Virus record (IMG/VR): IMGVR_UViG_3300013901_000007 | Location: 32,001-96,000 of that record | Strand: one strand, 5' to 3' | DNA length: 64,000 bases | DNA from: a virus | Lineage: Duplodnaviria; Caudoviricetes | Shown: positions 1-64,000 of the stretch, piece after piece | How positions within the stretch are numbered: position 1 is the stretch's first letter | Layout: the number at the start of each line of letters is the position of its first letter | The notes under the pieces: generated by a model | The model's database searches: none | What the model saw: only the letters and a program-made list of their open reading frames with translations | What the model was told of the DNA's origin: nothing | Made by a program: the position numbers and the translations under genes

Positions 1-23
1 TCTGGTTTTAATAAATCTAACAT
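1..23 (-). CDS. 5' end of a gene running off the window (MLDLLKP...)
   Basis: ATG at 23 with AAGGAG RBS upstream; only 7 codons visible. Confidence 0.5.
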
Positions 24-74
24 AATTTTTTTATTCTCCTTTTGTTTCGTAATTTTTATTGTACTTCATATTTA

Positions 75-1106
75 TTAGAAATCAATATCAAATTTATCTG
101 CATTTAATGTTTGAGGAGTTGATTGAGTAGTAGTTTGTGGAGTATTTCCGAAATTCATATTCATACCAACTTTAGCTTTATTATTGCCCCTATTGGCTCT
201 ATTTGCAGTATTATCAGCGATGTGTTCGTCACGAATAACTAAACCCTTCTTTATCATATCTTTAGTAATAGCACCTGACATTCCTTCTTCTAAAGGTATT
301 TTGCCATATTCTCTACCAAGAATAATTCTTTCTCTGGTAAAAGTGGTTTTAATTTGTTTTTGAGTTGTAGCGCCCCATGCAAATGAATCCTCGACTATTG
401 GAGCATCACTTTCTACTTGTTGAGTAATATTAATTATTTTACCAGTGAAATTAGCAGTATTACCAACAGTATAGTTGTTTCTAATAAATTCCGCTTTATT
501 ATCGTCTGTAGGAACTATAAAATTAATTTTGTCCATACGGCCATCATATTGTGGTAAAAAACATTGTAAAATTAATCTACCTGTAGGTTCTAAAGATTCT
601 GTTTCTTTGTTGTGTTTTGTTTCTTCAACTATTTTATCAATATAAACATCAACAGAGAAAGTGGCCGCTGGGGTAAATTGTTGAGTATCACTAACTGTTT
701 TAACTTTTGCTGAAAAACCTTTAAGTAAGATCATACTTCTTTCGTTGTTATCAATTTTTGACGCGTATTCCTCAAACTTTGCTCTCACAAACACTTTAGT
801 AGCTTGTCCCATAGCCATTTGGAATGTGGCATTTGGATTAGCTTTAATAAAATTACCTATAGTATTGGTTTGTAAAGGTAAAAGTGCTTCTAAGTCGTTA
901 TAATTCTTATTGGGTTGATGATTTTTATCAAACTTAGTAACATAGAAACTTACTTTGTGGGCATCAATTTCTGAAGTTGCAATAACTAAAGAACCTTTGA
1001 TACATGGTTGACCATCCTTCGTTGTAAATGTGTCTAAAGTGTTCTCTTTTAAATAACCTGTGATACTAACGAAATTTCTTCCTTTGAATTTTACATTTTC
1101 TGTCAT
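75..1106 (-). CDS. putative single-stranded DNA-binding protein (two OB-fold-like halves, acidic tail)
   Basis: Start re-called at MTENVK (GGAGG upstream); two beta-rich halves, Q/T/N-rich linker, C-terminal DKFDIDF typical of SSBs. Confidence 0.6.
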   Translation of the reverse strand: MTENVKFKGRNFVSITGYLKENTLDTFTTKDGQPCIKGSLVIATSEIDAHKVSFYVTKFDKNHQPNKNYNDLEALLPLQTNTIGNFIKANPNATFQMAMGQATKVFVRAKFEEYASKIDNNERSMILLKGFSAKVKTVSDTQQFTPAATFSVDVYIDKIVEETKHNKETESLEPTGRLILQCFLPQYDGRMDKINFIVPTDDNKAEFIRNNYTVGNTANFTGKIINITQQVESDAPIVEDSFAWGATTQKQIKTTFTRERIILGREYGKIPLEEGMSGAITKDMIKKGLVIRDEHIADNTANRANRGNNKAKVGMNMNFGNTPQTTTQSTPQTLNADKFDIDF

Positions 1107-1202
1107 AATTTTTTCCTTTTTGCCTCCGATATGTATATAAAAAATTGTAACGAATGAGGGTAAACCCCACAATCTATATTACTGGTTCGCACCAGAATAT
1201 GT

Positions 1203-1382
1203 TTAACGTTGGTTCCATCCTAACATGAAACGAATAAATGCTGGAATTTTTTCTAAAGGTGTGTTCCAGTAAATACAATAACAAACAAGATCTACAGCTA
1301 CTACTATAAGAGCGAGAATCGATACTAAGAAAATGACTCCCATGACTGGATCTTGTTTGAATCGTGTGATGAATCTTTTCAT
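1203..1382 (-). CDS. 59-aa single-pass membrane protein (not in ORF track)
   Basis: MKRFITRFKQDPVMGVIFLVSILALIVVAVDLVCYCIYW...; AAAGGAG RBS; own promoter. Confidence 0.7.
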   Translation of the reverse strand: MKRFITRFKQDPVMGVIFLVSILALIVVAVDLVCYCIYWNTPLEKIPAFIRFMLGWNQR

Positions 1383-1415
1383 TTTGCTTTTACTCCTTTC
1401 TTAATTTCTATTTAT

Positions 1416-1444
1416 ACTATATAACTTTTTTTAAAGTGTTGCAA
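1416..1444 (-). promoter_or_regulatory. sigmaA-type promoter TTGCAA-17-TATAGT
   Basis: Near-consensus hexamers with 17-bp spacing upstream of the 59-aa ORF. Confidence 0.55.
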
Positions 1445-1495
1445 GTACCAAATTGAATTTTTTATTTTTTTTTGATTTGCACCACTCACACTCTT

Positions 1496-1524
1496 ATTAT
1501 ATAGAAAAAAATATAAATATACAA
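1496..1524 (-). promoter_or_regulatory. sigmaA-type promoter TTGTAT-17-TATAAT
   Basis: Perfect -10 and 17-bp spacer in an intergenic region. Confidence 0.55.
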
Positions 1525-1540
1525 GAACAAAATCTTTTTT

Positions 1541-2209
1541 TTATTTACTTAATATAGAGTTGGTTAATTTGTCGCACTTTAGACGAGGAAGTAAAATATC
1601 TAAAATTTCTTTTACCACATCTTCTAATGATCTAGATGCATCAATTAAAATACATTGCCAATGAGTACCAAAATCAAACCTTCTTTGTACTTCTTTAAAT
1701 GCTTCTCTTACTTGTTTGTGAAACTCTATACTTTCTTGGTCAAATCGATCAGCTTTGCGGTTAGGATCTGCAGCTATTCTTTCTAATGCAACTTCTATTG
1801 GCACGTCGAGAATAAATGTAATATCAGGAAATACTAATCCTCCATCAATAGCATTTAGATTTAAATCATAGACAAAGTCTATACCTAATTTCTTTACTAC
1901 ACCTTGATAAGCAAGAGAAGAATGTATATAGCGGTCAGTAATAACAATCTTATTATTTTTAAGAGCAGGCAATATTTTTTTATAAACATGTTGAGCTCTA
2001 GCCGAGGCATATAAATATGCTTCAGTGAGGGGTAACATATCTGTGTTATTAGGATTCAATAAAATTTGACGGATTTGTTCAGAAATAGAAGTACCACCTG
2101 GTTCACGTGTCACCTCTAAATTATATCCTTGATTTTTTAAATATATAGTTATTGCATTAATGACTGAAGTTTTTCCACAACCATCAACACCCTCAAAATT
2201 AATAAACAT
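1541..2209 (-). CDS. tmk: thymidylate kinase
   Basis: FEGVDGCGKT P-loop, TREPGGT, DRYIHSSLAYQG, PDITFILDV motifs. Confidence 0.95.
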   Translation of the reverse strand: MFINFEGVDGCGKTSVINAITIYLKNQGYNLEVTREPGGTSISEQIRQILLNPNNTDMLPLTEAYLYASARAQHVYKKILPALKNNKIVITDRYIHSSLAYQGVVKKLGIDFVYDLNLNAIDGGLVFPDITFILDVPIEVALERIAADPNRKADRFDQESIEFHKQVREAFKEVQRRFDFGTHWQCILIDASRSLEDVVKEILDILLPRLKCDKLTNSILSK

Positions 2210-2238
2210 AAAATTCTCCTTTCTTATAATTTGACACT

Positions 2239-2267
2239 ATTATAAAAAAGATAATTTAAAAAATCAA
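2239..2267 (-). promoter_or_regulatory. sigmaA-type promoter TTGATT-17-TATAAT for tmk
   Basis: Consensus match followed by AAAGGAG RBS. Confidence 0.65.
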
Positions 2268-2302
2268 GAATAAATTATAAAATATTCTACTATAAATAAA
2301 TA

Positions 2303-2320
2303 ATACAAAACAAACCATCG
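2303..2320 (+). repeat. left 18-bp inverted repeat ATACAAAACAAACCATCG (putative invertase site)
   Basis: Exact reverse complement of 3819-3836; encodes IQNKPS in frame with the 2339 ORF. Confidence 0.9.
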
Positions 2321-2644
2321 TTACATTTAACACAGTTTATGAATATATCTGGCTATACCTTAGACGATGATGAAGAATTTTGTTTATATTGGATTGGTTC
2401 GCCTAATAATATAAAAAATGATATTGATAAAATATCATTTATTCAAATCCTTTCTCTTTGTGTAAGAAACCCCCATGTGGCTTCACCTTACTACAATCAA
2501 TTAAGAATAACTCAGATAAAGAAAACCACTGGTTCCTTACAACTATGTTTCGTAGATGATAGTAGTACTTCTACAAGTGAAAAATCTGTTGAATTGACTA
2601 GTAGTAATATTTTACAAGATGACGTTTTTGACCTTGTAAAATGA
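2303..2644 (+). CDS. silent alternative C-terminal cassette for the 3546-3908 gene
   Basis: Only credible plus-strand ORF in the region; no RBS before ATG 2339; open frame extends back through the repeat (IQNKPS-LHLTQF-MNISG...). Confidence 0.8.
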   Translation: MQNKPSLHLTQFMNISGYTLDDDEEFCLYWIGSPNNIKNDIDKISFIQILSLCVRNPHVASPYYNQLRITQIKKTTGSLQLCFVDDSSTSTSEKSVELTSSNILQDDVFDLVK

Positions 2645-2678
2645 TAATTTTATATATAATAATTATTAAAAATACTAT

Positions 2679-2711
2679 AAAAATATCCAGGGCATTGCCC
2701 TGGATATTTTT
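2679..2711. terminator. bidirectional intrinsic terminator
   Basis: AAAAATATCCAGGGC-att-GCCCTGGATATTTTT between convergent ORFs. Confidence 0.8.
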
Positions 2712-2725
2712 TCAACCCATAATTA

Positions 2726-3349
2726 TTATTTAATATGTGGTTGTATTTCTTTATTATCTATCAAACGTTTTACATATACATTTACAGTTGTAATTTTAGC
2801 ATGTATGTGTTTAGAAATATAATAAGATGTTTTACCTTCGCTCCATCTTTTAATAATATAGTCTTTATATTTATCTAATTTATATTGTTTATTATGAGTT
2901 CCTTCTTTTCTACCTAATTGTATACCCATTGCTTTACGCATTTTAAGAGCCTCTTTAGTACGTTGAGAAATTAGATTACGCTCCAATTCGGCGGCCAACC
3001 CAAAAGCAAAAGCTAATACTTTTGCATTAATACCATCATCAAGAATATATCTTTCTTTGGTTGTATAGATTGAAATTTCATTTTCTAAACAATAGTTTAA
3101 AAAAGACATAATCATCATTAAAGAACGTCCCAAACGACTTAATTCAGTACAAATAATTATATCTCCTTTTTTTATATTTTTAAGTATACCACCTAGTTTA
3201 CGTTTTTCTATAGAAACAGTACCAGATTCAGATTCTTCTACCCAGTGATTAATTTTAAAATTTTTATTTTCACAAAAATTATTAATTTCAAAACGTTGAT
3301 TTTCCACTGTTTGTTTATCAGTACTAACACGAACATAAGCTATTATCAT
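2726..3349 (-). CDS. serine recombinase / DNA invertase, Mpi-like
   Basis: YVRVSTDKQTVENQRFEI catalytic Ser motif, ELSRLGRS, KVLAFAFGLAAELERNLISQRTKEAL, C-terminal HTH. Confidence 0.92.
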   Translation of the reverse strand: MIIAYVRVSTDKQTVENQRFEINNFCENKNFKINHWVEESESGTVSIEKRKLGGILKNIKKGDIIICTELSRLGRSLMMIMSFLNYCLENEISIYTTKERYILDDGINAKVLAFAFGLAAELERNLISQRTKEALKMRKAMGIQLGRKEGTHNKQYKLDKYKDYIIKRWSEGKTSYYISKHIHAKITTVNVYVKRLIDNKEIQPHIK

Positions 3350-3478
3350 AATGAATCTCCTTTCTAACTTTGTCTTATTTTTATTTTAAATTATTTAAAA
3401 AGAAAAAACAAAATTTAAGTGTAAATATATTAAAAAAGAAAGCCTATTAATAATTTAATAAATATATAATAATTGAAA

Positions 3479-3514
3479 AAATATCCCTTAAAATATATAT
3501 TATTAGGGATATTT
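3479..3514 (-). terminator. hairpin after the expressed cassette
   Basis: AAATATCCCT...AGGGATATTT stem followed by a T-run on the minus strand. Confidence 0.55.
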
Positions 3515-3545
3515 AATATTGAAAAACAACTAATAATAGATATTA

Positions 3546-3908
3546 TTATTTAAATGTTCCTCTTATAATATGAGAATGGGATGCACATGTTAATTTGCCT
3601 AGATTACCACTCATTTGAAGTTCATCAATATCTTTTTTGACCCAACTACCATCTGTTTGTAAAACTAAAAATAATCCACTTTCATATTGTAAAGCAATTT
3701 GTGATCTGCCACCACTTCGAGGTGTATAAATTTCGTAAAAGGTGTTATCTAATGAGACATTAGAGTTTTCAGTTGCAATAGTACCTCCACTTGTACTAGC
3801 ATTTTGTGCCACAAAAACCGATGGTTTGTTTTGTATATTACTCCATTCGGTTTGAGGATATAAAATATCCCCCGCTGCATTTTTTAATTTAACATTAATA
3901 TTTGCCAT
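3546..3908 (-). CDS. small fibre/receptor-binding-like protein: constant 30-aa N-terminus plus invertible C-terminus
   Basis: ILYPQT and WSNIQNKPS are motifs common in phage tail-fibre proteins; contains the right inverted repeat; AAGGAG RBS. Confidence 0.7.
   Translation of the reverse strand: MANINVKLKNAAGDILYPQTEWSNIQNKPSVFVAQNASTSGGTIATENSNVSLDNTFYEIYTPRSGGRSQIALQYESGLFLVLQTDGSWVKKDIDELQMSGNLGKLTCASHSHIIRGTFK
3819..3836 (-). repeat. right 18-bp inverted repeat (inside coding sequence, IQNKPS)
   Basis: cgatggtttgttttgtat is the exact reverse complement of 2303-2320. Confidence 0.9.
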
Positions 3909-4016
3909 AAAAATTCTCCTTAATTTTGAAAAGCTATTAATAAAATAATCTTTTTATTAATATATTATAGATCCTCGAAATTTGGGATCTGTGAATATTT
4001 ATTGATTTGAGTTGCA

Positions 4017-4319
4017 CTAAACCTTTTCGTAAAAAACACCTGTTAAAGAATAATAATTGTCTACAATATCTGTTTGATATTGTTGTTTTAATTTCATAAT
4101 TTCATCACTAAATAATACTTGAAAGGTTTGATTGTTTAAATTAATACCTGAGAAGAAATAATCAAAACTTGCTTTCATTGAAGTAGAGGTATTTTTTAAA
4201 ACATTAATATCTTTACTATATTCTTCATAAGAAACGTAAATTGTAGGAATAATCCCTATAGCTTTAACCGCCGCATCAATTTGCGCCCCTGAATATTTAC
4301 TTGTGTATGGTTCTGCCAT
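4017..4319 (-). CDS. small virion/fibre-associated protein
   Basis: N-terminal YTSKYSGAQIDAAV resembles tail-fibre anchor motifs; follows baseplate genes. Confidence 0.5.
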   Translation of the reverse strand: MAEPYTSKYSGAQIDAAVKAIGIIPTIYVSYEEYSKDINVLKNTSTSMKASFDYFFSGINLNNQTFQVLFSDEIMKLKQQYQTDIVDNYYSLTGVFYEKV

Positions 4320-4334
4320 AACTTGGTCCTCCTT

Positions 4335-5591
4335 TTAATTAATAAATGGTAAGTTCGTTAAGTTGCTTAATGAAACACTCATAGTGCCTCCATAATCTAA
4401 CCCACACGATATGCTTTGAATTAAAAAGCGTTGATTTACCATGTCGAAGAAAGCATTATTAATAGCAATTAAACTATTAACTGTAAGTAAGGGGTTAAAA
4501 GCGATATTTAAGCTTGTGGAACTTTTGAGAATTAACTGCTTACGCAACTCATATTTAGCACGTTCTTCGGCTAAATAATTTGATGTAATATTACTATCAT
4601 TAATAATACTACCTGTACGATAACCAATACGTTGACAACACAAAGGGGAAGCTGGATCATCGTTTACAGCAACCGCTTTAAATACTCCATTAGACTCATT
4701 AGAAGTTCCTGTGACTATAATACGATTTATAATTGATGTCATATCGAAATCAAAAGATAATTGTTCATAATCTCCATCAACTCCAGTAACTGTAGTTAAT
4801 AAAGGTTTATCCTGATCAGTGGTTGTCTCACTAGTAGGAACTAAGGTTAAAATGCCCTGACTATTATAAAAAATTTCTGCAGATAATTGAGTAGCAAGTT
4901 CAATTAAAATGCTACCAAAAGTTTCTCCAGCACTTTTTGAAATACTTGCCTGGGTCCTTTTGTCTTTAAAAGAAGAATGATAAATAATCCTTTTACTATC
5001 GAGAGGATATCCATTACCCATGTCGTAATGGATAATTCCTTCTATAGCACTTTGTATTAAAGTTCCCACAGGAATTTCATAAGTCAATTCGAGAGTACCT
5101 GTCTTGTTTTCAAATAAAGCAAATTTATCACTTGCTTCAATAGAAACGGTTTCCTCTCCTTGAGATTGAGACACTGATGCTTTAGCAACAATAAAAACAC
5201 CTTTTTGTACCCAAATTGTTGTACCATCTAATGTTTCGATACCAAGATCAAGTCTTAAACGAGTTCCTGCCCAAAAGATATTAATATTAGGAGTGTATTT
5301 ACCTTCTCCATTATAAAGTTGAAAACTCAACGAACGACGTTGACCATCTTGATAGTTTTCAGAATAATTTCCCCCTGCAACAATATCTGCAAGGGGAATT
5401 TCAAAATTAATAGTTTCGTCTGGATATAATACATAAATTTTATAACGAGGAGTATTAACAGAAGAATCAATGACTTGCATTAAATCTGTAATAGTATACT
5501 TATCGTTCAAATTTGAATCTTGTCCATAAGAAACGCTGTTTATAGATAAAGCGAGAACATCACCATTGGTTAATTGATAAGTAGATTTCAT
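4335..5591 (-). CDS. baseplate hub / tail tip protein
   Basis: RRSLSFQL, GVFIV, IEASDKF, FYNSQGIL, NRIIVTG, AEERAKYEL pattern typical of hub proteins; position after tape measure. Confidence 0.7.
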   Translation of the reverse strand: MKSTYQLTNGDVLALSINSVSYGQDSNLNDKYTITDLMQVIDSSVNTPRYKIYVLYPDETINFEIPLADIVAGGNYSENYQDGQRRSLSFQLYNGEGKYTPNINIFWAGTRLRLDLGIETLDGTTIWVQKGVFIVAKASVSQSQGEETVSIEASDKFALFENKTGTLELTYEIPVGTLIQSAIEGIIHYDMGNGYPLDSKRIIYHSSFKDKRTQASISKSAGETFGSILIELATQLSAEIFYNSQGILTLVPTSETTTDQDKPLLTTVTGVDGDYEQLSFDFDMTSIINRIIVTGTSNESNGVFKAVAVNDDPASPLCCQRIGYRTGSIINDSNITSNYLAEERAKYELRKQLILKSSTSLNIAFNPLLTVNSLIAINNAFFDMVNQRFLIQSISCGLDYGGTMSVSLSNLTNLPFIN

Positions 5592-5611
5592 AGTGTTCTT
5601 CCCCCTTATTT

Positions 5612-8600
5612 TTATTTGTTTATATTATATAATGATTCAATTGAATATGCAACTGCTTTTTCAGTTTTTTGTTGTTGTTTAATATTAGTGTTTATAGATT
5701 GTTTTTCCCAAATAGGGACACAACTATTATTGTTTAAATTTTGTTCAAAAAATTCAGAATTAATCAACGATATAATAGCTGTGTCTGTTTTTTCAATTTG
5801 TTTCCAAGAAAAACTAATTGTATCAGGATAATTATGTGTAAAATTATTAGTAGTATTAGAACTTTCTGTGATTTGAACAATCCAACTTTCACCTTTTAAA
5901 TTACGCAATAATTTTGGATTTTTTGAATAAACAAATTGTCGCCACAATAATAACATAGTATTTGCATCATTGGTAGAAATTGGTTGATTACGAGCATAAG
6001 GCATACGTTCAATATATCCTATTTTAGATAAAGGCACAATTTCGCTGCCTAAATAACAACTTACTGAACCTGATAAAGTATTACGAAGACCATGACCATA
6101 ACGGTTAAATTGACCCAAAGTGTTAATTTCGTTTTTAGCCATTGTTTGTGTAAGACTACCAGTATCCAATGAATATTTAAATAACCAAATATTTGTAGGA
6201 TTAATTGTATAATTTAAAGCTGCAATAGGTGCGTCAATTAATTCTTCATTAGGAATTAATTCAACTAAACTCCAATAATCAAAATTAATTTCAACTGGTT
6301 TACTATATTGAGATTTAAATTGAAGATCAATACTACTAAATGGCTGAGTATATTGAACTGGGGTGTTTGCATAAATATAATTAACTTTTATATCTGTGGC
6401 AGTATTTTCAATATTAGGGAAAATAATATATTGGTAAGAATAATTATTTTTAATATTATAATCTTTAATTTTAATATTTATATTTCCACTAGCTGCTTCT
6501 TTACCATCTACAGTCACATTTAATGCTACTGGATACCACTGATCTCCAATAACTGTTATAGTTTTATCAGAAATACCATCTTTATACATTGTGCGATATT
6601 CTCTTTTAAAAACACTAAATGAAGTTAAACCTAATTGGGTAAGATCACTATTAGAATTTCTCCAAGCGGGATTAATAGTAATATCAACACAAGCATTACA
6701 TTTATCGAAAATAGCGGTGAATTGACTTAAATATTGAGTAAATACACTTGAAAGAGAACCGCTTTCAACTACCACAATTTCTTTTTTATGTATTGTATTA
6801 CCTAAATCATCTTCTAAATATAAATGAACTATATATGGAGTTTCACTTATATTTTGTTCACTTTCTTGAGTAAATAAGCCATAAAAATTAACGTTAATTT
6901 CTTTATCATAACGACGACCAGTATCTTGTAAAACAGTTTCATCGACAATATTGTCTAAAGCATCAGTATAATTTTCAGGATTAAATGTATATCCTTCTTT
7001 AAAAGTAGGCTTACTAACGACCCATCTATATGCTTCCCAAGAACCACCTTGTTGTTGATTATATATACCTGTTAAATTTAAACGATATCCCGAAGTTAAA
7101 TCAACAATGGCAGCATTTGCAAATAAATGACTCTGTTGTACACCAATAGAAGTAGGAAAATTAATTCCTTGTGCTTCTCCTATCCATAATCTACCATAAG
7201 TATTTTCAAATTCATCTTTATCTTCTGAAGTTAAATTTGGATGATTCTCATGCCAATTTATAATTGTATCCGTAGTACATTCTGTTTTATTTGGTTCTTG
7301 TGAAAAAGTTCCCTTATAATGTGCTGGAATTTCAACAGTATTACTTATATTATTTAATAAACTGGTTGGTAAATTTATTACACTTTTTTCAACATTTGGT
7401 GTAACAGAATATTCTAAAAAATCGCTCATAATTATTGAAAAATCAGTAGATTCTTCATCAAATTCTACCCCATTAGGTGCTTTGAACCCTTTTTTAGAAT
7501 TATAAATATCAAAAGAAACATAAGGTTTTTGATTGTTTGTGTCTAAAACAGTAAATTCTCGAGATAATTTATCCTGATTTTCTAATAATATAGTACGATA
7601 AATTCCTATATAAGGATCCTCATATAAGTAAAAAGGATTTTCATCACTAGTTTTAAAAAATGAAATTAATTTATATTTATATGGAATTTCATCAGATGTT
7701 GTGTGTTGCAGTGACAAATAACTTAATAAAGGACTCTCCAATTGATTGTGAGTAATGTACCATAGATTCTTATTTACACTTTTGATTGATAAATAATTTT
7801 GTTTATATTGATTATCTTGTAATTTTATAACATTACCCTTAAACTTCAACAACATTTGTTCTGATATTCCTATAAATGGTGATATATAAGTACGTTCTTT
7901 AGTATTATACAATAATATAGCAGTATATAAGTCAGTATTATTCAAAAAGACTTTTGTGTCTGTTGAAACTTTTACCACAGATTTGCCATTTTCTGCCCCT
8001 TCTTCAATATAAAAATAAAGAGGTTTATTTTGTGAAAAATCAAAATCAATGATTTTTGTTGATAAACCAGGGGTGGTTTTTATAACTTGTATAAGATCCA
8101 CTTGAAGATCATCATTAATTAAGTTCACATGGGGCGCTAAAAATACACTAATTGAGAATGTTTCTCCACTATTTTTATTTAAATCATTCCAAGATATTTT
8201 ATATATATAATCACTTAAAGGAGCTAGATTAGTAATTTGTTTGGTATTATTAATATATAAATCTACACTATTATTATTTGGATTATGAATTATTAAAGTT
8301 AATTCATCATATATATTTTCTTGTAATGTTATTGTAGGTTTTATTAAGGATGTTTTAGTGGCACCAATTTTTAATGCGGTGCTTGGTGTTTTATAATACA
8401 AAGTTTTTTCCGTGATATTATCACTTGTTGGATTGCCTGGAATAATTTGGACATAAGTAGAAGTATTACTTCGGAAAGTTTGTGTAGCATTATAAGTTAC
8501 ATAAGACTCTATTGTAACCGATCTGTTGTTTTTTTTATCGTTTGAAAGAATAAAACTATAAGAAGTGGTAGTTATATCATTTAATTCGGTAAAATTAGTT

Positions 8601-11194
8601 TCATCTTCCCATTTATAACTACAGTGAATATTACTAGTTTTACTTTCTAAATTTTCAACTGTAAATTGATAAGTATATTGATTACCATAAGTAGTACTAG
8701 TGATATTAGGAGCAATACATTGCTCTTTTTCAATAGTATTCCCTTTTATCCATTTTTTTGTTACTGTTGGACTTTTAATGGTAGTGGAAACACCATCTCT
8801 AACAGTAGTAAGTTCACAATAAGCTTCTATAACACCACTTGTAGAAGTATCTTTTTTGTTTACTATAATAATTGGTCCTGTGCTACCATTGTCTCGAGTA
8901 ATTGTATCAGTGGTGGTTAATCCTTGTTGTGATTCACCTTTAACTTTATAAACCACCTTACAATTAACTGGATTGGGGTTAACAAAATCTACCGTCACTA
9001 AATAACTGTCAACAGTATTCTTGGTTACATTAATTGTTAATTCAGGCTCTTGTAATGTGGTTGGAGCTTCTGGTCTAACATACATACTATAAACTACATC
9101 ACTATTGGTGTAACCATTATTAATTTCCAAAGCATATTGTCCTTCTTTCATAATGACATTGTCGTAAATAATACTTCCAGAACTATTTATAGATTTAATT
9201 CCACAAGCACGAATATTATAATTACTTAATTTTTGAGAAAATAATAAAATTGGACGTTCTGGCACAAAATATAAACTACTAGAACCGTCATAATTATAAT
9301 TGCCTTCTGTATCATAAGATTTATACGGTGTAATTAATAATTGTCCTCCTGCATTAGCAAGTGAATCAAAATTTTTGTGCCCATTTTCTATACCACTTTC
9401 TACATAGATGATTTTACCAATAAAATCACCCCAACTATCAAAGGCACCCGCCCTACTCCATATACTCATAGAAACTTCAGTGGCTTTTGAACCTACATCA
9501 TTTAAACAAGTAGGATCTGTATAAATTTTATCCCCTTCATAACCAGACACAACAGGACGTTTGACATAACGATTACGGGTATATAATGTTTTCTTAGTTT
9601 CTGTATCTTCAGCAACATTTTTAATAGTAGTAGTCCAAGCGAAAGAAAAAATTACATTTTTATTATTAATAGTTCTATAATAATCTTTTTCTGTGTCTCT
9701 TTTATATACTAATTTATCTACCGTAATACTATTATTTACATCTGAAGCCATAATATAGACACCGTTTTCTTCTGGTTGTTTCTGGTGCATTAATAACACT
9801 TTACAACCAGAAAATCCCGAAACCCCATCTAAATCTTGAATTCCTACTAATTCAATATTTCCAGATATTATAAATTGAGAAGTATTATCTGTTTCAATTT
9901 GGCCATCTGATAAAGAACTAGCGACATTTACACGATCATTGGCTGTAATAGAATCTAGATCATTAGAATGAGGGAAAAACTGAACTTTAGAAACTCCATT
10001 TAAAGACAAGGTATTTGCATCAGTTTCTAAAGGATAAATATGACCATAAGTTTCATCATAAGAATTCACATAAAAACGATTAGAAGCGTCGGTATTACTT
10101 TCAGTAAGAAGTTGAGCCCATTTATGATATAATAAAACCCCGCTCCCATCTTTATTTTGAGGTAAAACTTCATCTTCAACTTGACCATTGTCAGAATATG
10201 CTATTTGAAGGCGTCCAGGTTTAGATCCCAATATTGTCCCTTCGGATAACATCATATCACAATATTTTTCTTTGTTTATATTTTCATAAGATATAACCAT
10301 AATAGTATTATCTAATTCATAAGATTCTTCCCCGTCACCTTGATAGAGAGTAATTTCCCATTTATATACACTACCTAAATTATTCAAATTAATAGTATTA
10401 TTATATATATCTTTATATCTGATAAAATTATCTGAAGTACGTTGAAATTTTTGAGTTGACTTAATATATTGATAAATTTGATTATGATAGGAACCTTGAT
10501 CAATTAAAATAGTTTGAAGATCTTCTAATATAATATTATTTAAAATTTTTAAATTTGAAGATTCTGAACTACTTACAACTTTACAAAAATATCCTTGATG
10601 ATTATTATCAATTACTAATACAGTTTGATCTTTTATTAAATGATCTCCATTTAAAGTACCTTTCCAACCTGTAATATTACAACGAAAACTTAAACCATCC
10701 GCGACCCAATTATTATAATTATCACTATTTTCTCTTATTTGTTCAGAAATCATATCCAAAGGACGAATAATATAATTAACACGATAATTAATAGTGGAAT
10801 ATACAGCGTTAGCTGATTTAACAATCATAGTATTATTATTGCTAGTTTGAAAAAAAGGTATATTTAAATAAGTGCCATTTAAACCACTATTAACTTTCCA
10901 CTCTTGATTAATTAAATCTACACCATTTATTTGATATATACCATTAATTAAAGTGGGTTTTAATTCACTAATAGGGCTAATTTTTTTTTCTTTTGTTACA
11001 GGGAAGATTACTTCATTATATTCATTTAAGATACGAATACTATAACCTGTAATATTTTTATTTGAACTGTCTATTTTACAGGACAACCATTTAACAGATT
11101 TTTCACTTTGTCCTGTTAATAAATTTAAATTTGCAAGGCGTACGTCATATGACGTTAAAAAAGGATAACAATATGTTGCTTTATATACTGCCAT
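5612..11194 (-). CDS. large baseplate/tail structural protein with inserted fibre-like and Ig/Fn3-like domains
   Basis: 1860 aa, beta-rich; C-terminal distal-tail-like region (TLGQFNRY, SGSVSC, PKLLRNLKGESWIV, ISFSWKQI). Confidence 0.65.
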   Translation of the reverse strand: MAVYKATYCYPFLTSYDVRLANLNLLTGQSEKSVKWLSCKIDSSNKNITGYSIRILNEYNEVIFPVTKEKKISPISELKPTLINGIYQINGVDLINQEWKVNSGLNGTYLNIPFFQTSNNNTMIVKSANAVYSTINYRVNYIIRPLDMISEQIRENSDNYNNWVADGLSFRCNITGWKGTLNGDHLIKDQTVLVIDNNHQGYFCKVVSSSESSNLKILNNIILEDLQTILIDQGSYHNQIYQYIKSTQKFQRTSDNFIRYKDIYNNTINLNNLGSVYKWEITLYQGDGEESYELDNTIMVISYENINKEKYCDMMLSEGTILGSKPGRLQIAYSDNGQVEDEVLPQNKDGSGVLLYHKWAQLLTESNTDASNRFYVNSYDETYGHIYPLETDANTLSLNGVSKVQFFPHSNDLDSITANDRVNVASSLSDGQIETDNTSQFIISGNIELVGIQDLDGVSGFSGCKVLLMHQKQPEENGVYIMASDVNNSITVDKLVYKRDTEKDYYRTINNKNVIFSFAWTTTIKNVAEDTETKKTLYTRNRYVKRPVVSGYEGDKIYTDPTCLNDVGSKATEVSMSIWSRAGAFDSWGDFIGKIIYVESGIENGHKNFDSLANAGGQLLITPYKSYDTEGNYNYDGSSSLYFVPERPILLFSQKLSNYNIRACGIKSINSSGSIIYDNVIMKEGQYALEINNGYTNSDVVYSMYVRPEAPTTLQEPELTINVTKNTVDSYLVTVDFVNPNPVNCKVVYKVKGESQQGLTTTDTITRDNGSTGPIIIVNKKDTSTSGVIEAYCELTTVRDGVSTTIKSPTVTKKWIKGNTIEKEQCIAPNITSTTYGNQYTYQFTVENLESKTSNIHCSYKWEDETNFTELNDITTTSYSFILSNDKKNNRSVTIESYVTYNATQTFRSNTSTYVQIIPGNPTSDNITEKTLYYKTPSTALKIGATKTSLIKPTITLQENIYDELTLIIHNPNNNSVDLYINNTKQITNLAPLSDYIYKISWNDLNKNSGETFSISVFLAPHVNLINDDLQVDLIQVIKTTPGLSTKIIDFDFSQNKPLYFYIEEGAENGKSVVKVSTDTKVFLNNTDLYTAILLYNTKERTYISPFIGISEQMLLKFKGNVIKLQDNQYKQNYLSIKSVNKNLWYITHNQLESPLLSYLSLQHTTSDEIPYKYKLISFFKTSDENPFYLYEDPYIGIYRTILLENQDKLSREFTVLDTNNQKPYVSFDIYNSKKGFKAPNGVEFDEESTDFSIIMSDFLEYSVTPNVEKSVINLPTSLLNNISNTVEIPAHYKGTFSQEPNKTECTTDTIINWHENHPNLTSEDKDEFENTYGRLWIGEAQGINFPTSIGVQQSHLFANAAIVDLTSGYRLNLTGIYNQQQGGSWEAYRWVVSKPTFKEGYTFNPENYTDALDNIVDETVLQDTGRRYDKEINVNFYGLFTQESEQNISETPYIVHLYLEDDLGNTIHKKEIVVVESGSLSSVFTQYLSQFTAIFDKCNACVDITINPAWRNSNSDLTQLGLTSFSVFKREYRTMYKDGISDKTITVIGDQWYPVALNVTVDGKEAASGNINIKIKDYNIKNNYSYQYIIFPNIENTATDIKVNYIYANTPVQYTQPFSSIDLQFKSQYSKPVEINFDYWSLVELIPNEELIDAPIAALNYTINPTNIWLFKYSLDTGSLTQTMAKNEINTLGQFNRYGHGLRNTLSGSVSCYLGSEIVPLSKIGYIERMPYARNQPISTNDANTMLLLWRQFVYSKNPKLLRNLKGESWIVQITESSNTTNNFTHNYPDTISFSWKQIEKTDTAIISLINSEFFEQNLNNNSCVPIWEKQSINTNIKQQQKTEKAVAYSIESLYNINK

Positions 11195-11285
11195 AAGATT
11201 ACCTCCTCAATTAATAAATATCAAAAGGGGAAATAACCCTTTTGACTAAAAAAATATAAATAAAAGTCATCTATTATTCCCCCGT

Positions 11286-12191
11286 TTAATATCCTTCTTT
11301 TTCACCCCAATCAAGAATTGAATAATCCCACACATCCGTAACCTCATTTTGATGTTCAAAACCATATTTAATACGCTTAAATGTTTCAGGAAAATAAGCA
11401 TAAGATAAATCAAAAATTTGGGTAAGTTTTACTGGGGTTCCATAAGGAATTTTAGTTTTATGATAAAACCATCTAATACCCTCACTACAAATACCACATA
11501 ATAAACTAAAATCGTCTGGGGTGATATAATCATTTATTTTATATATTCTATGAAAATATGAATTAAAACTACGACGAGAAGCAAAATATTCTACACCTCT
11601 CTTAGCAAATTCAAGTCTCTCATCACTCCATATATATTTAATTCCCCCACGATTTATAACACAATAATATTTTAAATGTGGTGTCCATTGAGCTAAATTG
11701 TTACTAGGAAAAGTATATGGAACACAGGTTCCATAAAAAACTTTAATATCTTGCGTATTTAATTCAGGACATTCATCGGCTAAAATAAGTCTATTATATT
11801 GATTATAAAAGAATATATTATATTTGTTTTTACCTTGATAAATAGTGTGTAATTTAGGACAATTAAAAAATAAGCTAATACCACAGATTACATTTTCTGG
11901 TAATATAATCTCTTCTAAATCGAGCATATTAGAAAATGCAAAATCATCAATTTTAGTTACAGAATCACAAATGATAATTTTTTTAGTGTTTAGTACTCCA
12001 TCAAAAGCTTTCTTTTGAATAGTTGTAACATTAGATGGAACCTCCACGGTGGTTGGGAGTGTTTTATTTTTAAAACACTCCTCCCCCAACGTGGTGATGG
12101 TAGAAGGAATTAAATCCTTACCACTTATACCCACGGGTGTATAATATAATATTACTAATACATTTTCTGGATCTTTTAAGTAATAAGCCAT
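11286..12191 (-). CDS. BspA-like leucine-rich-repeat protein
   Basis: IPSTITTLGEECF, VPSNVTTIQKKAF, ICDSVTKIDDFAF repeats. Confidence 0.75.
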   Translation of the reverse strand: MAYYLKDPENVLVILYYTPVGISGKDLIPSTITTLGEECFKNKTLPTTVEVPSNVTTIQKKAFDGVLNTKKIIICDSVTKIDDFAFSNMLDLEEIILPENVICGISLFFNCPKLHTIYQGKNKYNIFFYNQYNRLILADECPELNTQDIKVFYGTCVPYTFPSNNLAQWTPHLKYYCVINRGGIKYIWSDERLEFAKRGVEYFASRRSFNSYFHRIYKINDYITPDDFSLLCGICSEGIRWFYHKTKIPYGTPVKLTQIFDLSYAYFPETFKRIKYGFEHQNEVTDVWDYSILDWGEKEGY

Positions 12192-12225
12192 AAGATTCCT
12201 CCTATTATTAAGTTATTATAACATA

Positions 12226-15200
12226 TTAATGACGTTCACGTCTAGTTAAATTCATCATATTACGTAATTCTTGTGTAAATGAATCAATATTAAATGATTC
12301 ATCTGCACTAACATTCATAGTTAAATTACTAATGTTTAATGAATTATCTGCAGCGGTATTATTAAGTGCTGTAAGTGGTAAATTATTTAATGCTGATGAT
12401 TGAGCAAGTAATTTAAGAATAGATGGAGCAAGCTCTCCTAATTGCCATAGATTCTTTGTAACGTCTGCAGGAACAACACCAGTAGCACTAGGTAAAGAAG
12501 TAATAGTTCCCCAAGGAGAAATAATTGCTTCAGTTCCTAATTCGTTAACTAAAGTTGGACCTCCAGATAAACCCAAAGAACCAATTGCAGCCTTTTCTAC
12601 ATCTGGAGATTTTCTCATTTGATAAAATCCTGGTTGAATAGACTCAGCTTCAGGGAATCCCTCAACGGCACCATTAATAAATACTAATTTATTATGAGTT
12701 CTTTTTTGTTCAACAACCGTTCCAGTTTTTGCACCTCTTTCTTTTAAATAACCCATCAAACCCATTGTTCCAGCACCATATGTGTTTGCTTGAACATCGC
12801 TAATTGTTTGAGCTTTTGCATATTGAGGTACACCTTTTTTCACACCTTCATATGCATAATATCTCATCATATCATCATTATTACTAGTTTTTTTTGTATC
12901 AACTTCTATATCCCCTTCTTTATTTTCTTCTCTATCTACTTTATTCTCAACATCATAAACTTGACCATTAAACTCTAATTGTGGTTTAAAAGACTCTGAT
13001 TTTTCATAATCTAATAAATCACTATTTTTTGTGCCTTCGGCAGAAGTATTATTTTTCCAAGTGTTAGCAGCTTCACTATTATTTTCACTGAAATTTTTAT
13101 AAGTAGTATTAAAATTTTCTAAAGATTCATTATATTTTTTTTCAGCTTGATAATATTCTTCTGAAGAAGTACCTTTTTCGTCTTTGATTCGTTCCATTTC
13201 TTGTTTTTTAGCTACCAAATCTGCGGCTGCTGTATCTAAATCGCTAGTTTTTTCAGCGGTAATAGCATTAGCATCTTTTTCGGTTGGACCAGCAACTTTA
13301 ATTGTGACTTCGTCATATAGTTTTTTAATTGCTTTTTGAATATCTAATTGACTTTCAAAGGTATCTCCTAATTCTTTTTTAAATGATTCAAAAGCTTCAG
13401 ACATACGATCAAATTCATCATTATCTTTAATGTTAGATAATTCATCTTTTTCAGCTTGGAGTTGAGTAATTTGAGCTTCTAAATCAGCTACTTTATATTC
13501 TATATTAACAGAATCTAAATTTTTTTGTGCTTCTTCTATGGCACTTTGATCAGATTCATAAGACCAACCTACCCCTTCTCTCCACACACGTTTTTTCTCG
13601 TGTTGAGCATTTTCTAATTTAATCTTAGCTTCGATTAATTTATTTTCATATTCTCGTTGTGAAGTGATTTCTTGCAAAGCAGATTTTTGTTCTTCCAAGT
13701 TCTTGATTTGTTTTTCATAAATTTTTTGTAAATGAGATGAAAACATATCAAATTGAGCTTCCTTAATAGGATCTTTTATAGTAATTTGATAGTATTCTTG
13801 AATTATAGATTGAACACGCTCTAATTCTTTTTTACTTAAACCATATTTAGCCATTAGTTCATCTTCAGTTAATTGAGTAGCCGAAGACATACGTGAAAAA
13901 ACGTCTCCTAACGATTTGGCTCCATTGAATAAAGCGGTTGCACCTTTAGGTTTATTCAATTCACTAAACAATAAATCTTCTAAATTTGTATCATTAGTTT
14001 TAGTGTTGTGTAATTCTTTACGCAATACATTAAATAAAGAAGTAGAACTCATTAATTCTTGCATCATTCCACTTTGATAAGCTACAGAATAAGCACTACC
14101 TTTCTTTAATAATTGAGTGGTCATTGCTGCTACATCACCCGTAAAACGAGCCAACTCTGGATATTTAGAAAGTAAAGTTTCAACGGCTTCACTTGACAAA
14201 CCACCAGAAGAAGTTATGTTTTGTAAGGTTGAAGTAATATCACCAATTTTAGTACGTAAGTTTTCCAATCCTCCAATTAAATCACCAAGAGTTAATTCCC
14301 CTAGAATATCTTTTAATTGCAAAAGTTGTTCTCTTGTTACGCCCAAAGCAGTGGCAAATTTTTTCTGTATCTCGATATCGTTATTTTCTATAACTTGATT
14401 AAGAGTTTTTGTTTTGCCTTGTATGGCCTCATAAAGTCTAGTATTACCAGTAATAGCTTGATCAATAAGTCTTTTTGCTTCTTCACTATTAGGGGCTACA
14501 CCCACAAAACCACCTAAAGCTTGAATTGAAGTTTCCACCATTTCTTCTATTTGTTCTTTGGATAAATTACTCAAATCATAATCATTTAAATCTAATAAAC
14601 GTTGTCCTTGATAAGTAGCTTCATTTATTGCATTTTGTGCTAATTGTTTATTAGATTCTTTATAAATAGCAACTTCATCTTTAGTACGTTGTTTTTCGGT
14701 TTCGGTGAGTTCTCTTATAGCATTTTCAAGTAATTTCCATTGTTCAGAACCTTTTTCAAAGAAGGTTTGATATTCTTTTAAAAAAGACACTCGATCTTGT
14801 ATAGAAACTCCTTCTCTAAATCCCTTCAATACGTAATCACTACGATCACCACTAGTATATTCTTGATAATTTATTTTACCCTCATATGCTTCAAGAAGTT
14901 TTTTATATCTTTCTACTTCTCCAGGATTATTATAATCAACAGAACCTGTGCCATAATTTTCAACACCTTTAAATGTTAGAACAAAAGGCTTTGAAAAAGA
15001 ATATCCTTTGGTATATTTTTGATTTATATCATATATTTCATCTTCTTTAGATTTAACTTGAGATTCATATTTTACCTTATTTTGAGCAGATATATAATCA
15101 TGCCACATAGTCTCACGCTCTTCTTTACTAATAGAAGAAAATATGTCAAAAAATTCACTAATATTAGCAATATTAGAATATTTATCATTAGTAGATAATT

Positions 15201-18200
15201 CCTTCCAAATTGCTGCTTTTGTTTCTTTATTTTCTTTTGAATTCAAGGAATCTTCTAATGATTGTATTTTTTCAATCCATTCAGCATCACTCATTGAATC
15301 GGTCATGTCATCAATTTTTTCTGAAATATTACTAGTAACATTTTCTAAAGAATTAATTGCTTTAATAATATTATTTGCGGCTTCCACTCTATCGGCACGG
15401 GCATCGCGTTCGGCGTCTATCCATTTTGTAATTTGTGTCATGAATAAAGACCCACCGATTTGTAATGCCATACCAATTATTTTTGCAAAAGGTCCGCCCA
15501 TTTGTAATGCAGCCGAGGTTCCCCCAATTAAAGCATTACCCCAAGTACTTGCAGTTTGAGCTTCTTTAGAATTTTCTACCATTTCTCCACTAACATTTTT
15601 ATGTTGAGTATCTGCACTTATTCCACCCATAAGGGTACCAAATGCAAATGACGAGCCCACAACACCAATTTTCTTCATTGTATTTCTAATTTTTTGCCAT
15701 TTGGTTTGTTCTGTAGGTTGGGTGGAAAGAATATTCTCACCTTCATCAATTTCTCCACCAACTGCTTTAGTATTATTATTTGTAGCATCAGTATTTTGGC
15801 GTAATGATAAAATTAATCCTTCGATTCCAGATTTAATACTAATAGTTGAAGTTGTGTTTGTATTAATATTTTTATCGCTTAAAACATTTTTTAAAGATTT
15901 TGAATTAGTTCTATTATCTTCTTGAATATTCAACATTACTCGATCTAAACCAGTTGTAGTTGGAGATTTAGATTCACGAGTTTCAAACATTAAACCTGAA
16001 GATTTTTGCATTTTATTATCTATAAATTTTTTTATATTTATTGCTGCATTTTTATTTGTTTTAAAAATTTGGCTCATTCCCAATACATTCCAAAATTTAT
16101 TAAGCCAAACAGGAACTTTAATAGCACTTGATACATTTATGATTCTGGTTACCCATCTAACAAGAGAAGGTAAATGTTCAATTAAAAAAGTAATAAAATT
16201 TGTAACGCCAGTCATAAAACGACTAACATCACTATTTAAAGCAATTTCTTCCCAAGCCGCAGACAATCTCTTTTGTGCTGCTTGTAAAGAATCTTGATAA
16301 GATAAATATTTTTCTTCAGCAGTCCCTTCAGCATTTTGAGAAGTTTCTAATAAAGAGTGATATTTATCCATGTTTTCCATTAAAACAAGAAAAGCTTCAC
16401 GTTGTCTTGTACCAGCTGCTGCAGTAGCAATAGCATTTTTGGTAACATTATCATACACACTCCATTGTGCTGAGATATCTTCCAAAACATCATCAAAATC
16501 TCTAAATTGAAGGTTAGTATCTCTCATTGAAATACCAAGTTTCTTTAAAACCTTTTCAAGATCATTTAAAGATTCACTTCCAACCTCGTCTGTTTCATTA
16601 TTTAAATCTAGACCAGTGAAAGCGCCAGCTTTAACATTACCAAAACGAGATAACATTGACTTTAATGCAACACCAACCGTTGAAGCGCCAGCTTGGCTGA
16701 CGTCCATGATTGTGGTTGCCATAGCAATTGCTTGATCAAGGTCAACTCCTGATAATTGAGCTGTGGTTGCAAATTGTCTTAAAGATTCGGCAATGTCGCC
16801 TGCAGAAGTTGCTGCAACCATGTCAACTTTTGTCAGCTTATCAACAACAGACATCGCATCTACTGCTTCAAGCTTAAAACCTTTTAACATACTTGTTACT
16901 TTGTGTTTAACGAAGGCGTTAACTTCGTCGCTATTTCTAGCCTCACAATTTCTTGTGAGAACAGACTATATCTTCTCCCCTGTAATAACAGTAGGGAGCC
17001 ACTTACTTCCAAGCCTCACTTGAGGTGTACTCTCTTACGAGATAGTCGTTGGGGCTAAATCTTTTTCTTGAAAGATTTCTGCCTGCTGATTTTCCAATCT
17101 TATCTACTTCACTTCTGACTCACCCTTACGGGTTCAGTTAGTGAGATAAGCTCTAAGGAATTTCCAGCATATCAAGTGGTTAATTTTTCTAAACATTACT
17201 GTTTAGCATACCTGTGGAAATTTACATGTGGTTCAGTCAAGAATTTCCGTTAAGTATTCTGTTGCCTTTCCAGAATCAATCATACCTAATTTACTTAAAT
17301 ACATTGAAGCAGAAATTAAGTCATTAACTTCAGAAATAGTATAACCTTGTCTTAACCAACTATTGGCTGCACTGGCAACTTCACTAGTTGAAGCTGAAAG
17401 TTCATTACCCAATTTTGAATATGAGGTCATTAAACTCTTGGTTTCTTCTCGTGTATCACCAGTAACAATTCTTAAGTCTGTTAAGACGGCGTCTAATTTT
17501 TGTGCACCTTGTACAATATTGTTGATTGAACGTCTAGCCTGAGCTGCGAAGGTCCAAATTAAAGCACCACCAGTTAGAGATCTAAGCCAACCTTGGAAAC
17601 TTTTTTTCATATTATCCCAAACGGTAGGATTCATTTCTTTATTTAAGCGTGCTTGAGCTGCTGCGTAAGAATCGGCTTGTAAAGATGCTTCTTGATATAT
17701 TTCTTTAACTTTTTCTGGATTATTAATAATATTTTCCCAATTATTATTTTTTCGCTCTTGTTGTAAACGTTGTAATTCAAACAATGATTGTTTATTTTCT
17801 GCTTCTAATTGAGCTTTCATTTCTGGAGAAGCATTATTCTTTTGTAAATTACGTTTTGCTATGTCATTTTTTAAACGTTCTTCAGTTAAAAGTGAACTAC
17901 GTAATTTTTCTGCTGCTTCCTCTCTTTTTTTTAGTAATTTTGTCTCTTCTGATTTTTTCTTTTCAACACTATCGACTTTATCTTTTTTATTAGAAGAAGT
18001 TGGAGTAGTATTATTAACACTATTATAATTTTGTGTTAGTTGCTGAATATTATTAGCAGTAAAATTTTGAGCCTCAAATTTACCTGTTTTTTGTATATCC
18101 ACAGCACCAGGTACTTTGGCTGTAATATTTATTCTATCAACACTGTTAATTTTAATTTCCCCAGTATAGGTGTTTTTGTAATTATTTACATTGGAACCGC

Positions 18201-21200
18201 CGCTAAAGCCACCAGGTTGTCCTTCGGATGTTCCTGGAGGAATAATGGTTCCACTACCTGTAATAGGAGAAACTTTTAGACCAACTGTAGTTGGAGGTTG
18301 AGTGGTTGGAGGAATTATTGAACTGTTTTGCCAATAAGAAAATTCTCCTGCCAAATCTACGTTTTTATCCCAATCCACAGGAATAAAACCATTGGTTGAT
18401 TCAATTCGAGGAAAAATAATTTCTTTTTTTATAGAAGGAATTGAAGAAATATTTTTATTTAATTTTATGTTTTTCTCATCTGGAATTATTTTAATACCTT
18501 TTTCAATAGTATCTTTTTCGTTAAGTTTAGCTTCATTGAGATAATCTTCATTTTTTTCTGTTATAAAATTACCAATAGAATTAATATCTTTTATATAATT
18601 TAATAAATCAGGATTTTTCTTTAAAAAATTTTTAAAAGAACTGTGTGTTAAAAATTTAGTTAAACTTTTATCTCTTGTTCCGTCCAAATCTTTTTCTTCT
18701 TGTTTAAAACGCCAATTATAATATTCTTCTTGCAACGTTTCTCGTAAATGCTTAAATTTTTTATTATTTTTTAACATTTTCTCTAATTCAGGAATATTTG
18801 TTTTAGTAGCGATAGAAAATAATTCTTCATCAGTGGCATATTGTGGATTAAAAAATTTAACCATATCTTCTATGGTTATAGGTTGTGTAGTATCAAACGA
18901 CAATCTTTCTTTTTTATTTATATCTTCTCCTTCAGATTTAGGTTCTAAATTATTTGTAAAAAAATATCCTTTTGTAGATAAAGGTAAACCAGCAAGTATA
19001 TCTAAACCTTGCTTTTTTCTAGCTTTTCTATATAACCACCTATGGCCAAAGTTTTTACGTATATATTCATTAATAGTTGAAGAAATAATATCCCCTTTTT
19101 TTGTTTCATATTCAAATTTGGTTTCACCAGTTATGTTTTTATCCAAAGCAGAAAGAATATAATTAACAATATTAGATTGTTCTCCTGTAACAGGGGCTTG
19201 CACGCTTGTTTTTCCATCTTTATCTATAGCAAATAAAGCAGACAAGGGATTATTACGTGTTTCTTTTGCAATAAATTTAAATATATCTTTTTCTTTTGAG
19301 TTAGAAAACTTTTCAAAAAGCTGTTCAGCAGCTCTTGCATTTAAATATTGTGCTTTTTGTTTTTTTGTTAATACTAAATCTATAAAAGTATCAGCATCCA
19401 CATCTTCCATATTAGGATACATTTTTTTATAATCTGTGAACATATCATTTATTGCACCCAAATAAACTTTAGCATTGGTAAACCAATTTAAAATTCTATC
19501 AGATATTTTTTTAAAATCAACATCTCTAGGATTATCAGGAATTGTATGTAGATGAGCTTTATATTCTTCTGCCGCTTTTATTTTTTGTCTGGCAGCCTCA
19601 TCTATTAACTCTTGTCGTGTTTGTTCTTGTATTTGATCTTCTGTAAGTACTGGATAATTATTAACATCAGGACGACCCATATAATTAATATATCCTTCAC
19701 CATATAAAGCACTAATAATATCTTTATAAGCACTCAAAGACGATAATTGTTTCTCTATAGTTTTTGCTGTATTTAATTTTTTTCTAGATAAATATTGATT
19801 GTAAAGTTGAGGAGAATTATTTTTCAACCAAGATTCAAATTTTTCCTTATCTTTTAATTTAAAAGGTGTTTTTATTAAACTTTTTGATTGATCAATATTA
19901 TATTGAATTTTTTTATCATTTATAAATTTTTTATATTTTTTTGCTATGGCAGAAAAATCAAAATTTTCTACATTTTTACTTTCTTCTTCTATAATATTAT
20001 TCAATCCTAAAACCCACCCTCTTAAAGCAGATATATTGTTTCGATTTTGAGAAACGGTTAAATTAGGATCTTGTTGAAATGAAAGATTAAAAACTTCATC
20101 AAGTTGTTCAAAAAAATTACCACGATCATTTTTAGAAGTAACACTACTCATTAAATTAGTCCATTCACGTGGGGTCATGCCACCTAGAGTATAAGGAGAC
20201 ATTATTTTAGTGAGTGCTGGATCGTAATAAGCAACCATCTTATTAATTGGTTGACTACTTACTCCATATATATCAGGAGAATATTTTTTTCTTAATAAAT
20301 CTTGAACACCACCTTTATAAACAAACTCTCCTCCTTCTCTTCTTAAATTTAACAGATGTTGAAAATGTTGTTTAACACTATCTGAAGTTTCACCCTCGGC
20401 GCTTTCGTCAATTTGAATAGAAGAAAGCATTTTATCTATATATTTTACTACTTCTTCATCTGTTAGATTATAATTTGTTTGAAGAGAAGAAATTAGTTGA
20501 TTTAATGTTAATCCATTAATAAGATTCCATCCTTTTTGGTTTTTACTATATACAGCTGGTGTAACACCATCTCCAAAAAGAATTTGTTGTTGAGCATTTT
20601 TAATTAACGAAGACCTTTCAATATCTGTTAAATTTTCATTAAAAGTTCCCACATAATCTGTTAATATAGAATATAATGTTTGATCAGAATAATTATCTAC
20701 ATTTAAAACTTCTACGGGATGAGTCGTATCAACATTGTTATTATAATTAGGAGTATGAACAATTTGAGAAGAAGAACTGGTATTTTTACCCTGAGCTCTT
20801 AATCCCAATGTATAAACACTAGTTTGTAATCTTCCTTTAGGCTCAATAGTTTTTGTTGTTTTACTATCTAATACTCTCACTGTTTTATCTTTAAAGGTTT
20901 GTATTTCATCAGCAGTACCATTAATTAATAAAGTTTGTCCACCAACTCTTACTAATAAACTAACTGGAGCCTCTCTTTGAATATTAACGGGTTTTTTACC
21001 AGATTGGTATGGTTTTGTTAATTCTCCATTTAATCCTTCTATTAATAATTTTAATTTATTCCCTTCTTCATTTATTATTTCCTCATTTTTTTCATTTATA
21101 GCATTTTGATAATTTTCTATTATTTTTGTAACATCAGCAAGATCAAATTGATTTTCGGCCTGAGATAATTTATTTCCGCTAGCATCAGATGTGGCCTTAC

Positions 21201-21828
21201 TCAACAATGATACATAATTAATTAACGAATCTTGAGTTATAGTACCTGTTTTAGAATCAATTATACTTACAGGAGTTTTAGTTCCATTTTTATTTACGTT
21301 ATTTAATTTTACTTTATTTTTAGCGGCTTCTATTAATGCATGAAAACCAGTACCAACATCTCCACTTCCTATTTTTTGAGGACCAGTATAAGGAAAGAAA
21401 CGCTCTGATATTTTTGAAGCAGAAGTAGTATGATCAACAATTTTTTTTAAAGTTGAAGACTCTTGAGAAGACAATCCTTGAACTATATAATCATGTCTAT
21501 GTTCTAATCTTCGTGTGGTAGTATTAAAACTTAATCCAGTGTCTAATTTAGTAGGAATAAAGGCGATATCACCTTCTTTCAAAGCGTATTCTCCAGAAAG
21601 TACTTTTTTATAATCTACGGTATTAAAATTTTTAATACCTTTAATTGGAGAAGTTTTATTAGATATGGGGGTAGTTGCTATTTTATTATTAACTTTTTGA
21701 ACTTCTTTAATAGTATTTTTTATTTCCTTGTTTAAAGTATTTAAATCATTGTCAACATTTTCATAGCGTTCGTTAATTTTTTTAAACAAATCTTGAAAAG
21801 AATAAGGTATTTTATCATCATCTATCAT
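12226..21828 (-). CDS. tail tape measure protein, join(21828..17253,16898..12226), predicted 3082 aa
   Basis: TP901-type TMP core is split across two ORFs; removing the intron gives ...KATEYL-TSMLKGFKLEA... in frame. Confidence 0.9.
16899..17252 (-). ncRNA. group I intron (354 nt, no ORF, IA-like) in the tape measure gene
   Basis: P AUGCUGGAAA, Q AAUCAGCAGG, R CAACGACUAUC, S AAGAUAUAGUC; exon ends in U (AUACU pairs with GGUAU); intron ends in G; two extra hairpins after P7. Confidence 0.92.
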
Positions 21829-21844
21829 ACTTCACCCTCCTATT

Positions 21845-22183
21845 TTACTTTTTTTCTTTTAAATCTATTGATTTTTCTCTTTGCAATAATTTCCATGTCT
21901 TTATTATATTTATACTTAAAAGACATAATATACCACTAGTTAATAAAACTGCAGAGATCCATGAAATTAATTTCCACATTATCCATTGTCCAAATTCTCC
22001 TGGAAAATGAGTTGCCATAAAAGAAGCATCGGTTCCCAACATAATAAAAATATAATGAACATCATCCCAATCAGTAGGGTGTGCGCAAACAATACCATAA
22101 ATCACAACTTCAAAAATTCCAATTATAAAGAGTAGGATAAATAAAACCCAAAAAAATTCATATTTTTTTATTTTTCCTTGCAT
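21845..22183 (-). CDS. membrane protein, 2 predicted TM helices
   Basis: Two long hydrophobic stretches with basic termini; GGAGG RBS. Confidence 0.65.
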   Translation of the reverse strand: MQGKIKKYEFFWVLFILLFIIGIFEVVIYGIVCAHPTDWDDVHYIFIMLGTDASFMATHFPGEFGQWIMWKLISWISAVLLTSGILCLLSINIIKTWKLLQREKSIDLKEKK

Positions 22184-22245
22184 AACAAACCCTCCTGGGA
22201 TAATAATAAAAGGTCAATTTTATTTGTATAAATAAAACTGAGTTA

Positions 22246-22280
22246 TAAAAACAGGATTGTGGGGAGACCACAATCCTGTT
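22246..22280 (-). terminator. intrinsic terminator
   Basis: AACAGGATTGTGG-tctcc-CCACAATCCTGTT followed by a T-run. Confidence 0.8.
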
Positions 22281-22444
22281 AGATTAATTTAATCTAAATA
22301 TATTTAGATTAAATTATGATGTCTTTTTTCTAATATTTAGCCGAAAATGAGATGTGAACTCATATCTTAATGTTTTACTTAAACTATTTCGACAGATTGA
22401 TCCATTTGTTTTTAAAGAGGTTTATGGATTTCCCTCTTTCCCTT

Positions 22445-22687
22445 TTACATTCTATTAATAAAAATTTTTACACCATTATTATAACAATAAGTTTTGAAAT
22501 GACCATCATCCCATATTTTAATTAGTTGTAAATTATACTTTGCAACTAATTTATACATATATTCATTAGCAGCTACTCTTGAAGCAAAAATATGATCAAA
22601 TTTCTTTTTCATACCTATTGTAGTTAAAGTGTAAGAATGTGATGTAAATGTAAAAGGAGTAATAATTTCATTTGTAAAATCAAACAT
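22445..22687 (-). CDS. hypothetical protein
   Basis: ORF with AGGGGG RBS before MFDFTNE. Confidence 0.6.
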   Translation of the reverse strand: MFDFTNEIITPFTFTSHSYTLTTIGMKKKFDHIFASRVAANEYMYKLVAKYNLQLIKIWDDGHFKTYCYNNGVKIFINRM

Positions 22688-22766
22688 AAAATACCCCCTT
22701 AGAAATAAATAGTTTAATGTCATCTCGGACAGGGTATTCTATGCAATTTACTAAATCTAATAATAA

Positions 22767-23381
22767 TTAATCGTGATAATAAACAAGTTCAAATTTATTA
22801 CCTTTTGAATTATCATTTGCGTTTTCTAAAATTTCTTTCACAAATTTCCAACGTAAATAATATTCACGAACTTCTTCAATCTCTTCATCATATTGATTGA
22901 TAGATTGTTCAATTTCAGAAACTTGTTCTAAAAAAGAAGTAGCAACCTCAACATTATTAGCTTTTAATGCCATTTCTTCATAGTGTTGAGCATCTTTTTC
23001 TTCTTTTTTTCTCATTTTTTCCAAAACATCTAATTCATGTTTATAATAAGCAATAATTTCATCTAATAATTTTTCATCAAGTGGATGAAATCTAGAAATA
23101 AGTATCATCTTTTTTACAACTTTATTTCCTTCCTCATTATTATAAGTTATATCGTGAATACTCCAAGAATCATATTCAGTTAATAAACTTTTATCAAAAT
23201 TTTCTTCAAAAAAGTCAGAGTCTTGATAATCTTTCCAAGGGACATCTGGTCCATCACAATAAATAAAATCTAACACTCCTGTTAATTCTCTAGTTGGTGT
23301 TGTTCCTGTCCAAAAAATGGTTGGAGAGTCATTGACATTACCACCCTGTTTCTTCAACTTTATAGTCATATAACTTGACAT
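22767..23381 (-). CDS. hypothetical acidic coiled-coil protein
   Basis: AGGAGG RBS and own promoter. Confidence 0.65.
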   Translation of the reverse strand: MSSYMTIKLKKQGGNVNDSPTIFWTGTTPTRELTGVLDFIYCDGPDVPWKDYQDSDFFEENFDKSLLTEYDSWSIHDITYNNEEGNKVVKKMILISRFHPLDEKLLDEIIAYYKHELDVLEKMRKKEEKDAQHYEEMALKANNVEVATSFLEQVSEIEQSINQYDEEIEEVREYYLRWKFVKEILENANDNSKGNKFELVYYHD

Positions 23382-23411
23382 GAATACAGTCCTCCTTTTA
23401 TTTCCTTTATT

Positions 23412-23440
23412 ATTTTATATTATTGAAAATAATAACACAA
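23412..23440 (-). promoter_or_regulatory. sigmaA-type promoter TTGTGT-17-TAAAAT
   Basis: Near-consensus hexamers with 17-bp spacing. Confidence 0.45.
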
Positions 23441-23470
23441 GTTTTTTTGAAAAAATTTTATTAAAAATTT

Positions 23471-23671
23471 TTAATTATTTGATTCTTTTATTTTGTAATA
23501 TAATCCACAATGACACAAACCTTCAGTTTGTTGATCGCGAAATTCTTTACATATACACTTATTTTCAGGTATGTGTAATATTCTACAAGGACAATATCCC
23601 TCATTATTTTTTAATGCTTGTCTAATTTCTTTTACAACAACATTATTTTCGTTTAATTTTATTTTTAACAT
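23471..23671 (-). CDS. ferredoxin:thioredoxin reductase catalytic (beta) subunit-like protein
   Basis: GYCPCR...CICKEF...GLCHCGLY; the CPC/CxC/CHC signature. Confidence 0.85.
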   Translation of the reverse strand: MLKIKLNENNVVVKEIRQALKNNEGYCPCRILHIPENKCICKEFRDQQTEGLCHCGLYYKIKESNN

Positions 23672-23736
23672 ATATATTCCTTTAGTAATCTTTAAAAAGT
23701 CAAACTACATACAAATCTTTTAAGAGGATGAGTGTT

Positions 23737-23769
23737 GTTCAATCAACAGGTAAAACCTGTTGATTGAAC
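23737..23769. terminator. long hairpin downstream of phoH
   Basis: GTTCAATCAACAGGT-aaa-ACCTGTTGATTGAAC. Confidence 0.6.
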
Positions 23770-23811
23770 CGAAAAACCCTATTAGAGTTTTAATATTTAG
23801 AATTCAAAATA

Positions 23812-24606
23812 TTAAATTTCTTCACTCGTAAAAACACCCTCATTTGTTCCATCTCCCCATGTTGTAGTATAAGAACGAGGTGGAACAGGAGCATCAATTT
23901 CCCCTAATAAATTATCGATTTCTGCACACCATTGTGAACGCATACTTTTGGTTAATTCTACAATACCAACCCAAGGGGTTTGTACATCTTGAAACTTTTC
24001 AATAACACGTTGAAAATCACACTTATCTTTACGACGTTGTTCAGGTTCATCAATTTGATTCATAGAACCTAATAAAATAACTTTACAATAATCACTCATA
24101 CGAGTCATAACAGTTTTTAAAGACGCCAAGTTTAAATTTTGACACTCATCAACAATTAAAATTGTTCCAGGAGCAAAATTTCTTCCTCTTAAAAATCCCA
24201 ATGGTATTACTTCAATTTTTCTTGCTAAATCATTTTTGTTAACTTTATATTCTGAAATTGATTCAATACTTTCTAAAGTATCCATTAAAGGGGCAGTATA
24301 AGGACCAAATTTATCATCCATTCCTCCCTTTAAAAATCCAATAGACTTACCTACTTCAACAGGATTTCTAGTATAAATAATTTTATGATAATTACCAGAG
24401 CCTTTATTATTGCAGGATCTTTTACCACCATTTTTACTATCATATCCTTCATTTAATAAATGCAATGCTGTAGCGACACTAACAAAAGTTTTTCCTGTGC
24501 CTGCCATACCAAGACCTATAATAATAGGCTTATCATTTTCCATGATAATTCTTGCTAGTTCTTGTTGTTCCTTGTTGTTTTTTAAGCTGATTCCAAAAAT
24601 TGCCAA
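23812..24606 (-). CDS. phoH: PhoH-family ATPase
   Basis: GMAGTGKT, IGFLKG, FLRGRNF, IVDECQN, LLGSMNQID motifs. Confidence 0.92.
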   Translation of the reverse strand: MAIFGISLKNNKEQQELARIIMENDKPIIIGLGMAGTGKTFVSVATALHLLNEGYDSKNGGKRSCNNKGSGNYHKIIYTRNPVEVGKSIGFLKGGMDDKFGPYTAPLMDTLESIESISEYKVNKNDLARKIEVIPLGFLRGRNFAPGTILIVDECQNLNLASLKTVMTRMSDYCKVILLGSMNQIDEPEQRRKDKCDFQRVIEKFQDVQTPWVGIVELTKSMRSQWCAEIDNLLGEIDAPVPPRSYTTTWGDGTNEGVFTSEEI

Positions 24607-24664
24607 ACGAACGCCCTCCAGTCACCAAATACTTTTCAGCAGAGTTGGTGTTAATATATTTTAA

Positions 24665-24740
24665 TGGTGGATTTGACGAGACTTGAACTCGCAACCTCTT
24701 CCTTGCAAGGGAAGCACTCTCCCAATTGAGTTACAAACCC
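24665..24740 (-). tRNA. tRNA-Ala(UGC)
   Basis: 76-nt cloverleaf GGGTTTG...CTTCC-CTTGCAA-GGAAG...GTTCAA...CAAATCC-A-CCA; G3:U70 Ala identity pair; encoded CCA. Confidence 0.95.
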
Positions 24741-24779
24741 ATAAGATCTAGCAATTATTATGCTAGATTTGAAAGTTAA

Positions 24780-24941
24780 TTAAGATACAACATCATATGT
24801 AATTGATACATTAGTTTGTTCAATAAAATATAACGCATTAGGGTCATACGAATGACCATTAACGGATTGCCCATTTAAAAGTTGAGCCCATTGAGCTGCT
24901 GTAACCTTATATATTTTTGTTAAAGTTCCTTCTGTCACCAT
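24780..24941 (-). CDS. 53-aa fibre-motif protein (not in ORF track)
   Basis: MVTEGTLTKIYKVTAAQWAQLLNGQSVNGHSYDPNALYFIEQ...; AAAGGAGG RBS; resembles the N-termini of the collagen-like genes. Confidence 0.7.
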   Translation of the reverse strand: MVTEGTLTKIYKVTAAQWAQLLNGQSVNGHSYDPNALYFIEQTNVSITYDVVS

Positions 24942-24960
24942 GACTAGGCCTCCTTTATTA

Positions 24961-25557
24961 TTATTCTTTCCAGTATAACAATAATTGCATTAATAAATCA
25001 AGTTTTTTTTGATATTTAATATTTATTAATAATGGAAAATTAGTATAATTATATTTTAAAAATAACGCGTCTACACAATGATATAGTTCCTTGTAAAATT
25101 CTTTATGCTTTATATATTTTTCTCTAATAAGAGAAGATTTATGATAATAATCAGAAATTAAAAATGATTTATTTTTAATAACTAAATTAATAAATTGCTT
25201 TAACCATTGAAGATCTTGATAATAAATAATATTAGAATTATTAGAAGAATCACAATGTAGAAAATCTATTAAACCAGAACCATAGTAATAAGGACTAGAT
25301 AAAGGATTAATATAATATTTTTGATCGTGAAAAAATACTGAACAAACAATATTGTCAAATTCTATCTTTTGATAAATTTGATAATCAGGCAAAGTTTTAC
25401 AAACAACCACGATGTCATAATCCGACACCTCAGTATTAGTGTGATTTAAATAAGATCCGCCTAAATAAATTAATTTTATTGTAAAACCTAATTTTAACCA
25501 TTGTGGCAAAAATATATTTTTAATTTTACTATAGATAATTAAAATATTATTGTTCAC
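24961..25557 (-). CDS. Pol-beta-superfamily nucleotidyltransferase-like protein
   Basis: IYLGGSYL...VSDYDIVV (hG[GS]x..DhD motif). Confidence 0.7.
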   Translation of the reverse strand: MNNNILIIYSKIKNIFLPQWLKLGFTIKLIYLGGSYLNHTNTEVSDYDIVVVCKTLPDYQIYQKIEFDNIVCSVFFHDQKYYINPLSSPYYYGSGLIDFLHCDSSNNSNIIYYQDLQWLKQFINLVIKNKSFLISDYYHKSSLIREKYIKHKEFYKELYHCVDALFLKYNYTNFPLLINIKYQKKLDLLMQLLLYWKE

Positions 25558-26284
25558 AATTTTCTACCACCTTTAATAAATTTTCCTGCAAATACCTACT
25601 AATTTTTTCAATTTCTTTTTGTTTTACAATTAATTGATGACGTAAGTTTTGAAATAAACTCCAACATTTATGACTAAAATTATCATCTACATTACCATGA
25701 GAATTTTTAATTAAATAAATATCTTCATTATTAATTTCTAAAAATCCTTTTTCTTTAGCAACCCAAAAAACACAATATAACCCTTTATAAGGAATTTTAC
25801 CCGTACTTACTTGTAACCAAGGTTGCCACCAATTATCATTTTCTAAAACCGTTCTATATAATCCAACTAGAGAAATTAAATCTTTATATTCAAAATAAAA
25901 ATCTACTACTTTTTGATATTTTTGATTAATATATAATATATTTTCTTGTTTTAATCCATATAATTTAGCCCAAGAAGCAGAAAAACCAACACTAACAGAT
26001 TTTATCCATCCATCAATACTATGACAATACCAATGTAAATGTATTCCTCTAATATTAAAATGTTCAGTTTCGTAACCTACTATTCTAAAGATGTTTTGAG
26101 GTAATTTTATACTCAAAATTATATCACAATCACTTTCTTCATTCACATAAGGAGTTAAATGGCTACCACCTAAATAAATAAATAAAGGATCATATGTTTT
26201 TATCAAATTTTGAGTGCAAGGCAATTTCAACCACTCTTTAATAACATTAAAATCAAACTGGATCTTTTGCAATTGATTTTTCAT
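25547..26284 (-). CDS. Pol-beta-superfamily nucleotidyltransferase-like protein (paralogue)
   Basis: IYLGGSHL...ESDCDIIL. Confidence 0.7.
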   Translation of the reverse strand: MKNQLQKIQFDFNVIKEWLKLPCTQNLIKTYDPLFIYLGGSHLTPYVNEESDCDIILSIKLPQNIFRIVGYETEHFNIRGIHLHWYCHSIDGWIKSVSVGFSASWAKLYGLKQENILYINQKYQKVVDFYFEYKDLISLVGLYRTVLENDNWWQPWLQVSTGKIPYKGLYCVFWVAKEKGFLEINNEDIYLIKNSHGNVDDNFSHKCWSLFQNLRHQLIVKQKEIEKISRYLQENLLKVVENCEQ

Positions 26285-26969
26285 AATTCATTCTACCATT
26301 CCAATCTTCATAAAAACATTTACCATCACTAGCGAAAATAACGGGTTGGCAATAATGAGGTACAATATCATTAGAAATAGTTAAATTTGAAATACCTAAA
26401 TCTTTTGCACGTCCAATAAATTCAATAGGATGTCCAATCCACTTAATATTGTTAAATATTGGAGATTGTTTTAGTTCTATAAACATATCTTGATCTAAAG
26501 ATTGAGGCATACGATAACGAATAGAAGGTATATAACATAAAAACTTAGCGTTTTGATAGTTTTGTAATATATTTTCTAACTGTTTAATATGATTAGGTCT
26601 TTGCTTAATTAACCAATAATTAATAGAAATTTTCAAAATAATAGATTTTTGGTATTGTTCACTTAATTGATATAAAGAATCAATACAAGATGATAAAGTA
26701 AAACCATTGGTATCAATTATAACAGCATCAACCTTTAAATTTTTAAGACAGTATTCAACAGCTTGAATAAACTGAGGATAAAGAGTAGTTTCCCCTCCTC
26801 CTAGTTGAACTTCGAAATGTTTATCTTTAAAACTATTATCAATAATTGATGTAAAAATTTCCCACCTCATACTAATATCATTTAAAGGACTACTATACAT
26901 AAAACAAAAAGGGCATTTTAAATTACAACGATTTGTTAAATTAATATATATTTTAAAAGGAAATTTCAT
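26253..26969 (-). CDS. radical SAM protein
   Basis: LTNRCNLKCPFC (CxxxCxxC), GGGET, DTNG, GRA motifs; no SPASM domain. Confidence 0.9.
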   Translation of the reverse strand: MKFPFKIYINLTNRCNLKCPFCFMYSSPLNDISMRWEIFTSIIDNSFKDKHFEVQLGGGETTLYPQFIQAVEYCLKNLKVDAVIIDTNGFTLSSCIDSLYQLSEQYQKSIILKISINYWLIKQRPNHIKQLENILQNYQNAKFLCYIPSIRYRMPQSLDQDMFIELKQSPIFNNIKWIGHPIEFIGRAKDLGISNLTISNDIVPHYCQPVIFASDGKCFYEDWNGRMNYEKSIAKDPV

Positions 26970-26971
26970 AT

Positions 26972-27259
26972 TTAATCTCCTTCTTTCTTTAATAAAATAT
27001 CCGCAACAGGAATTTGTTCACCATAATAATAAATAACCCAATCACATAAATCCCCATAATTAGGCTCTGAGAGAGGGCGACTATCCTCGCCCCAGATTTG
27101 TTTATAAAAAGTTTTTTCTTTAATCTTTTCACCTGTTTTTGTATTTAACAAACAATGATTTGGATCAAACTCATGTGTAGTTCCTAAGGTACCTAGACAT
27201 TCGTTATGAATGTATAAAAAAGAATCTTCACCTACGGCAACTTTAATATATTCTTCCAT
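26972..27259 (-). CDS. hypothetical protein
   Basis: ORF with GGAG RBS, tightly packed in the operon. Confidence 0.65.
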   Translation of the reverse strand: MEEYIKVAVGEDSFLYIHNECLGTLGTTHEFDPNHCLLNTKTGEKIKEKTFYKQIWGEDSRPLSEPNYGDLCDWVIYYYGEQIPVADILLKKEGD

Positions 27260-27269
27260 AAACTATCTC

Positions 27270-28307
27270 CTATGTAACACTGGAACAAGTACTAGTAGTC
27301 CACCAATCCCAAACATCATCACTTGCTGAAATACCATTTTGAGCAGGAATATAATATCTAAAATAAAGTGTAGTTGAACAAGGTCCTGAAATAAATGCAG
27401 GAGTGTTACTACCCTTTTTAATAGAAATATCATTCTCTGTTCCTATGATATCATAAGAACCGTTTGATGCCACTCTAGCAACTTTACAATTAATTGATGT
27501 AGAAAAATTGGTTGTAAGATAGACTGTTATACCAGTTTGACCAATAGTATGAGAATTTTGAATAGGTTTAGCATATTTAGCAATTGGAGCTGTAAAAGGA
27601 ACCACAAGCACATCATCAGTAATATCTGATATGGAAGTATATGTACTAGAATTATTAGCAGCACATAAACACCCAGATGCGGCTGTTGATACAGTAGTTA
27701 TAGTAGTATTTGATTTAACAGTAATTTGTTGTTGGCTTGGAGAAGCATAAACTGTAGCCGAACTACCATTAGGTTTGGTATAGGTATATTTAATACTGGA
27801 AAATCCAGGTGTAAATGCAGGAATTTTAACCGTAACAGTTGGTGTTGAAATATATGCATTAACTTGACCTAAAGTTGCATTAGGACTCAATGAAGATAAA
27901 TTATCTCCTCCATTTTTAAAATAAGCATTTAAAATTTCAGCATGAATTCCACCAATAATAATTTCTTCACTTATATATGAATATTCATAACTACCACCAC
28001 CAGGTATAAAGAAACTGATACTTCGATAAAATGTTTCATCTCCCTCTGGAGTAATAGCAATCATGCCTTCGAATATAACATCTTCAACATTATTATTTTT
28101 AATTGTAAATTTATATGTTCCATATGAATAATCACTACTACCTGTAATACTAGCAGAAGTACACACTGGGGAACTTAATTGTATAATACTGTTTTGAGGA
28201 GAAATAACCCAATAAGTAGGATTTGTACGATTCCCTCCCCATGCAATTATAAAATTCCTATTATCTACAGAGGGTTTAGCGCCACCCCATATACGAAAAT
28301 GTCGCAT
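27270..28307 (-). CDS. Ser/Thr-rich beta-sandwich virion or fibre-associated protein
   Basis: Composition and position after the fibre and chaperone genes. Confidence 0.45.
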   Translation of the reverse strand: MRHFRIWGGAKPSVDNRNFIIAWGGNRTNPTYWVISPQNSIIQLSSPVCTSASITGSSDYSYGTYKFTIKNNNVEDVIFEGMIAITPEGDETFYRSISFFIPGGGSYEYSYISEEIIIGGIHAEILNAYFKNGGDNLSSLSPNATLGQVNAYISTPTVTVKIPAFTPGFSSIKYTYTKPNGSSATVYASPSQQQITVKSNTTITTVSTAASGCLCAANNSSTYTSISDITDDVLVVPFTAPIAKYAKPIQNSHTIGQTGITVYLTTNFSTSINCKVARVASNGSYDIIGTENDISIKKGSNTPAFISGPCSTTLYFRYYIPAQNGISASDDVWDWWTTSTCSSVT

Positions 28308-28338
28308 AAAACCCTCCTTTTATCTTTATAATTAACTT

Positions 28339-28752
28339 TTACAATGCCTCCTCATTATTAATTTTGATTCTGGCTTCTTTTCTTTTATTTAAAATATCTT
28401 GATATCTTGTTAATTCAACTTCATAATTTGTTGGATCAACTAATTTCAATTCATTAAGTTTTGTGATAACATAATCCGTTTCAGTTAAATACCTTTTTAA
28501 TTTTTTAATTTCATGAGCTTTCATCATGGCTTTATACTCTTCGCTATTCGTAACAACTTCATCTTCCACTTCAACTATTTCATTGTTAATATAAGCTTTT
28601 TTGTAGCCATAATTACAACTTGAAAGTTTTTCTTCCCATTCTTCAAAAGTAAGTTCAAGATAAGGTTTATTTTCTTCTTGTATCTCATCATAAAAAGGTC
28701 TTACTTCTATAGTACCATCTTCTTGATTATAATAAAATTTTCTTTTTTCCAT
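28339..28752 (-). CDS. putative tail fibre assembly chaperone
   Basis: LKRYLTETDYVITK...RKEARIKIN motif; directly downstream of a fibre gene. Confidence 0.65.
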   Translation of the reverse strand: MEKRKFYYNQEDGTIEVRPFYDEIQEENKPYLELTFEEWEEKLSSCNYGYKKAYINNEIVEVEDEVVTNSEEYKAMMKAHEIKKLKRYLTETDYVITKLNELKLVDPTNYEVELTRYQDILNKRKEARIKINNEEAL

Positions 28753-28761
28753 AATAATCTC

Positions 28762-30528
28762 CTATACCGTATATACTGCAATATAAGTTATGTATAATAT
28801 TTTATATGAAGTATTACCACATGCTACACTAAAATTAAAACCCGAAGAACTTACTTTTGTTAATTCTATAAAAACTTGTCTTGTATCTGTGGTATCATTA
28901 ATAGTTGCAGATATCACGACATTTGGAACACCACTAAATGAAGTAGCAAACGAAACCGCTTTATTAACTACTTCATTTTGATTAATTTGTGCAGTACCAT
29001 GGCGCACTTGCATTTTATAAGATGAAGTTCCATATCTTTCAAAATCACAAAAATTAGCAGATGAACCTGTTAATTTTGCAACTTGGGCGGGTGGTTCAAT
29101 ATCTAAATTACCACTTCCAAGAATATTCATACTATTGATAGTTTTAATGTTAGTGCCACTAACTAACTTGTCTTGACTAATAAGAGTTGCAGTTGTTCCA
29201 TTAAACTTATAAATTAAGCCGTTGGATAGAATATAACAATCCCTATCACCTTGAGCAAAAGCAACCATACTTCCACTTAATAAATTAGTTGTGGTATCAA
29301 TAAAACCTTCGCTATTAAAAGCTAATAAGCATTGATTATTATCAGTAAAATAAGTAGATAATATATCTAATAAAGAGTTTCCAGTTGCAGTTAATGTTCC
29401 TAAATTAAGCGTTTTCTCATATCCTTTAAGTCTATTAGTAATATCAGCTATAGTTTCATAATTAGCTAACTCTGTGTCTCGTGTAAACTTTATCCAGTTT
29501 GTCCAAGCTCCCGATGTAAAAGTTCTTGTGTATACTTGTCCTGCGCTATTATTTCCACCTGTTAAGTATTGCGTAAAATATCCACTAGCAACTCGCTTAA
29601 TAGTAAGTCCAAATGCGTCAATTCCAGATGGTTTATTGGTGACTTTGTTTCCACCACCCGCATAATAACTACCTTCAGTTTTAAGTGTATCTAAATCTTC
29701 GTTAGTTAAAGCTTTAGCAACAATAGGAGTAGCATTAATTGTATTGCCGTTTATTGTGATATTAGTTCCAGCAGTTAATTTATCTTGCTTTGAGTCTAAC
29801 AAAGTTGAACGAGGCATAGTTATTGCTTTTATTGTTAATGTAGTATCACTACAATCTAATACCCAAAAAACCATTGTTCCAGTCGTATTATCACTACTAT
29901 TATAACATACACCTTTATAGGTGATAGGATCTGTAGTATATACTGTAGGTGATAATAAAGGTATTTTTGTAACAATATTATTATTAACTTTCATTATTGC
30001 TACAGCAACAACAGGTTCTTGATTCTCACATGCTTGAAGAAATTTATTATATAAACTTTCAGATGAAAAAGCATAAGTAGATTCACCATAATCAGATTCA
30101 GAGACAGTAAACCAAGGTACTTCTATCTCCACGGGAATATATTTAACAGTGTCAGTAGAACTAATAGTAATATTACCATTGGCATCTGAAGTGACAGACG
30201 TAGCACCAGAACCAACAATTTTAAATTCTGCTCTTTTTGTATTATCATCATATATCTTTAAATAAGTATTTCCATTTGTTGTTGGTGCATTTGATTTTGT
30301 GTTTGCAGCACCTACATATGCTCCAGTGGTATAATGCGTGTCATTATTATCATCAGTTAAAAATTGTAATGCTCCAATTTTAGTTATTCCATCGCCAACT
30401 TTAATTCGTCTTAAATCCGAATAAATAATTAATTCACCTTTCTTGGGTATAAAATTAACCGCTTTATCCCAATTGGCTTTCGTGTCTGTTTTTTGTAAAA
30501 CACGCGTTGTTATTGTTTTTTCTGACAT
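28762..30528 (-). CDS. tail fibre / receptor-binding protein
   Basis: Mtd-N-like NFIPKKGELIIY...KVGDG; KQDKLTAGTNITI repeats; knob module; C-terminal FATSFSGVPNVVIS lectin-like domain. Confidence 0.85.
   Translation of the reverse strand: MSEKTITTRVLQKTDTKANWDKAVNFIPKKGELIIYSDLRRIKVGDGITKIGALQFLTDDNNDTHYTTGAYVGAANTKSNAPTTNGNTYLKIYDDNTKRAEFKIVGSGATSVTSDANGNITISSTDTVKYIPVEIEVPWFTVSESDYGESTYAFSSESLYNKFLQACENQEPVVAVAIMKVNNNIVTKIPLLSPTVYTTDPITYKGVCYNSSDNTTGTMVFWVLDCSDTTLTIKAITMPRSTLLDSKQDKLTAGTNITINGNTINATPIVAKALTNEDLDTLKTEGSYYAGGGNKVTNKPSGIDAFGLTIKRVASGYFTQYLTGGNNSAGQVYTRTFTSGAWTNWIKFTRDTELANYETIADITNRLKGYEKTLNLGTLTATGNSLLDILSTYFTDNNQCLLAFNSEGFIDTTTNLLSGSMVAFAQGDRDCYILSNGLIYKFNGTTATLISQDKLVSGTNIKTINSMNILGSGNLDIEPPAQVAKLTGSSANFCDFERYGTSSYKMQVRHGTAQINQNEVVNKAVSFATSFSGVPNVVISATINDTTDTRQVFIELTKVSSSGFNFSVACGNTSYKILYITYIAVYTV
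29623..29667. repeat. 45-bp exact direct repeat, copy 1 (copy 2 at 45577-45621)
   Basis: tccagatggtttattggtgactttgtttccaccacccgcataata is identical at both loci; encodes YYAGGGNKVTNKPSG. Confidence 0.9.
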
Positions 30529-30685
30529 ATTAACTCCTTTTTTCTATCATTTCAAGAAATATACAGTTTTTAAAAATCATCTTTCCAGATTTTTACCTTT
30601 ATTTTTTATATGGTTTAATAATTCGCCGAATCGAAAAAAGCATTTTAAATAATGCTTATTTCGATCCTCTTTTTTAATAATTTAT

Positions 30686-32344
30686 TTAAATATTAATAGT
30701 GGAACTACCACAATCTAATATTAGGGTATCATCTTCAGTTAATACTTTATTTGATAAACTAATAGTTCTTGTTCCACTACTTGTAATAGCTGCATCATTA
30801 TCAACTGTTACATAATCTGAACCTTTAATAGCAACAGATGTAACTGTACCCGTTTTATCAACACCACTATGTGTTTTAATTTGAGCTTCTGCTAATTCTT
30901 TAATTTCTTCATCAGTTCTTTGAACATTTGTATCAGTCCAAGGGACATTAACTGCTAACTTACCGTTTTTATCAAGTTCAACTGCGTATAATTTACCACC
31001 GATAGCGGAAGCGTTTTTAGTATAACTATTTAAATTCGCTTTAAGTGAACCAGTTGATGTAACGCTACCAGTTAAGCCATCAGCACCAGTAACAGAAGTG
31101 ACAGTACCAGTTTTGTTTAAACCAGGGAAAGCTGTTTCATTAACTCCAACATCTGCAGCACCTAAATTAATATCTGCTGATAATATTTTATTATTTATTT
31201 TTCTTGATATTGGAACATATCCACTTAAATCAATATCTGTGTTACCAATACGTTCCCATTTATATGTCTTAGTAGTTGTGCCTTCTTCAAGTGTTATAAA
31301 TTCATCATAACTATCTGGTTGTCCATCATTAGGATTATGACTATGGGCTTTTAAGTAAATTTTACCCATTGTCGAAACAGAAGCGGTAGGTAACTCGGAA
31401 ACAACTTCATATTTAAATTGTTTTATACCACCAATAGCTCCATCTACATAGCTTTTAACAGCACCTGATGTAATATAGTTTCCTGAGGAAGCTGTAACTG
31501 ATGTATCTAATGCTTTATTTTCAACATTTCCCAATCCAACGTCAGCTTTTCCAAGACTTCCTTTATAAGCTAAAGCACCTAATCCTTTAACAGCAACATC
31601 ACTTCCATCAACAGCAATTGTACCATTTGTAGTACCCGTCGCAACTGATTGAACTGCTGAATCAGCTTTGGTGCCTTGAGCAGCTGTTGCGTAAGCATCT
31701 GAATTAGTATAAGCAGCACTACCTAACCCATGAATTTTAACCGATGCTACAGAACCTCCTTTTGGAGTTACAGAAAAAGTACCATTTGTTGTTCCTTCAG
31801 TAAATGTATAAGTTGTATCATTATCTGGAAGTGTAAAAGTTTGATCGGTTACATCAACCCATTCATCTGCTCCTTTTTCTTTACTTTGAAGTTTTAATGA
31901 ATGATCAGTAAGAACTAATTGATATAATGTGTTTGTATCAGTAGTATCTTTTATATTAATTGTTGATTCCCCTGATTGGTTAACTGTAAAAGAACCTATT
32001 TCTTTTCCATTTTGAGTAATAGTAATTTTACCATTACCTACAGTTGGAATAGTTGGTGTTCCACTAATTTCATCATATGTATAAGATGGTTTATTTGCAG
32101 CTTTAGCCCACGAATAAACATCAGCAGCTAATCCCGAACCCCATTTAAGATCACCAAAAGTAGAAGTTCCATCACCGACTTTAAATAAAATGGATGGAGC
32201 GTTGTGGATAGGATCTGTGTTATCAGCTACCTCAACAAAACAAACTTCGCCTTTTAATGGTATAAAAGTAGCAGCTATTTTATTCCAATTGGCCAAAGTA
32301 TCATATTTTAATTTTAAACGTGTATTAATTGTTTTTTGTGTCAT
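30686..32344 (-). CDS. tail fibre protein
   Basis: FIPLKGEV...FKVGDG N-terminus; GLGSAAY, DVGLGNVEN, ELPTAS...YDEF...WERIG, AVNVPWTDTN fibre motifs. Confidence 0.85.
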   Translation of the reverse strand: MTQKTINTRLKLKYDTLANWNKIAATFIPLKGEVCFVEVADNTDPIHNAPSILFKVGDGTSTFGDLKWGSGLAADVYSWAKAANKPSYTYDEISGTPTIPTVGNGKITITQNGKEIGSFTVNQSGESTINIKDTTDTNTLYQLVLTDHSLKLQSKEKGADEWVDVTDQTFTLPDNDTTYTFTEGTTNGTFSVTPKGGSVASVKIHGLGSAAYTNSDAYATAAQGTKADSAVQSVATGTTNGTIAVDGSDVAVKGLGALAYKGSLGKADVGLGNVENKALDTSVTASSGNYITSGAVKSYVDGAIGGIKQFKYEVVSELPTASVSTMGKIYLKAHSHNPNDGQPDSYDEFITLEEGTTTKTYKWERIGNTDIDLSGYVPISRKINNKILSADINLGAADVGVNETAFPGLNKTGTVTSVTGADGLTGSVTSTGSLKANLNSYTKNASAIGGKLYAVELDKNGKLAVNVPWTDTNVQRTDEEIKELAEAQIKTHSGVDKTGTVTSVAIKGSDYVTVDNDAAITSSGTRTISLSNKVLTEDDTLILDCGSSTINI

Positions 32345-32380
32345 TGTTATATACCTCTAATTAATTTATAGAGAAGCCGC

Positions 32381-34129
32381 TTAATTAGCAGCTCCTCCGT
32401 TGAGAATTAATTCATTAGCACCCTGAGTTAATAAATCGGTTGAAACAGCTTTAATACTTAACTTAGCATTTGTAACATCTAATTGATTTTCATCAATAGA
32501 AGAAATATATTCAACTTTATTAACTTTTGCTAATAATGTTTCATCTAAATCGTCTTCAGTAACTTTATCTTTAGAAGCTAATGCGCCTTTCGGAACTGAG
32601 ATATCAACAATACCATCATTTAATGGAAGTGTTTCAGCAGCACTATTTATCTTAACACCCTTAACAACACCCGTTGATAATGTATTATTAATTGTGTTAA
32701 TTGAAGTTTTATTTGCGTCAGCTGTATTTTGTGCCTTTAAGACTTTTCCAAATAATGTTTCAGCTGTTGCTTCATCTTCAGCAGTACCAACAGCAGCTTT
32801 TAAATTATCAACATCTGCTTTAGAACCTTTATTAGATAAAGCTGTTTCTAATCCTGTAACTTTAGATTGAGCAATTTCTTTAACACTTAAAGTGCCATCT
32901 TCAGAACTTTGAATTGTATCATCATCAACTTTAACTTTAGCATTTTCTAAAGTTGTAATACGACCTGATAAAGCAGTATCAGCACTTTCTCTATCGGAAA
33001 TTTCTTTTTTAATTCTAGCGTATAAACTACCATCAACAGCTGCTTTATCAGTATCTGCACCAACTTTTGTTTCTAAGGCAGTAACTTTTCCATTAGTTGT
33101 ATCAAGAGCAGTTTGATCAGCTTTAAGAGCGATTTTTTCTTCTAAAGCTGTTTTATCGCTTGCTTTTAAATAATCATCTGTAACGACTTTTAAAGCAGCT
33201 TTTGTTGCATATGTTTCAGCAGCTTCGGTTTTAGTTAAGTGAGAACCTTCATCACCTAATTCAATCCAGCTTCCAGTTTCTCCAGTAACAGAATAGACAA
33301 ACTCTTTCTTACCAAACAAACAAACATCGCCAGAATTGAAAGAAGTAACACCTTCAATAGTAGCTCCTGTTTCAGAAGTAGGATCAGTAGTTGAGGTTCC
33401 AACAAAGTGCATAGCACCAGTTAAACCAGTGAATTTATTTTGTAAATTACTAATATTTTCTTCATTAGCACTAACTCTACCCTCTAAATTGGTTAAATCA
33501 CTACTAGCAGCTTTTTCGTCTAAAGCATCTTGTAAACCTGTAATATCAGCAATACCAGCAGTTTCACCTTTTGTAACCAAACCTTTACTATCGAATGTAA
33601 TTTTTATTCCAGATCCAGCTGTAATAGCAGCATTTGCAACAACTGCAGCATTTGCAACATCTTTAACCTTTTTAATAGCTTCATCATTTTCTGTTTTGAA
33701 CGTATTAAATTCTGCAACAGTCTTATAAGTGTCAGTAATTACATTTCCAGCACCATCTTGAGTTGCTTTTAAAGCTTCTGTTGCAACGCCTTCGGTAAAA
33801 TAACCTTCTAATGTGGATACTCTATTTGCTAAAGCAGTTAAAGCCTCACTAACATCACCTGAACCAGTTGTTGCTGCTAATTTAGAATAACCCTTACCTT
33901 GACCACCAACAGCGCTGACTAAGTAAGCTGCGGTTTCAGTTTCACCTAAAACAACAACAATTTGTCCAGGATAAGCCAAAGCATTAGATTTGATGTAAGT
34001 TTCCATTGATGCGACGGAATCAAATATTTCATTAGCATCAAGTGGGAGTGGATTAGTACGAGCAATAGCAACACCAACATCCCATTTAGCGCCACTATTT
34101 AATTTATTGAAAAATTCATCACGTGTCAT
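32381..34129 (-). CDS. fibre / coiled-coil virion protein
   Basis: RTNPLPLD, AMHFVG, DITGLQDAL, LILNGG motifs. Confidence 0.75.
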   Translation of the reverse strand: MTRDEFFNKLNSGAKWDVGVAIARTNPLPLDANEIFDSVASMETYIKSNALAYPGQIVVVLGETETAAYLVSAVGGQGKGYSKLAATTGSGDVSEALTALANRVSTLEGYFTEGVATEALKATQDGAGNVITDTYKTVAEFNTFKTENDEAIKKVKDVANAAVVANAAITAGSGIKITFDSKGLVTKGETAGIADITGLQDALDEKAASSDLTNLEGRVSANEENISNLQNKFTGLTGAMHFVGTSTTDPTSETGATIEGVTSFNSGDVCLFGKKEFVYSVTGETGSWIELGDEGSHLTKTEAAETYATKAALKVVTDDYLKASDKTALEEKIALKADQTALDTTNGKVTALETKVGADTDKAAVDGSLYARIKKEISDRESADTALSGRITTLENAKVKVDDDTIQSSEDGTLSVKEIAQSKVTGLETALSNKGSKADVDNLKAAVGTAEDEATAETLFGKVLKAQNTADANKTSINTINNTLSTGVVKGVKINSAAETLPLNDGIVDISVPKGALASKDKVTEDDLDETLLAKVNKVEYISSIDENQLDVTNAKLSIKAVSTDLLTQGANELILNGGAAN

Positions 34130-34140
34130 ACTCTATCTCC

Positions 34141-35154
34141 TTATTTTATATTCCATTTTGATTCGCCGCTTTCTTCAACAGCGTTAGAAACATAGAATAA
34201 ATCATATTCTGCTGCTTCGTATTTATTAGCACCTTCAACCATAACAGAAGCTTTTTGAACAGTAAGAGGAGCACCATTAACAGCGTTTGAAATTGTTAAA
34301 GAAGCTTTTTTACCTTTTGGAGCAGCAAAAAACATTTGTTTCATTTTATTTGTTGTTAAGGTTGTTGGAAAAGAAGTTTTAACTCCAAATGCTCTTAACT
34401 TGTCAGAAGTAATTGCAGAAGCATCTGCGATAGCATCAGTTCCATTATAATAACCATAAAACCAACCTCTAAAGCCAGTTAAAGCACCTTTTGTTAAATT
34501 GAATGTTTTACCAACAATTTTACCAGCTTCATAATTGCTTCCTAAATTGGTTTTTGGAATAGCGCCATCAGAACTTTTACATGAACCAGTAATAGATAAA
34601 TTTGTAGTATCAGTAACTTGAATATTTGCAAATTTGCCACTTACACCAGTTAAATCTTCACCGTTAAATGATGCTTGATATTCACTAAATGTAACAGCGG
34701 TATCAGGTCCATATGAATATTTACCTTTATTTATTGCAAAAGAGTATTCAATTTGAATATTTGTACCAACTTCTTTAGACCCAATGTTGCTTGAATTTAA
34801 AGCTGCAGTTGGTTGTGTGATTGTTGGATTCTTTTCTTGAGCTAAGCAGTTTTGTAAGAATTCTTCTAATGTTTTTCCTTCAGCTGGAATAACAACACTT
34901 CCTGAAGCGTCAGGGGTATATTTTCCAAATGAATAAGTTGCAGTAATATCTTTAGTTAAGGTTACTGCTGTTGCATCGATCTCTGGTGAATATGGAAGAG
35001 TATTCCAATTTGTAGCGCCATCGCCGATTTTAAATTTGTTCGTATCCGTTTCTAGACCAAGTTCACCCTTTAATAAAACTGGATTAGCTGTTTTCCAATT
35101 TTCAGCGGTGTCATTTCTAATTACGATACGTGTTTTTAATGTTTGATTTGGCAT
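34141..35154 (-). CDS. fibre protein with Mtd-N/hyaluronidase-N-like head
   Basis: RNDTAENWKTANPVLLKGELGLETDTNKFKIGDG...WNTLPY. Confidence 0.8.
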   Translation of the reverse strand: MPNQTLKTRIVIRNDTAENWKTANPVLLKGELGLETDTNKFKIGDGATNWNTLPYSPEIDATAVTLTKDITATYSFGKYTPDASGSVVIPAEGKTLEEFLQNCLAQEKNPTITQPTAALNSSNIGSKEVGTNIQIEYSFAINKGKYSYGPDTAVTFSEYQASFNGEDLTGVSGKFANIQVTDTTNLSITGSCKSSDGAIPKTNLGSNYEAGKIVGKTFNLTKGALTGFRGWFYGYYNGTDAIADASAITSDKLRAFGVKTSFPTTLTTNKMKQMFFAAPKGKKASLTISNAVNGAPLTVQKASVMVEGANKYEAAEYDLFYVSNAVEESGESKWNIK

Positions 35155-35407
35155 ACTAATTTATTTCTCCTTTATATTGAATTGAAATTTCAATCTACTT
35201 TATTATTTTTTGTGAATTTCACCTTTATATAAGACAATAGATTTATTTATTGGTACTAAAAGTCAAATTATCCAATTTAGTAATAACTTTTCTAGTTCCT
35301 AAAATTTATAAATTGAATCCTTTGATAGATGAATAAATAATAATAATTGATTGTAATTTTTCTGTTTCAGCTTTTGATAAATTATTGTTTTAATATAATT
35401 TTCGCAG

Positions 35408-35464
35408 CTATTTCGTTGGATAAAGTCTATATTTGAATGTTTTAATAAAAATTTTCTTTATCAT
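35408..35464 (-). pseudogene. tnpB (IS200/IS605 family) 5' relic
   Basis: GGAGG RBS then MIKKIFIKTFKYRLYPTK*; matches the TnpB N-terminal K.FK.RLYPT motif; decayed sequence follows. Confidence 0.5.
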
Positions 35465-35482
35465 AAACGCCTCCAAAAAAAA

Positions 35483-36115
35483 TTAATTTCCTTTTGCGTC
35501 GCCACCATGAATAATTTCAAGGTTTGTATCAAGAATTGAAACTAAATCTTCCTCAACATTAGGAATTTCTTCTAAAGTTGCAATTTTAACACTAGCTACC
35601 CCAGTTATAGGATCTACTTTAACATTTAATTTAGTTTTATCTTCTGAAATGTCATCAACAGAAGATTTTATCATACCCAATTGCTCCTCAGCAGCAATTG
35701 TTGTACTCACCGTTTTAAGTTTTTCGTCAATCTCAGTTTTAGTGTAATATTTGGTTAAATCCAAATGTTCATTTCCAACAAGGTGCCATTTGTTATCATC
35801 CCAAATATATTGAGAATAAACCGTGTCATTTTCTTTGTATAAATATAAAACATTAGATTCACCATTTTCAGGTAATTGATCAACGACCTTAATAAATTGA
35901 CTAGCAATATTAGTTAATTTTTCATCAATTTGTTTTGAAGTATAATAATTGGTTAAATTATCAACAGTGTTTGTGATAAAACCAACATCATTAAAAAAAT
36001 CACTTAATTTTGTAGGAGGTGTATAACCACGAACACTTAAACGTAAAACCTTTTCAACCCCAACATCAACTTGCGAGTCTTCCATATTAATATGTAATTT
36101 TTCATTTAATGGCAT
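35483..36115 (-). CDS. fibre-associated structural protein
   Basis: PTKLSDFFNDVGF, NYYTSKQID, VDQLPENG...YIW, YYTKTEID motifs. Confidence 0.7.
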   Translation of the reverse strand: MPLNEKLHINMEDSQVDVGVEKVLRLSVRGYTPPTKLSDFFNDVGFITNTVDNLTNYYTSKQIDEKLTNIASQFIKVVDQLPENGESNVLYLYKENDTVYSQYIWDDNKWHLVGNEHLDLTKYYTKTEIDEKLKTVSTTIAAEEQLGMIKSSVDDISEDKTKLNVKVDPITGVASVKIATLEEIPNVEEDLVSILDTNLEIIHGGDAKGN

Positions 36116-36555
36116 GGTTCCACCTCCACTTTATTATGAGCACAAAGGGTGGTAATATCAATTTCTTGTTTACTACCATTTGCTAATTTTCGAATAATTT
36201 TCATACAATATGTATAGCGTCCCTTTGGAAATTTATACGAAACATCTTGGTCAAATACTAAATTAACAGTATTATAACCTTCTTGTGATGGTTTATTAGG
36301 AATATTTGTTGAAACAAATACATGAACTAATTTTTTATGACAGTTATAAAATGTCACCACCACTTGATCGGTAGGATCAAGTGCAATCGGTGCATCTTTA
36401 ATTGGATTACCTTCTTCATCATATCCATTGCCAACCAAACTCAATACCATTTGAATTGTAAAAGTATCACCATCAAACCATTTTAATATTCCATTGTCCA
36501 TACGAGGACTTAATGGAGCTGGTTTTAATACACTATTTTGTTCTGTAACTGCCAT
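36106..36555 (-). CDS. BppU-like fibre adaptor / baseplate upper protein
   Basis: GDTFTI...FPKGRYTYCMK beta-sandwich pattern at the head of the fibre cluster. Confidence 0.5.
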   Translation of the reverse strand: MAVTEQNSVLKPAPLSPRMDNGILKWFDGDTFTIQMVLSLVGNGYDEEGNPIKDAPIALDPTDQVVVTFYNCHKKLVHVFVSTNIPNKPSQEGYNTVNLVFDQDVSYKFPKGRYTYCMKIIRKLANGSKQEIDITTLCAHNKVEVEPCH

Positions 36556-36598
36556 ATACTAGCCCCCCTATGTAAAAGCCCCATGAGGGGCTTAGTGT

Positions 36599-37123
36599 TT
36601 ATAAAATATATTTTTTTAAATTAGAAATTGGTTTATCTCTAAATCTGTATGTAATATCAATTAATTTATTTGCTTCTCGTTTGTAAATTTTTTGATTAGA
36701 ATTAGGAAAATTAATAGGACCACATGTTTGTTTAAGCCATGTGTCTTCTTCACCTTTAGGTAAAATAAATCGTCCATATTTGTAATAATCTACAACTCCC
36801 GCTAAATCTAAATTAATAAAATCTCTACCGCTGTAAAATCCTACTTTTAATTTATATTTAGTATGAATTAAATCTACTAAAGACTTTAATGTTTCATAGT
36901 CGGAATCTCCCCCCATAAAGCCAATTAATGTAAGACCGTAGTTTTTATAAGGAAGGAGGACGGAATCAAGAAAAGATTCGGTAACTTCTTTTCCCCTGTT
37001 TTCTTTTAGATAACTCTCAGAACATCCTTCGCAAAGACAAGGACAATTACTAATATTAAAACACAATGCAATTTCATCTGGAAATTCCACAAATGTGATT
37101 GCATAATCATATGTTTTAATCAT
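36599..37123 (-). CDS. nrdG: anaerobic ribonucleotide reductase activating enzyme
   Basis: EFPDEIAL.FNISNCPCLCEGC, FMGGD, YYKYGRF, SNQKIY motifs; adjacent to nrdD. Confidence 0.9.
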   Translation of the reverse strand: MIKTYDYAITFVEFPDEIALCFNISNCPCLCEGCSESYLKENRGKEVTESFLDSVLLPYKNYGLTLIGFMGGDSDYETLKSLVDLIHTKYKLKVGFYSGRDFINLDLAGVVDYYKYGRFILPKGEEDTWLKQTCGPINFPNSNQKIYKREANKLIDITYRFRDKPISNLKKYIL

Positions 37124-37896
37124 GTCTTTCGTGAGTATAAGCTCTATGAGCTGCTTCTTCTTGTCTAGGTTGAGAGAAATTACTCACTAATTTTAAATAT
37201 CCAATAACACGAGTAGCATAATCTACGTTTTTACTATGACACTCAGGACATTCGTCTAAATATCTCTTATCTATGTGTCCACAATCGTTACACACTGTAT
37301 TAGGAATGTTATAAGTAAAATAAGAACATCCTAGTCTTGCAGCTGTATCTAATAATTTTCGATATTGTTCTTTTGATAAATAGGAGTCGAGATTTCCATG
37401 AAGAGCGCTACCTCCATCGAGACAACCAATAAAATCTTGTCCTTGTAATTGCATTTTAGTAATAATGTCATAACGTCCATCTTCTACTGGATAAAAATAT
37501 GAATTATATAGATTTCTTTTAGGATTAACTACATATCCTGCTTCTTTATCCCATTTATATAATTTTGCACCTGCGTTTTCTGCCATTTTGTTACTACTCT
37601 ATATAACAGAGCGGAATTACTACTTCCTTGGAGTGTCTTTACACTCGAGTAATTCTCATTGGTTTCACTTGGTTATAGCCAATGTTCAGACTGTTGCATC
37701 CATTTCTGGTTCTCTCATTCAGTCGTTGTAGGTGTCTTATGACTTCCTAGGCATTGCCCACTTCTGGGTTTTTGCCGTATATTAGAGAGAATTTAACGTC
37801 CCCATAGAATTAAAGGCTAGGGACAAATTCTGTATTAAATTTAGTCAAATGAGATTGCTTCACTTGCACTTTTGCATTTTTTAATTGTAATATCAT
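37116..37896 (-). CDS. nrdD: NrdD C-terminal half, join(37896..37819,37583..37116), predicted 181 aa
   Basis: ATG 37896 with AGGAG RBS gives MILQLKNAKVQVKQSHLTKFNTEFVP, spliced to AENAG...; contains CxxC/CxxC and the glycyl-radical motif RVIGY. Confidence 0.85.
37584..37818 (-). ncRNA. group I intron (235 nt, no ORF) in nrdD
   Basis: P1 GUCCCU/GGGGAC with U.G at the splice site; P3 UUCUCUC/GAGAGAA; P7 GACUG/CAGUC; terminal G; splicing restores FVP-AEN. Confidence 0.9.
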
Positions 37897-38900
37897 TCCT
37901 TATATCTCCTTTGTATATCGTTTTTAAAATCTTCATATTGTTGTAAATTATATATCATAACATAATTTAAATTTTGCTTTTTAGCAGTGTTTCGCTTTTG
38001 AACATCCAACTGCGTCCACACCTTAATAGCATTACGATAAAAAGTAAAAGTTTGAGCTTTTTGTTGCCACACCTTTAGTTTTTCCACATCCTGTGGATTG
38101 GTCGCATCAAATGGATGTTTACCATGTGTAAAAAATAAATTTAATTCAACATATTGATCCAAAGGACGAATGTAAAAATCACAATGTAAGGGTAAGCTGC
38201 TGTCTTGTGTTGACAACAAACATTATCGTCACCAAACATTTTTTTAAAAAAATTGTTCCAAATCTTGTTCAGGTTTAGAAATATTAGTGGTACCATTTTT
38301 TAATTTTGTTTGAAATGCTTTTTCTGAATTTGTTTTAAAATCATATTTGGCTTTTACTTCTGGACGCATCATTTGATAAGGAACGCCATATCTCTCTATA
38401 TTGGTTTGTCTCACTTTTTCTTTAATTTCTTTAGTTTGAGCACCAGATTTTGCACCATAGCGTTGCAAATTAGTTTGTTCTCTCTTCTTTATTACCCACT
38501 CCAATTTGTTGGGATTGGACACCCTAAATTTAGCTAAATACGCCTCTCTAACTTTTTGTACATCTTTAAAAATATTGTCTACCCCATATTTTTCTAGGTT
38601 AGTTTGTTTATATTTTTCAGGATTGTTATAATTAGGATCTCCATATTTTAATAAATTAGTTTTTCTATTATGTTCATAACTTAATAACTTGGGTTTTTTA
38701 ACACCATAATAGTGAAAAATTCTAGTTAAGGTAGCCTCGTTTATGCCAAAATGAGCCGAGGTTTCCACCTTACTATGATTTTCAATAATATAATATTGAA
38801 TAATTTCATCAATATTATATGAAACATCATGTAGAGAAAAATCTCGTCCATTATAAACGGTGGTTGTTCCATATTGGTTCGACACAATACTATACCTCAT
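37893..38900 (-). pseudogene. disrupted homing-endonuclease-like gene between the nrdD halves
   Basis: HTH plus (K/R)QTN..KYG repeats, SKPE, CDFYI...YVELN...THG nuclease motif; broken near 38185-38250 by compensating +1/-1 frameshifts. Confidence 0.8.
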
Positions 38901-38904
38901 ATTA

Positions 38905-40476
38905 CTATTTATCAATTTGGAAAGGTTTTAATAGTTGCTCGTCAATAACTAAATTTTCCACTTCGTTTATAATGTCCTCTATTTTTTTATTGCAAGAATC
39001 TCCATTAAGATTACACACTTTTAATACCGTTCCTTGTGGAATTTCATATGACGTATCTCCAAAACTTAATTGATATAATTTATGTGCTTTAGTTCTGTCT
39101 TTTGTGTTGATTTGCTTAATAGTTTCAAGAATGTCTTGTGCATATAATTTATATTCTTCATTATTAGGATTAATTTTGATATTTTTATATTTACTGTCTT
39201 TATTCATTAAAAATTCAGCACCTTCTATAAAACCGTTTACACCAACTGTAAGATACTGTTTATCCAAATCAATAAAACCAGCTTTATAAACTGTTAATAA
39301 ATTACTATCATATAAATCCCATAACCAGTTATTCCAAGCGATAAGATACTTGTGAATTCTTTCAACAATAGTAGTAATGTATTCTTTTAAAGAACAAACA
39401 TCTCTTTGTTTATACCAATCTTGGACTATTCTGTTTAAATTTAAAGTGATAACTTTTTTACTTCCAGTTTGAACACCGCCAGCTCCCAAAGTGTAGCTAA
39501 ATACATTTTCTTCAATGGCATTTTTTAAACGACAACAACTCGAAAGGGCGTCGGCACTATCTGAATTATAACAGAAGAATGAATGACCTTCTGCCCACAT
39601 TTCTGCTACAAAAGAGGCACTTTCTTCATCAATATATTGTTTAGTATTTTTATCATATAATAAATTAAAAGTTTCAACTGGGAAAGTAAGAATGACTTTT
39701 GTTCTTTCTTGATTTAACCATTTCATAAACATTTTTTGAAGTTCTTTTGTGGTTTCCCACTTAGGTTCATCCATATCTGGAAACACAAAATCTTTAAAGA
39801 GAGAATCAAAAAAACCTTTGTCATAGTATGCACAGTTTAGGAAGGGTGATTGATAATTTCTACTTCCTGCTGGCTGATTAATTGAATAAACAAATTGTTG
39901 AAACCAGTCTGTAATCCTATCTCTTAAGGTTTCTTGTCTTTTGCCATAAATAACTACTTTTTCATCAAGATGTTGAATATAATCATCGCCAAAATCTACT
40001 CTTAAAAAATGGTCAAAATAAGTAAAAAACTCAGGTAAAGCAATAGCTCCTAAATATTGACCAGCTAATAAAAAGACTAAATTAATAGCTCCCCCAATAA
40101 AAGAATCTGTATGTTTTGGAGGTAAGGAGCTGCCACCCAAGTCTTTTAAACCATTTAATAAAAATGGGTACATAGAGACGGCTACGCAATAAGGAGCCAA
40201 CCCTGTTTCATCATGTGAATAAATAATATGATTATCTAAATCTTGAATATATTGTTTAGCTAATTCATCACCAAAATCTTTAGCTAAATACTTATTCATG
40301 ATAGCGCGATTAATTTTAATCATGTCATCTTTTATAATTTCGCTTTGTAAAGTAGCAATGTTTTTTGCAGTAACATTTGCATTAGCATCGTAAGCTGAAC
40401 CAGAAGCGGCATTTTTAGCTTTTTTATAATTTTCGATAAAATTTAATTTTTTATCAATCCATGAAATATTTGCCAT
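38905..40476 (-). CDS. nrdD: NrdD N-terminal half (class III ribonucleotide reductase) with a ~58-aa extra C-terminal tail
   Basis: IYSHDE, PYCVA, QQFVYSINQP, TFPVET, SSCCRL, TLNLNR, YLTVGVNG; ends before FNTEFVP. Confidence 0.92.
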   Translation of the reverse strand: MANISWIDKKLNFIENYKKAKNAASGSAYDANANVTAKNIATLQSEIIKDDMIKINRAIMNKYLAKDFGDELAKQYIQDLDNHIIYSHDETGLAPYCVAVSMYPFLLNGLKDLGGSSLPPKHTDSFIGGAINLVFLLAGQYLGAIALPEFFTYFDHFLRVDFGDDYIQHLDEKVVIYGKRQETLRDRITDWFQQFVYSINQPAGSRNYQSPFLNCAYYDKGFFDSLFKDFVFPDMDEPKWETTKELQKMFMKWLNQERTKVILTFPVETFNLLYDKNTKQYIDEESASFVAEMWAEGHSFFCYNSDSADALSSCCRLKNAIEENVFSYTLGAGGVQTGSKKVITLNLNRIVQDWYKQRDVCSLKEYITTIVERIHKYLIAWNNWLWDLYDSNLLTVYKAGFIDLDKQYLTVGVNGFIEGAEFLMNKDSKYKNIKINPNNEEYKLYAQDILETIKQINTKDRTKAHKLYQLSFGDTSYEIPQGTVLKVCNLNGDSCNKKIEDIINEVENLVIDEQLLKPFQIDK

Positions 40477-40484
40477 AATTACTC

Positions 40485-40688
40485 CTATTGTTTATTAACC
40501 CACTGTAAAGCTTCTTTAAAATGTAAAATATTGCCATTTACTTCTAAAGCGGGCACAGATTGAATGCCTTTTTCTAACATTTCGTCGACATCATTCTTAA
40601 AAACATAGTCTATATTTTTTTCTTTAAGCTTTGTTTCCAAAACCCTACATCTTGGACAGCCTGTACTATATAAAATAATTGTATCCAT
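40485..40688 (-). CDS. glutaredoxin / NrdH-like redoxin
   Basis: LYSTGCPRC, SVPALEVNG; immediately upstream of nrdD. Confidence 0.88.
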   Translation of the reverse strand: MDTIILYSTGCPRCRVLETKLKEKNIDYVFKNDVDEMLEKGIQSVPALEVNGNILHFKEALQWVNKQ

Positions 40689-40753
40689 AAAAATGCTGGA
40701 ACCTCCTTTTCTGTAAATATTATAACAACTTTTTAATTTGTTGCAACTAATAT

Positions 40754-41434
40754 TCACTTATCTTCTTTCTGATTTTTTTCTAATCTTTTTGATGATTTCA
40801 ATTCTCGAACATTTTTATCTAATTCTGAATATAAAGTTTTATCTATTACTTCATCTGCGGTTGTTTCTTTAAATGCTTGCCATTCTGGAGAAGCAGCATT
40901 AGCGACACTCTTTAAATCAGCCAACATTTCTGGCGTTAACGAAGAAACAGTTTCGTTTAAAGAAGAAGCAAATTGTGCTAAACTTTCAGGAGTAAATAAT
41001 TCAGCTGTTTTTTCAATTCTATATACATTAGCGAAATTGTAAACTCTATCAACTAATCTTTGTAAACGCTTAAAATCTTTTTCACAGAACTTTAATAAAT
41101 ATTCATCAAATCCATATTCACATAATGTATTATAAATTAAATCTAATGATTGAAAATTATTCATATCATTTTCAAGATTGATAGCATAAGTCAATAAACC
41201 ATAAAGTAATTCGTTAATTTCTAAATTAATTCCAGATTGAATAGCATCTTTATTATCATCCCAAATATTTATACAAATTTGTGTAACAGCAATCATTTTT
41301 CTAGTTAAATTTAAATAAGAAACAATTTGTAATTTTCCAATTAAATCTTGAACTTTTGCATCATTTTTTTCTGTAGGATCATGTTTGAAAGCTAAAATAG
41401 CCTTTAACAAATCAGATAATTTTATATTTTCCAT
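40754..41434 (-). CDS. hypothetical helical protein
   Basis: 226-aa ORF overlapping the end of the recombinase gene. Confidence 0.6.
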   Translation of the reverse strand: MENIKLSDLLKAILAFKHDPTEKNDAKVQDLIGKLQIVSYLNLTRKMIAVTQICINIWDDNKDAIQSGINLEINELLYGLLTYAINLENDMNNFQSLDLIYNTLCEYGFDEYLLKFCEKDFKRLQRLVDRVYNFANVYRIEKTAELFTPESLAQFASSLNETVSSLTPEMLADLKSVANAASPEWQAFKETTADEVIDKTLYSELDKNVRELKSSKRLEKNQKEDK

Positions 41435-42447
41435 GAAATTTCTCCTTGTGCTTCTTTGTCGCGATTTTTGAAAAAATCATTTAAAATTTCATCATCACTG
41501 ACGTCATTATAGATTTTAATCATATCGCTAGATTCCCAGCTAAAAATAAGAGTGACAACATCATCGGGTAATTTCATACTCTTTAATAAAGTACAAAAAT
41601 AATGTCTTCCTGAATGACTATAAAAATCAATCTTAAATCTTCTTGATACTTTGTTAGCAAAATTATTTGCAGAAGCAACTGTAGCTGGAAGCCAATTATT
41701 TCCTTCTTTTCGAACAAATAATTCTGGAATAGTAATACCTAATTTTTCACGTTCTGCTATCCAAGCATCTAAATAAGGTTTAAATGCCTCTTTAATAACA
41801 TATTTTTTAATAACTTTTCCACGTTTTCCACGACCTTTAGAGCGAATTGGTGGAGTGCAATACATATATCCATCAAATACTTCTGTTTGTTTTGTAAAGA
41901 AATCAACTTTCATTTGTAAAAGTTCTGCTTTGCGTGCACCAGAAGAACAAACTAAAGCCACCCAACAGGCTAATTGATATTCACCTTCATCAGTTAATCT
42001 TTTTAACATTTCTTTAATTTGATCGTTGGTTAATACTGTTTTTTCTCTAACAGTAGTAATATGAACAGGTTCTAAACCTCTAAGTTGATTGTGAAATTCA
42101 GGATATTCATCTTCATACAATAATTCAATTTCAGTTGATAAACTGCTTAGACAAGATTTTAAAGCAGCAATTCTATTAGGACTCATACCTAATTCTCTTA
42201 AATACCCAAAATAAAAAACAAAATCTCTTTTTTTAAGCTTGACAAAAAGTTTATCACCATTTTCTCGATAATTCCAACAGAAAAAAACCTTTAGCCATGC
42301 TTCATACTGCTGTTGGGTTTTGGGAGATTTATCATTACTTTTGCAATATTGTAAATATTGCTTCACCAGCTGTTTATTTTGAGGCGAGACCTTTTCGTAA
42401 TCGCTGGTGAGATTATCATTATATACAGTAGACCTTGCCATAATCAA
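41422..42447 (-). CDS. tyrosine recombinase / integrase family protein
   Basis: SGARKAEL (Arg), KGRG (Lys), HSGRH, W...MIKIY catalytic pattern; N-terminal SAM-like domain. Confidence 0.88.
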   Translation of the reverse strand: MIMARSTVYNDNLTSDYEKVSPQNKQLVKQYLQYCKSNDKSPKTQQQYEAWLKVFFCWNYRENGDKLFVKLKKRDFVFYFGYLRELGMSPNRIAALKSCLSSLSTEIELLYEDEYPEFHNQLRGLEPVHITTVREKTVLTNDQIKEMLKRLTDEGEYQLACWVALVCSSGARKAELLQMKVDFFTKQTEVFDGYMYCTPPIRSKGRGKRGKVIKKYVIKEAFKPYLDAWIAEREKLGITIPELFVRKEGNNWLPATVASANNFANKVSRRFKIDFYSHSGRHYFCTLLKSMKLPDDVVTLIFSWESSDMIKIYNDVSDDEILNDFFKNRDKEAQGEISWKI

Positions 42448-42455
42448 CTTCTCCT

Positions 42456-43307
42456 CTATAACTCAGTCACAACATCAGACAGTGTTAAACTTGTAAAAGC
42501 AGAAGTGGCATCAACAGTATTAAACAAAACGTTCATATCTTCACTGGTGTCATAATAATATAAAATAGTGTTCTTGGAACCATCATATTGTATTTTGTTT
42601 ATGATTGCTTTTATTTTGGCTGCTGTATCTATATAAACGCCCGTAACATAAACAACTCCATTATTACCGAAAACTTCAGGAAATTGGCTTGGATTTTTAA
42701 CCACGGTTTTATTACTAGAATAAATTATAGCATTTATAGAAGCAGACTTAGTCTGATCCTCACTAATCCAATATATATTCAAACTATGGCTGTAATATTC
42801 CTTTTGAACGGCACTAATGGTGTTGTCACTTGAAATGGTAATATTACTTCCTGCTTTTAATTTATTTTGTTTACTATTTAAATCGTTTGTGGTGACCAAT
42901 CTAACCCAATCGGTCCATGTCGTCCCATTATATGTTCTTTCATAGACTGAGCCAGTATTCTGATTACTACTCACTAAAAATTGAGTGTACCAGCCTATAG
43001 CCGTTCTCACCACGGTCAGCCCAAAAGCTGCTACTCCTGAAGGTTTATTAAGACTCTTATTGCCACCATCGGCATAATATTTCCCTTCTTTAATTAAAGT
43101 ATTCAAATCAATCCCCGCGTCAAGAGCAGTGGCTGTAGCGGAAACAGATCCTGTTGACTCACCAGAATTTCCACCAGCGATATTGCCGACGAATATGGAT
43201 TTCGTGATGGCTTTAATCTCTCCCGCTTTTAAATCACCATAATCAGAGCTGCCAGCATCCGCGGTGGCCAAAAGCGTTTTTGTTTTTTTATTAATTTTCT
43301 TTGCCAT
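42456..43307 (-). CDS. fibre-like protein with knob module
   Basis: DLNTLIKEGKYYADGGNKSLNKPSG...WTDW; KQNKLKAGSNITI. Confidence 0.7.
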   Translation of the reverse strand: MAKKINKKTKTLLATADAGSSDYGDLKAGEIKAITKSIFVGNIAGGNSGESTGSVSATATALDAGIDLNTLIKEGKYYADGGNKSLNKPSGVAAFGLTVVRTAIGWYTQFLVSSNQNTGSVYERTYNGTTWTDWVRLVTTNDLNSKQNKLKAGSNITISSDNTISAVQKEYYSHSLNIYWISEDQTKSASINAIIYSSNKTVVKNPSQFPEVFGNNGVVYVTGVYIDTAAKIKAIINKIQYDGSKNTILYYYDTSEDMNVLFNTVDATSAFTSLTLSDVVTEL

Positions 43308-44001
43308 ATTCTTCCTCCTTTAATTTTAGCGCCACTTTCATTTTCTCCAGCCTCTTGATTTCTTGGTCTAAAGCCGAAATGGCATGTGCGGCTTTTAATT
43401 CTTTTTTATGACGTTTAATTTCTCGTATTTTTTCAGCAATATCTTTATCCCATTTGAATTCACAGAGCGTTTTTGCTAAAAAGACGGCGTCCGTCTCATC
43501 TAAAGTTGTTATTTTTAATTCAGTAGGAAATATACCATATAAATAATCTCTTACCATTTCTTTCGTTACTTTATTTCCAATATCCAGCCCATTAATATGC
43601 CTAAAATATGCATGAGTAGTTGTCGGAGCAACCCCTTTATAATCATAACAAGGTATGCCTCTTTCATAACAACAAACATCTAAAATAACATGACTCTTTG
43701 CTAAAGCAACAAAAGTCTGCACAGTTGATGATCCACCATGGATCTGAGTTGGCATCATCTCTTTTGAAACAAAATACTTACCATACCCTATTTCCTTTTC
43801 GAATTTATCAAAAAAAGTGTTTATCTTTGCTTTAAGTTCTGCAAACGGAAGTTCCCCATCTCCTTTAATTTTAATTACATAAGTATTCAAAGGTTTCCCT
43901 TTTTTAATATCCCAAACACATACACCAGTAATCTTACTAGCTAAGTCAAACATTATAAGATACTCATACGAATTCAAATCTTGATTAAATTTTACTTCCA
44001 T
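43291..44001 (-). CDS. RuvC-like Holliday junction resolvase
   Basis: FDLASKITGVCV, KE, DETDAV acidic tetrad pattern. Confidence 0.75.
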   Translation of the reverse strand: MEVKFNQDLNSYEYLIMFDLASKITGVCVWDIKKGKPLNTYVIKIKGDGELPFAELKAKINTFFDKFEKEIGYGKYFVSKEMMPTQIHGGSSTVQTFVALAKSHVILDVCCYERGIPCYDYKGVAPTTTHAYFRHINGLDIGNKVTKEMVRDYLYGIFPTELKITTLDETDAVFLAKTLCEFKWDKDIAEKIREIKRHKKELKAAHAISALDQEIKRLEKMKVALKLKEEEYGKEN

Positions 44002-44056
44002 ACAAACCCCCTTTTCAGAAAATACTATTCCAAAATATACTCTGAAAAGAGTATTT

Positions 44057-44085
44057 AATAAGGCAGGAAAACTACCTGCCTTATT
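44057..44085. terminator. hairpin terminator after the glycosyltransferase
   Basis: AATAAGGCAGG-aaaacta-CCTGCCTTATT. Confidence 0.7.
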
Positions 44086-45226
44086 CTTCTTCGCTCAATT
44101 CATTAAGCTCCTTTTTTAATCTTTCAAGATTATCTTTGAGCCTTAAATCACCTTTATCTTCATTATGTGCCAATTTAGCATACATTAATGCCGTATGTTT
44201 TGCCCCTATATAATAATATGCAATACATAATAAATCTGCTGGTTCGCTTGTCCAGCACTTATCCCATTCTAACCATGAATATAATCTTCTTGATTTCATT
44301 AAAGCCTCATTGATAGTATTTATTGCGTCTGCATATTTTTTTTGACTAATATATATTTTAGCTAATTCAAGATAATTATCTCGAAACTCTGGACTTTGTG
44401 CAATTCCTTGTTTAAAATCTACAATAGCCTTTTCAGGCATTCCCAAATCAACATGACATTTTCCTTTAAACATATAAAGGTCGGTCTTACACAAATACAT
44501 ATCATCAGAACGAATATTTGGCATAACGGTTTTATCTATAAATTCTAAACATTTTTCTTTCTTGCCCGAATAATAATATTCATGAGCAAGATAAACTAAC
44601 CCATAATAATCTTCTGAATTTTCTTTAGCTCTTAATTCTAGTAAAGGCAAATAAGAAGATCTGCTATCTTTATGTAATGGATAATGATGTAACCAAATTT
44701 GGTTGTTTACAGGATATCCCTCTGATTTACTTCCGTCTATATCATTACAATGATATAGTGTTTCATGTACGGGAAATTTCCATGACCAATCACCAGAATT
44801 ATCATGGCATTTATCATACCAAAATACTCTTGCTGGTGTTCCATCTGCATTATGGGACCAAGCATATTTATAAAATAATCTATGCTTAGAACTATTGTTC
44901 CAAGCTAAACGAAATGCATTACCCCAACCTTCAGTTAAATGTTCATCTAAATCTGTACAAATACAAAAATCAGCGTCTTTAGGAATTAATTTCATACTCT
45001 CATTACGAGCGATATCAAATCTCCATGGAGTGATAATTGCTTGGTTTAATATAATTTTAGAAGGCATTAATTTTTGCCATTCCAATAATTTTTCATAAGT
45101 TTTATCAGTGCTTCCTGTATCAAGAACACAAATATAATCTGCTTCACTCATAGATTTAATCCAAGCGTCTACATTTAATTCTTCATTTTTACAAATAGTA
45201 TAAACAGCTATTTTATATTCTTTCAT
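44081..45226 (-). CDS. GT2 glycosyltransferase with C-terminal TPR repeats
   Basis: ICKNEE, DTGSTDKT, FDIARN, DLDE (DxD), W.FPVHE; TPR helices. Confidence 0.92.
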   Translation of the reverse strand: MKEYKIAVYTICKNEELNVDAWIKSMSEADYICVLDTGSTDKTYEKLLEWQKLMPSKIILNQAIITPWRFDIARNESMKLIPKDADFCICTDLDEHLTEGWGNAFRLAWNNSSKHRLFYKYAWSHNADGTPARVFWYDKCHDNSGDWSWKFPVHETLYHCNDIDGSKSEGYPVNNQIWLHHYPLHKDSRSSYLPLLELRAKENSEDYYGLVYLAHEYYYSGKKEKCLEFIDKTVMPNIRSDDMYLCKTDLYMFKGKCHVDLGMPEKAIVDFKQGIAQSPEFRDNYLELAKIYISQKKYADAINTINEALMKSRRLYSWLEWDKCWTSEPADLLCIAYYYIGAKHTALMYAKLAHNEDKGDLRLKDNLERLKKELNELSEEE

Positions 45227-45255
45227 ATTTTTACCTTTTAAATCCTTTTTCTTTC

Positions 45256-46281
45256 TTATGACCTCAAATCATAAATAGTAAATGCTGATTGTCCTGTTGG
45301 ACCAATATCACCAGTTTTCCCCGTAGGTCCAATAGCCCCAGGGCTACCAGTTGGTCCTTGTGGACCTTCTATACCCTGCGGTCCTTGTGGCCCCACATCT
45401 CCTTTAGGACCAGTGGCACCAGTAGCTCCTTTAACTCCCTTTTCTACCCAACTAGTCCAACTCGAAGATGCCCAAGTTCTAATAAATAATTTATTAGTAT
45501 TACTATTAGCAGAATATAATTCTTGAGCATAATAACCAGAAGCTGTTCTTAATACCCACATTCCAAAAGCGTCTACTCCAGATGGTTTATTGGTGACTTT
45601 GTTTCCACCACCCGCATAATACCAACCGCATAAACTTTCAGTTTTATAATCATTTAAATTTTGTGTAGTTAATTGAGTACCATTTGCAGCACCTTTACCT
45701 GCTGCACCAATAAGTCCTTTTTCTCCTTGAGGGCCTGTAGGGCCAAGAGAACCTTGAGCACCAGTATTACCCCTGGGAATAGTAAAATTAAATATAGCGG
45801 CATGTGTAGTGCCGCTATTTGTAATAACAACATTAGAGCCTACTTCACCTGTTGAAACAGCACCAACTTGAATAGTAGCAGCTGTTCCTATAGGACCTGT
45901 AGGACCTAATTTACCTTGTGTTCCTTGAGGACCTGTTTCACCCTGAAGACCTCGTTCGCCTTGAGCACCAGTGTCTCCTTTAGGACCAGTACTTCCTGTA
46001 TCACCTTTTGGTCCTGTAGGACCTAATAAACCCCTAGGACCTAATGGCCCAGTTGGACCCTCAACACCTTGAGAACCAGCACTTCCTTGATTACCACGGG
46101 GACCCATTGGTCCTTGTGGCCCCGTTGGACCTATAATATTCGTATAATAGCAAACAAAATAAACTTCATTTACACTAAAACCAGGACCATATTGAACCCC
46201 ATTTACTGTAATTGTATCTTTGCCTGCGGCTAATATTTCGTATTGGTCTTGTGTAAGAAAGACCGTTGGTTTTGTAGCCAT
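45256..46281 (-). CDS. collagen-like fibre protein with knob module
   Basis: Gly-X-Y (GPT/GPQ) repeats; AIFNFTIPRG; knob module. Confidence 0.88.
   Translation of the reverse strand: MATKPTVFLTQDQYEILAAGKDTITVNGVQYGPGFSVNEVYFVCYYTNIIGPTGPQGPMGPRGNQGSAGSQGVEGPTGPLGPRGLLGPTGPKGDTGSTGPKGDTGAQGERGLQGETGPQGTQGKLGPTGPIGTAATIQVGAVSTGEVGSNVVITNSGTTHAAIFNFTIPRGNTGAQGSLGPTGPQGEKGLIGAAGKGAANGTQLTTQNLNDYKTESLCGWYYAGGGNKVTNKPSGVDAFGMWVLRTASGYYAQELYSANSNTNKLFIRTWASSSWTSWVEKGVKGATGATGPKGDVGPQGPQGIEGPQGPTGSPGAIGPTGKTGDIGPTGQSAFTIYDLRS
45577..45621. repeat. 45-bp exact direct repeat, copy 2
   Basis: Identical to 29623-29667. Confidence 0.9.
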
Positions 46282-46299
46282 TAAAAGTCCTCCTTGTTA

Positions 46300-47247
46300 T
46301 TAATTAACAGCTTCCCAATAAAGGTCAGCTACATTTTTTGCTAATTCTTGGACATATTGTAATCTTTGTTTTGTAGCATCATATTCTAAACGAATAGCCA
46401 CCGTAGTTCCAGAATCTGGGTCTACTTCATTACCTGCAGGTTCAACCGCATTAATAGCTTGAGAAGGGCCTGTAGGACCTTTAGCACCAGTAGCACCTAT
46501 AGATCCTGTTGGACCCATAGGGCCTGTAGGACCTTGTATACCTTGTGGACCTTGACCACCTTTTAATGATGCATAATCTACCCATTTTAAATTTTCATCT
46601 AATTTATAAACCTTTCCAGTTGAATTGTTTAAATAAAAATCACCCACAACTGCACCAGCAACAGAAGCTGTACCAGAAGCAGTAACTTCAGTTCCCGAGA
46701 ACCAAGTGCTTCCTGTAGGACCAATTAAGCCTTGAATGCCCTGAGGGCCTGTAGGACCGACTGGGCCATCTTTTCCTATAGGACCATCAACTCCTGTAGG
46801 ACCTGTTTTACCAGTTGGACCCGTTGGACCAACCTTACCTTGTGGCCCCTCTGGACCTGTTGGACCAACGTCTCCTTGAGGACCTTGTGGTCCTTCTGGA
46901 CCTGTTGGACCGATTAAACCTTCAACACCTGTTGGACCTATAGGGCCCATATCTCCCTTTGGACCAGTAGGACCAACAAAACCAGTTGGACCTCTTTGAC
47001 CCACTGGTCCCGTAGGACCTCTTCTTCCTGTATCACCCCTATCACCCTTAGGACCTGTTTCTCCAACTGGACCTTGAGGGCCTGTAGGGCCAATAATACT
47101 TGTATAATAACAAATATAATAGTAATCTCCTAAAAATCCTGGACCATATGTAGTACCATTAATAACAACAGTACCGCCAGAACGTAAAATTTCATAATCT
47201 TTCTGAGTAAGATAAATTGTTTTTGTGCTTTCATTAACTTCTGCCAT
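46300..47247 (-). CDS. collagen-like fibre protein
   Basis: Long GPT-rich Gly-X-Y runs interrupted by a TWFSG...GDFYLN domain. Confidence 0.9.
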
Positions 47248-47264
47248 AATTTATCCTCCTCTTA

Positions 47265-48224
47265 TTATACTTGTTCCCAATATAAATTTAAAATTTTATT
47301 AAATTCTTGAGTATGATAAATCACTGTTTTAGTAGATGCATCATAATCTAATTTATAAATAACCCTTCCTAGTGTTGAATTGGTTGGGCCATGAAAATAT
47401 TCTTCCACACGAGAAACATTTTGAACTGGACCTGGGTCTCCTCCTGGACCAGTTGGACCCATAGGACCTTGATCGCCTTGAGGGCCCGCAGGGCCTGTAA
47501 CACCACGAGCGCCTTGAGCACCTTTTAATTGTGCAATTTTACCCCATACATCTTGTCCATCTTTTTGAGACCAACGATAAACTTCTCCTGTAGAGTTATT
47601 CAAATAGAAATCTCCTAATTTTGCTCCTATAGCAACTGTACTAATAACATGAGCCCCATCGGTGTCTATCGCAGTACCAGAGAACCACACACTGCCTGTA
47701 GGACCTCTAACACCTGTTTCACCTTGTTTCCCTGCAGGACCAGTAGGACCAACTTTACCAGTTGGACCAATAGCACCTTGAGGGCCTGTAGGACCAACGG
47801 ATCCTTGTGGACCTGTATTTCCTGTCTCACCAGTAGGACCGACTGAACCTGTGTTTCCAGTAAGACCTTTGGATCCAGTAGGACCAACTGGGCCTATACC
47901 ACCAGTTTTGCCTTGAGGGCCTTGAGGGCCAACACTACCTTGCTCTCCTTTAGGGCCTTGAGCACCGAGATCTCCTCTTGGGCCTAAAGCACCTTGTGGT
48001 CCTGTAGGACCTGTATTTCCTAAATCTCCTTTAGGACCTTTATAACCAGTATTGCCTTGAATACCAGTTGGGCCTATAATATTTGTATAATAACAGACAT
48101 AATAAACTTGTTCATTATTAAAACCTGTATAAGTAACTCCATCAACAACAATACTACCACCAGCACGGAGGGTTTCATATTCTTCTTGTGTAATAAATAA
48201 AGTTTTGTTATCTTTAATTGCCAT
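47265..48224 (-). CDS. collagen-like fibre protein
   Basis: Same architecture as neighbours; start re-called at MAIKDNK. Confidence 0.9.
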
Positions 48225-48250
48225 AATATACCCCCGTTTCATTATTACGT

Positions 48251-49186
48251 TTATTTAACTTCTTCATAAGAAATATCTAAATTTCCAACTTTTAAAATAT
48301 CTCTAATATCCGTACGAACAAAGTCTAATTGCTTTCTATCTGTTTGATATCCTAGACTTGTTACGACGTTAAGGTCGCTATCTGGATTACCTGCAGGTTC
48401 TACTCCATTAATATTAGCAACATCACCTGGTTTTCCTTGAGGGCCCTCAACACCTTGAGGACCAGTATCTCCCTTATCTCCCTTTGGGCCTTGAGGGCCA
48501 ATCGCTCCTTGTAAACCTTTCAAGTTTACAATTTTGTTCCATACCGTATTTGTACTTCCTTGTGAAAAACGATATACATCACAAGTATTAATATTTAAAT
48601 AATAATCGCCTTTAACGGCTCCAGTAACACTTTGTACTTGAGTTGATATTCCATCTGTATCTACTACATCACCTGAAAACCAAGTGCTGCCAGTAGGGCC
48701 AACAGGACCAACTTCTCCTGTTGCACCAATAGGTCCTTGTGGCCCTTGAGGACCAGTGGGTCCAATTGGACCCAAATCCCCCTTATCACCTTTTTCTCCC
48801 TGAGGACCCTGTGGTCCCATAGGACCTTCGGGGCCTTCTATACCGCCAGAACCACCGCCAACGCCATTTTTTTCAATATATGCTAATTTATTTTTAAAGT
48901 CAAGATTTTCACCAACTTTAGATAAAATAAAAGAGTTGGAAAATTGATTCCCAACTTTAAAAACATAAACATAATCACCAGTTTTAAGAGAAAAACCAAA
49001 TTTATTTGGAATATTATGTATGATAACAGAATCATCTGGTACTACATATACATTATAACTTTCATTGTCTCCTGGTGATGCAATTTGACAAAGAGCAACT
49101 TGATCTTTCGTTTCTAATTGTTGTTTAATAACATCATTAATCAAACCAAGCATTGACTTGGCAGAATTTGTGTTTGTTTTAATCAT
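48251..49186 (-). CDS. collagen-like protein with N-terminal OB-fold/spike-like domain
   Basis: YNVYV...[18 protein letters not shown]...FSNSFI followed by Gly-X-Y repeats. Confidence 0.75.
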
Positions 49187-49244
49187 ATATCCCCCTTGTC
49201 AATTACTTGATATCGCCACGCGACATAGAAATAAAAAGGTTCTT

Positions 49245-49520
49245 TTATTTTTCAAGTGTTTCGTTGATTTTTGCTTCTTCTTCGGCAGAAACTAAAAATT
49301 TACGAATAGGTTCTTGTTCAACCTTTTCTTCTTTCTCAATTTCTTGAATTTCTTCAACTTCAACTATTTTTTTTGTTTTTTTAGGAGCAGGTATTTTAAC
49401 TTCTGCTTTTCCTTTTTCTTTTTCTTTTTCTTTGTTTTCTAATTCTTCTTTCTTTTTTGCTTCAGCTTCGCGTTTTGCACGAACCTCTATATTATGTCTC
49501 AACAAATCTTGCAACCTCAT
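49245..49520 (-). CDS. hypothetical highly charged (E/K-rich) protein
   Basis: 91-aa ORF in operon orientation. Confidence 0.55.
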   Translation of the reverse strand: MRLQDLLRHNIEVRAKREAEAKKKEELENKEKEKEKGKAEVKIPAPKKTKKIVEVEEIQEIEKEEKVEQEPIRKFLVSAEEEAKINETLEK

Positions 49521-49536
49521 AAATATCTTCCACAGA

Positions 49537-49926
49537 TTATTTTTTCTTATTTTTAGCCTTAATCATACTATTAACCCATTCAATTGTGGCATCAATATAA
49601 TCTGCTAAATTCTTTAATAATTGTTCATTAATAATAATACCAGCTTCTTCACAACCAGCTTTAACAGCGGCAATAACAATTTCTTTCTTTTCAGCGCCAG
49701 TTTTACCAGTTTCTTCAGCTTTTTTCATAGCTACGTCTGCAATTTCTTTTATTTTGTCCCAATCTTTATTTTTAATAAGTTCTTTTCCTTTTTTTACAAG
49801 ATTGATTGTCATAGGAATTAAAGCAACAATTGCACCAACAAAACCTATAATAAAACTAATAAGACTTACCCAGCCTTCAAGTGTGTTAGGCCAAAACGAC
49901 CCAGCTAATACATTAACATCTAACAT
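49537..49926 (-). CDS. holin, LL-H-like
   Basis: One N-terminal TM helix; AMKKAEETGKTGAEKKEIV, IDATIE; start re-called after AGGAGG. Confidence 0.75.
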   Translation of the reverse strand: MLDVNVLAGSFWPNTLEGWVSLISFIIGFVGAIVALIPMTINLVKKGKELIKNKDWDKIKEIADVAMKKAEETGKTGAEKKEIVIAAVKAGCEEAGIIINEQLLKNLADYIDATIEWVNSMIKAKNKKK

Positions 49927-49978
49927 AATAATACCTCCTAAATAGAAGCCCTCGGGCCCATAGACTACCGAGGGACGT

Positions 49979-51661
49979 TCATCTAATTGAATAATTAAAT
50001 GTAATTTCATATTTTTTAGAACCAGCACCCCAGACCACTCCAGAAGCTAATTCTTTCAATTCTTTATATCTCGAAGGATTACGAGGAACTCCTTTTCCTT
50101 CAATAATCCAAGTTTTATTAGGACCCGTCATGCCAATATATGTCATCCCCAAAGCCTCATATGAAGCTCCATTAAATTTATTAAAATCACAATAACTAAA
50201 CACTTTTTCAGGTTGATAATCCTTTACAAAATGTTTAAATAATTTTGAAACACCCCCAACAACAATATTGTTGGAACCTGGACACCCTCTAATAATTTCC
50301 CATTCATTATCAGATTTTAAATTGCGGTTATATTTAGTTTTACTAAAAGACATTAATTGAACCAATTCATCTTTATAATAAAGGCCGTAAGTCACTTGAG
50401 CATTACGATGACCTTGTAAATGAATTTTATCATTCAAAACTTTTGCTTCTTTGTTAGTAATTTTTTTAATGGTGCATTGACGAGCATAAATTTTGCGTTC
50501 AACATTACCCGTAGCAATACGCAACAAGGCAATAATTTTTTCTTTTTTTATTGGGTCATTCCATTCATATTCATAAATGTGAATAATACGAATACCTTTA
50601 GACTCTGCTAACAAACTTTTGTTCAAGTGATAATTTTTAGGTAAACGAGCTTCGCTATGCCAAAAATCTCCGTTGAATTCTATTCCTAATTTTAATTCAG
50701 GACAATAAACATCAATTTCTTTTCCATCTAATGTAGTGCGATTATGCAATTCCACCGTTATATTCCAATTTTTTAATAAATTAAAAATTTCTAACTCACC
50801 TTGTGATGAATTAGGATTAAATAAATCTTCTAAATTAAATGAATGCACAATTTTTCCTATAATGGTCGGACCAATTTGTAATTTAGTTGCTACTTGAGCA
50901 AAACTAGGTTTATCATCAAAATTATTTTTTATATATTCTATAAATTTATCTTTATTTGAAATAATTTCATATACTTTTAATCCATAGTGAGCTTGAGCCG
51001 CCACAGGAACACCATATTTTTTTAAATTATTCTCTTTTACTTTTAGTTTAATTTTCTCACTACTCATAACACTTTCTACCCCATAACGAAGTAAATTTGT
51101 TTGTTTCATTTTTTCCATAATAATAGGTAATTGAGTGACATAACCAACACCGTATTTTAACATATTAGTATGAGTTCTATCTTGACAAACTTGTTCTTTA
51201 GATTTACTCATATTATATTGTTTAATTTGTTTATTAATAGTCGGGGCGCTTAATTTAAAATGCTTAGCACATTCACTCATACTATGTTGCTCTACTACAT
51301 AATATTGATATAATTCATCATAGGGAATTAATGGCGCTGTAATTTGATCAAAAATTTTTTTACGCACTGCAGGATCTGACATACTGGAGTTTCCTCCATA
51401 TTTTTCTAAACATGTTTGTTTGCGTTTTTCTTTTATAGAATCAACATGTGATAAAACAGAAGTGCCATATTTATCTACACAGGTTTTATCTCTACAAGCA
51501 CGTTGTAGTTCAATAGATTTGGTAATATCTGATTCCTTTAACCAGCGGACCAATACTTCTTTACAAACATTATAGTGTTGACACAAAGCCATTTGAGATA
51601 AATTTTGCTTAATATATAAATCATATAATTCATCTTTTGAAGGCGATATTTTTTTCTTCAT
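49979..51661 (-). CDS. free-standing homing-endonuclease-like protein (Hef-like)
   Basis: HTH plus KQT.L.KYG repeats, EIDVY...GIEFNGDFWHS nuclease motif, C-terminal GGVSKLFKHF...SYCD domain; paralogue of 58874-60622. Confidence 0.8.
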   Translation of the reverse strand: MKKKISPSKDELYDLYIKQNLSQMALCQHYNVCKEVLVRWLKESDITKSIELQRACRDKTCVDKYGTSVLSHVDSIKEKRKQTCLEKYGGNSSMSDPAVRKKIFDQITAPLIPYDELYQYYVVEQHSMSECAKHFKLSAPTINKQIKQYNMSKSKEQVCQDRTHTNMLKYGVGYVTQLPIIMEKMKQTNLLRYGVESVMSSEKIKLKVKENNLKKYGVPVAAQAHYGLKVYEIISNKDKFIEYIKNNFDDKPSFAQVATKLQIGPTIIGKIVHSFNLEDLFNPNSSQGELEIFNLLKNWNITVELHNRTTLDGKEIDVYCPELKLGIEFNGDFWHSEARLPKNYHLNKSLLAESKGIRIIHIYEYEWNDPIKKEKIIALLRIATGNVERKIYARQCTIKKITNKEAKVLNDKIHLQGHRNAQVTYGLYYKDELVQLMSFSKTKYNRNLKSDNEWEIIRGCPGSNNIVVGGVSKLFKHFVKDYQPEKVFSYCDFNKFNGASYEALGMTYIGMTGPNKTWIIEGKGVPRNPSRYKELKELASGVVWGAGSKKYEITFNYSIR

Positions 51662-51681
51662 CTTATTTCCTCCTTTAGTGA

Positions 51682-51710
51682 ATTATATAATATTTTATTA
51701 TTTTATGCAA
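51682..51710 (-). promoter_or_regulatory. sigmaA-type promoter TTGCAT-17-TATAAT for the endonuclease gene
   Basis: Consensus match; AAAGGAGG RBS downstream. Confidence 0.65.
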
Positions 51711-51757
51711 ATATCAATCATTTAAAAATAGAGATAAAATGATTCAGACTTGCATAA

Positions 51758-51784
51758 ATACAGGAGGGAAACACCCTCCTGTAT
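51758..51784 (-). terminator. intrinsic terminator
   Basis: ATACAGGAGGG-loop-CCCTCCTGTAT. Confidence 0.75.
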
Positions 51785-51791
51785 AATATGT

Positions 51792-51950
51792 TTATTGTTT
51801 TGGTTTAAAATTTGGACAATTTTCCAAATCTGTAACTTGATATTCTTTTACTGCTGTACACCAACGTTGGAAAGGACACACTTCCATTGTTAATTTACAA
51901 TAAAAACGTTGTTTTTTTCCTCCCATATGATGTAAACAAGAATAATCCAT
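51792..51950 (-). CDS. 52-aa Cys-rich protein (not in ORF track)
   Basis: MDYSCLHH...YCKLTMEVCPFQRWC...NCPNFK; five Cys; follows the major tail gene. Confidence 0.55.
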   Translation of the reverse strand: MDYSCLHHMGGKKQRFYCKLTMEVCPFQRWCTAVKEYQVTDLENCPNFKPKQ

Positions 51951-51960
51951 ATTAAATTAA

Positions 51961-52971
51961 TTATTCAGCTACTGTAATTGTATCAGTAATTGCTGTATTT
52001 AATTTATAAGTAACGGTAACTTCACCAGCAGCATCAAATTTGCCATCGACTAATACAGGAACAAAAGTTAAATCTGCTTCATTATTTAATAAAGAAAGAC
52101 GGCCGTCATTTAATAAACCATAAACTTTAGGTGCTAAGCCTTTCTTAAGTGTATCTTCATCAACAATAAGTTCTTTAATTCCTAAAGAACCATCATCTAA
52201 AGAGAGAACAATGTTATATAAGCTTGCTTCCATTAAATCACAAGTTTCAGATGCATAAGCAACACCAGCAAGGCTCATAGTTTGGTTGCTGGACATATTA
52301 AATGCCATTTCACTTCCACCATTTAATCTAAATCTTGGAATTTCATATGTAATAGTTCCTGCACGTTTTCCATTAGATGCACAAGCATCGCCACTAAAAA
52401 CAGGAGCAGTAATTACTAACATATATTCTTTAGGAAGAATGCTTGTAGTAACTCTAGCAATAAGAGCATTTGGATCAGCTACACAATATCTAACACAATA
52501 TTTTACATCTTTTTTAAAGTTTGCACTTGTAAGAATTTTTCCAGCAAATTCATAAACTTTCCAATCATCTTTACCTTCTTCTGTAGCCCAAGCGGCTTTG
52601 ATTTCTCCGCCACATGCACCAAATTCAAGTGATAAAGGTTGTTCAGATAATTCAATTGAACCATCTGCACTACATTTGATGGTTTCACTCTTATAACCAT
52701 GAGCACCACTAGCTTCAAAATTAGCACCTAATTGACCTTCAAGATATTCTTTCTTGAAAACAACGTCAGTTAAAGTAATTTCAACATTTGGATCGTGATA
52801 AAAACTAAATTGAATAGCACCACCTGTGCCACCTCTGATATCATCTTTGGTAATTGAAGTATTAATACCAGAGTCAGTTAAGGTTTTACTAACAAAAGCG
52901 AGTTCATATTTATCACCAACTTTTTCAAAGGCTTCAACTGTACCGACTGAACCTAAAAAATATTTAGCCAT
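51961..52971 (-). CDS. major tail protein
   Basis: SKTLTDSGI...DIRGGTG...FYHD...ITLTD, IPRFRLNG pattern; position in the tail module. Confidence 0.8.
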   Translation of the reverse strand: MAKYFLGSVGTVEAFEKVGDKYELAFVSKTLTDSGINTSITKDDIRGGTGGAIQFSFYHDPNVEITLTDVVFKKEYLEGQLGANFEASGAHGYKSETIKCSADGSIELSEQPLSLEFGACGGEIKAAWATEEGKDDWKVYEFAGKILTSANFKKDVKYCVRYCVADPNALIARVTTSILPKEYMLVITAPVFSGDACASNGKRAGTITYEIPRFRLNGGSEMAFNMSSNQTMSLAGVAYASETCDLMEASLYNIVLSLDDGSLGIKELIVDEDTLKKGLAPKVYGLLNDGRLSLLNNEADLTFVPVLVDGKFDAAGEVTVTYKLNTAITDTITVAE

Positions 52972-53002
52972 AAGTAAATCTCCTTAATATTTAATTGTTT
53001 TT

Positions 53003-54037
53003 TTATTTATGCATCATGCTTTGTTCTTGAGTAGCTTGATCCAAAGACTTATATGAATCTCCATACATATCCTTTGGAACTTTATATAACCAATGTTCCA
53101 CTTTGTAATCTTTAGGAAAACTGACTAATCCACTCATTTGAGCATTACGCGTAAATTTATAATTCATAATATCGTCTATCATGCTTAAAGCAATGGTAAA
53201 CTTTCTTATTGTCATATCAAAAATTTCACCAAATTTAAAATTAGAATTCATTGATAAACCAACAATCTTACGCTCCAGAGTTGCTGTAGCACCTTGATTT
53301 GATTTAGCCTCAATTTCTAATCTTTCTTCATAGTCTTTCTTAAGGTCAGGATCGACCCAAGAATCATCTTGGTAATCAATGAAATTTTGATACATAACTA
53401 TTAGACGTAACTTGTTAAAATCTTGCGATGTTATTTGTTGTTCGTCTATAAATAAATCGTAATGATTTTTTTTATTCTTTACGATTTTTATCATTTCCAC
53501 AAAATCTTTATCTTCTGAATTATGACACTGACTGCAAGTTAAATGTGGAGCTTCACTTGCAGTTGTTTTATCTGTCATATTTTTCGAAAATTCTTGTATT
53601 TGTCTTATAAAATTTTGAAATTCTTCACTGTCGTATTCTATTACATGTCCACATTTTTTACATTTAATTCCATTTTTTAAGTGGAAAATAATGCTCAACA
53701 AAGAATGTAATTTATATGACCATAAAGGACCTTCTTCTTTATCAGTTAATTTTGACAATAAAAAATCCAAATTAGTCATACGAATACCTTCAACAGTTTC
53801 GTTTTTATTTAAAGTTAAACAGGAAGATGATAACATAAATTGATCATAATCTCTAACTGTAGCTGGGTAAAGTTTTAATTTACCAAAAGGCACAGGTTTA
53901 TCTTCTCGAAAATATAAACGTTCATACTGTTGAATTTCTTCGGCAGTTGATTTGTCTACCCCTTTAAAACGGTCTACCTTTGGAGTCGACTCTTTTTTTT
54001 CTTGTTCTTTTTCTTGTTGTGTCTTATTTTCTTCCAT
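53003..54037 (-). CDS. tail assembly chaperone-like protein with CxxC...CxxC insert
   Basis: FNKLRLIVMYQN, DMTIRKF, HWLY; Zn-finger-like CKKC/CSQC. Confidence 0.5.
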   Translation of the reverse strand: MEENKTQQEKEQEKKESTPKVDRFKGVDKSTAEEIQQYERLYFREDKPVPFGKLKLYPATVRDYDQFMLSSSCLTLNKNETVEGIRMTNLDFLLSKLTDKEEGPLWSYKLHSLLSIIFHLKNGIKCKKCGHVIEYDSEEFQNFIRQIQEFSKNMTDKTTASEAPHLTCSQCHNSEDKDFVEMIKIVKNKKNHYDLFIDEQQITSQDFNKLRLIVMYQNFIDYQDDSWVDPDLKKDYEERLEIEAKSNQGATATLERKIVGLSMNSNFKFGEIFDMTIRKFTIALSMIDDIMNYKFTRNAQMSGLVSFPKDYKVEHWLYKVPKDMYGDSYKSLDQATQEQSMMHK

Positions 54038-54039
54038 AC

Positions 54040-54771
54040 CTATAATTGAGCGCCAGGTACTTCCATATCGCTTCCACTAGAATCTGCTGCCATATTTGTT
54101 GCAAACACAATAGAATGTCCATAAAAAGACCTTCTATTATATAAAGGCATAGTGGCTTTACATTTTATTGGCATACGCATATTAAATTGAAGATACCCTA
54201 CTCCGTCAATATAGAGCCCATTAAACTCTGCTAAGAGACACTTTAACAAAACCGTCGCGCGATTTTTGAAGGCAACAACAATGTTTCCCTCTTTAGTGGC
54301 ATCATTAGGATTTGCTAACGATACAATCTCTGTTTTTCCATCACTCTTAGATATACTAGTATAATTTTGGTCTGGATCTCCGTCGCCAGAGACAGCCGCC
54401 ACTTTACTATGAGTAACAGTTTCGATGGTTACACATACTGTTGATCTTAAATGGTCAATTGGCAGAACTTGCTCAACATAAATGTAAATTGAGCTACATT
54501 GTTCTTGCCACGCGTCATCAACAAAAGGCGAGAAAAATACGCGTTTGCTAGTTGGTTCCCCATTATCATTACAAACAAGGTTCCATCTTTCAGCAGTCGT
54601 TAAATTAGGCTTGCTTAACGCGTCTAAGCTGGAATATTTTAATAACTTCCAAATGATATTCGCATATTTAGTTTGCGAATTAACAAGATGATCGACTAAT
54701 TTTGCCTCTATACCATCTAAATCTTGAAAACGGTTATATGCAGCAACGTCGCGTTCTAAATAAGTTGCCAT
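54040..54771 (-). CDS. tail terminator / completion protein
   Basis: IWKLLKY, FNG..IDGVGYLQF; gene order. Confidence 0.5.
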   Translation of the reverse strand: MATYLERDVAAYNRFQDLDGIEAKLVDHLVNSQTKYANIIWKLLKYSSLDALSKPNLTTAERWNLVCNDNGEPTSKRVFFSPFVDDAWQEQCSSIYIYVEQVLPIDHLRSTVCVTIETVTHSKVAAVSGDGDPDQNYTSISKSDGKTEIVSLANPNDATKEGNIVVAFKNRATVLLKCLLAEFNGLYIDGVGYLQFNMRMPIKCKATMPLYNRRSFYGHSIVFATNMAADSSGSDMEVPGAQL

Positions 54772-54787
54772 ATCCTTTTACCTCCAA

Positions 54788-55993
54788 CTATTCTATAGTC
54801 CTCATGACTAATTCAAAATTAGCCATTATGTCCTCTCCAGTTGGGGAAGTATCGGCCAAGACCAAGAATTTCACTTTTAAGTTGCCACCCAAATAAATTC
54901 GAGTGCGTTTTAAATAAAAAATATCTCCTTCTTTTCTTAATTTAACATATGGATTATCCAAAATATTAAATGGTTTAGGAGCATTCCAATTTTCTAATTG
55001 ACATTGAATTTCAAACACTATATCTTCCTGAATCTCACCATAAGAATCTTTTAATACAGGTTTAAAACCTATTTCTTGACTTAATAAGTCAGTTGGTAAT
55101 TCTTTTGGTTCTTCAAAATCAATATAATATTCTTGATTTTCAACATTATTTGCTTCGATATGAACCACTGGTTCATTTTCATAAGCTATTCTATTAATAA
55201 AATCATCATAGGCTGATTTTTCTGTTATTTCCAAATAGAGTTGTATTAAACCAACATCAAAAGGATTATTTGTAGAATTAGAATAAAATTTATTAATAGC
55301 TTTAATTCTATAAACTGCATCATAACCAATAATAAAACGTTGATTAACTTGATACTCTGCTGTATATTTATTATGTTGACAAGTAATTAACAAACCAGCC
55401 TGTGGTGAAACCGCAATCTGATTGTAGTTAAATGTTGTCGCTGTTAAATCACGTCCCTGAATTACAGGTTCATAATGATAATGTCCAACACCTTGTTCGT
55501 CTAAATATACGCTTCCTAATGTTCCATTACATCTTTCAATAACAATACTACTTGTAGAAGACACATTATCTTTATTTGTAGTTAACCAAGTATTTTTCAT
55601 ACATGATCCAGAACAATTAGAATAATCTGGAGCAAATCGCCATTTTTGTCCAATTGCAAAACGCGATTCTCTAATATCTTTAAAGACTAAACGTCTACAA
55701 TCTTCAGCAATTGCTTTCCCTTTATCTGTTTTTACTGTTTGAACTACAACTTCTAAAGGATGATAATTTAATATAGGATATTTAGGACCGTTCCAATATT
55801 CTGGAGTATTCCATCCTATTTCAAATTCCACTAAGATTCTGTTTGGACGATATTTCCATTCATAATCTACTTTTTGTTGTAATCCTTTTATATAAAAATT
55901 ATCCTTATCGTAATTACGTGGTGTTTGTGATAGCAATTCAAGAGCACTATCAACAGGAGTATTACTTATGTCGAACACTTTATTTGCCATCAT
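54788..55993 (-). CDS. head closure / head-tail joining protein
   Basis: WLTT, IERCNGTL, NQRFIIG..VYRI; gene order. Confidence 0.5.
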   Translation of the reverse strand: MMANKVFDISNTPVDSALELLSQTPRNYDKDNFYIKGLQQKVDYEWKYRPNRILVEFEIGWNTPEYWNGPKYPILNYHPLEVVVQTVKTDKGKAIAEDCRRLVFKDIRESRFAIGQKWRFAPDYSNCSGSCMKNTWLTTNKDNVSSTSSIVIERCNGTLGSVYLDEQGVGHYHYEPVIQGRDLTATTFNYNQIAVSPQAGLLITCQHNKYTAEYQVNQRFIIGYDAVYRIKAINKFYSNSTNNPFDVGLIQLYLEITEKSAYDDFINRIAYENEPVVHIEANNVENQEYYIDFEEPKELPTDLLSQEIGFKPVLKDSYGEIQEDIVFEIQCQLENWNAPKPFNILDNPYVKLRKEGDIFYLKRTRIYLGGNLKVKFLVLADTSPTGEDIMANFELVMRTIE

Positions 55994-56005
55994 ACTTCCC
56001 CCTTA

Positions 56006-56419
56006 TTACTTGGATTTTAATTCTTCTGTGGTTTTCTTAATTAAATGATCAAGAATTCCCCTTGACTCCATAATTTGTCTCTTAATTTGAGCATGGGTCA
56101 TTGTTTTATATTTTTCATCTTGATACAAGCCATGAATCTTAACTACTACTTTTGTTAATTGATTATGACATAATGAATTAGATGAAGCAAGTTCATGCAT
56201 AAAACTAAAAAACCATAAAGAGATATCATTTTTACCCTCTTTTTCGCTTTCAATCATATACAAGAGTTTCACAACTTGTGATTTAATATCTTTAAAACAT
56301 TCAAGTTCGCCTTCTTTAGATAAAAAATTATCTTCGTCGGGAGAATAAAGGAAATCTTGATTTTGTTCAGTACCATCAGTTCCTTCAAACTGTGCTGTCT
56401 TTTTATTATCTTTTTCCAA
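56006..56419 (-). CDS. hypothetical protein in the head-tail module
   Basis: ORF overlapping the upstream gene. Confidence 0.55.
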   Translation of the reverse strand: MEKDNKKTAQFEGTDGTEQNQDFLYSPDEDNFLSKEGELECFKDIKSQVVKLLYMIESEKEGKNDISLWFFSFMHELASSNSLCHNQLTKVVVKIHGLYQDEKYKTMTHAQIKRQIMESRGILDHLIKKTTEELKSK

Positions 56420-57107
56420 AACGAGACCCTCCCCTTGGGGTTGAACCTAATGTCCAATTTAATTCTGAAATTAACGTATCTAAATCTCTATGAATTTGAT
56501 TGTGCCACTCAGTCTTTGCTCTCGCCGAATTCGCTGGACTGTAGAAGGTAAAATCTGCATCTGATAAATTATTTCTAAATTCAATTGCTCTATTCATTTC
56601 GTTATCACCCCATGCAGCTAAAACTGCATAAGCTAAAATATTTTTAACTTTTTCAAGGATAGCACGATTAGATAAGGCTAAATTTGAACCAAATAAATTA
56701 TTGAAATCATCTTCAAAAGCACCAGCATAGTACCAAACAACAGTAAGTTTTTCAGTAGAAAGAATTGGTCGTTCAAGAACTACACAATTTGTCTCTCTAT
56801 CATAAGAACCTCTCAAAAACTCGCCTTCACATTGAAATGTAAAAGCAGAGTTTTCTACTGGATTTGATACTAAAGCATAAGTATCTGTATTGTCACCATC
56901 TATAATTTCCATTTTCCCAACAGGGTCAGAATAGACAGCTAATCTATCAGTTATTTCAGTTGGATTCACAAACTTATTTAAGCCATTTATTAAAAATGGT
57001 CTCATATCTTGTTGGAATCCCGCAGGATTTTTCATGTAATTATATCGAATATCTGGGTCATCAAATAAATTGACTGCTCGTTCGAAAATTTCGCTAAATA
57101 AAATCAT
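56406..57107 (-). CDS. head-tail connector / adaptor protein
   Basis: FSEIFE, ILAYAVLAAW, DFTFYSPAN pattern; start re-called after AGGAGG. Confidence 0.6.
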   Translation of the reverse strand: MILFSEIFERAVNLFDDPDIRYNYMKNPAGFQQDMRPFLINGLNKFVNPTEITDRLAVYSDPVGKMEIIDGDNTDTYALVSNPVENSAFTFQCEGEFLRGSYDRETNCVVLERPILSTEKLTVVWYYAGAFEDDFNNLFGSNLALSNRAILEKVKNILAYAVLAAWGDNEMNRAIEFRNNLSDADFTFYSPANSARAKTEWHNQIHRDLDTLISELNWTLGSTPRGGSRFGKR

Positions 57108-57145
57108 TTGATGCCCTCCTTCGTAAAAAATCACATCAATATCTT

Positions 57146-57292
57146 TTGACGTTCCCAGAATATTTAAATTCGGGGATTCTTGCTTCTACGACCTCGTTAC
57201 CTACTATCTCCGCAAGCATATATCTTCGGGTTCGCCCAACCCTATAGTTGGCTAACATCCCGTGAACCTAAAGGTTTAGAGTTTTACCAACT
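57146..57292 (-). mobile_element. miniature non-autonomous IS200/IS605-type element (left-end hairpin, tnpB 3'/omega-RNA-like segment, right end)
   Basis: AACCTTTAGGTT...GGGATG left-end-like hairpin; AGGGTTGGGCGAACCCGAA...GCTTGCGGAGAT; GAAGCAAGAATCCCCGAAT...ATTCTGGGAACGTCAA right end; GC-rich in an AT-rich context. Confidence 0.65.
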
Positions 57293-57295
57293 AAA

Positions 57296-57958
57296 TTATA
57301 AAATTTCAATAGGTCTGTATTTGTAATCATTTCTAAGTTCATCAATCTCTCTAGTGAATCCTTCACCAGTAAGACGATTTAAAGTATCAATTCTCTCACG
57401 GTTTCTATAACCAGGGGCATTTTCTATAAACTTACGTTTAAAATACCCAACGATACCTTGTTTTTGAGCATGATCAACCGAATTCCATAATTTTTCAATT
57501 TCTTCACTTGACATGCTTCCTAATTTTTCAAGTTGTTGAGCAGATAATGAGAGTTCACCAAAAGTGCGAACACCTTTTTCTGCTGCAACTTTGTAATCTT
57601 TATCAGCAACTGCTAAAATACCTTGGTCAAACCAATGTCTATATTTACCGATGACAGCATCAAGTTGTGAACGGCTTAAAACAAATGATTCACCATATTT
57701 AGTACAATGTAATGATAATCCTGCACCTTCAACAAAAATATAACCTGGACTAACTGATGCATATACTAATGTAACATCTGTGTTAGTAGTGTTGTTATAA
57801 ACTGGTTGTGGATTATAACCAGATTGATTAGTAAGAGTTGTGATTGCACTTTCGGCTTTTGCTAAAAGGGCTTCGAGTGAAGCAATTTTTGCTTCTAACT
57901 CAGCTGTTTTACTTACAGTACCTTTTGATTGTACTGAGTTATTTTTTACTTCTGACAT
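57296..57958 (-). CDS. hypothetical protein downstream of the capsid gene
   Basis: AAGGAG RBS before MSEVKNN. Confidence 0.65.
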   Translation of the reverse strand: MSEVKNNSVQSKGTVSKTAELEAKIASLEALLAKAESAITTLTNQSGYNPQPVYNNTTNTDVTLVYASVSPGYIFVEGAGLSLHCTKYGESFVLSRSQLDAVIGKYRHWFDQGILAVADKDYKVAAEKGVRTFGELSLSAQQLEKLGSMSSEEIEKLWNSVDHAQKQGIVGYFKRKFIENAPGYRNRERIDTLNRLTGEGFTREIDELRNDYKYRPIEIL

Positions 57959-57988
57959 AACTAAATAAAATCTCCTTTTACTTCTGTG

Positions 57989-58013
57989 TTCGGTGGGGAC
58001 TCGCCCCACCGAA
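57989..58013 (-). terminator. GC-rich hairpin after the major capsid gene
   Basis: TTCGGTGGGG-loop-CCCCACCGAA; weak U-tract, so possibly a stabiliser or attenuator. Confidence 0.6.
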
Positions 58014-58037
58014 GTAATTATTGTTCTAGTTTAAAAA

Positions 58038-61000
58038 CTAAAGGTTAATAACACCGTATTTACTACCACAGACAGCTGAGACACCAAATCTGTATTCAAC
58101 AGAAATTCCATATCTCTTGTCTGATGTATGTTCTGGATCGAAATTGACTGCAACTTCGTTTCCTTCGAATACGATTTTAACTGGTCTGTCACCTGCGACT
58201 GGAACTAAATAAATTTTCTTATTGTCAAGAGCTAATTTAACATCACCGTTGACTGTTCCTGGAATTACAGGATTATTTAAAGCCATTAAAGGTACGCCTA
58301 AATATTGGTCTAAATAACCAACTTTATTCATTTCTTCGCCAATTTCAACTTGATAGTTTCCTTGTAAAGAAAGGTTGCTTAAAGCAACTGCTGTGCCAAT
58401 AGCAATAACTCCCATACCACCATTTGCTGCAGAGACTTTTTCTCTTAAGTCACCAAATAATTCTGGAGTGACACCGTTTGCCGAATAAGCGTTGCCAAAT
58501 TCTGTGACAGCTTTTGCCATTCCTTTAATTGCACTTGTGAAAATGAATGCTCTATATGATAAAGCAATCTTTAATCCAAAGTTACCAATATCAAAAATTT
58601 TAGAAATAAAAGGATACCAGTCAACATGTGCGTCAATGGTATATGCATGAGCATTAACAGTAATTTCGTTGTCAAACATTGGTTGATCAACACCTTTTCT
58701 AACGCCTTCTGCCTTTTGGTTAACTCTGAAAAGTTCGTTTGATTCAATAATGAATCTAGCTGTATCACCGTAGCCCACTTGTTTGACTTCAGCGATAAAT
58801 CTTGTAAAAGTCTGAATTAAATATTAATTAAATTGATCCTTATATATATTAGGTCTTATATAGTTATAAGACCTTATTGAACTGTATATAACCATGTCTT
58901 TGTACCGCAATCACAAAGACGATGATATCCTAAAGAATGCATTCTTTCAACCTCACCCGACTCTTGTTCTTGATAACGAGTTCTAATGTCTGTGGTTTGA
59001 AAATTAATCCAAACATAATTAGGTTGATTAATTGAAACGCATTGAAAACCCAAAATTCGATATAAATCTCCTTTTGTTTTTGTTATATCATTATATGAAG
59101 AAATAGTATTACCAGGTTGTAAAGTTTCTACAAAATGTTTAAATAATTTTGAAGCACCACCTTGTACCACACACCCATGTTGATTACAAAATCTAGACAA
59201 TTCCCACGTATATTTCTTATTCTTTGGATGTATGAAAGTCATACAACTAACAATTTGACCTTGATATTCTAATCCATATTGAATTGTAGAATGGTCATTG
59301 CCTTGAATATGATTTTCATTAAGAAATTTCTTTTTTTGCGCCTTGGTAAGTGTCACAATTTTACATTTTCTAGCTGGAATCTTAATATTATTTTTTATCA
59401 ATAAAGTTTTTATTCTATTCTTAATGCTTGTTTGAACAATATTATTATTCCATTCATATTCAAATATATGAAATAAGAATACACCTTTAGATTCTGCTAA
59501 TAACGATTTGTTTTGATGTGTCAAACTACGACCATTGTGATCTTGATATTCTTTTTTTATATCACTATGCCAATAGTCCCCATTAAACTCGATACCTAGT
59601 TTATAGTCTGGTAAATAAATGTCAATTTCCTTACCATTTAATATGGTTCTATCGTTAGTTTGAATATTTTCAACACCACATTCTTTAAGAAAATTAATAA
59701 TATCATTTTCATAATGAGAACGCAATGAATGGAAATTTATAAAGTCGTCTAAATTCCAACTATGTATTTTATCATACACCACAGTTCTATCTCTAAGATT
59801 AAAGAATTCTTGTAGATCATAGACTGTAGGTTTAGAATATAATGAAGATAAATACTTGGTAAATAATTCTTTATTATTCCAAATATTTAAATGTTTTATA
59901 TCTTGTTGCATATGATTGGGAGCACCATATTTATTTAAATTAGTTTGTAGAGTCTTTTGTTTATATTCTTCTGTTTGGGAATAATTTTCCACATCATATT
60001 TATTCAGCATGGTTTGTTTTACTTTATCCTTTATATCTTGGTGCTGCATTGAATTAGAAACACCATATTTATCTAAACAAGTTTGCACACTTTTTGCTTT
60101 AACCTCTTCTAACTCTAATGTGGATTTAACTCCATATTTTTTAAATGTATTATCTCTGATAATTTCATAACGTTGTTGAGAATTTTTAGCAATGTGATAA
60201 TGTTTATTTATTTTATTTAATAAAGGATATGTAATATTTAATAATTTACACATTTCTTCAACAGATAAATTTTTATTAAGATATTGTTCTTTCAACCAAG
60301 CAACAGTATAATTTTCTCCATATACTGAAAAAGTAGTCTCATCTACAATGTGAATAGGACTTAAACTTGCAGTTTTGGTAGATGCACCATATTTTATTAT
60401 ATTGGTATTTTTAACACGTTCTCTTAATTCTTCTGAATTTTGAGCCCTAGAATAGACTTTACTTTTATCTTCCTTAGATCTCTTAATGCCATAAGACTTT
60501 AAATAACGATTAAATGTGGTTTTTGAAATATTAAAATGTTCTTCACACTCTTTAACAGTATGAAGTTCATTAATGTAATATTCAATAATATCTTCTTTTG
60601 CGATGTTTATTCTTTTACTCATCTTTTTCCTCCTATAATGCCTTCATACTTTGTGTTAAATTTATTATAAAAAAGAAATATGAAAAAGTAAAGTATTTTT
60701 AATATATATAAAGATCAATTTTTTGTTTAATTAATATTTAATATAATTCATATGAGTTCGTTATTCTCATACAGTTTTTTAATAAACTTCTTATACTTTC
60801 ATATAAGCATAGACTATATTATATCCTTTCGTATTATTACGTTAAGGCCCGTCTCTTTCGAGGCACTTACCTCTACTCCCCTCATGAGGGATAGTCGTTG
60901 AACCTTCTCTTTCGAGCTTGGCTGCTGATTCTCTATTTTGCAAGATAGTGTTTAGGATTTAACCATGCACCATTCATATAATTTTTTCTACTTTCGTAAC

Positions 61001-61462
61001 ATTCACACCTAATTCTTTACTAGAATTTATGTTGTAGTTTATATGACTTTAAGAATTTCCAGCAATTAAAACGGTATTGGGTGATGTAACTACTTCACCA
61101 CTATATACACATTTCTGTATATACCGACTCTTCGGTTTTTACACCAGTTAATCGTTAACAACTTCAGGAACGATTGCTGTGACGATTTGAGCAATGATTG
61201 CGTTGAAGTTTTCTCTTACAACAGTATTATTTTTAACCATTGGTCTGCTGTATATTGATAAGCCTGCTGTTTCAAATTCTGATTCATAATTTGTTCCAGT
61301 TAAAGCGTATTTTCCAATGTTTTCACATAAAAGTGCATTCTTTTCTGCATAATCTGCACTCTTTTTGTTTTCATAAGTTTCTCTAGCTAAAGCGAGAGCT
61401 GCGTCAACAATATCATTTTTAGTGACATCTGCTGAACGATCATAATTAAAATATTTCATCAT
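58038..61462 (-). CDS. major capsid protein, join(61462..61151,58811..58038), predicted 361 aa
   Basis: Splicing gives ...IVPEVVND-TFTRFIAEVKQVGYGDTARF...; follows the protease and decoration genes; HK97-like motifs (YLGVPLMAL, PVKIVFEG). Confidence 0.88.
58874..60622 (-). CDS. intron-encoded homing-endonuclease-like protein
   Basis: HTH, QT.L.KYG repeats, EIDIY...GIEFNGDYWHS, LSRFC...GGASKLFKHF; AGGAGG RBS. Confidence 0.85.
   Translation of the reverse strand: MSKRINIAKEDIIEYYINELHTVKECEEHFNISKTTFNRYLKSYGIKRSKEDKSKVYSRAQNSEELRERVKNTNIIKYGASTKTASLSPIHIVDETTFSVYGENYTVAWLKEQYLNKNLSVEEMCKLLNITYPLLNKINKHYHIAKNSQQRYEIIRDNTFKKYGVKSTLELEEVKAKSVQTCLDKYGVSNSMQHQDIKDKVKQTMLNKYDVENYSQTEEYKQKTLQTNLNKYGAPNHMQQDIKHLNIWNNKELFTKYLSSLYSKPTVYDLQEFFNLRDRTVVYDKIHSWNLDDFINFHSLRSHYENDIINFLKECGVENIQTNDRTILNGKEIDIYLPDYKLGIEFNGDYWHSDIKKEYQDHNGRSLTHQNKSLLAESKGVFLFHIFEYEWNNNIVQTSIKNRIKTLLIKNNIKIPARKCKIVTLTKAQKKKFLNENHIQGNDHSTIQYGLEYQGQIVSCMTFIHPKNKKYTWELSRFCNQHGCVVQGGASKLFKHFVETLQPGNTISSYNDITKTKGDLYRILGFQCVSINQPNYVWINFQTTDIRTRYQEQESGEVERMHSLGYHRLCDCGTKTWLYTVQ
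60664..60692 (-). promoter_or_regulatory. intron-internal promoter TTTACT-17-TATAAT
   Basis: Perfect -10 upstream of the intron ORF. Confidence 0.5.
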
Positions 61463-61476
61463 ACTTCACTCTCCTC

Positions 61477-62013
61477 CTATGCTAATTTAATAACTTCGCA
61501 AAGATACATTTCTTTATCTGCAGACATACCTGCTGTAAAGCCTCGTTTTGCGATAATTTTAACAGTGTAACCTTCAGCTGTTGCATCATCTGCTGGTGTG
61601 TGTTTACCACTTGAAGCAGTAGCAATAGCATATTTACCAACAGTTGGTTGTGCAGCAAAGTTATCTTCACCTAACCAGAATTTATCATGTAAAGCAAGTC
61701 TACGAATTCTCATAGGTTCACCAACTGGTACTGCTAAATCGTGTAATTTGACACCTAATTTATAATTATTGCCACTAATTAATCCTTCACTGATTCCTGC
61801 ATAATCAACGATACAGATTTCATCTGTAGTTGGAGCTGCAGGATAATCAGCTTTATACATATCGTATTCTTCGTTTCCGTAAATTTCGTCTTTAACAACG
61901 TCACCAAGAACTACGAGATCGCCATCATTAATAACTTTTTCTGCCTTAGCATTAGTTAACATACTATCTAAGACATTCGAAGCCATTTTACCTGATTTAA
62001 ATAAAAAAGCCAT
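61477..62013 (-). CDS. capsid decoration / stabilising protein
   Basis: 178-aa beta-rich protein between protease and capsid genes. Confidence 0.6.
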   Translation of the reverse strand: MAFLFKSGKMASNVLDSMLTNAKAEKVINDGDLVVLGDVVKDEIYGNEEYDMYKADYPAAPTTDEICIVDYAGISEGLISGNNYKLGVKLHDLAVPVGEPMRIRRLALHDKFWLGEDNFAAQPTVGKYAIATASSGKHTPADDATAEGYTVKIIAKRGFTAGMSADKEMYLCEVIKLA

Positions 62014-62064
62014 ACTCTTGTCTCCTTAATTTAATATTAAATTCTATGTATTACAACCCTATCA

Positions 62065-63630
62065 CTATTTTGAATGAACATTATCATTCAACCTGTCCCA
62101 AAATGATTTTTTCTTTGATGACGTTTCGGCTTCATCATCATATGAACTAAACACTTTAGGTTCTATAACAGGCATCTTAGTGCTGGTGTTGTCAATAATT
62201 TTGTCTTTTGAAGTTAAACTATAAACTGCAAAAGCGACATCTTTCTTTAAAGTATCGACGTCTTGATACTTTCCTTCTTTACAAGAAGCATAATAAGATA
62301 ATTTTTCTTCGTCAGTTAACACTGATTTATAAATTACACTATAAGCCTCATGTAAGAATTCTTCGTGTTGATATTTACTTAATAATTTTTCTTGTTCTTC
62401 ACAGGTTTTTTGATATTCAGCAATCTTGGCTTCATATTCAGAACATTTACAATTAAGTTGTTCTTCTAATTTAGCACATTTTGTTTTGTAAATATCACAC
62501 TCATTCTTTAATAATTCTATATCACGTTCACAACCATGTTCTTCACAATGTTCGGGTTGAGATTCTTCAATCTTTTCCTCTTCATGTTTATCTTCATCTT
62601 TTTCTTCCTCAGAATCTTTGTCTTCTTCGTCATGATTATCCTCGTCTTCTTTATCATCGTCGTGGTCATTATCTTCGTCATCAGACTTGTCTTCCTCTGA
62701 ATCTTCTTTGTGTTCTTCTGGTTCTGAATCATGTTCTTCTTTATGTTCTTCTTCAAAAGATTCTTTTGAAGTTTCTTCGTCTTTCTTTTCTTCTAAAATT
62801 GGTTTCTCTTCGCAAACACACTCTTCTTTCATTTCAAGTTTATCTGCTGCGTTTTCATCTACAATTTCAGGATCGACTTTTATTTCTTCAGAAAGTTCCG
62901 TTTCCTTTTTCTCCACTGAGTCTTCCTCCTTAATTTCAGAATTATCTAATTTAGCATATGCTAAATGTAATTCCGTTGTTTGTTTGGCATAAGCATCAGT
63001 TCCTAAAACTTCCATAACTGAAAGTTCAGCGCCTTCTATGCCAGGTAAGACTTTTTTTCCGTTTTGACTACCTAAAATTGTAATTCCAACTAAATTAAAT
63101 TTATTAATTTTCATTACCCCATTAGGTAACATATCATAGTCTAAAACATCAACTTCAACGGACACAGCTTTAGTTGGCCCGCCGAATTTTTGACTGCGTT
63201 TTGCGTCTTTTAAAAGTCTTTTTACTTGTTTATATGAATATTGAGTCCATAAAGCACAAGTTAAATTAATCCAACTAATACCAGCCTCATCTTGAACTAT
63301 TTCAACGGTGTCTTCTGAACGAATTAATCCTAAAATTCTTTCGCCTTTAGAACCCAAAGTATCCCAATATTGTAATCCTAATTCCTTGTCACTATTCCAC
63401 GTACCATTGTGACTCACAAAATCACCGTTTTCAAAATAACCTAAAATAGGTTTATTATAAAAACTTGGAATTGCTTCCTCAAGTGATTCAGGAGTAAACC
63501 AAGTGTTATTAGCGTTAGGATTGGCGCTACTAACTGCACGCATGGATAATTCTAAAAATTCTTTCTTTAAGATTGACTTAATTGACATTTTATTAGCGTC
63601 AACACTAAAAAACATTTTTTTACTGTCCAT
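62065..63630 (-). CDS. prohead protease fused to an acidic scaffold domain
   Basis: NANNTWF, FYNKPILG, SH, LWTQY, VSVEV, GITILG..VLPG followed by a D/E-rich region and coiled coil. Confidence 0.8.
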   Translation of the reverse strand: MDSKKMFFSVDANKMSIKSILKKEFLELSMRAVSSANPNANNTWFTPESLEEAIPSFYNKPILGYFENGDFVSHNGTWNSDKELGLQYWDTLGSKGERILGLIRSEDTVEIVQDEAGISWINLTCALWTQYSYKQVKRLLKDAKRSQKFGGPTKAVSVEVDVLDYDMLPNGVMKINKFNLVGITILGSQNGKKVLPGIEGAELSVMEVLGTDAYAKQTTELHLAYAKLDNSEIKEEDSVEKKETELSEEIKVDPEIVDENAADKLEMKEECVCEEKPILEEKKDEETSKESFEEEHKEEHDSEPEEHKEDSEEDKSDDEDNDHDDDKEDEDNHDEEDKDSEEEKDEDKHEEEKIEESQPEHCEEHGCERDIELLKNECDIYKTKCAKLEEQLNCKCSEYEAKIAEYQKTCEEQEKLLSKYQHEEFLHEAYSVIYKSVLTDEEKLSYYASCKEGKYQDVDTLKKDVAFAVYSLTSKDKIIDNTSTKMPVIEPKVFSSYDDEAETSSKKKSFWDRLNDNVHSK

Positions 63631-63632
63631 CT

Positions 63633-63989
63633 TTACTTGCCCTCCTCTTTTGATTTACGAAATTCTTCATCAGCCGAACTCACTTGTAAGATTCCATCGA
63701 TTTTATCAGCACTTCTAGATACTTCTATACGAACTTTTTTCCAATCTTCGTCGGTCCATCCAGATGGTGGGGTGATGTATTCGTTTATTAAAAATCCTAA
63801 TAATATATTACTTTCATCACTTTTATAAACACCTTGAGCAACAAAACAACTAACATCGCGTTCACTAAAGAATTGATATAATGCAACATCGTCGTATAAT
63901 ATATTAATATTTTTCACGACAACACCACTTCTATTCTCTTTTAATAATTGAGAAAGACCTTTATAAACAGTTGCAGGATAATTTTGCAT
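63633..63989 (-). CDS. hypothetical protein (true start may lie near or beyond the window edge)
   Basis: ORF directly upstream of the protease gene. Confidence 0.5.
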   Translation of the reverse strand: MQNYPATVYKGLSQLLKENRSGVVVKNINILYDDVALYQFFSERDVSCFVAQGVYKSDESNILLGFLINEYITPPSGWTDEDWKKVRIEVSRSADKIDGILQVSSADEEFRKSKEEGK

Positions 63990-64000
63990 TTTATCATGTA

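Follow-up and report, generated by a model that had tools for sequence, protein, structure and literature searches.

Inversion switches of tail fibres belong to the textbook knowledge of phage biology. In Mu (G/Gin), P1 (C/Cin), e14 (P/Pin) and p15B (Min), a small serine recombinase acts at short inverted repeats inside a tail-fibre gene, thereby combining a constant N-terminal part with alternative, opposed C-terminal parts, and both states occur in natural populations. The invertase gene of these systems lies beside the invertible segment, and in Mu a chaperone gene (U/U′) is inverted together with the fibre gene part. In the Hin/H segment of Salmonella enterica, the hin gene lies inside the ~1-kb segment that Hin inverts, the sites are short and share one arm, and the element flipped is a promoter. 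The 26-bp sites of the Hin/Gin/Cin/Pin invertases consist of two imperfect inverted half-sites of 12 bp on either side of a 2-bp crossover core. Inversion of the Hin/Gin type depends on a Fis-bound recombinational enhancer in cis, and the hix sites of Hin comprise 26 bp (PMC3798978). In the Int1 region of the archaeal myoviruses phiCh1 and phiH1, a central gene for a tyrosine recombinase of the XerD type is located between two opposed parts of large, repeat-rich tail-fibre genes with many crossover points (PMC6210493). The Rin shufflon of Bifidobacterium prophages also uses a tyrosine recombinase, located outside the cassettes, and inverts several small C-terminal cassettes at short sites behind a constant N-terminal part of a receptor-binding protein (PMC6109161). 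Mpi of Bacteroides fragilis acts in trans on many promoter segments. Milman et al. 2023 reported an enrichment (odds ratio 16) of Mpi-family recombinases in the neighbourhood of genes that programmed inversions alter, some of which encode tail-fibre proteins (PMC9881135).

In this study, we analysed a window of 64,000 nucleotides (positions 32,001 to 96,000 of the IMG/VR virus record IMGVR_UViG_3300013901_000007). A preliminary description of this DNA had proposed a self-contained two-state serine-invertase switch that exchanges the C-terminus of a fibre-like protein, and natural genomes bear this out: both orientations occur in them, joined as predicted, and the expected product of 137 aa is encoded. 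We consider it very probable that, in an uncultivated AT-rich phage with a genome of ~108 kb or more, the last tail-module gene is subject to a two-state switch by site-specific inversion, with an Mpi-family invertase inside the segment and a small tail-tip or receptor-binding protein as its target. The features of the locus, with positions counted in the window, are as follows:

2303-2320, plus strand: left arm of the inverted repeat, crossover site before the silent cassette, in frame with cassette B
2321-3818, no strand assigned: invertible segment, 1498 bp between the arms (1500 bp if the crossover is 5′ of repeat position 18)
2321-2644, plus strand: cassette B, 107 codons and stop, lacking its own start codon and RBS in the window orientation, expressed as a 137-aa fusion in relatives
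2679-2711, no strand assigned: perfect 33-nt palindrome (15-bp stem, z -5.7) with T-runs on both sides, a bidirectional terminator common to cassette B and the invertase gene
2726-3349, minus strand: serine DNA invertase of 207 aa, inside the invertible segment
3479-3514, minus strand: weaker hairpin with U-run (z -1.7) after cassette A and upstream of the invertase gene, not called by the terminator scan
3546-3818, minus strand: cassette A, which supplies codons 31-120 to the gene expressed in the window orientation and is silent but intact in inverted relatives
3819-3836, minus strand: right arm of the inverted repeat, located in the expressed gene, where the crossover site spans codons 25-30 (IQNKPS) of the 120-aa protein
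3837-3908, minus strand: start codon and codons 1-24 of the constant head, outside the invertible segment, with an RBS upstream at ~3915-3920

The perfect 18-bp inverted repeat described around the serine recombinase gene was found as stated, its arms (2303-2320, plus; 3819-3836, minus) being 1498 nt apart. When up to 3 mismatches were allowed, just these two arms matched the repeat in the window (0.07 matches expected by chance), and two or more matches occurred in 0 of 100 shuffled windows. The whole 107.5-kb record, which is ~78% complete, likewise holds only two matches, both of them the arms flanking the invertase gene. The coding assignments made earlier are also correct: the right arm encodes IQNKPS, codons 25-30 of the 120-aa gene at 3546-3908 (minus strand), and the left arm holds the same six codons in frame with an open frame at 2300-2644 (plus strand). 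As in Mu and P1, a constant 5′ part outside the segment and opposed 3′ alternatives inside it are thus read in frame across the site.

In the inverted relatives, the homology breakpoints fall exactly at the repeat, including the arm at 3819-3836. A SNP at repeat position 18 (G/A) travels with cassette A in both states, and because it stays with this cassette, the crossover lies 5′ of position 18. The best dyad axis of the sites has a 2-bp core at repeat positions 15-16, with a weak symmetry of 6-7 of 12 positions. Recombination would proceed by a 2-bp staggered cut at or next to positions 15-16 or 16-17, between two sites whose common outer arms form the 18-bp inverted repeat. The inner half-sites differ between the two crossover sites, as do those of hixL and hixR. 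The inner part of the sites may resemble the consensus of the Bacteroides Mpi site; this likeness was not used as evidence. In the related contig L005, the silent site has drifted to 14/18 identity with its partner, and the switch of this lineage may be decaying, or just part of the 18 bp may matter.

The enclosed gene encodes a protein that matches Pfam Resolvase (PF00239; residues 2-142, E 2.5e-30) and PHROG 125 'DNA invertase' (E 5e-38). Direct reading of its translation revealed the intact catalytic motif YVRVSTDKQ, which follows the pattern Y-x-R-x-S-x-x-x-Q, together with the arginine-rich SRLGRS. The designation of the enzyme as Mpi-like was upheld by its best NCBIfam model, NF009949 (E 2e-81, model positions 1-198 of 203), where its score of 272.5 bits stands 0.5 bit above the cut-off of 272. 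Among PDB sequences, the best match was gamma-delta resolvase (E 1e-10), followed by Gin (E 1.5e-8), so that the enzyme is not closest to Gin/Hin. Serine recombinases of the resolvase/invertase type are small (~180-210 aa) and carry a helix-turn-helix DNA-binding domain at the C-terminus. The alignment of the 207-aa enzyme to gamma-delta resolvase extends over residues 3-189 and includes the DNA-binding domain of the latter; the single Pfam helix-turn-helix match was the sub-threshold GerE (E 0.06). The invertase is the only resolvase-family gene of the record, and in the seven close contigs that hold the gene its identity is 100% (six contigs) or 99% (one contig). This would make the enclosed enzyme responsible for the inversion.

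Set against the described systems, the locus shares with the Mu/P1-type switches the small serine recombinase, the short inverted repeats inside a putative tail gene and the occurrence of both states in nature, but its invertase gene lies between the sites, its constant part has only 30 aa, its single cassettes of 90-107 codons come without a chaperone gene, and its enzyme scores as Mpi family. The position of the invertase gene and the short sites sharing one arm are those of the Hin/H segment; here, however, coding sequence is flipped, while promoter and start codon stay outside. The topology equals that of phiCh1/phiH1, with a serine invertase in place of the XerD-type enzyme. In common with the Rin shufflon are the gut phage, the probably Gram-positive host, the constant N-terminal part and the small C-terminal cassettes inverted at short sites; several cassettes are replaced by two, and the enzyme is inside. 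The similarity to Mpi itself covers the full length of the equivalog model, but in contrast to the many promoter segments of Mpi, the enzyme has two sites in the ~78% complete record, which flank its own gene and lie in coding sequence. A gut bacterium of the Gram-positive type with low GC is the probable host, and Fis is not expected there.

Direct reading of the expressed 120-aa gene revealed an AAGGAG 7 nt 5′ of its ATG. For the plus-strand ORF, the reported lack of an RBS was confirmed, no purine-rich Shine-Dalgarno stretch being present 5′ of the internal ATG at 2339. The sequences of cassettes A and B are unrelated. In the course of inversion, promoter, RBS and the first 30 codons, i.e. 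the head, would remain fixed while the segment turns. State A would thereby yield the head with cassette A, a protein of 120 aa, and state B the head with the unrelated cassette B, a protein of 137 aa. The latter length had been predicted correctly: protein P0017 of an inverted relative differs from the prediction by 1 residue. A scan for promoters in this AT-rich region was uninformative (26 promoter-like sites vs 15.5 expected), and no invertase promoter is named. The claim that each cassette has its own terminator holds for cassette B, with the strong palindrome at 2679-2711, and for cassette A is reduced to the weaker hairpin and U-run at 3479-3514, which the scan did not call.

Orientations were compared across samples, each contig showing one orientation. 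Among contigs from independent samples with more than 99% identity to the window, three have the window orientation and six are inverted, with joints exactly at the repeat; the predicted flip thus exists. In L003, which is 99.8% identical to the window, homology changes strand exactly at the 18-bp repeat. Complete inverted segments are contained in two long contigs, one of 107,706 bp at coverage 127 and the other of 102,561 bp at coverage 423; each carries the 137-aa fusion, the invertase in antisense orientation and a silent cassette A. All four junction types (head-A, head-B, tmk-side-A and tmk-side-B) are documented among the contigs, the tmk side being joined to cassette A in inverted relatives. 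One cluster at 90% identity comprises seven distinct 137-aa fusion proteins and four 101-aa calls of the silent cassette. Relative to the window, the inverted contig L011 has 2 SNPs within the 1500-bp interior and 5 over ~3.8 kb, and the co-oriented L016 and L017 have 8 and 12. Orientation therefore does not track SNP similarity, which requires at least two flips. Alleles at two variable positions, Q/E in cassette B and G/A at position 18 of the repeat, are likewise shared by both states. The switch is real, with both orientations in near-identical phages. A megablast search of the region against isolate phages gave no match, and scans of IMG/VR returned 0 loci for form A (the 120-aa protein), 0 for form B (the 137-aa fusion), and 1 each for two alignments of the head. 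Contig ends inside the segment were also considered as a sign of population heterogeneity, which was rejected as these ends fall at the 33-nt palindromic terminator and not at the repeat.

Each silent cassette in the relatives retains an open frame that is in register with the repeat. In comparison with the 86%-identical L005, dN/dS is 0.33 for cassette B, which is silent in both genomes, and 0.45 for cassette A, vs 0.06-0.19 for neighbouring genes, and cassette B has no stop in 107 codons at a protein divergence of 29%. Both cassettes stay intact with dN/dS below 1, whichever of them is silent. Divergence within the region is fastest for cassette A (53% identity), cassette B (71%) and the upstream 100-aa gene (49%), vs 85-98% identity for neighbours; the constant head is 93% conserved in L005. 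Related phages with the same head and junction display three other layouts. The sister lineage L009/L027 has an 85%-identical invertase, the same head and other cassettes, the junction again being in frame at the KPS codons, and the homologous enzyme appears outside the segment. In L004, both forms are present as tandem full-length genes without an invertase, which means that phages of this group can do without switching. In the third layout, the cassette is replaced outright.

The switched gene is the last one of the tail module, following genes for an 1860-aa protein and a 418-aa tail protein (DUF5048/PHROG 1887). About 60 clusters of small proteins share its 30-aa head as residues 1-30 and have C-termini that are unrelated. 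In long proteins, the second half of this head is repeated 5-19 times; of five such long proteins that were scanned, three match Pfam PTR, BppU_N, Phage_tail_C or Peptidase_S74. Form A, form B and the upstream 100-aa protein had no match in Pfam, PHROGs or NCBIfam, and neither form had a meaningful match when its profile was compared with PDB sequences. AlphaFold2 models were unusable, with a pLDDT of 42 for form A (alignment of 5 sequences) and 44 for form B (11 sequences). A search of the ESM Atlas gave leads to phage fibre families, all below 0.9, and these were not counted as evidence. Gene position, the tail-repeat-like motif and the fast evolution of the cassettes suggest a host-range or antigenic function. 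The product may be a small trimeric tail-tip or receptor-binding protein, with the 30-aa head docking on baseplate or fibre and the C-terminal domain recognising the host surface. One phage stock would then give rise to virions of two adsorption specificities, which would amount to bet-hedging on host range.

The inverted contigs could be thought of as assembly artefacts caused by the inverted repeat, since several of them (L003, L014 and L021-L023) end inside the segment. These ends coincide with the palindromic terminator instead of the repeat, and 18 bp are shorter than any read or final k-mer. Furthermore, full-length inverted segments were assembled at the two coverages given above, the assemblies stem from different sources and naming schemes (NODE_ and k119_ in ENA; Logan), and the position-18 SNP accompanies cassette A whichever way the segment lies, as expected of real recombination, which makes an artefact hardly credible. 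It is very improbable, too, that the orientations are the fixed results of rare unprogrammed events, either homologous recombination across the 18 bp or an old inherited inversion, with the invertase as a passenger or in another job. Phages recombine freely and each contig shows a single orientation, as such events would allow, but the orientations are interspersed among genomes a handful of SNPs apart, which means at least two events, alleles of both cassettes occur in both states, and the joints are exact. A repeat of 18 bp is a poor substrate for general recombination, and the invertase, 99-100% conserved in close contigs, sits precisely between the sites. That the cassette silent in both compared genomes retains a dN/dS of 0.33 and an open frame, and that enzyme and head recur in the sister lineage alongside other cassettes, also argues against rare events and for a programmed switch.

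A different objection concerns the products. Translation of cassette B might start independently at the ATG of position 2339 and give a protein of 101 aa, in which case both products would co-exist and inversion would only change which of them carries the head. Gene callers do report this ORF, and the ATG is present, but it is preceded by no Shine-Dalgarno sequence, and no convincing promoter rises above the AT-rich background (26 vs 15.5 sites). The frame is conserved up to the repeat in all relatives, including the six shared codons and an LHLT(Q/E)F linker; initiation at M37 of the fusion would leave this upstream conservation without an explanation, which counts against independent translation, the chance of which we rate as remote. 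More weight is due to the view that the switch is real and the swapped protein serves neither receptor binding nor host range, being instead some other accessory or virion-surface protein, such as a decoration protein, a fibre for adhesion to mucus or glycans, an antigenic decoy or an assembly factor; inversion would in that case alter a property other than the range of bacteria infected. In favour of this view, the protein has a very small size, no family or fold was matched by either form, and the link to the tail consists of gene order and one motif common with tail-fibre-domain proteins. We nevertheless judge this unlikely, as the gene directly follows those for tail proteins at the end of the tail module, receptor-binding proteins usually have a constant N-terminal anchor and hypervariable C-termini, as is the case here, the cassettes diverge far more rapidly than neighbouring genes, and all characterised phage inversion switches of this layout act on fibre specificity (PMC6109161, PMC6210493).

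A two-state switch of a tail-tip protein, as preferred here, is a variation on the tail-fibre switches of Mu and P1 and leaves the understanding of the mechanism unchanged. Three points presented earlier as unusual are overstated. Mpi-family recombinases are enriched beside gene-altering inversions (PMC9881135), an action of such an enzyme on coding sequence being no exception; an invertase that flips with its own segment is known from Hin and from the phiCh1/phiH1 tail-fibre switch (PMC6210493); and the target is not exceptionally small within its family, most members of which have ~100-280 aa.

A wider role of the head is conceivable, though we put it forward tentatively. With its W-x-x-I-x-N-K-P-S junction, it could act as an adaptor of general use into which small receptor-binding tips are plugged, across a broad range of phages of low-GC hosts, some of which use TGA as a tryptophan codon. 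The junction could serve at the same time as crossover site of an Mpi-family enzyme (encoded inside the segment here and outside in the sister lineage), as breakpoint of horizontal cassette replacement and as boundary of tandem duplicates. In the layout of the window, the flipping rate might also depend on the state, through the orientation of the enclosed gene relative to late transcription of the tail operon: state A would allow co-directional read-through, and in state B the gene would face convergent antisense transcription. If true, state-dependent flipping would constitute a built-in bias or feedback that is not described for Gin or Cin.

The locus joins the layout of Hin, with the enzyme inside the segment, to the function of Gin, the swap of a tail-protein C-terminus, by means of an Mpi-family enzyme. 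Together with its relatives it forms a small comparative series on the origin and decay of such switches, and the 30-aa head with exchangeable tips of 90-110 aa offers a small natural scaffold for studying how receptor-binding modules dock on the tail. It is a compact natural example of putative programmed switching of host recognition in an uncultivated large gut-type phage, both states of which are present in public assemblies.

In this region, an invertible segment of about 1.5 kb forms a real, two-state switch that flips naturally, presumably by means of the invertase encoded within it. In the window orientation (state A), a constant head of 30 aa is joined to cassette A (codons 31–120) in an expressed 120-aa protein (form A), while cassette B lies in the segment as a start-less frame of 107 codons. 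The features of the switch are the following:

2303–2320 and 3819–3836: perfect 18-nt inverted repeat; the right arm forms codons 25–30 (IQNKPS) of the 120-aa gene
2300–2644: open frame in which the left arm supplies the same six codons in frame
2679–2711: perfect palindrome of 33 nt, flanked left and right by T-runs, in the gap where cassette B and the invertase gene converge

When three mismatches at most are tolerated, the two arms are the only matches to the repeat in the window (0.07 matches expected by chance; at least two matches in 0 of 100 shuffles), and they are also the only ones of the whole record. The ATG of the expressed gene is preceded by an AAGGAG box, and inspection of the sequence before the ATG at 2339 revealed no AAGGAG-like box. 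The enclosed 207-aa protein, product of the only resolvase-family gene of the record, carries a Resolvase domain (Pfam, E 2.5e-30) and the catalytic motif YVRVSTDKQ and matches PHROG 125 'DNA invertase'. In a terminator scan and fold test, the palindrome folded well beyond shuffled sequences (z −5.7 and −5.1), while the hairpin 3′ of cassette A was weaker (z −1.7). The perfect repeat, the in-frame IQNKPS and the ORF lacking an RBS thus stood as proposed in the preliminary description; the terminator ascribed to each cassette is strong for B and weaker for A. Five independent metagenome contigs (L003, L014, L021, L022, L023) end within ~70 nt of the palindrome, which seems to break short-read assemblies.

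Using the 120-aa protein as query, three more 120-aa relatives and the 137-aa protein P0005 were found, the latter consisting of the head followed by cassette B (form B). As far as the repeat, its contig L003 matches the window at 99.8% identity; there, homology switches to the opposite segment end on the opposite strand, with an alignment overlap of exactly 18 bp. The whole segment is inverted (state B) in two contigs, one of 107,706 bp (coverage 127) and one of 102,561 bp (coverage 423), with the order head-B, antisense invertase, silent cassette A, and thymidylate kinase; three other contigs have the window orientation, and all four junction types occur among related contigs. Clusters at 90% identity comprised seven distinct 137-aa fusions, two 120-aa forms, four 101-aa calls corresponding to silent cassette B, and two 88-aa calls corresponding to silent cassette A. 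P0005 and the fully inverted contigs, joined at the 18-bp repeat, therefore confirm the predicted inversion and its 137-aa fusion, and natural genomes in both orientations support the central reading of an invertase switch exchanging a C-terminus.

Single nucleotide differences to the window were counted over 457 bp of left flank, 1500 bp of interior and 1.8 kb of right flank: 5 in the inverted contig L011, 12 in the co-oriented L016 and L017, and ~17 in the inverted L013. The orientations are thus interspersed across the SNP background, which requires at least two flips. Cassette B has a Q/E allele at its start that is silent in L016 and L017 and expressed in L003. Repeat position 18 has a G/A polymorphism that invariably travels with cassette A, on the head side as well as on the thymidylate kinase side; hence, position 18 is part of the DNA that inverts, and crossover takes place 5′ of it. 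In L005, an 86%-identical relative, position 15 is G instead of A in both sites, and apart from this the silent site and its partner agree at only 14 of 18 positions. The best dyad axis, a weak one, has a 2-bp core at positions 15–16, and crossover is likely at positions 15–17.

The silent cassettes are open and in frame with the repeat in every genome, in either state. Cassette B is silent in both assemblies compared below and yet constrained, and must therefore be expressed part of the time. The cassettes are the quickest-evolving coding DNA of the region, as expected for host-contact domains. The 100-aa gene directly upstream of the switch gene (4017–4319) diverges as quickly, and its product may be a partner of the cassettes.

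Protein identity and dN/dS (Nei-Gojobori; single pair, window versus L005)
418-aa tail protein: 98%; 0.06
Head: 93%
Invertase: 92%; 0.11
Thymidylate kinase: 85%; 0.19
Cassette B, silent in both genomes: 71%; 0.33
Cassette A: 53%; 0.45
Upstream 100-aa protein: 49%

The IMG/VR record, of which the window covers bases 32001–96000, has 107,525 bp and a completeness rating of 78%, with 22–33% GC around the switch and nearly all genes on the minus strand. In gene direction, a 1860-aa protein is followed by the 418-aa tail protein (Pfam DUF5048; PHROG 1887 'tail protein', E 2.5e-40), the 100-aa protein, the 120-aa gene, the invertase, the inverted start-less frame, and thymidylate kinase, the first gene of the replication module. 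This order from tail to replication makes the switch gene the last of the tail module. The isolate phages closest in the 418-aa protein (24–30% identity) infect Thomasclavelia, Geobacillus and Gordonia, and translation of some relatives needs TGA as tryptophan; the host is probably low-GC and Bacillota-like or Mollicutes-like. Distant relatives of the head gene (L006:1694–2140, L007:2899–3345, L008:2979–3446) are translated correctly only under code 4 (TGA = Trp), while code 11 suits the window phage, so that two genetic codes occur among the hosts or lifestyles of the phage group. The only tyrosine recombinase of the record (41422–42447; Pfam Phage_integrase, 52 bits) could be an integrase, and the phage then temperate, or an Xer-like resolvase; its identity bears on when flipping may occur.

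Forms A and B share no similarity outside the head. Neither matched a known family or solved structure in Pfam, PHROG, NCBIfam and PDB profile searches, and both AlphaFold models were unusable. A profile built from residues 1–35 retrieved 106 proteins from 1.84 billion representatives. About 60 are small (60–450 aa, mostly 100–280 aa), with the head at the extreme N-terminus followed by unrelated sequence; in the remaining, long proteins the second half of the head (Y-P-x-T-x-W-x-x-I-x-N-K-P-S) is repeated 5–19 times. Tail-fibre or baseplate domains were present in three of five long proteins scanned, namely Pfam PTR (phage tail repeat-like) in one, PTR with BppU_N and Phage_tail_C in another, and Peptidase_S74 in the third. 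The other two, with spurious or no matches, resemble low-complexity artefacts. The crossover site hence lies within a motif that belongs to the world of tail fibres. Among Gram-positive siphophages, small receptor-binding proteins are usually built from a short, invariant anchor at the N-terminus and a C-terminal domain that varies; BppL of TP901-1 has 163 aa. The likeliest function is host-range switching, a reading that we favor with moderate confidence.

Relatives show other layouts, while L005 shares that of the window. L004 has no invertase and carries two complete tandem genes, a 139-aa B-type and a 120-aa A-type, each with its own head. In this 93%-identical relative (L004:5528–6363), the B-type precedes the A-type and an upstream-plus-head region of 139 bp is duplicated. 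In a sister lineage, the same head carries another C-terminus, the third (116 aa), behind which a fourth cassette lies in converging orientation (L009:6001–6868), and the fourth cassette stands head-to-head with an invertase 85% identical to that of the window (L027:78–1229). A site between these two would give an in-frame joint behind the KPS codons, and the enzyme appears to be encoded outside the invertible segment, as in Mu. Two code-4 relatives (L006:580–1792 versus L008:1868–3077) share 92% identity as far as head codon 33 and are unrelated from there on, with no invertase nearby; here the C-terminal cassette was replaced horizontally, at the junction that the window uses for crossover. 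Both loci have IS605 OrfB/TnpB-like genes in their vicinity (L006:3543–4904, L008:533–1672). Two head-family genes in tandem on an IMG/VR contig (L026:275–1400) are another case of multiple alternative small tips side by side.

The mechanism is the same as in the Mu G, P1 C, e14 P and p15B Min switches. In contrast to these, the window enzyme scores in the Mpi family (272.5 bits, cut-off 272), resembles gamma-delta resolvase more closely than Gin by PDB sequence, and lies inside the segment, and the cassettes are without a chaperone gene. The textbook hin gene also lies inside its own invertible segment, giving a precedent for an invertase that flips with its segment, one of three traits considered unusual at the outset. 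Hin sites and enhancer have been described (PMC3798978), and the phiCh1/phiH1 tail-fibre switch, with two opposed fibre genes around a central recombinase, is a further precedent (PMC6210493). Nor is an Mpi-like enzyme acting on coding sequence exceptional: Milman et al. found Mpi-family recombinases enriched beside gene-altering inversions (odds ratio 16), with tail-fibre proteins among the targets (PMC9881135). The very small target protein has its counterpart in the Rin shufflon of gut Gram-positive phages, whose receptor-binding cassettes are small and variable (PMC6109161). The mechanism itself is already known; the window switch combines a Hin-like layout, a Gin-like function and an Mpi-family enzyme.

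Follow-up and report, generated by a model that had tools for sequence, protein, structure and literature searches.

The window analysed here is a 64,000-nt stretch of phage DNA, and the split class III ribonucleotide reductase gene that it contains lies on its minus strand, in the order grx, nrdD-a, a DUF7487 endonuclease remnant, a mini-exon of 26 codons, a group I intron, the last nrdD exon, and nrdG. The phage carrying this split nrdD is a gut phage. The thioredoxin/glutaredoxin-like gene (40485–40757; Pfam Thioredoxin_3/Glutaredoxin), directly upstream of nrdD, has an identical position in all related loci, where it is called as 66–67 aa. At the other end, nrdG (36599–37123; Pfam Fer4_12) encodes the radical SAM activase, overlaps the nrdD stop, and is a neighbour kept in all loci compared. 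On the minus strand, the stretch from grx to nrdG showed no terminator.

The split architecture is not an assembly artefact. At least 23 contigs, drawn from many samples and built by different assemblers, carry the window allele, with coverage reaching about 420x, and sequencing runs of two further studies have the identical architecture at 93–97% identity. Assembly error, which the earlier note on this DNA had raised against its own reading, is excluded by these contigs and studies.

Two predicted chains and an intron

The nrdD-a gene (40476–38905) encodes 523 aa – 465 native residues and a 58-aa tail. The native part (39082–40476) includes the finger-loop cysteines (SSCCRL), is 59–68% identical to intact phage NrdDs, and aligns with residues 50–481 of 4COI. 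Homology to the Pfam NRDD profile and to T. maritima NrdD stops at about residue 465 (...DRTKAH), where the earlier note had ended the NrdD sequence and begun a tail foreign to it. The last exon (37116–37583) begins with AENAG at 37583, encodes 155 aa followed by a stop, and aligns with 4COI residues 521–637. Joined together, the pieces span the whole PF13597 profile (6–409 in nrdD-a and 415–560 in the last exon), with the mini-exon bridging the gap. The catalytic motifs are divided as first described: chain a has the SSCCRL cysteines, and chain b carries both the zinc site (CxxC...CxxC) and the RVIGY motif of the glycyl radical.

The tail (38905–39081) consists of 58 codons in frame followed by TAG and then TAA; given the base composition, the probability of 58 open codons by chance is about 0.005. 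It is acidic (charge −4.2 in the window) and has no counterpart in intact alleles. Both it and the NrdD-b leader are missing in 12 intact homologues, and no tail was found in endonuclease-free alleles. Modelled alone, the tail is predicted to fold (AF2 pLDDT 87; 83 in a second model) as an autonomous small beta-rich domain. No sequence relatives of it were detected beyond the split loci, so its role can be read only from its conservation and from analogy.

The predicted NrdD-b is 181 aa. Its mini-exon (37896–37819, minus strand, 26 codons) is made up of an 18-codon leader (37843–37896) and an 8-codon native core (37819–37842) that agrees with intact homologues, and it ends in KFNTEFVP, which is 100% conserved in six alleles. 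The ATG at 37896 overlaps the endonuclease TGA (ATGA), and the AGGAG ribosome-binding site (37906–37910) lies 9 nt before it, within the 3’ end of the endonuclease gene; these signals are where the earlier note had placed them. AGGAG is found before 26 of the 47 large ORFs of the window, relative to a background of 1.3%, and all split lineages keep an equivalent site (seen in L023, L027, L076, L077, L079, and L080). The 18-aa extension proposed earlier is real as a leader kept in five lineages (exactly 18 aa in seven alleles), but only its first 7–9 codons are derived from the cassette, while the remainder, some 10 residues at its end, has its homologue in the native loop of endonuclease-free alleles. 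Leader charge is not conserved (+2.6 for the window allele, near 0 in L076 and L077), which weakens a simple electrostatic docking model.

The ORF-less intron (37584–37818; 235 nt) interrupts the gene at VP|AE. In its P1, the last 6 nt of the exon (GUCCCU) pair with a guide (GGGGAC), and one other allele (L014) has a compensatory change, GUGCCU with GGGCAC. The 5’ splice site follows a U (a U.G pair), and the 3’ end is ...AAAUG, with a terminal G. The fold has z = −3.41, 25 of 32 RNAalifold pairs from P3 to P9 are compensatory among 22 sequences, and P7 (GACU-N / N-AGUC) covaries by eye (A/U, G/C, U/A). Judged by this fold and covariation, the element is a genuine group I intron, and the earlier placement of one between KFNTEFVP and AENAG holds. 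The match to RF00028 is partial and below threshold (10.7 bits, compared to a gathering score of 50). The 41 related intron loci in IMG/VR are also missed at the gathering score, and because of this RF00028 appears insensitive to the subgroup. The resemblance to the group I introns of T4 nrdD (sunY) and nrdB extends to the U.G pair of P1, to P3–P9, to the terminal G, and to a site in a conserved nrdD motif; unlike the T4-type phage nrd introns, this one lacks an ORF and belongs to a family below the RF00028 gathering score.

The intron is missing in L011 and most relatives, and copies at the same site are found in L014, L040, L041, and L068. It is present without the endonuclease in L014 and L024–L026, and all five lineages with an in-gene endonuclease carry it too. 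The intron, 78 nt beyond the nrdD-b start, is older than the endonuclease cassette.

The endonuclease cassette

The sequence between the two halves encodes a DUF7487 homing endonuclease (37893–38885), with a GTG start at 38885 behind GAGGT and matches to Pfam DUF7487 and to PHROG 3339 and 12131, both annotated ‘homing endonuclease’. It has 342 relatives, Lak phages carry 5–8 copies, and two more DUF7487 ORFs are found elsewhere in the window. Its C-terminal domain, in which a Vsr-like or EDxHD domain was sought, had no Pfam or PDB sequence match. Compared to intact alleles of 330 aa (P0014; found in L027–L029 and in run X7), the copy in the window carries one T too many in a T-run at about 38246–38252 and has one base absent at 38187. 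The gene is thus broken, as the earlier note had it, with the correction that its two ORFs in the window share one frame. It is disrupted differently in L023, while the nrdD pieces are unbroken in every allele examined.

The cassette is present in the window, L023, and L027–L034, and is missing at one precise site in the near-identical genomes L024–L026. In alleles without it that are more than 90% identical to the window, the sequence reads ...DRTK-(5–8 aa)-T-KFNTEFVP and then continues into the same intron. Since these closely related alleles read through the split site, they fix the limits of the insertion. The alignment of intact and split alleles envisaged in the earlier note separates read-through alleles without the endonuclease from five split lineages. 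The best explanation is that a free-standing cassette of ca. 1.2 kb, roughly 39087–37870, entered nrdD at a surface loop lying after ...RTK and before the strand KFNTEFVP. From it the upstream half gains a 58-aa coding extension and a stop; the downstream half gains a ribosome-binding site, its ATG, and the opening residues of the leader.

Distribution and selection of the split gene

Five diverged lineages share the one split site, with identities of 48–94% for the endonuclease and 65–98% for NrdD-a. All five have an acidic tail of 55–58 aa and a leader of 18 aa, and the finger-loop cysteines, zinc site, and glycyl-radical motif are retained wherever the contig covers them. From these comparisons the split arrangement is ancient, and has been conserved while the endonuclease decayed independently in two lineages.

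The locus is nonetheless mosaic. In L023, identity to the window is 96–97% over a block running from the tail through exon 3, and 77–83% in the flanks. Endonuclease-free alleles are nested within the split clade, which indicates that gain and loss are ongoing; the split state may be less fit than the intact one. ORF-less introns mobilised together with a neighbouring free-standing endonuclease – collaborative homing – are reportedly of the type of cyanophage S-PM2 psbA. The present locus is similar in that the endonuclease gene is 78 nt from an ORF-less intron and in that endonuclease, intron, and exon 3 moved into L023 as a single block; it differs in that the endonuclease lies inside coding sequence and the intron also occurs without it.

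Relaxed selection, which the earlier note had set against its own interpretation, is not what the substitution rates indicate. The exons have dN/dS of 0.02–0.08 (0.05 for NrdD-a), although in a mosaic locus such values do not cleanly show selection on the gene once split, because much of the exon divergence between lineages could predate the cassette. For the tail dN/dS is 0.14–0.27, with a synonymous excess in three pairs (P = 3e-4, 9e-4, and 0.05). By this measure the tail is under purifying selection, and neither extension is junk as far as conservation can tell.

The mosaic pattern also bears on whether the gene works at all. The insertion could have inactivated nrdD, with the pieces kept intact by homing that brings in fresh flanking exon DNA while the host reductase is used. 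Transfer of the endonuclease-to-exon 3 block between diverged strains and the nesting of endonuclease-free alleles among split ones both fit such a history. In phages nrdD is an accessory gene, and since a host NrdD is probably present, a phage could bear a dead copy for some time. We consider a dead gene unlikely, though, when five lineages with NrdD-a identity down to 65% have every piece open and every catalytic motif in place while the endonuclease decays twice. Conservation extends to the tail length, to the leader (exactly 18 aa), and to the ribosome-binding site; the tail has its low dN/dS although it is not NrdD sequence; and the intron core and P1 are intact.

A probable working NrdD of two chains

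The explanation that best fits the locus, and one that we hold to be probable, is an NrdD that works as two chains, like Aeh1 NrdA, and whose tails are possibly descendants of a split intein. A DUF7487 cassette would have inserted into the surface loop of nrdD. One operon transcript would carry grx, nrdD-a, the endonuclease, nrdD-b, and nrdG, and splicing would remove only the 235-nt intron from it. Two polypeptides would then be made – NrdD-a (523 aa), with the thiyl-radical cysteines, and NrdD-b (181 aa), with a barrel strand, the zinc site, and the glycyl radical – and these would come together without covalent linkage as an active class III reductase, with NrdG as its activator. The acidic tail domain and the beta-strand-like leader may aid the halves in finding or holding each other, or in dimer formation, in a role resembling that played by the tails on NrdA-a and NrdA-b in Aeh1. 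From sequence, the locus appears to add a second natural example of an essential enzyme that functions in pieces without RNA or protein splicing.

The Aeh1 precedent cited in the earlier note is apt, and the tails of Aeh1 NrdA are essential for activity (Crona 2011, PMC3045599). In both Aeh1 NrdA-a/MobE/NrdA-b (Friedrich 2007; PMC3045599) and the present locus, a free-standing homing endonuclease splits the catalytic subunit within its 10-stranded barrel, the active-site residues are shared out over two chains, and the endonuclease gene overlaps the start of the downstream half. The halves have separate translation signals and each has a tail foreign to intact homologues, and relatives of the endonuclease are normally found between two nrd genes (here in L078 and L081). 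The differences are several. The enzyme here is a class III glycyl-radical enzyme rather than class Ia, the endonuclease is of the DUF7487 type rather than the HNH type of MobE, and the tail is acidic and predicted to be a folded domain of 58 aa, where that of Aeh1 is basic. The downstream half here, unlike that of Aeh1, also requires removal of a group I intron. The Aeh1 arrangement is from one phage; this one is from five diverged lineages, known from sequence.

A second comparison is with the ‘fractured genes’ (Dassa 2009, PMC2677866), which are similar in being phage DNA-metabolism enzymes with exactly this gene order: the N-terminal host part with an intein N-fragment, a free-standing endonuclease, and an intein C-fragment with the C-terminal host part. 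Overlaps between the endonuclease and the downstream gene are common among them, and there is an intein-free SbcD-like gene split by an endonuclease, with extras of 25 aa and 9 aa (PMC2677866). NrdD is outside the eight enzyme types described there (PMC2677866), and the endonuclease here is not placeable by sequence in their Vsr-like family. The fractured genes have split inteins, whereas functional intein halves are absent here.

The shared gene order fits the idea that a split intein, much reduced, survives as tail and leader and still ligates NrdD-a to NrdD-b. The tail is anionic, like N-inteins (PMC11766414), and the best structural matches of two independent tail models are inteins, all of them weak (Z ≤4.5). 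Inteins or Hedgehog proteins make up 18 of the best 50 rows of one search and, in the other, 10 of the best 32 (Z ≤4.5), and the intein matches of both models fall on one intein region, e.g. residues 53/54–97 of Npu DnaE (Z ≤4.5). However, structural Z scores are all below 5, and a Foldseek search of the tail structure gave no match. Searches of Pfam and PDB with E values of up to 10 gave no intein sequence match, and the extensions, at 58 and 18 aa, are far short of a HINT domain, an intein needing about 130 aa. None of the intein catalytic residues (Cys/Ser 1, TxxH, terminal His-Asn, Cys/Ser/Thr +1) is conserved at either junction in seven alleles: the tail start lacks a conserved Cys, Ser, or Thr, the leader end lacks a conserved His-Asn or Gln, and the +1 position lacks a conserved nucleophile. 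Surviving trans-splicing is accordingly very unlikely. The earlier statement that intein motifs are absent stands at the level of sequence, alongside a predicted tail fold that repeatedly resembles part of HINT (Z ≤4.5).

A two-chain NrdD could still have passed through an intein stage. The tail may come from a split-intein N-fragment stripped of its splicing chemistry, and it is a tentative suggestion that tail and leader together are what is left of an ancestral split intein, with only the fragment-docking part of HINT kept and all of the chemistry lost. If so, the locus would be a natural intermediate between protein trans-splicing and purely non-covalent assembly of a fractured gene, and would offer a compact docking tag in two pieces, evolved in nature (58 aa and 18 aa).

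A single NrdD could also be made if the 1.2-kb insert were an unrecognised intron, self-splicing or processed by the host, with an endonuclease ORF. Endonuclease-bearing group I introns are common in phage nrd genes (PMC3653736), a U precedes a possible 5’ site (CAU|), a G precedes in-frame points in the leader, and Rfam at the gathering score misses the genuine short intron of this phage as well. Such removal is very unlikely indeed, since core motifs, a partial Rfam match, and excess folding energy are all absent. No Rfam group I signal was found in the whole region or in the non-coding-like cassette ends (RF00028, flanks at E up to 10), at settings that gave a partial match for the short intron. 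The 5’ 200 nt of the cassette fold no better than shuffled sequences (z = −0.84), and base composition is that of coding DNA. In the insert (39081–37843) the endonuclease ORF runs all the way to the ATG with only about 50 nt after it, so that a 3’ core would have no space. Selection acts on the in-frame tail as protein, the downstream half begins with a conserved ribosome-binding site and ATG, and exact colinear junctions would not come after G. By its sequence, then, the cassette is a free-standing endonuclease with no detectable group I core or conserved splicing nucleophiles.

In pyruvate formate-lyase with GrcA/YfiD, a glycyl-radical enzyme functions while its radical domain is carried by another polypeptide, a spare part. 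GrcA differs from NrdD-b in being a repair substitute, not an obligatory half, and in having no mobile-element origin. NrdD-b might likewise serve as a replacement part when NrdD of host or phage is damaged by oxygen, with NrdD-a a remnant or in another role. Such a division of labour would fit the placing of the entire glycyl-radical/zinc module on a short chain of its own, but is extremely improbable given that NrdD-a is conserved as strongly as NrdD-b and keeps its active-site cysteines, and that NrdD-b includes a barrel strand and is thus not merely a free-standing radical domain.

Anatomy of the split nrdD gene

The source record of the window is an uncultivated phage of 107.5 kb, and every element of the locus lies on its minus strand. 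The order is a thioredoxin-like gene, an ORF of 523 amino acids (nrdD-a), two endonuclease ORFs, a 28-codon ORF, a structured gap, a 156-codon ORF, and nrdG. Positions 6–409 of the Pfam NRDD profile fall in the 523-aa ORF and positions 415–560 in the last ORF; NrdD of T. maritima aligns with residues 24–457 of the first and 25–145 of the last. Native NrdD sequence ends after ...DRTKAH, restarts in the mini-exon, and goes on past the gap from AENAG. Twelve intact phage homologues run unbroken across these junctions (...RTx-(3–8 aa)-FNTE-VP-AEN...), so the pieces in the window have lost no NrdD residue. The comparison of intact with split alleles proposed in an earlier note on this DNA gave the same picture, with endonuclease-free alleles contiguous across the split site. 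The note had described a fractured gene, with an endonuclease between two ORFs and a mini-exon followed by an intron, and this is confirmed by the anatomy of the locus, the limits of the insertion and the evidence for the intron.

The split architecture is not an artefact. At least 23 contigs, drawn from many samples and built by different assemblers, carry the exact nrdD-a of the window, each with the same broken endonuclease. Contigs of two other studies span the junctions at 93–97% identity, which speaks against the assembly error that the note had considered. A megablast search of the locus against GenBank phages gave no match. The closest NrdD relatives in GenBank are from crAss-like phages, with at most 52% identity.

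The motif AGGAG precedes 26 of the 47 large ORFs in the window, compared to a background of 1.3%, and is found 9 nt upstream of the ATG at 37896 that begins the mini-exon. No such site precedes the last exon, which fits its being joined by splicing. On the minus strand the operon contains no terminator-like site, and a promoter and terminator scan of the locus gave no more matches than chance. These signals are consistent with separate translation of the two NrdD halves. A search of public sequencing runs listed no RNA data set carrying the locus. Despite the crAss-like relatives, the strong Shine-Dalgarno use, seen at a G+C content of ca. 30%, suggests a host other than a typical Bacteroidota.

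A short intron and a long insertion

The 235-nt gap at 37584–37818, between the VP and AE codons, is a group I intron. P1 forms between GUCCCU at the end of the exon and GGGGAC in the intron, the last intron base is G, and the folding is far above that of shuffled sequences (z = −3.41). Rfam gave a partial RF00028 alignment covering P3–P6 and the R element. A homologous intron of 230 nt, with a compensatory change in P1, is at the same site in contig L014, while L011 has no intron there. The intron core pattern retrieved 41 IMG/VR loci, and in an alignment of 22 of these, 25 of the 32 predicted pairs (in P3, P4, P5, P6, P8 and P9) had compensatory changes; P7 covaries as well. The earlier proposal of a group I intron joining the mini-exon to the AENAG exon is thus borne out by P1, the folding and the covariation. 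Three of the loci (L040, L041 and L068) carry an intron of this kind at the VP|AE site of nrdD. The 41 loci (L035–L075) represent a group I intron family that is widespread in phages and has a common core, AACGACUNAAUGA...GAUGNNANAGUCUGAAC. RF00028 did not detect this family at its gathering score, and the two gathering-level matches in these contigs are other introns.

The long insert is a cassette of ca. 1.2 kb. The 90% protein cluster of nrdD-a includes members of 479 and 482 amino acids, and on their contigs exon 1 is contiguous with the mini-exon, followed by the same intron. DNA alignment places the cassette between ...ACT AAA and (AAA) GTG CAA, roughly 39087–37870, with limits uncertain by a few bases owing to microhomology. 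The 58-aa tail of nrdD-a and the first 7–9 codons of the 18-residue leader were therefore brought by the cassette. The 18-aa extension of the earlier note is foreign in this first part; its last ca. 10 residues are a native, hypervariable NrdD loop. This loop (37843–37872 and 39082–39090 in the window) has at least four variants of 5–8 residues among endonuclease-free alleles (L024–L026, P0004–P0010) that are otherwise more than 93% identical; the variants may have arisen by escape from cleavage, or may be scars left where the cassette was lost.

The insert is not a second group I intron, and its removal at the RNA level is very unlikely. Rfam found no match in the insert, even at E up to 10 when the ends were searched alone. 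The first 200 nt fold no better than shuffled sequences (z = −0.84), the base composition is that of coding DNA, and the endonuclease ORF extends right to the mini-exon ATG.

The endonuclease belongs to DUF7487 and to PHROG families annotated as homing endonuclease, and has 342 relatives, with multi-copy kin in Lak phages. No solved structure or Pfam nuclease family other than DUF7487 was matched. The copy in the window is a pseudogene – its two ORFs are in one frame, separated by a 60-nt out-of-frame stretch that results from an extra T at about 38246–38252 and a missing base at 38187. Intact alleles of 330 amino acids are found in L027–L029 and in a public sequencing run, and the allele of L023 is broken at another place. 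Like mobE of T-even phages, which lies between nrdA and nrdB, the relatives of this endonuclease are usually between two nrd genes. DUF7487 genes are common between nrdD and nrdG (L078:3501–4490, L081:2213–3202, L077:3755–5182, L079:2777–4066, L080:4844–6388), and in L077, L079 and L080 this is a second copy besides the in-gene copy, which suggests the source of the latter. Two more large ORFs with DUF7487 repeats, on the minus strand of the window at 49979–51661 and 58874–60622 (560 and 582 amino acids, one with an HTH), are probably further free-standing endonucleases of the same genome.

Conservation and mosaicism of the split alleles

In four further lineages (L076, L077, L079 and L080), relatives of the endonuclease with 48–67% identity occupy the same site in nrdD. 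Each lineage has an acidic tail of 55–58 amino acids behind the native sequence, and a ribosome-binding site and a leader, always 18 residues long, ahead of the [KHR][FY]NTE strand. Tail identity falls to 21–37% across lineages, but hydrophobic and turn residues keep their pattern, and Y12, L20, D47 and L51 are invariant in the alignment of split alleles. The catalytic motifs of NrdD are intact wherever the contigs cover them. Among three closer alleles the dN/dS of the tail is 0.14–0.27, with a significant excess of synonymous changes; the extensions that the earlier note had singled out are real and, from their conserved lengths and this ratio, kept. Neither half of NrdD shows the relaxed selection that the note had considered, with a dN/dS of 0.02–0.08 in the exons, though part of the exon divergence may be older than the split. 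The L079 contig is translated correctly only if TGA encodes Trp, and the split arrangement thus spans a genetic-code boundary.

A tree of the exon-1 part groups the window with L027, L023 and L076 in a supported clade and places L077 outside it, among intact genes. Divergence of the endonuclease roughly parallels that of NrdD, which points to an old association. Between L023 and the window, the stretch 39006–37116 (mid-tail, endonuclease, intron and last exon) is 96–97% identical and the flanking nrdD-a and nrdG sequences 77–83%, a mosaic block that marks a recent co-conversion in which endonuclease, intron and exon moved together. Since the locus is mosaic and endonuclease-free alleles are nested inside the split clade, homing and loss are ongoing. 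The natural series of empty, intact and decayed alleles lends itself to the study of how a homing endonuclease runs through its life cycle beside an ORF-less intron.

Nature of the extensions and comparison with other split genes

The absence of intein motifs reported earlier holds at the sequence level: in the tail and leader alignments of the split alleles, splicing residues are conserved at neither junction. No sequence relatives of the tail were found among 1.84 billion representatives, in the PDB or Pfam, or in IMG/VR by pattern or profile; the sole other tail cluster is that of L023, and the tail of L077 gave no match in a region search. AlphaFold2 models of the tail alone had a pLDDT of 87 for the window and 83 for L077, which is 21% identical, with predicted elements beta-beta-beta-beta-alpha-beta-alpha. 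Inteins came top in exhaustive comparisons of both models with 48,161 PDB representatives, all at Z ≤ 4.5. With a Hedgehog domain counted in, they made up 18 of the top 50 rows for the first model (PI-PfuI, Prp8, Npu DnaE, PolII mini-intein, KlbA, NrdJ-1, gp41-1 and a Hedgehog domain) and 10 of the top 32 for the second, and both models align with the same part of the intein, e.g. residues 53/54–97 of Npu DnaE. Foldseek with the tail model found no match in the PDB or viral models at E up to 0.001. The resemblance to inteins is a recurrent, weak signal, and the tail may descend from an intein.

Split-intein fragments first meet through an anionic region of the N-fragment and a cationic C-fragment (PMC11766414). 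Tails are anionic in all split lineages and leaders basic in the window lineage only; electrostatic complementarity of tail and leader holds in the window lineage but fails in L076 and L077, and was rejected as a general property. A MAFFT hint that the tail arose by duplication and decay of the downstream exon, and the leader by duplication of the upstream exon, was also rejected, as an HMM of ten intact NrdDs matches neither the tail nor the first part of the leader (the native loop being the exception). In a protein atlas the entries nearest to the tail were small fragments of NRDD, with a score of 0.90 and 126 features in common; this is below the level separating kin from chance, and is a lead only.

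The lack of splicing elements, the limits of the insertion and the conserved, selected extensions support the earlier reading of an intein-free NrdD in two chains. To our knowledge, Aeh1 NrdA is the sole reductase known to function after an endonuclease split without any splicing. The simplest account of the split nrdD is, by analogy, an enzyme of this "genes in pieces" type, in which the two chains would assemble non-covalently and retain activity. With the thiyl-radical cysteines on one chain and the glycyl radical on the other, radical transfer would have to cross a non-covalent interface. The idea would then extend to a different enzyme type, an oxygen-sensitive glycyl-radical reductase, and the split would be a solution stable across five lineages, unlike a one-off. 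In Aeh1, nrdA is split by MobE, and the enzyme is active only with the tails that the insertion brought along (PMC3045599); these tails were proposed to be an antidote that works against gene fragmentation in general, and Crona and colleagues suggested that such tails descend from split inteins. The predicted tail fold is a first, weak structural hint of such a descent. Tail and leader may serve in docking the halves, which makes them a small candidate pair for protein docking.

Gene order and the overlap of the endonuclease with the downstream gene match those of the fractured genes described by Dassa and colleagues, who also give an intein-free SbcD-like split gene with short extras (PMC2677866). 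In a published survey of phage reductases, nrdD genes interrupted by introns or inteins are listed, and an unexplained fragmented nrdD in phiAS4 (PMC3653736). No report of an NrdD split by an endonuclease without an intein was found in the literature.

Other interruptions of nrdD were seen in this phage group. At L014:4930–5957, and at the same place in L011, a LAGLIDADG-type intein is in frame in an 820-aa ORF, in the finger loop (SSC C|...HN|C RLK) at the thiyl-radical cysteine. In two of the split lineages, an additional gap of ca. 290 nt is inside LDG|GSALH at L076:4985–5290, and at L080:1301–2700 a GIY-YIG endonuclease ORF lies between the first 413 amino acids and the ...NGFIEGAEF piece. 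With these extra interruptions, there are at least five distinct nrdD insertion sites in the group.
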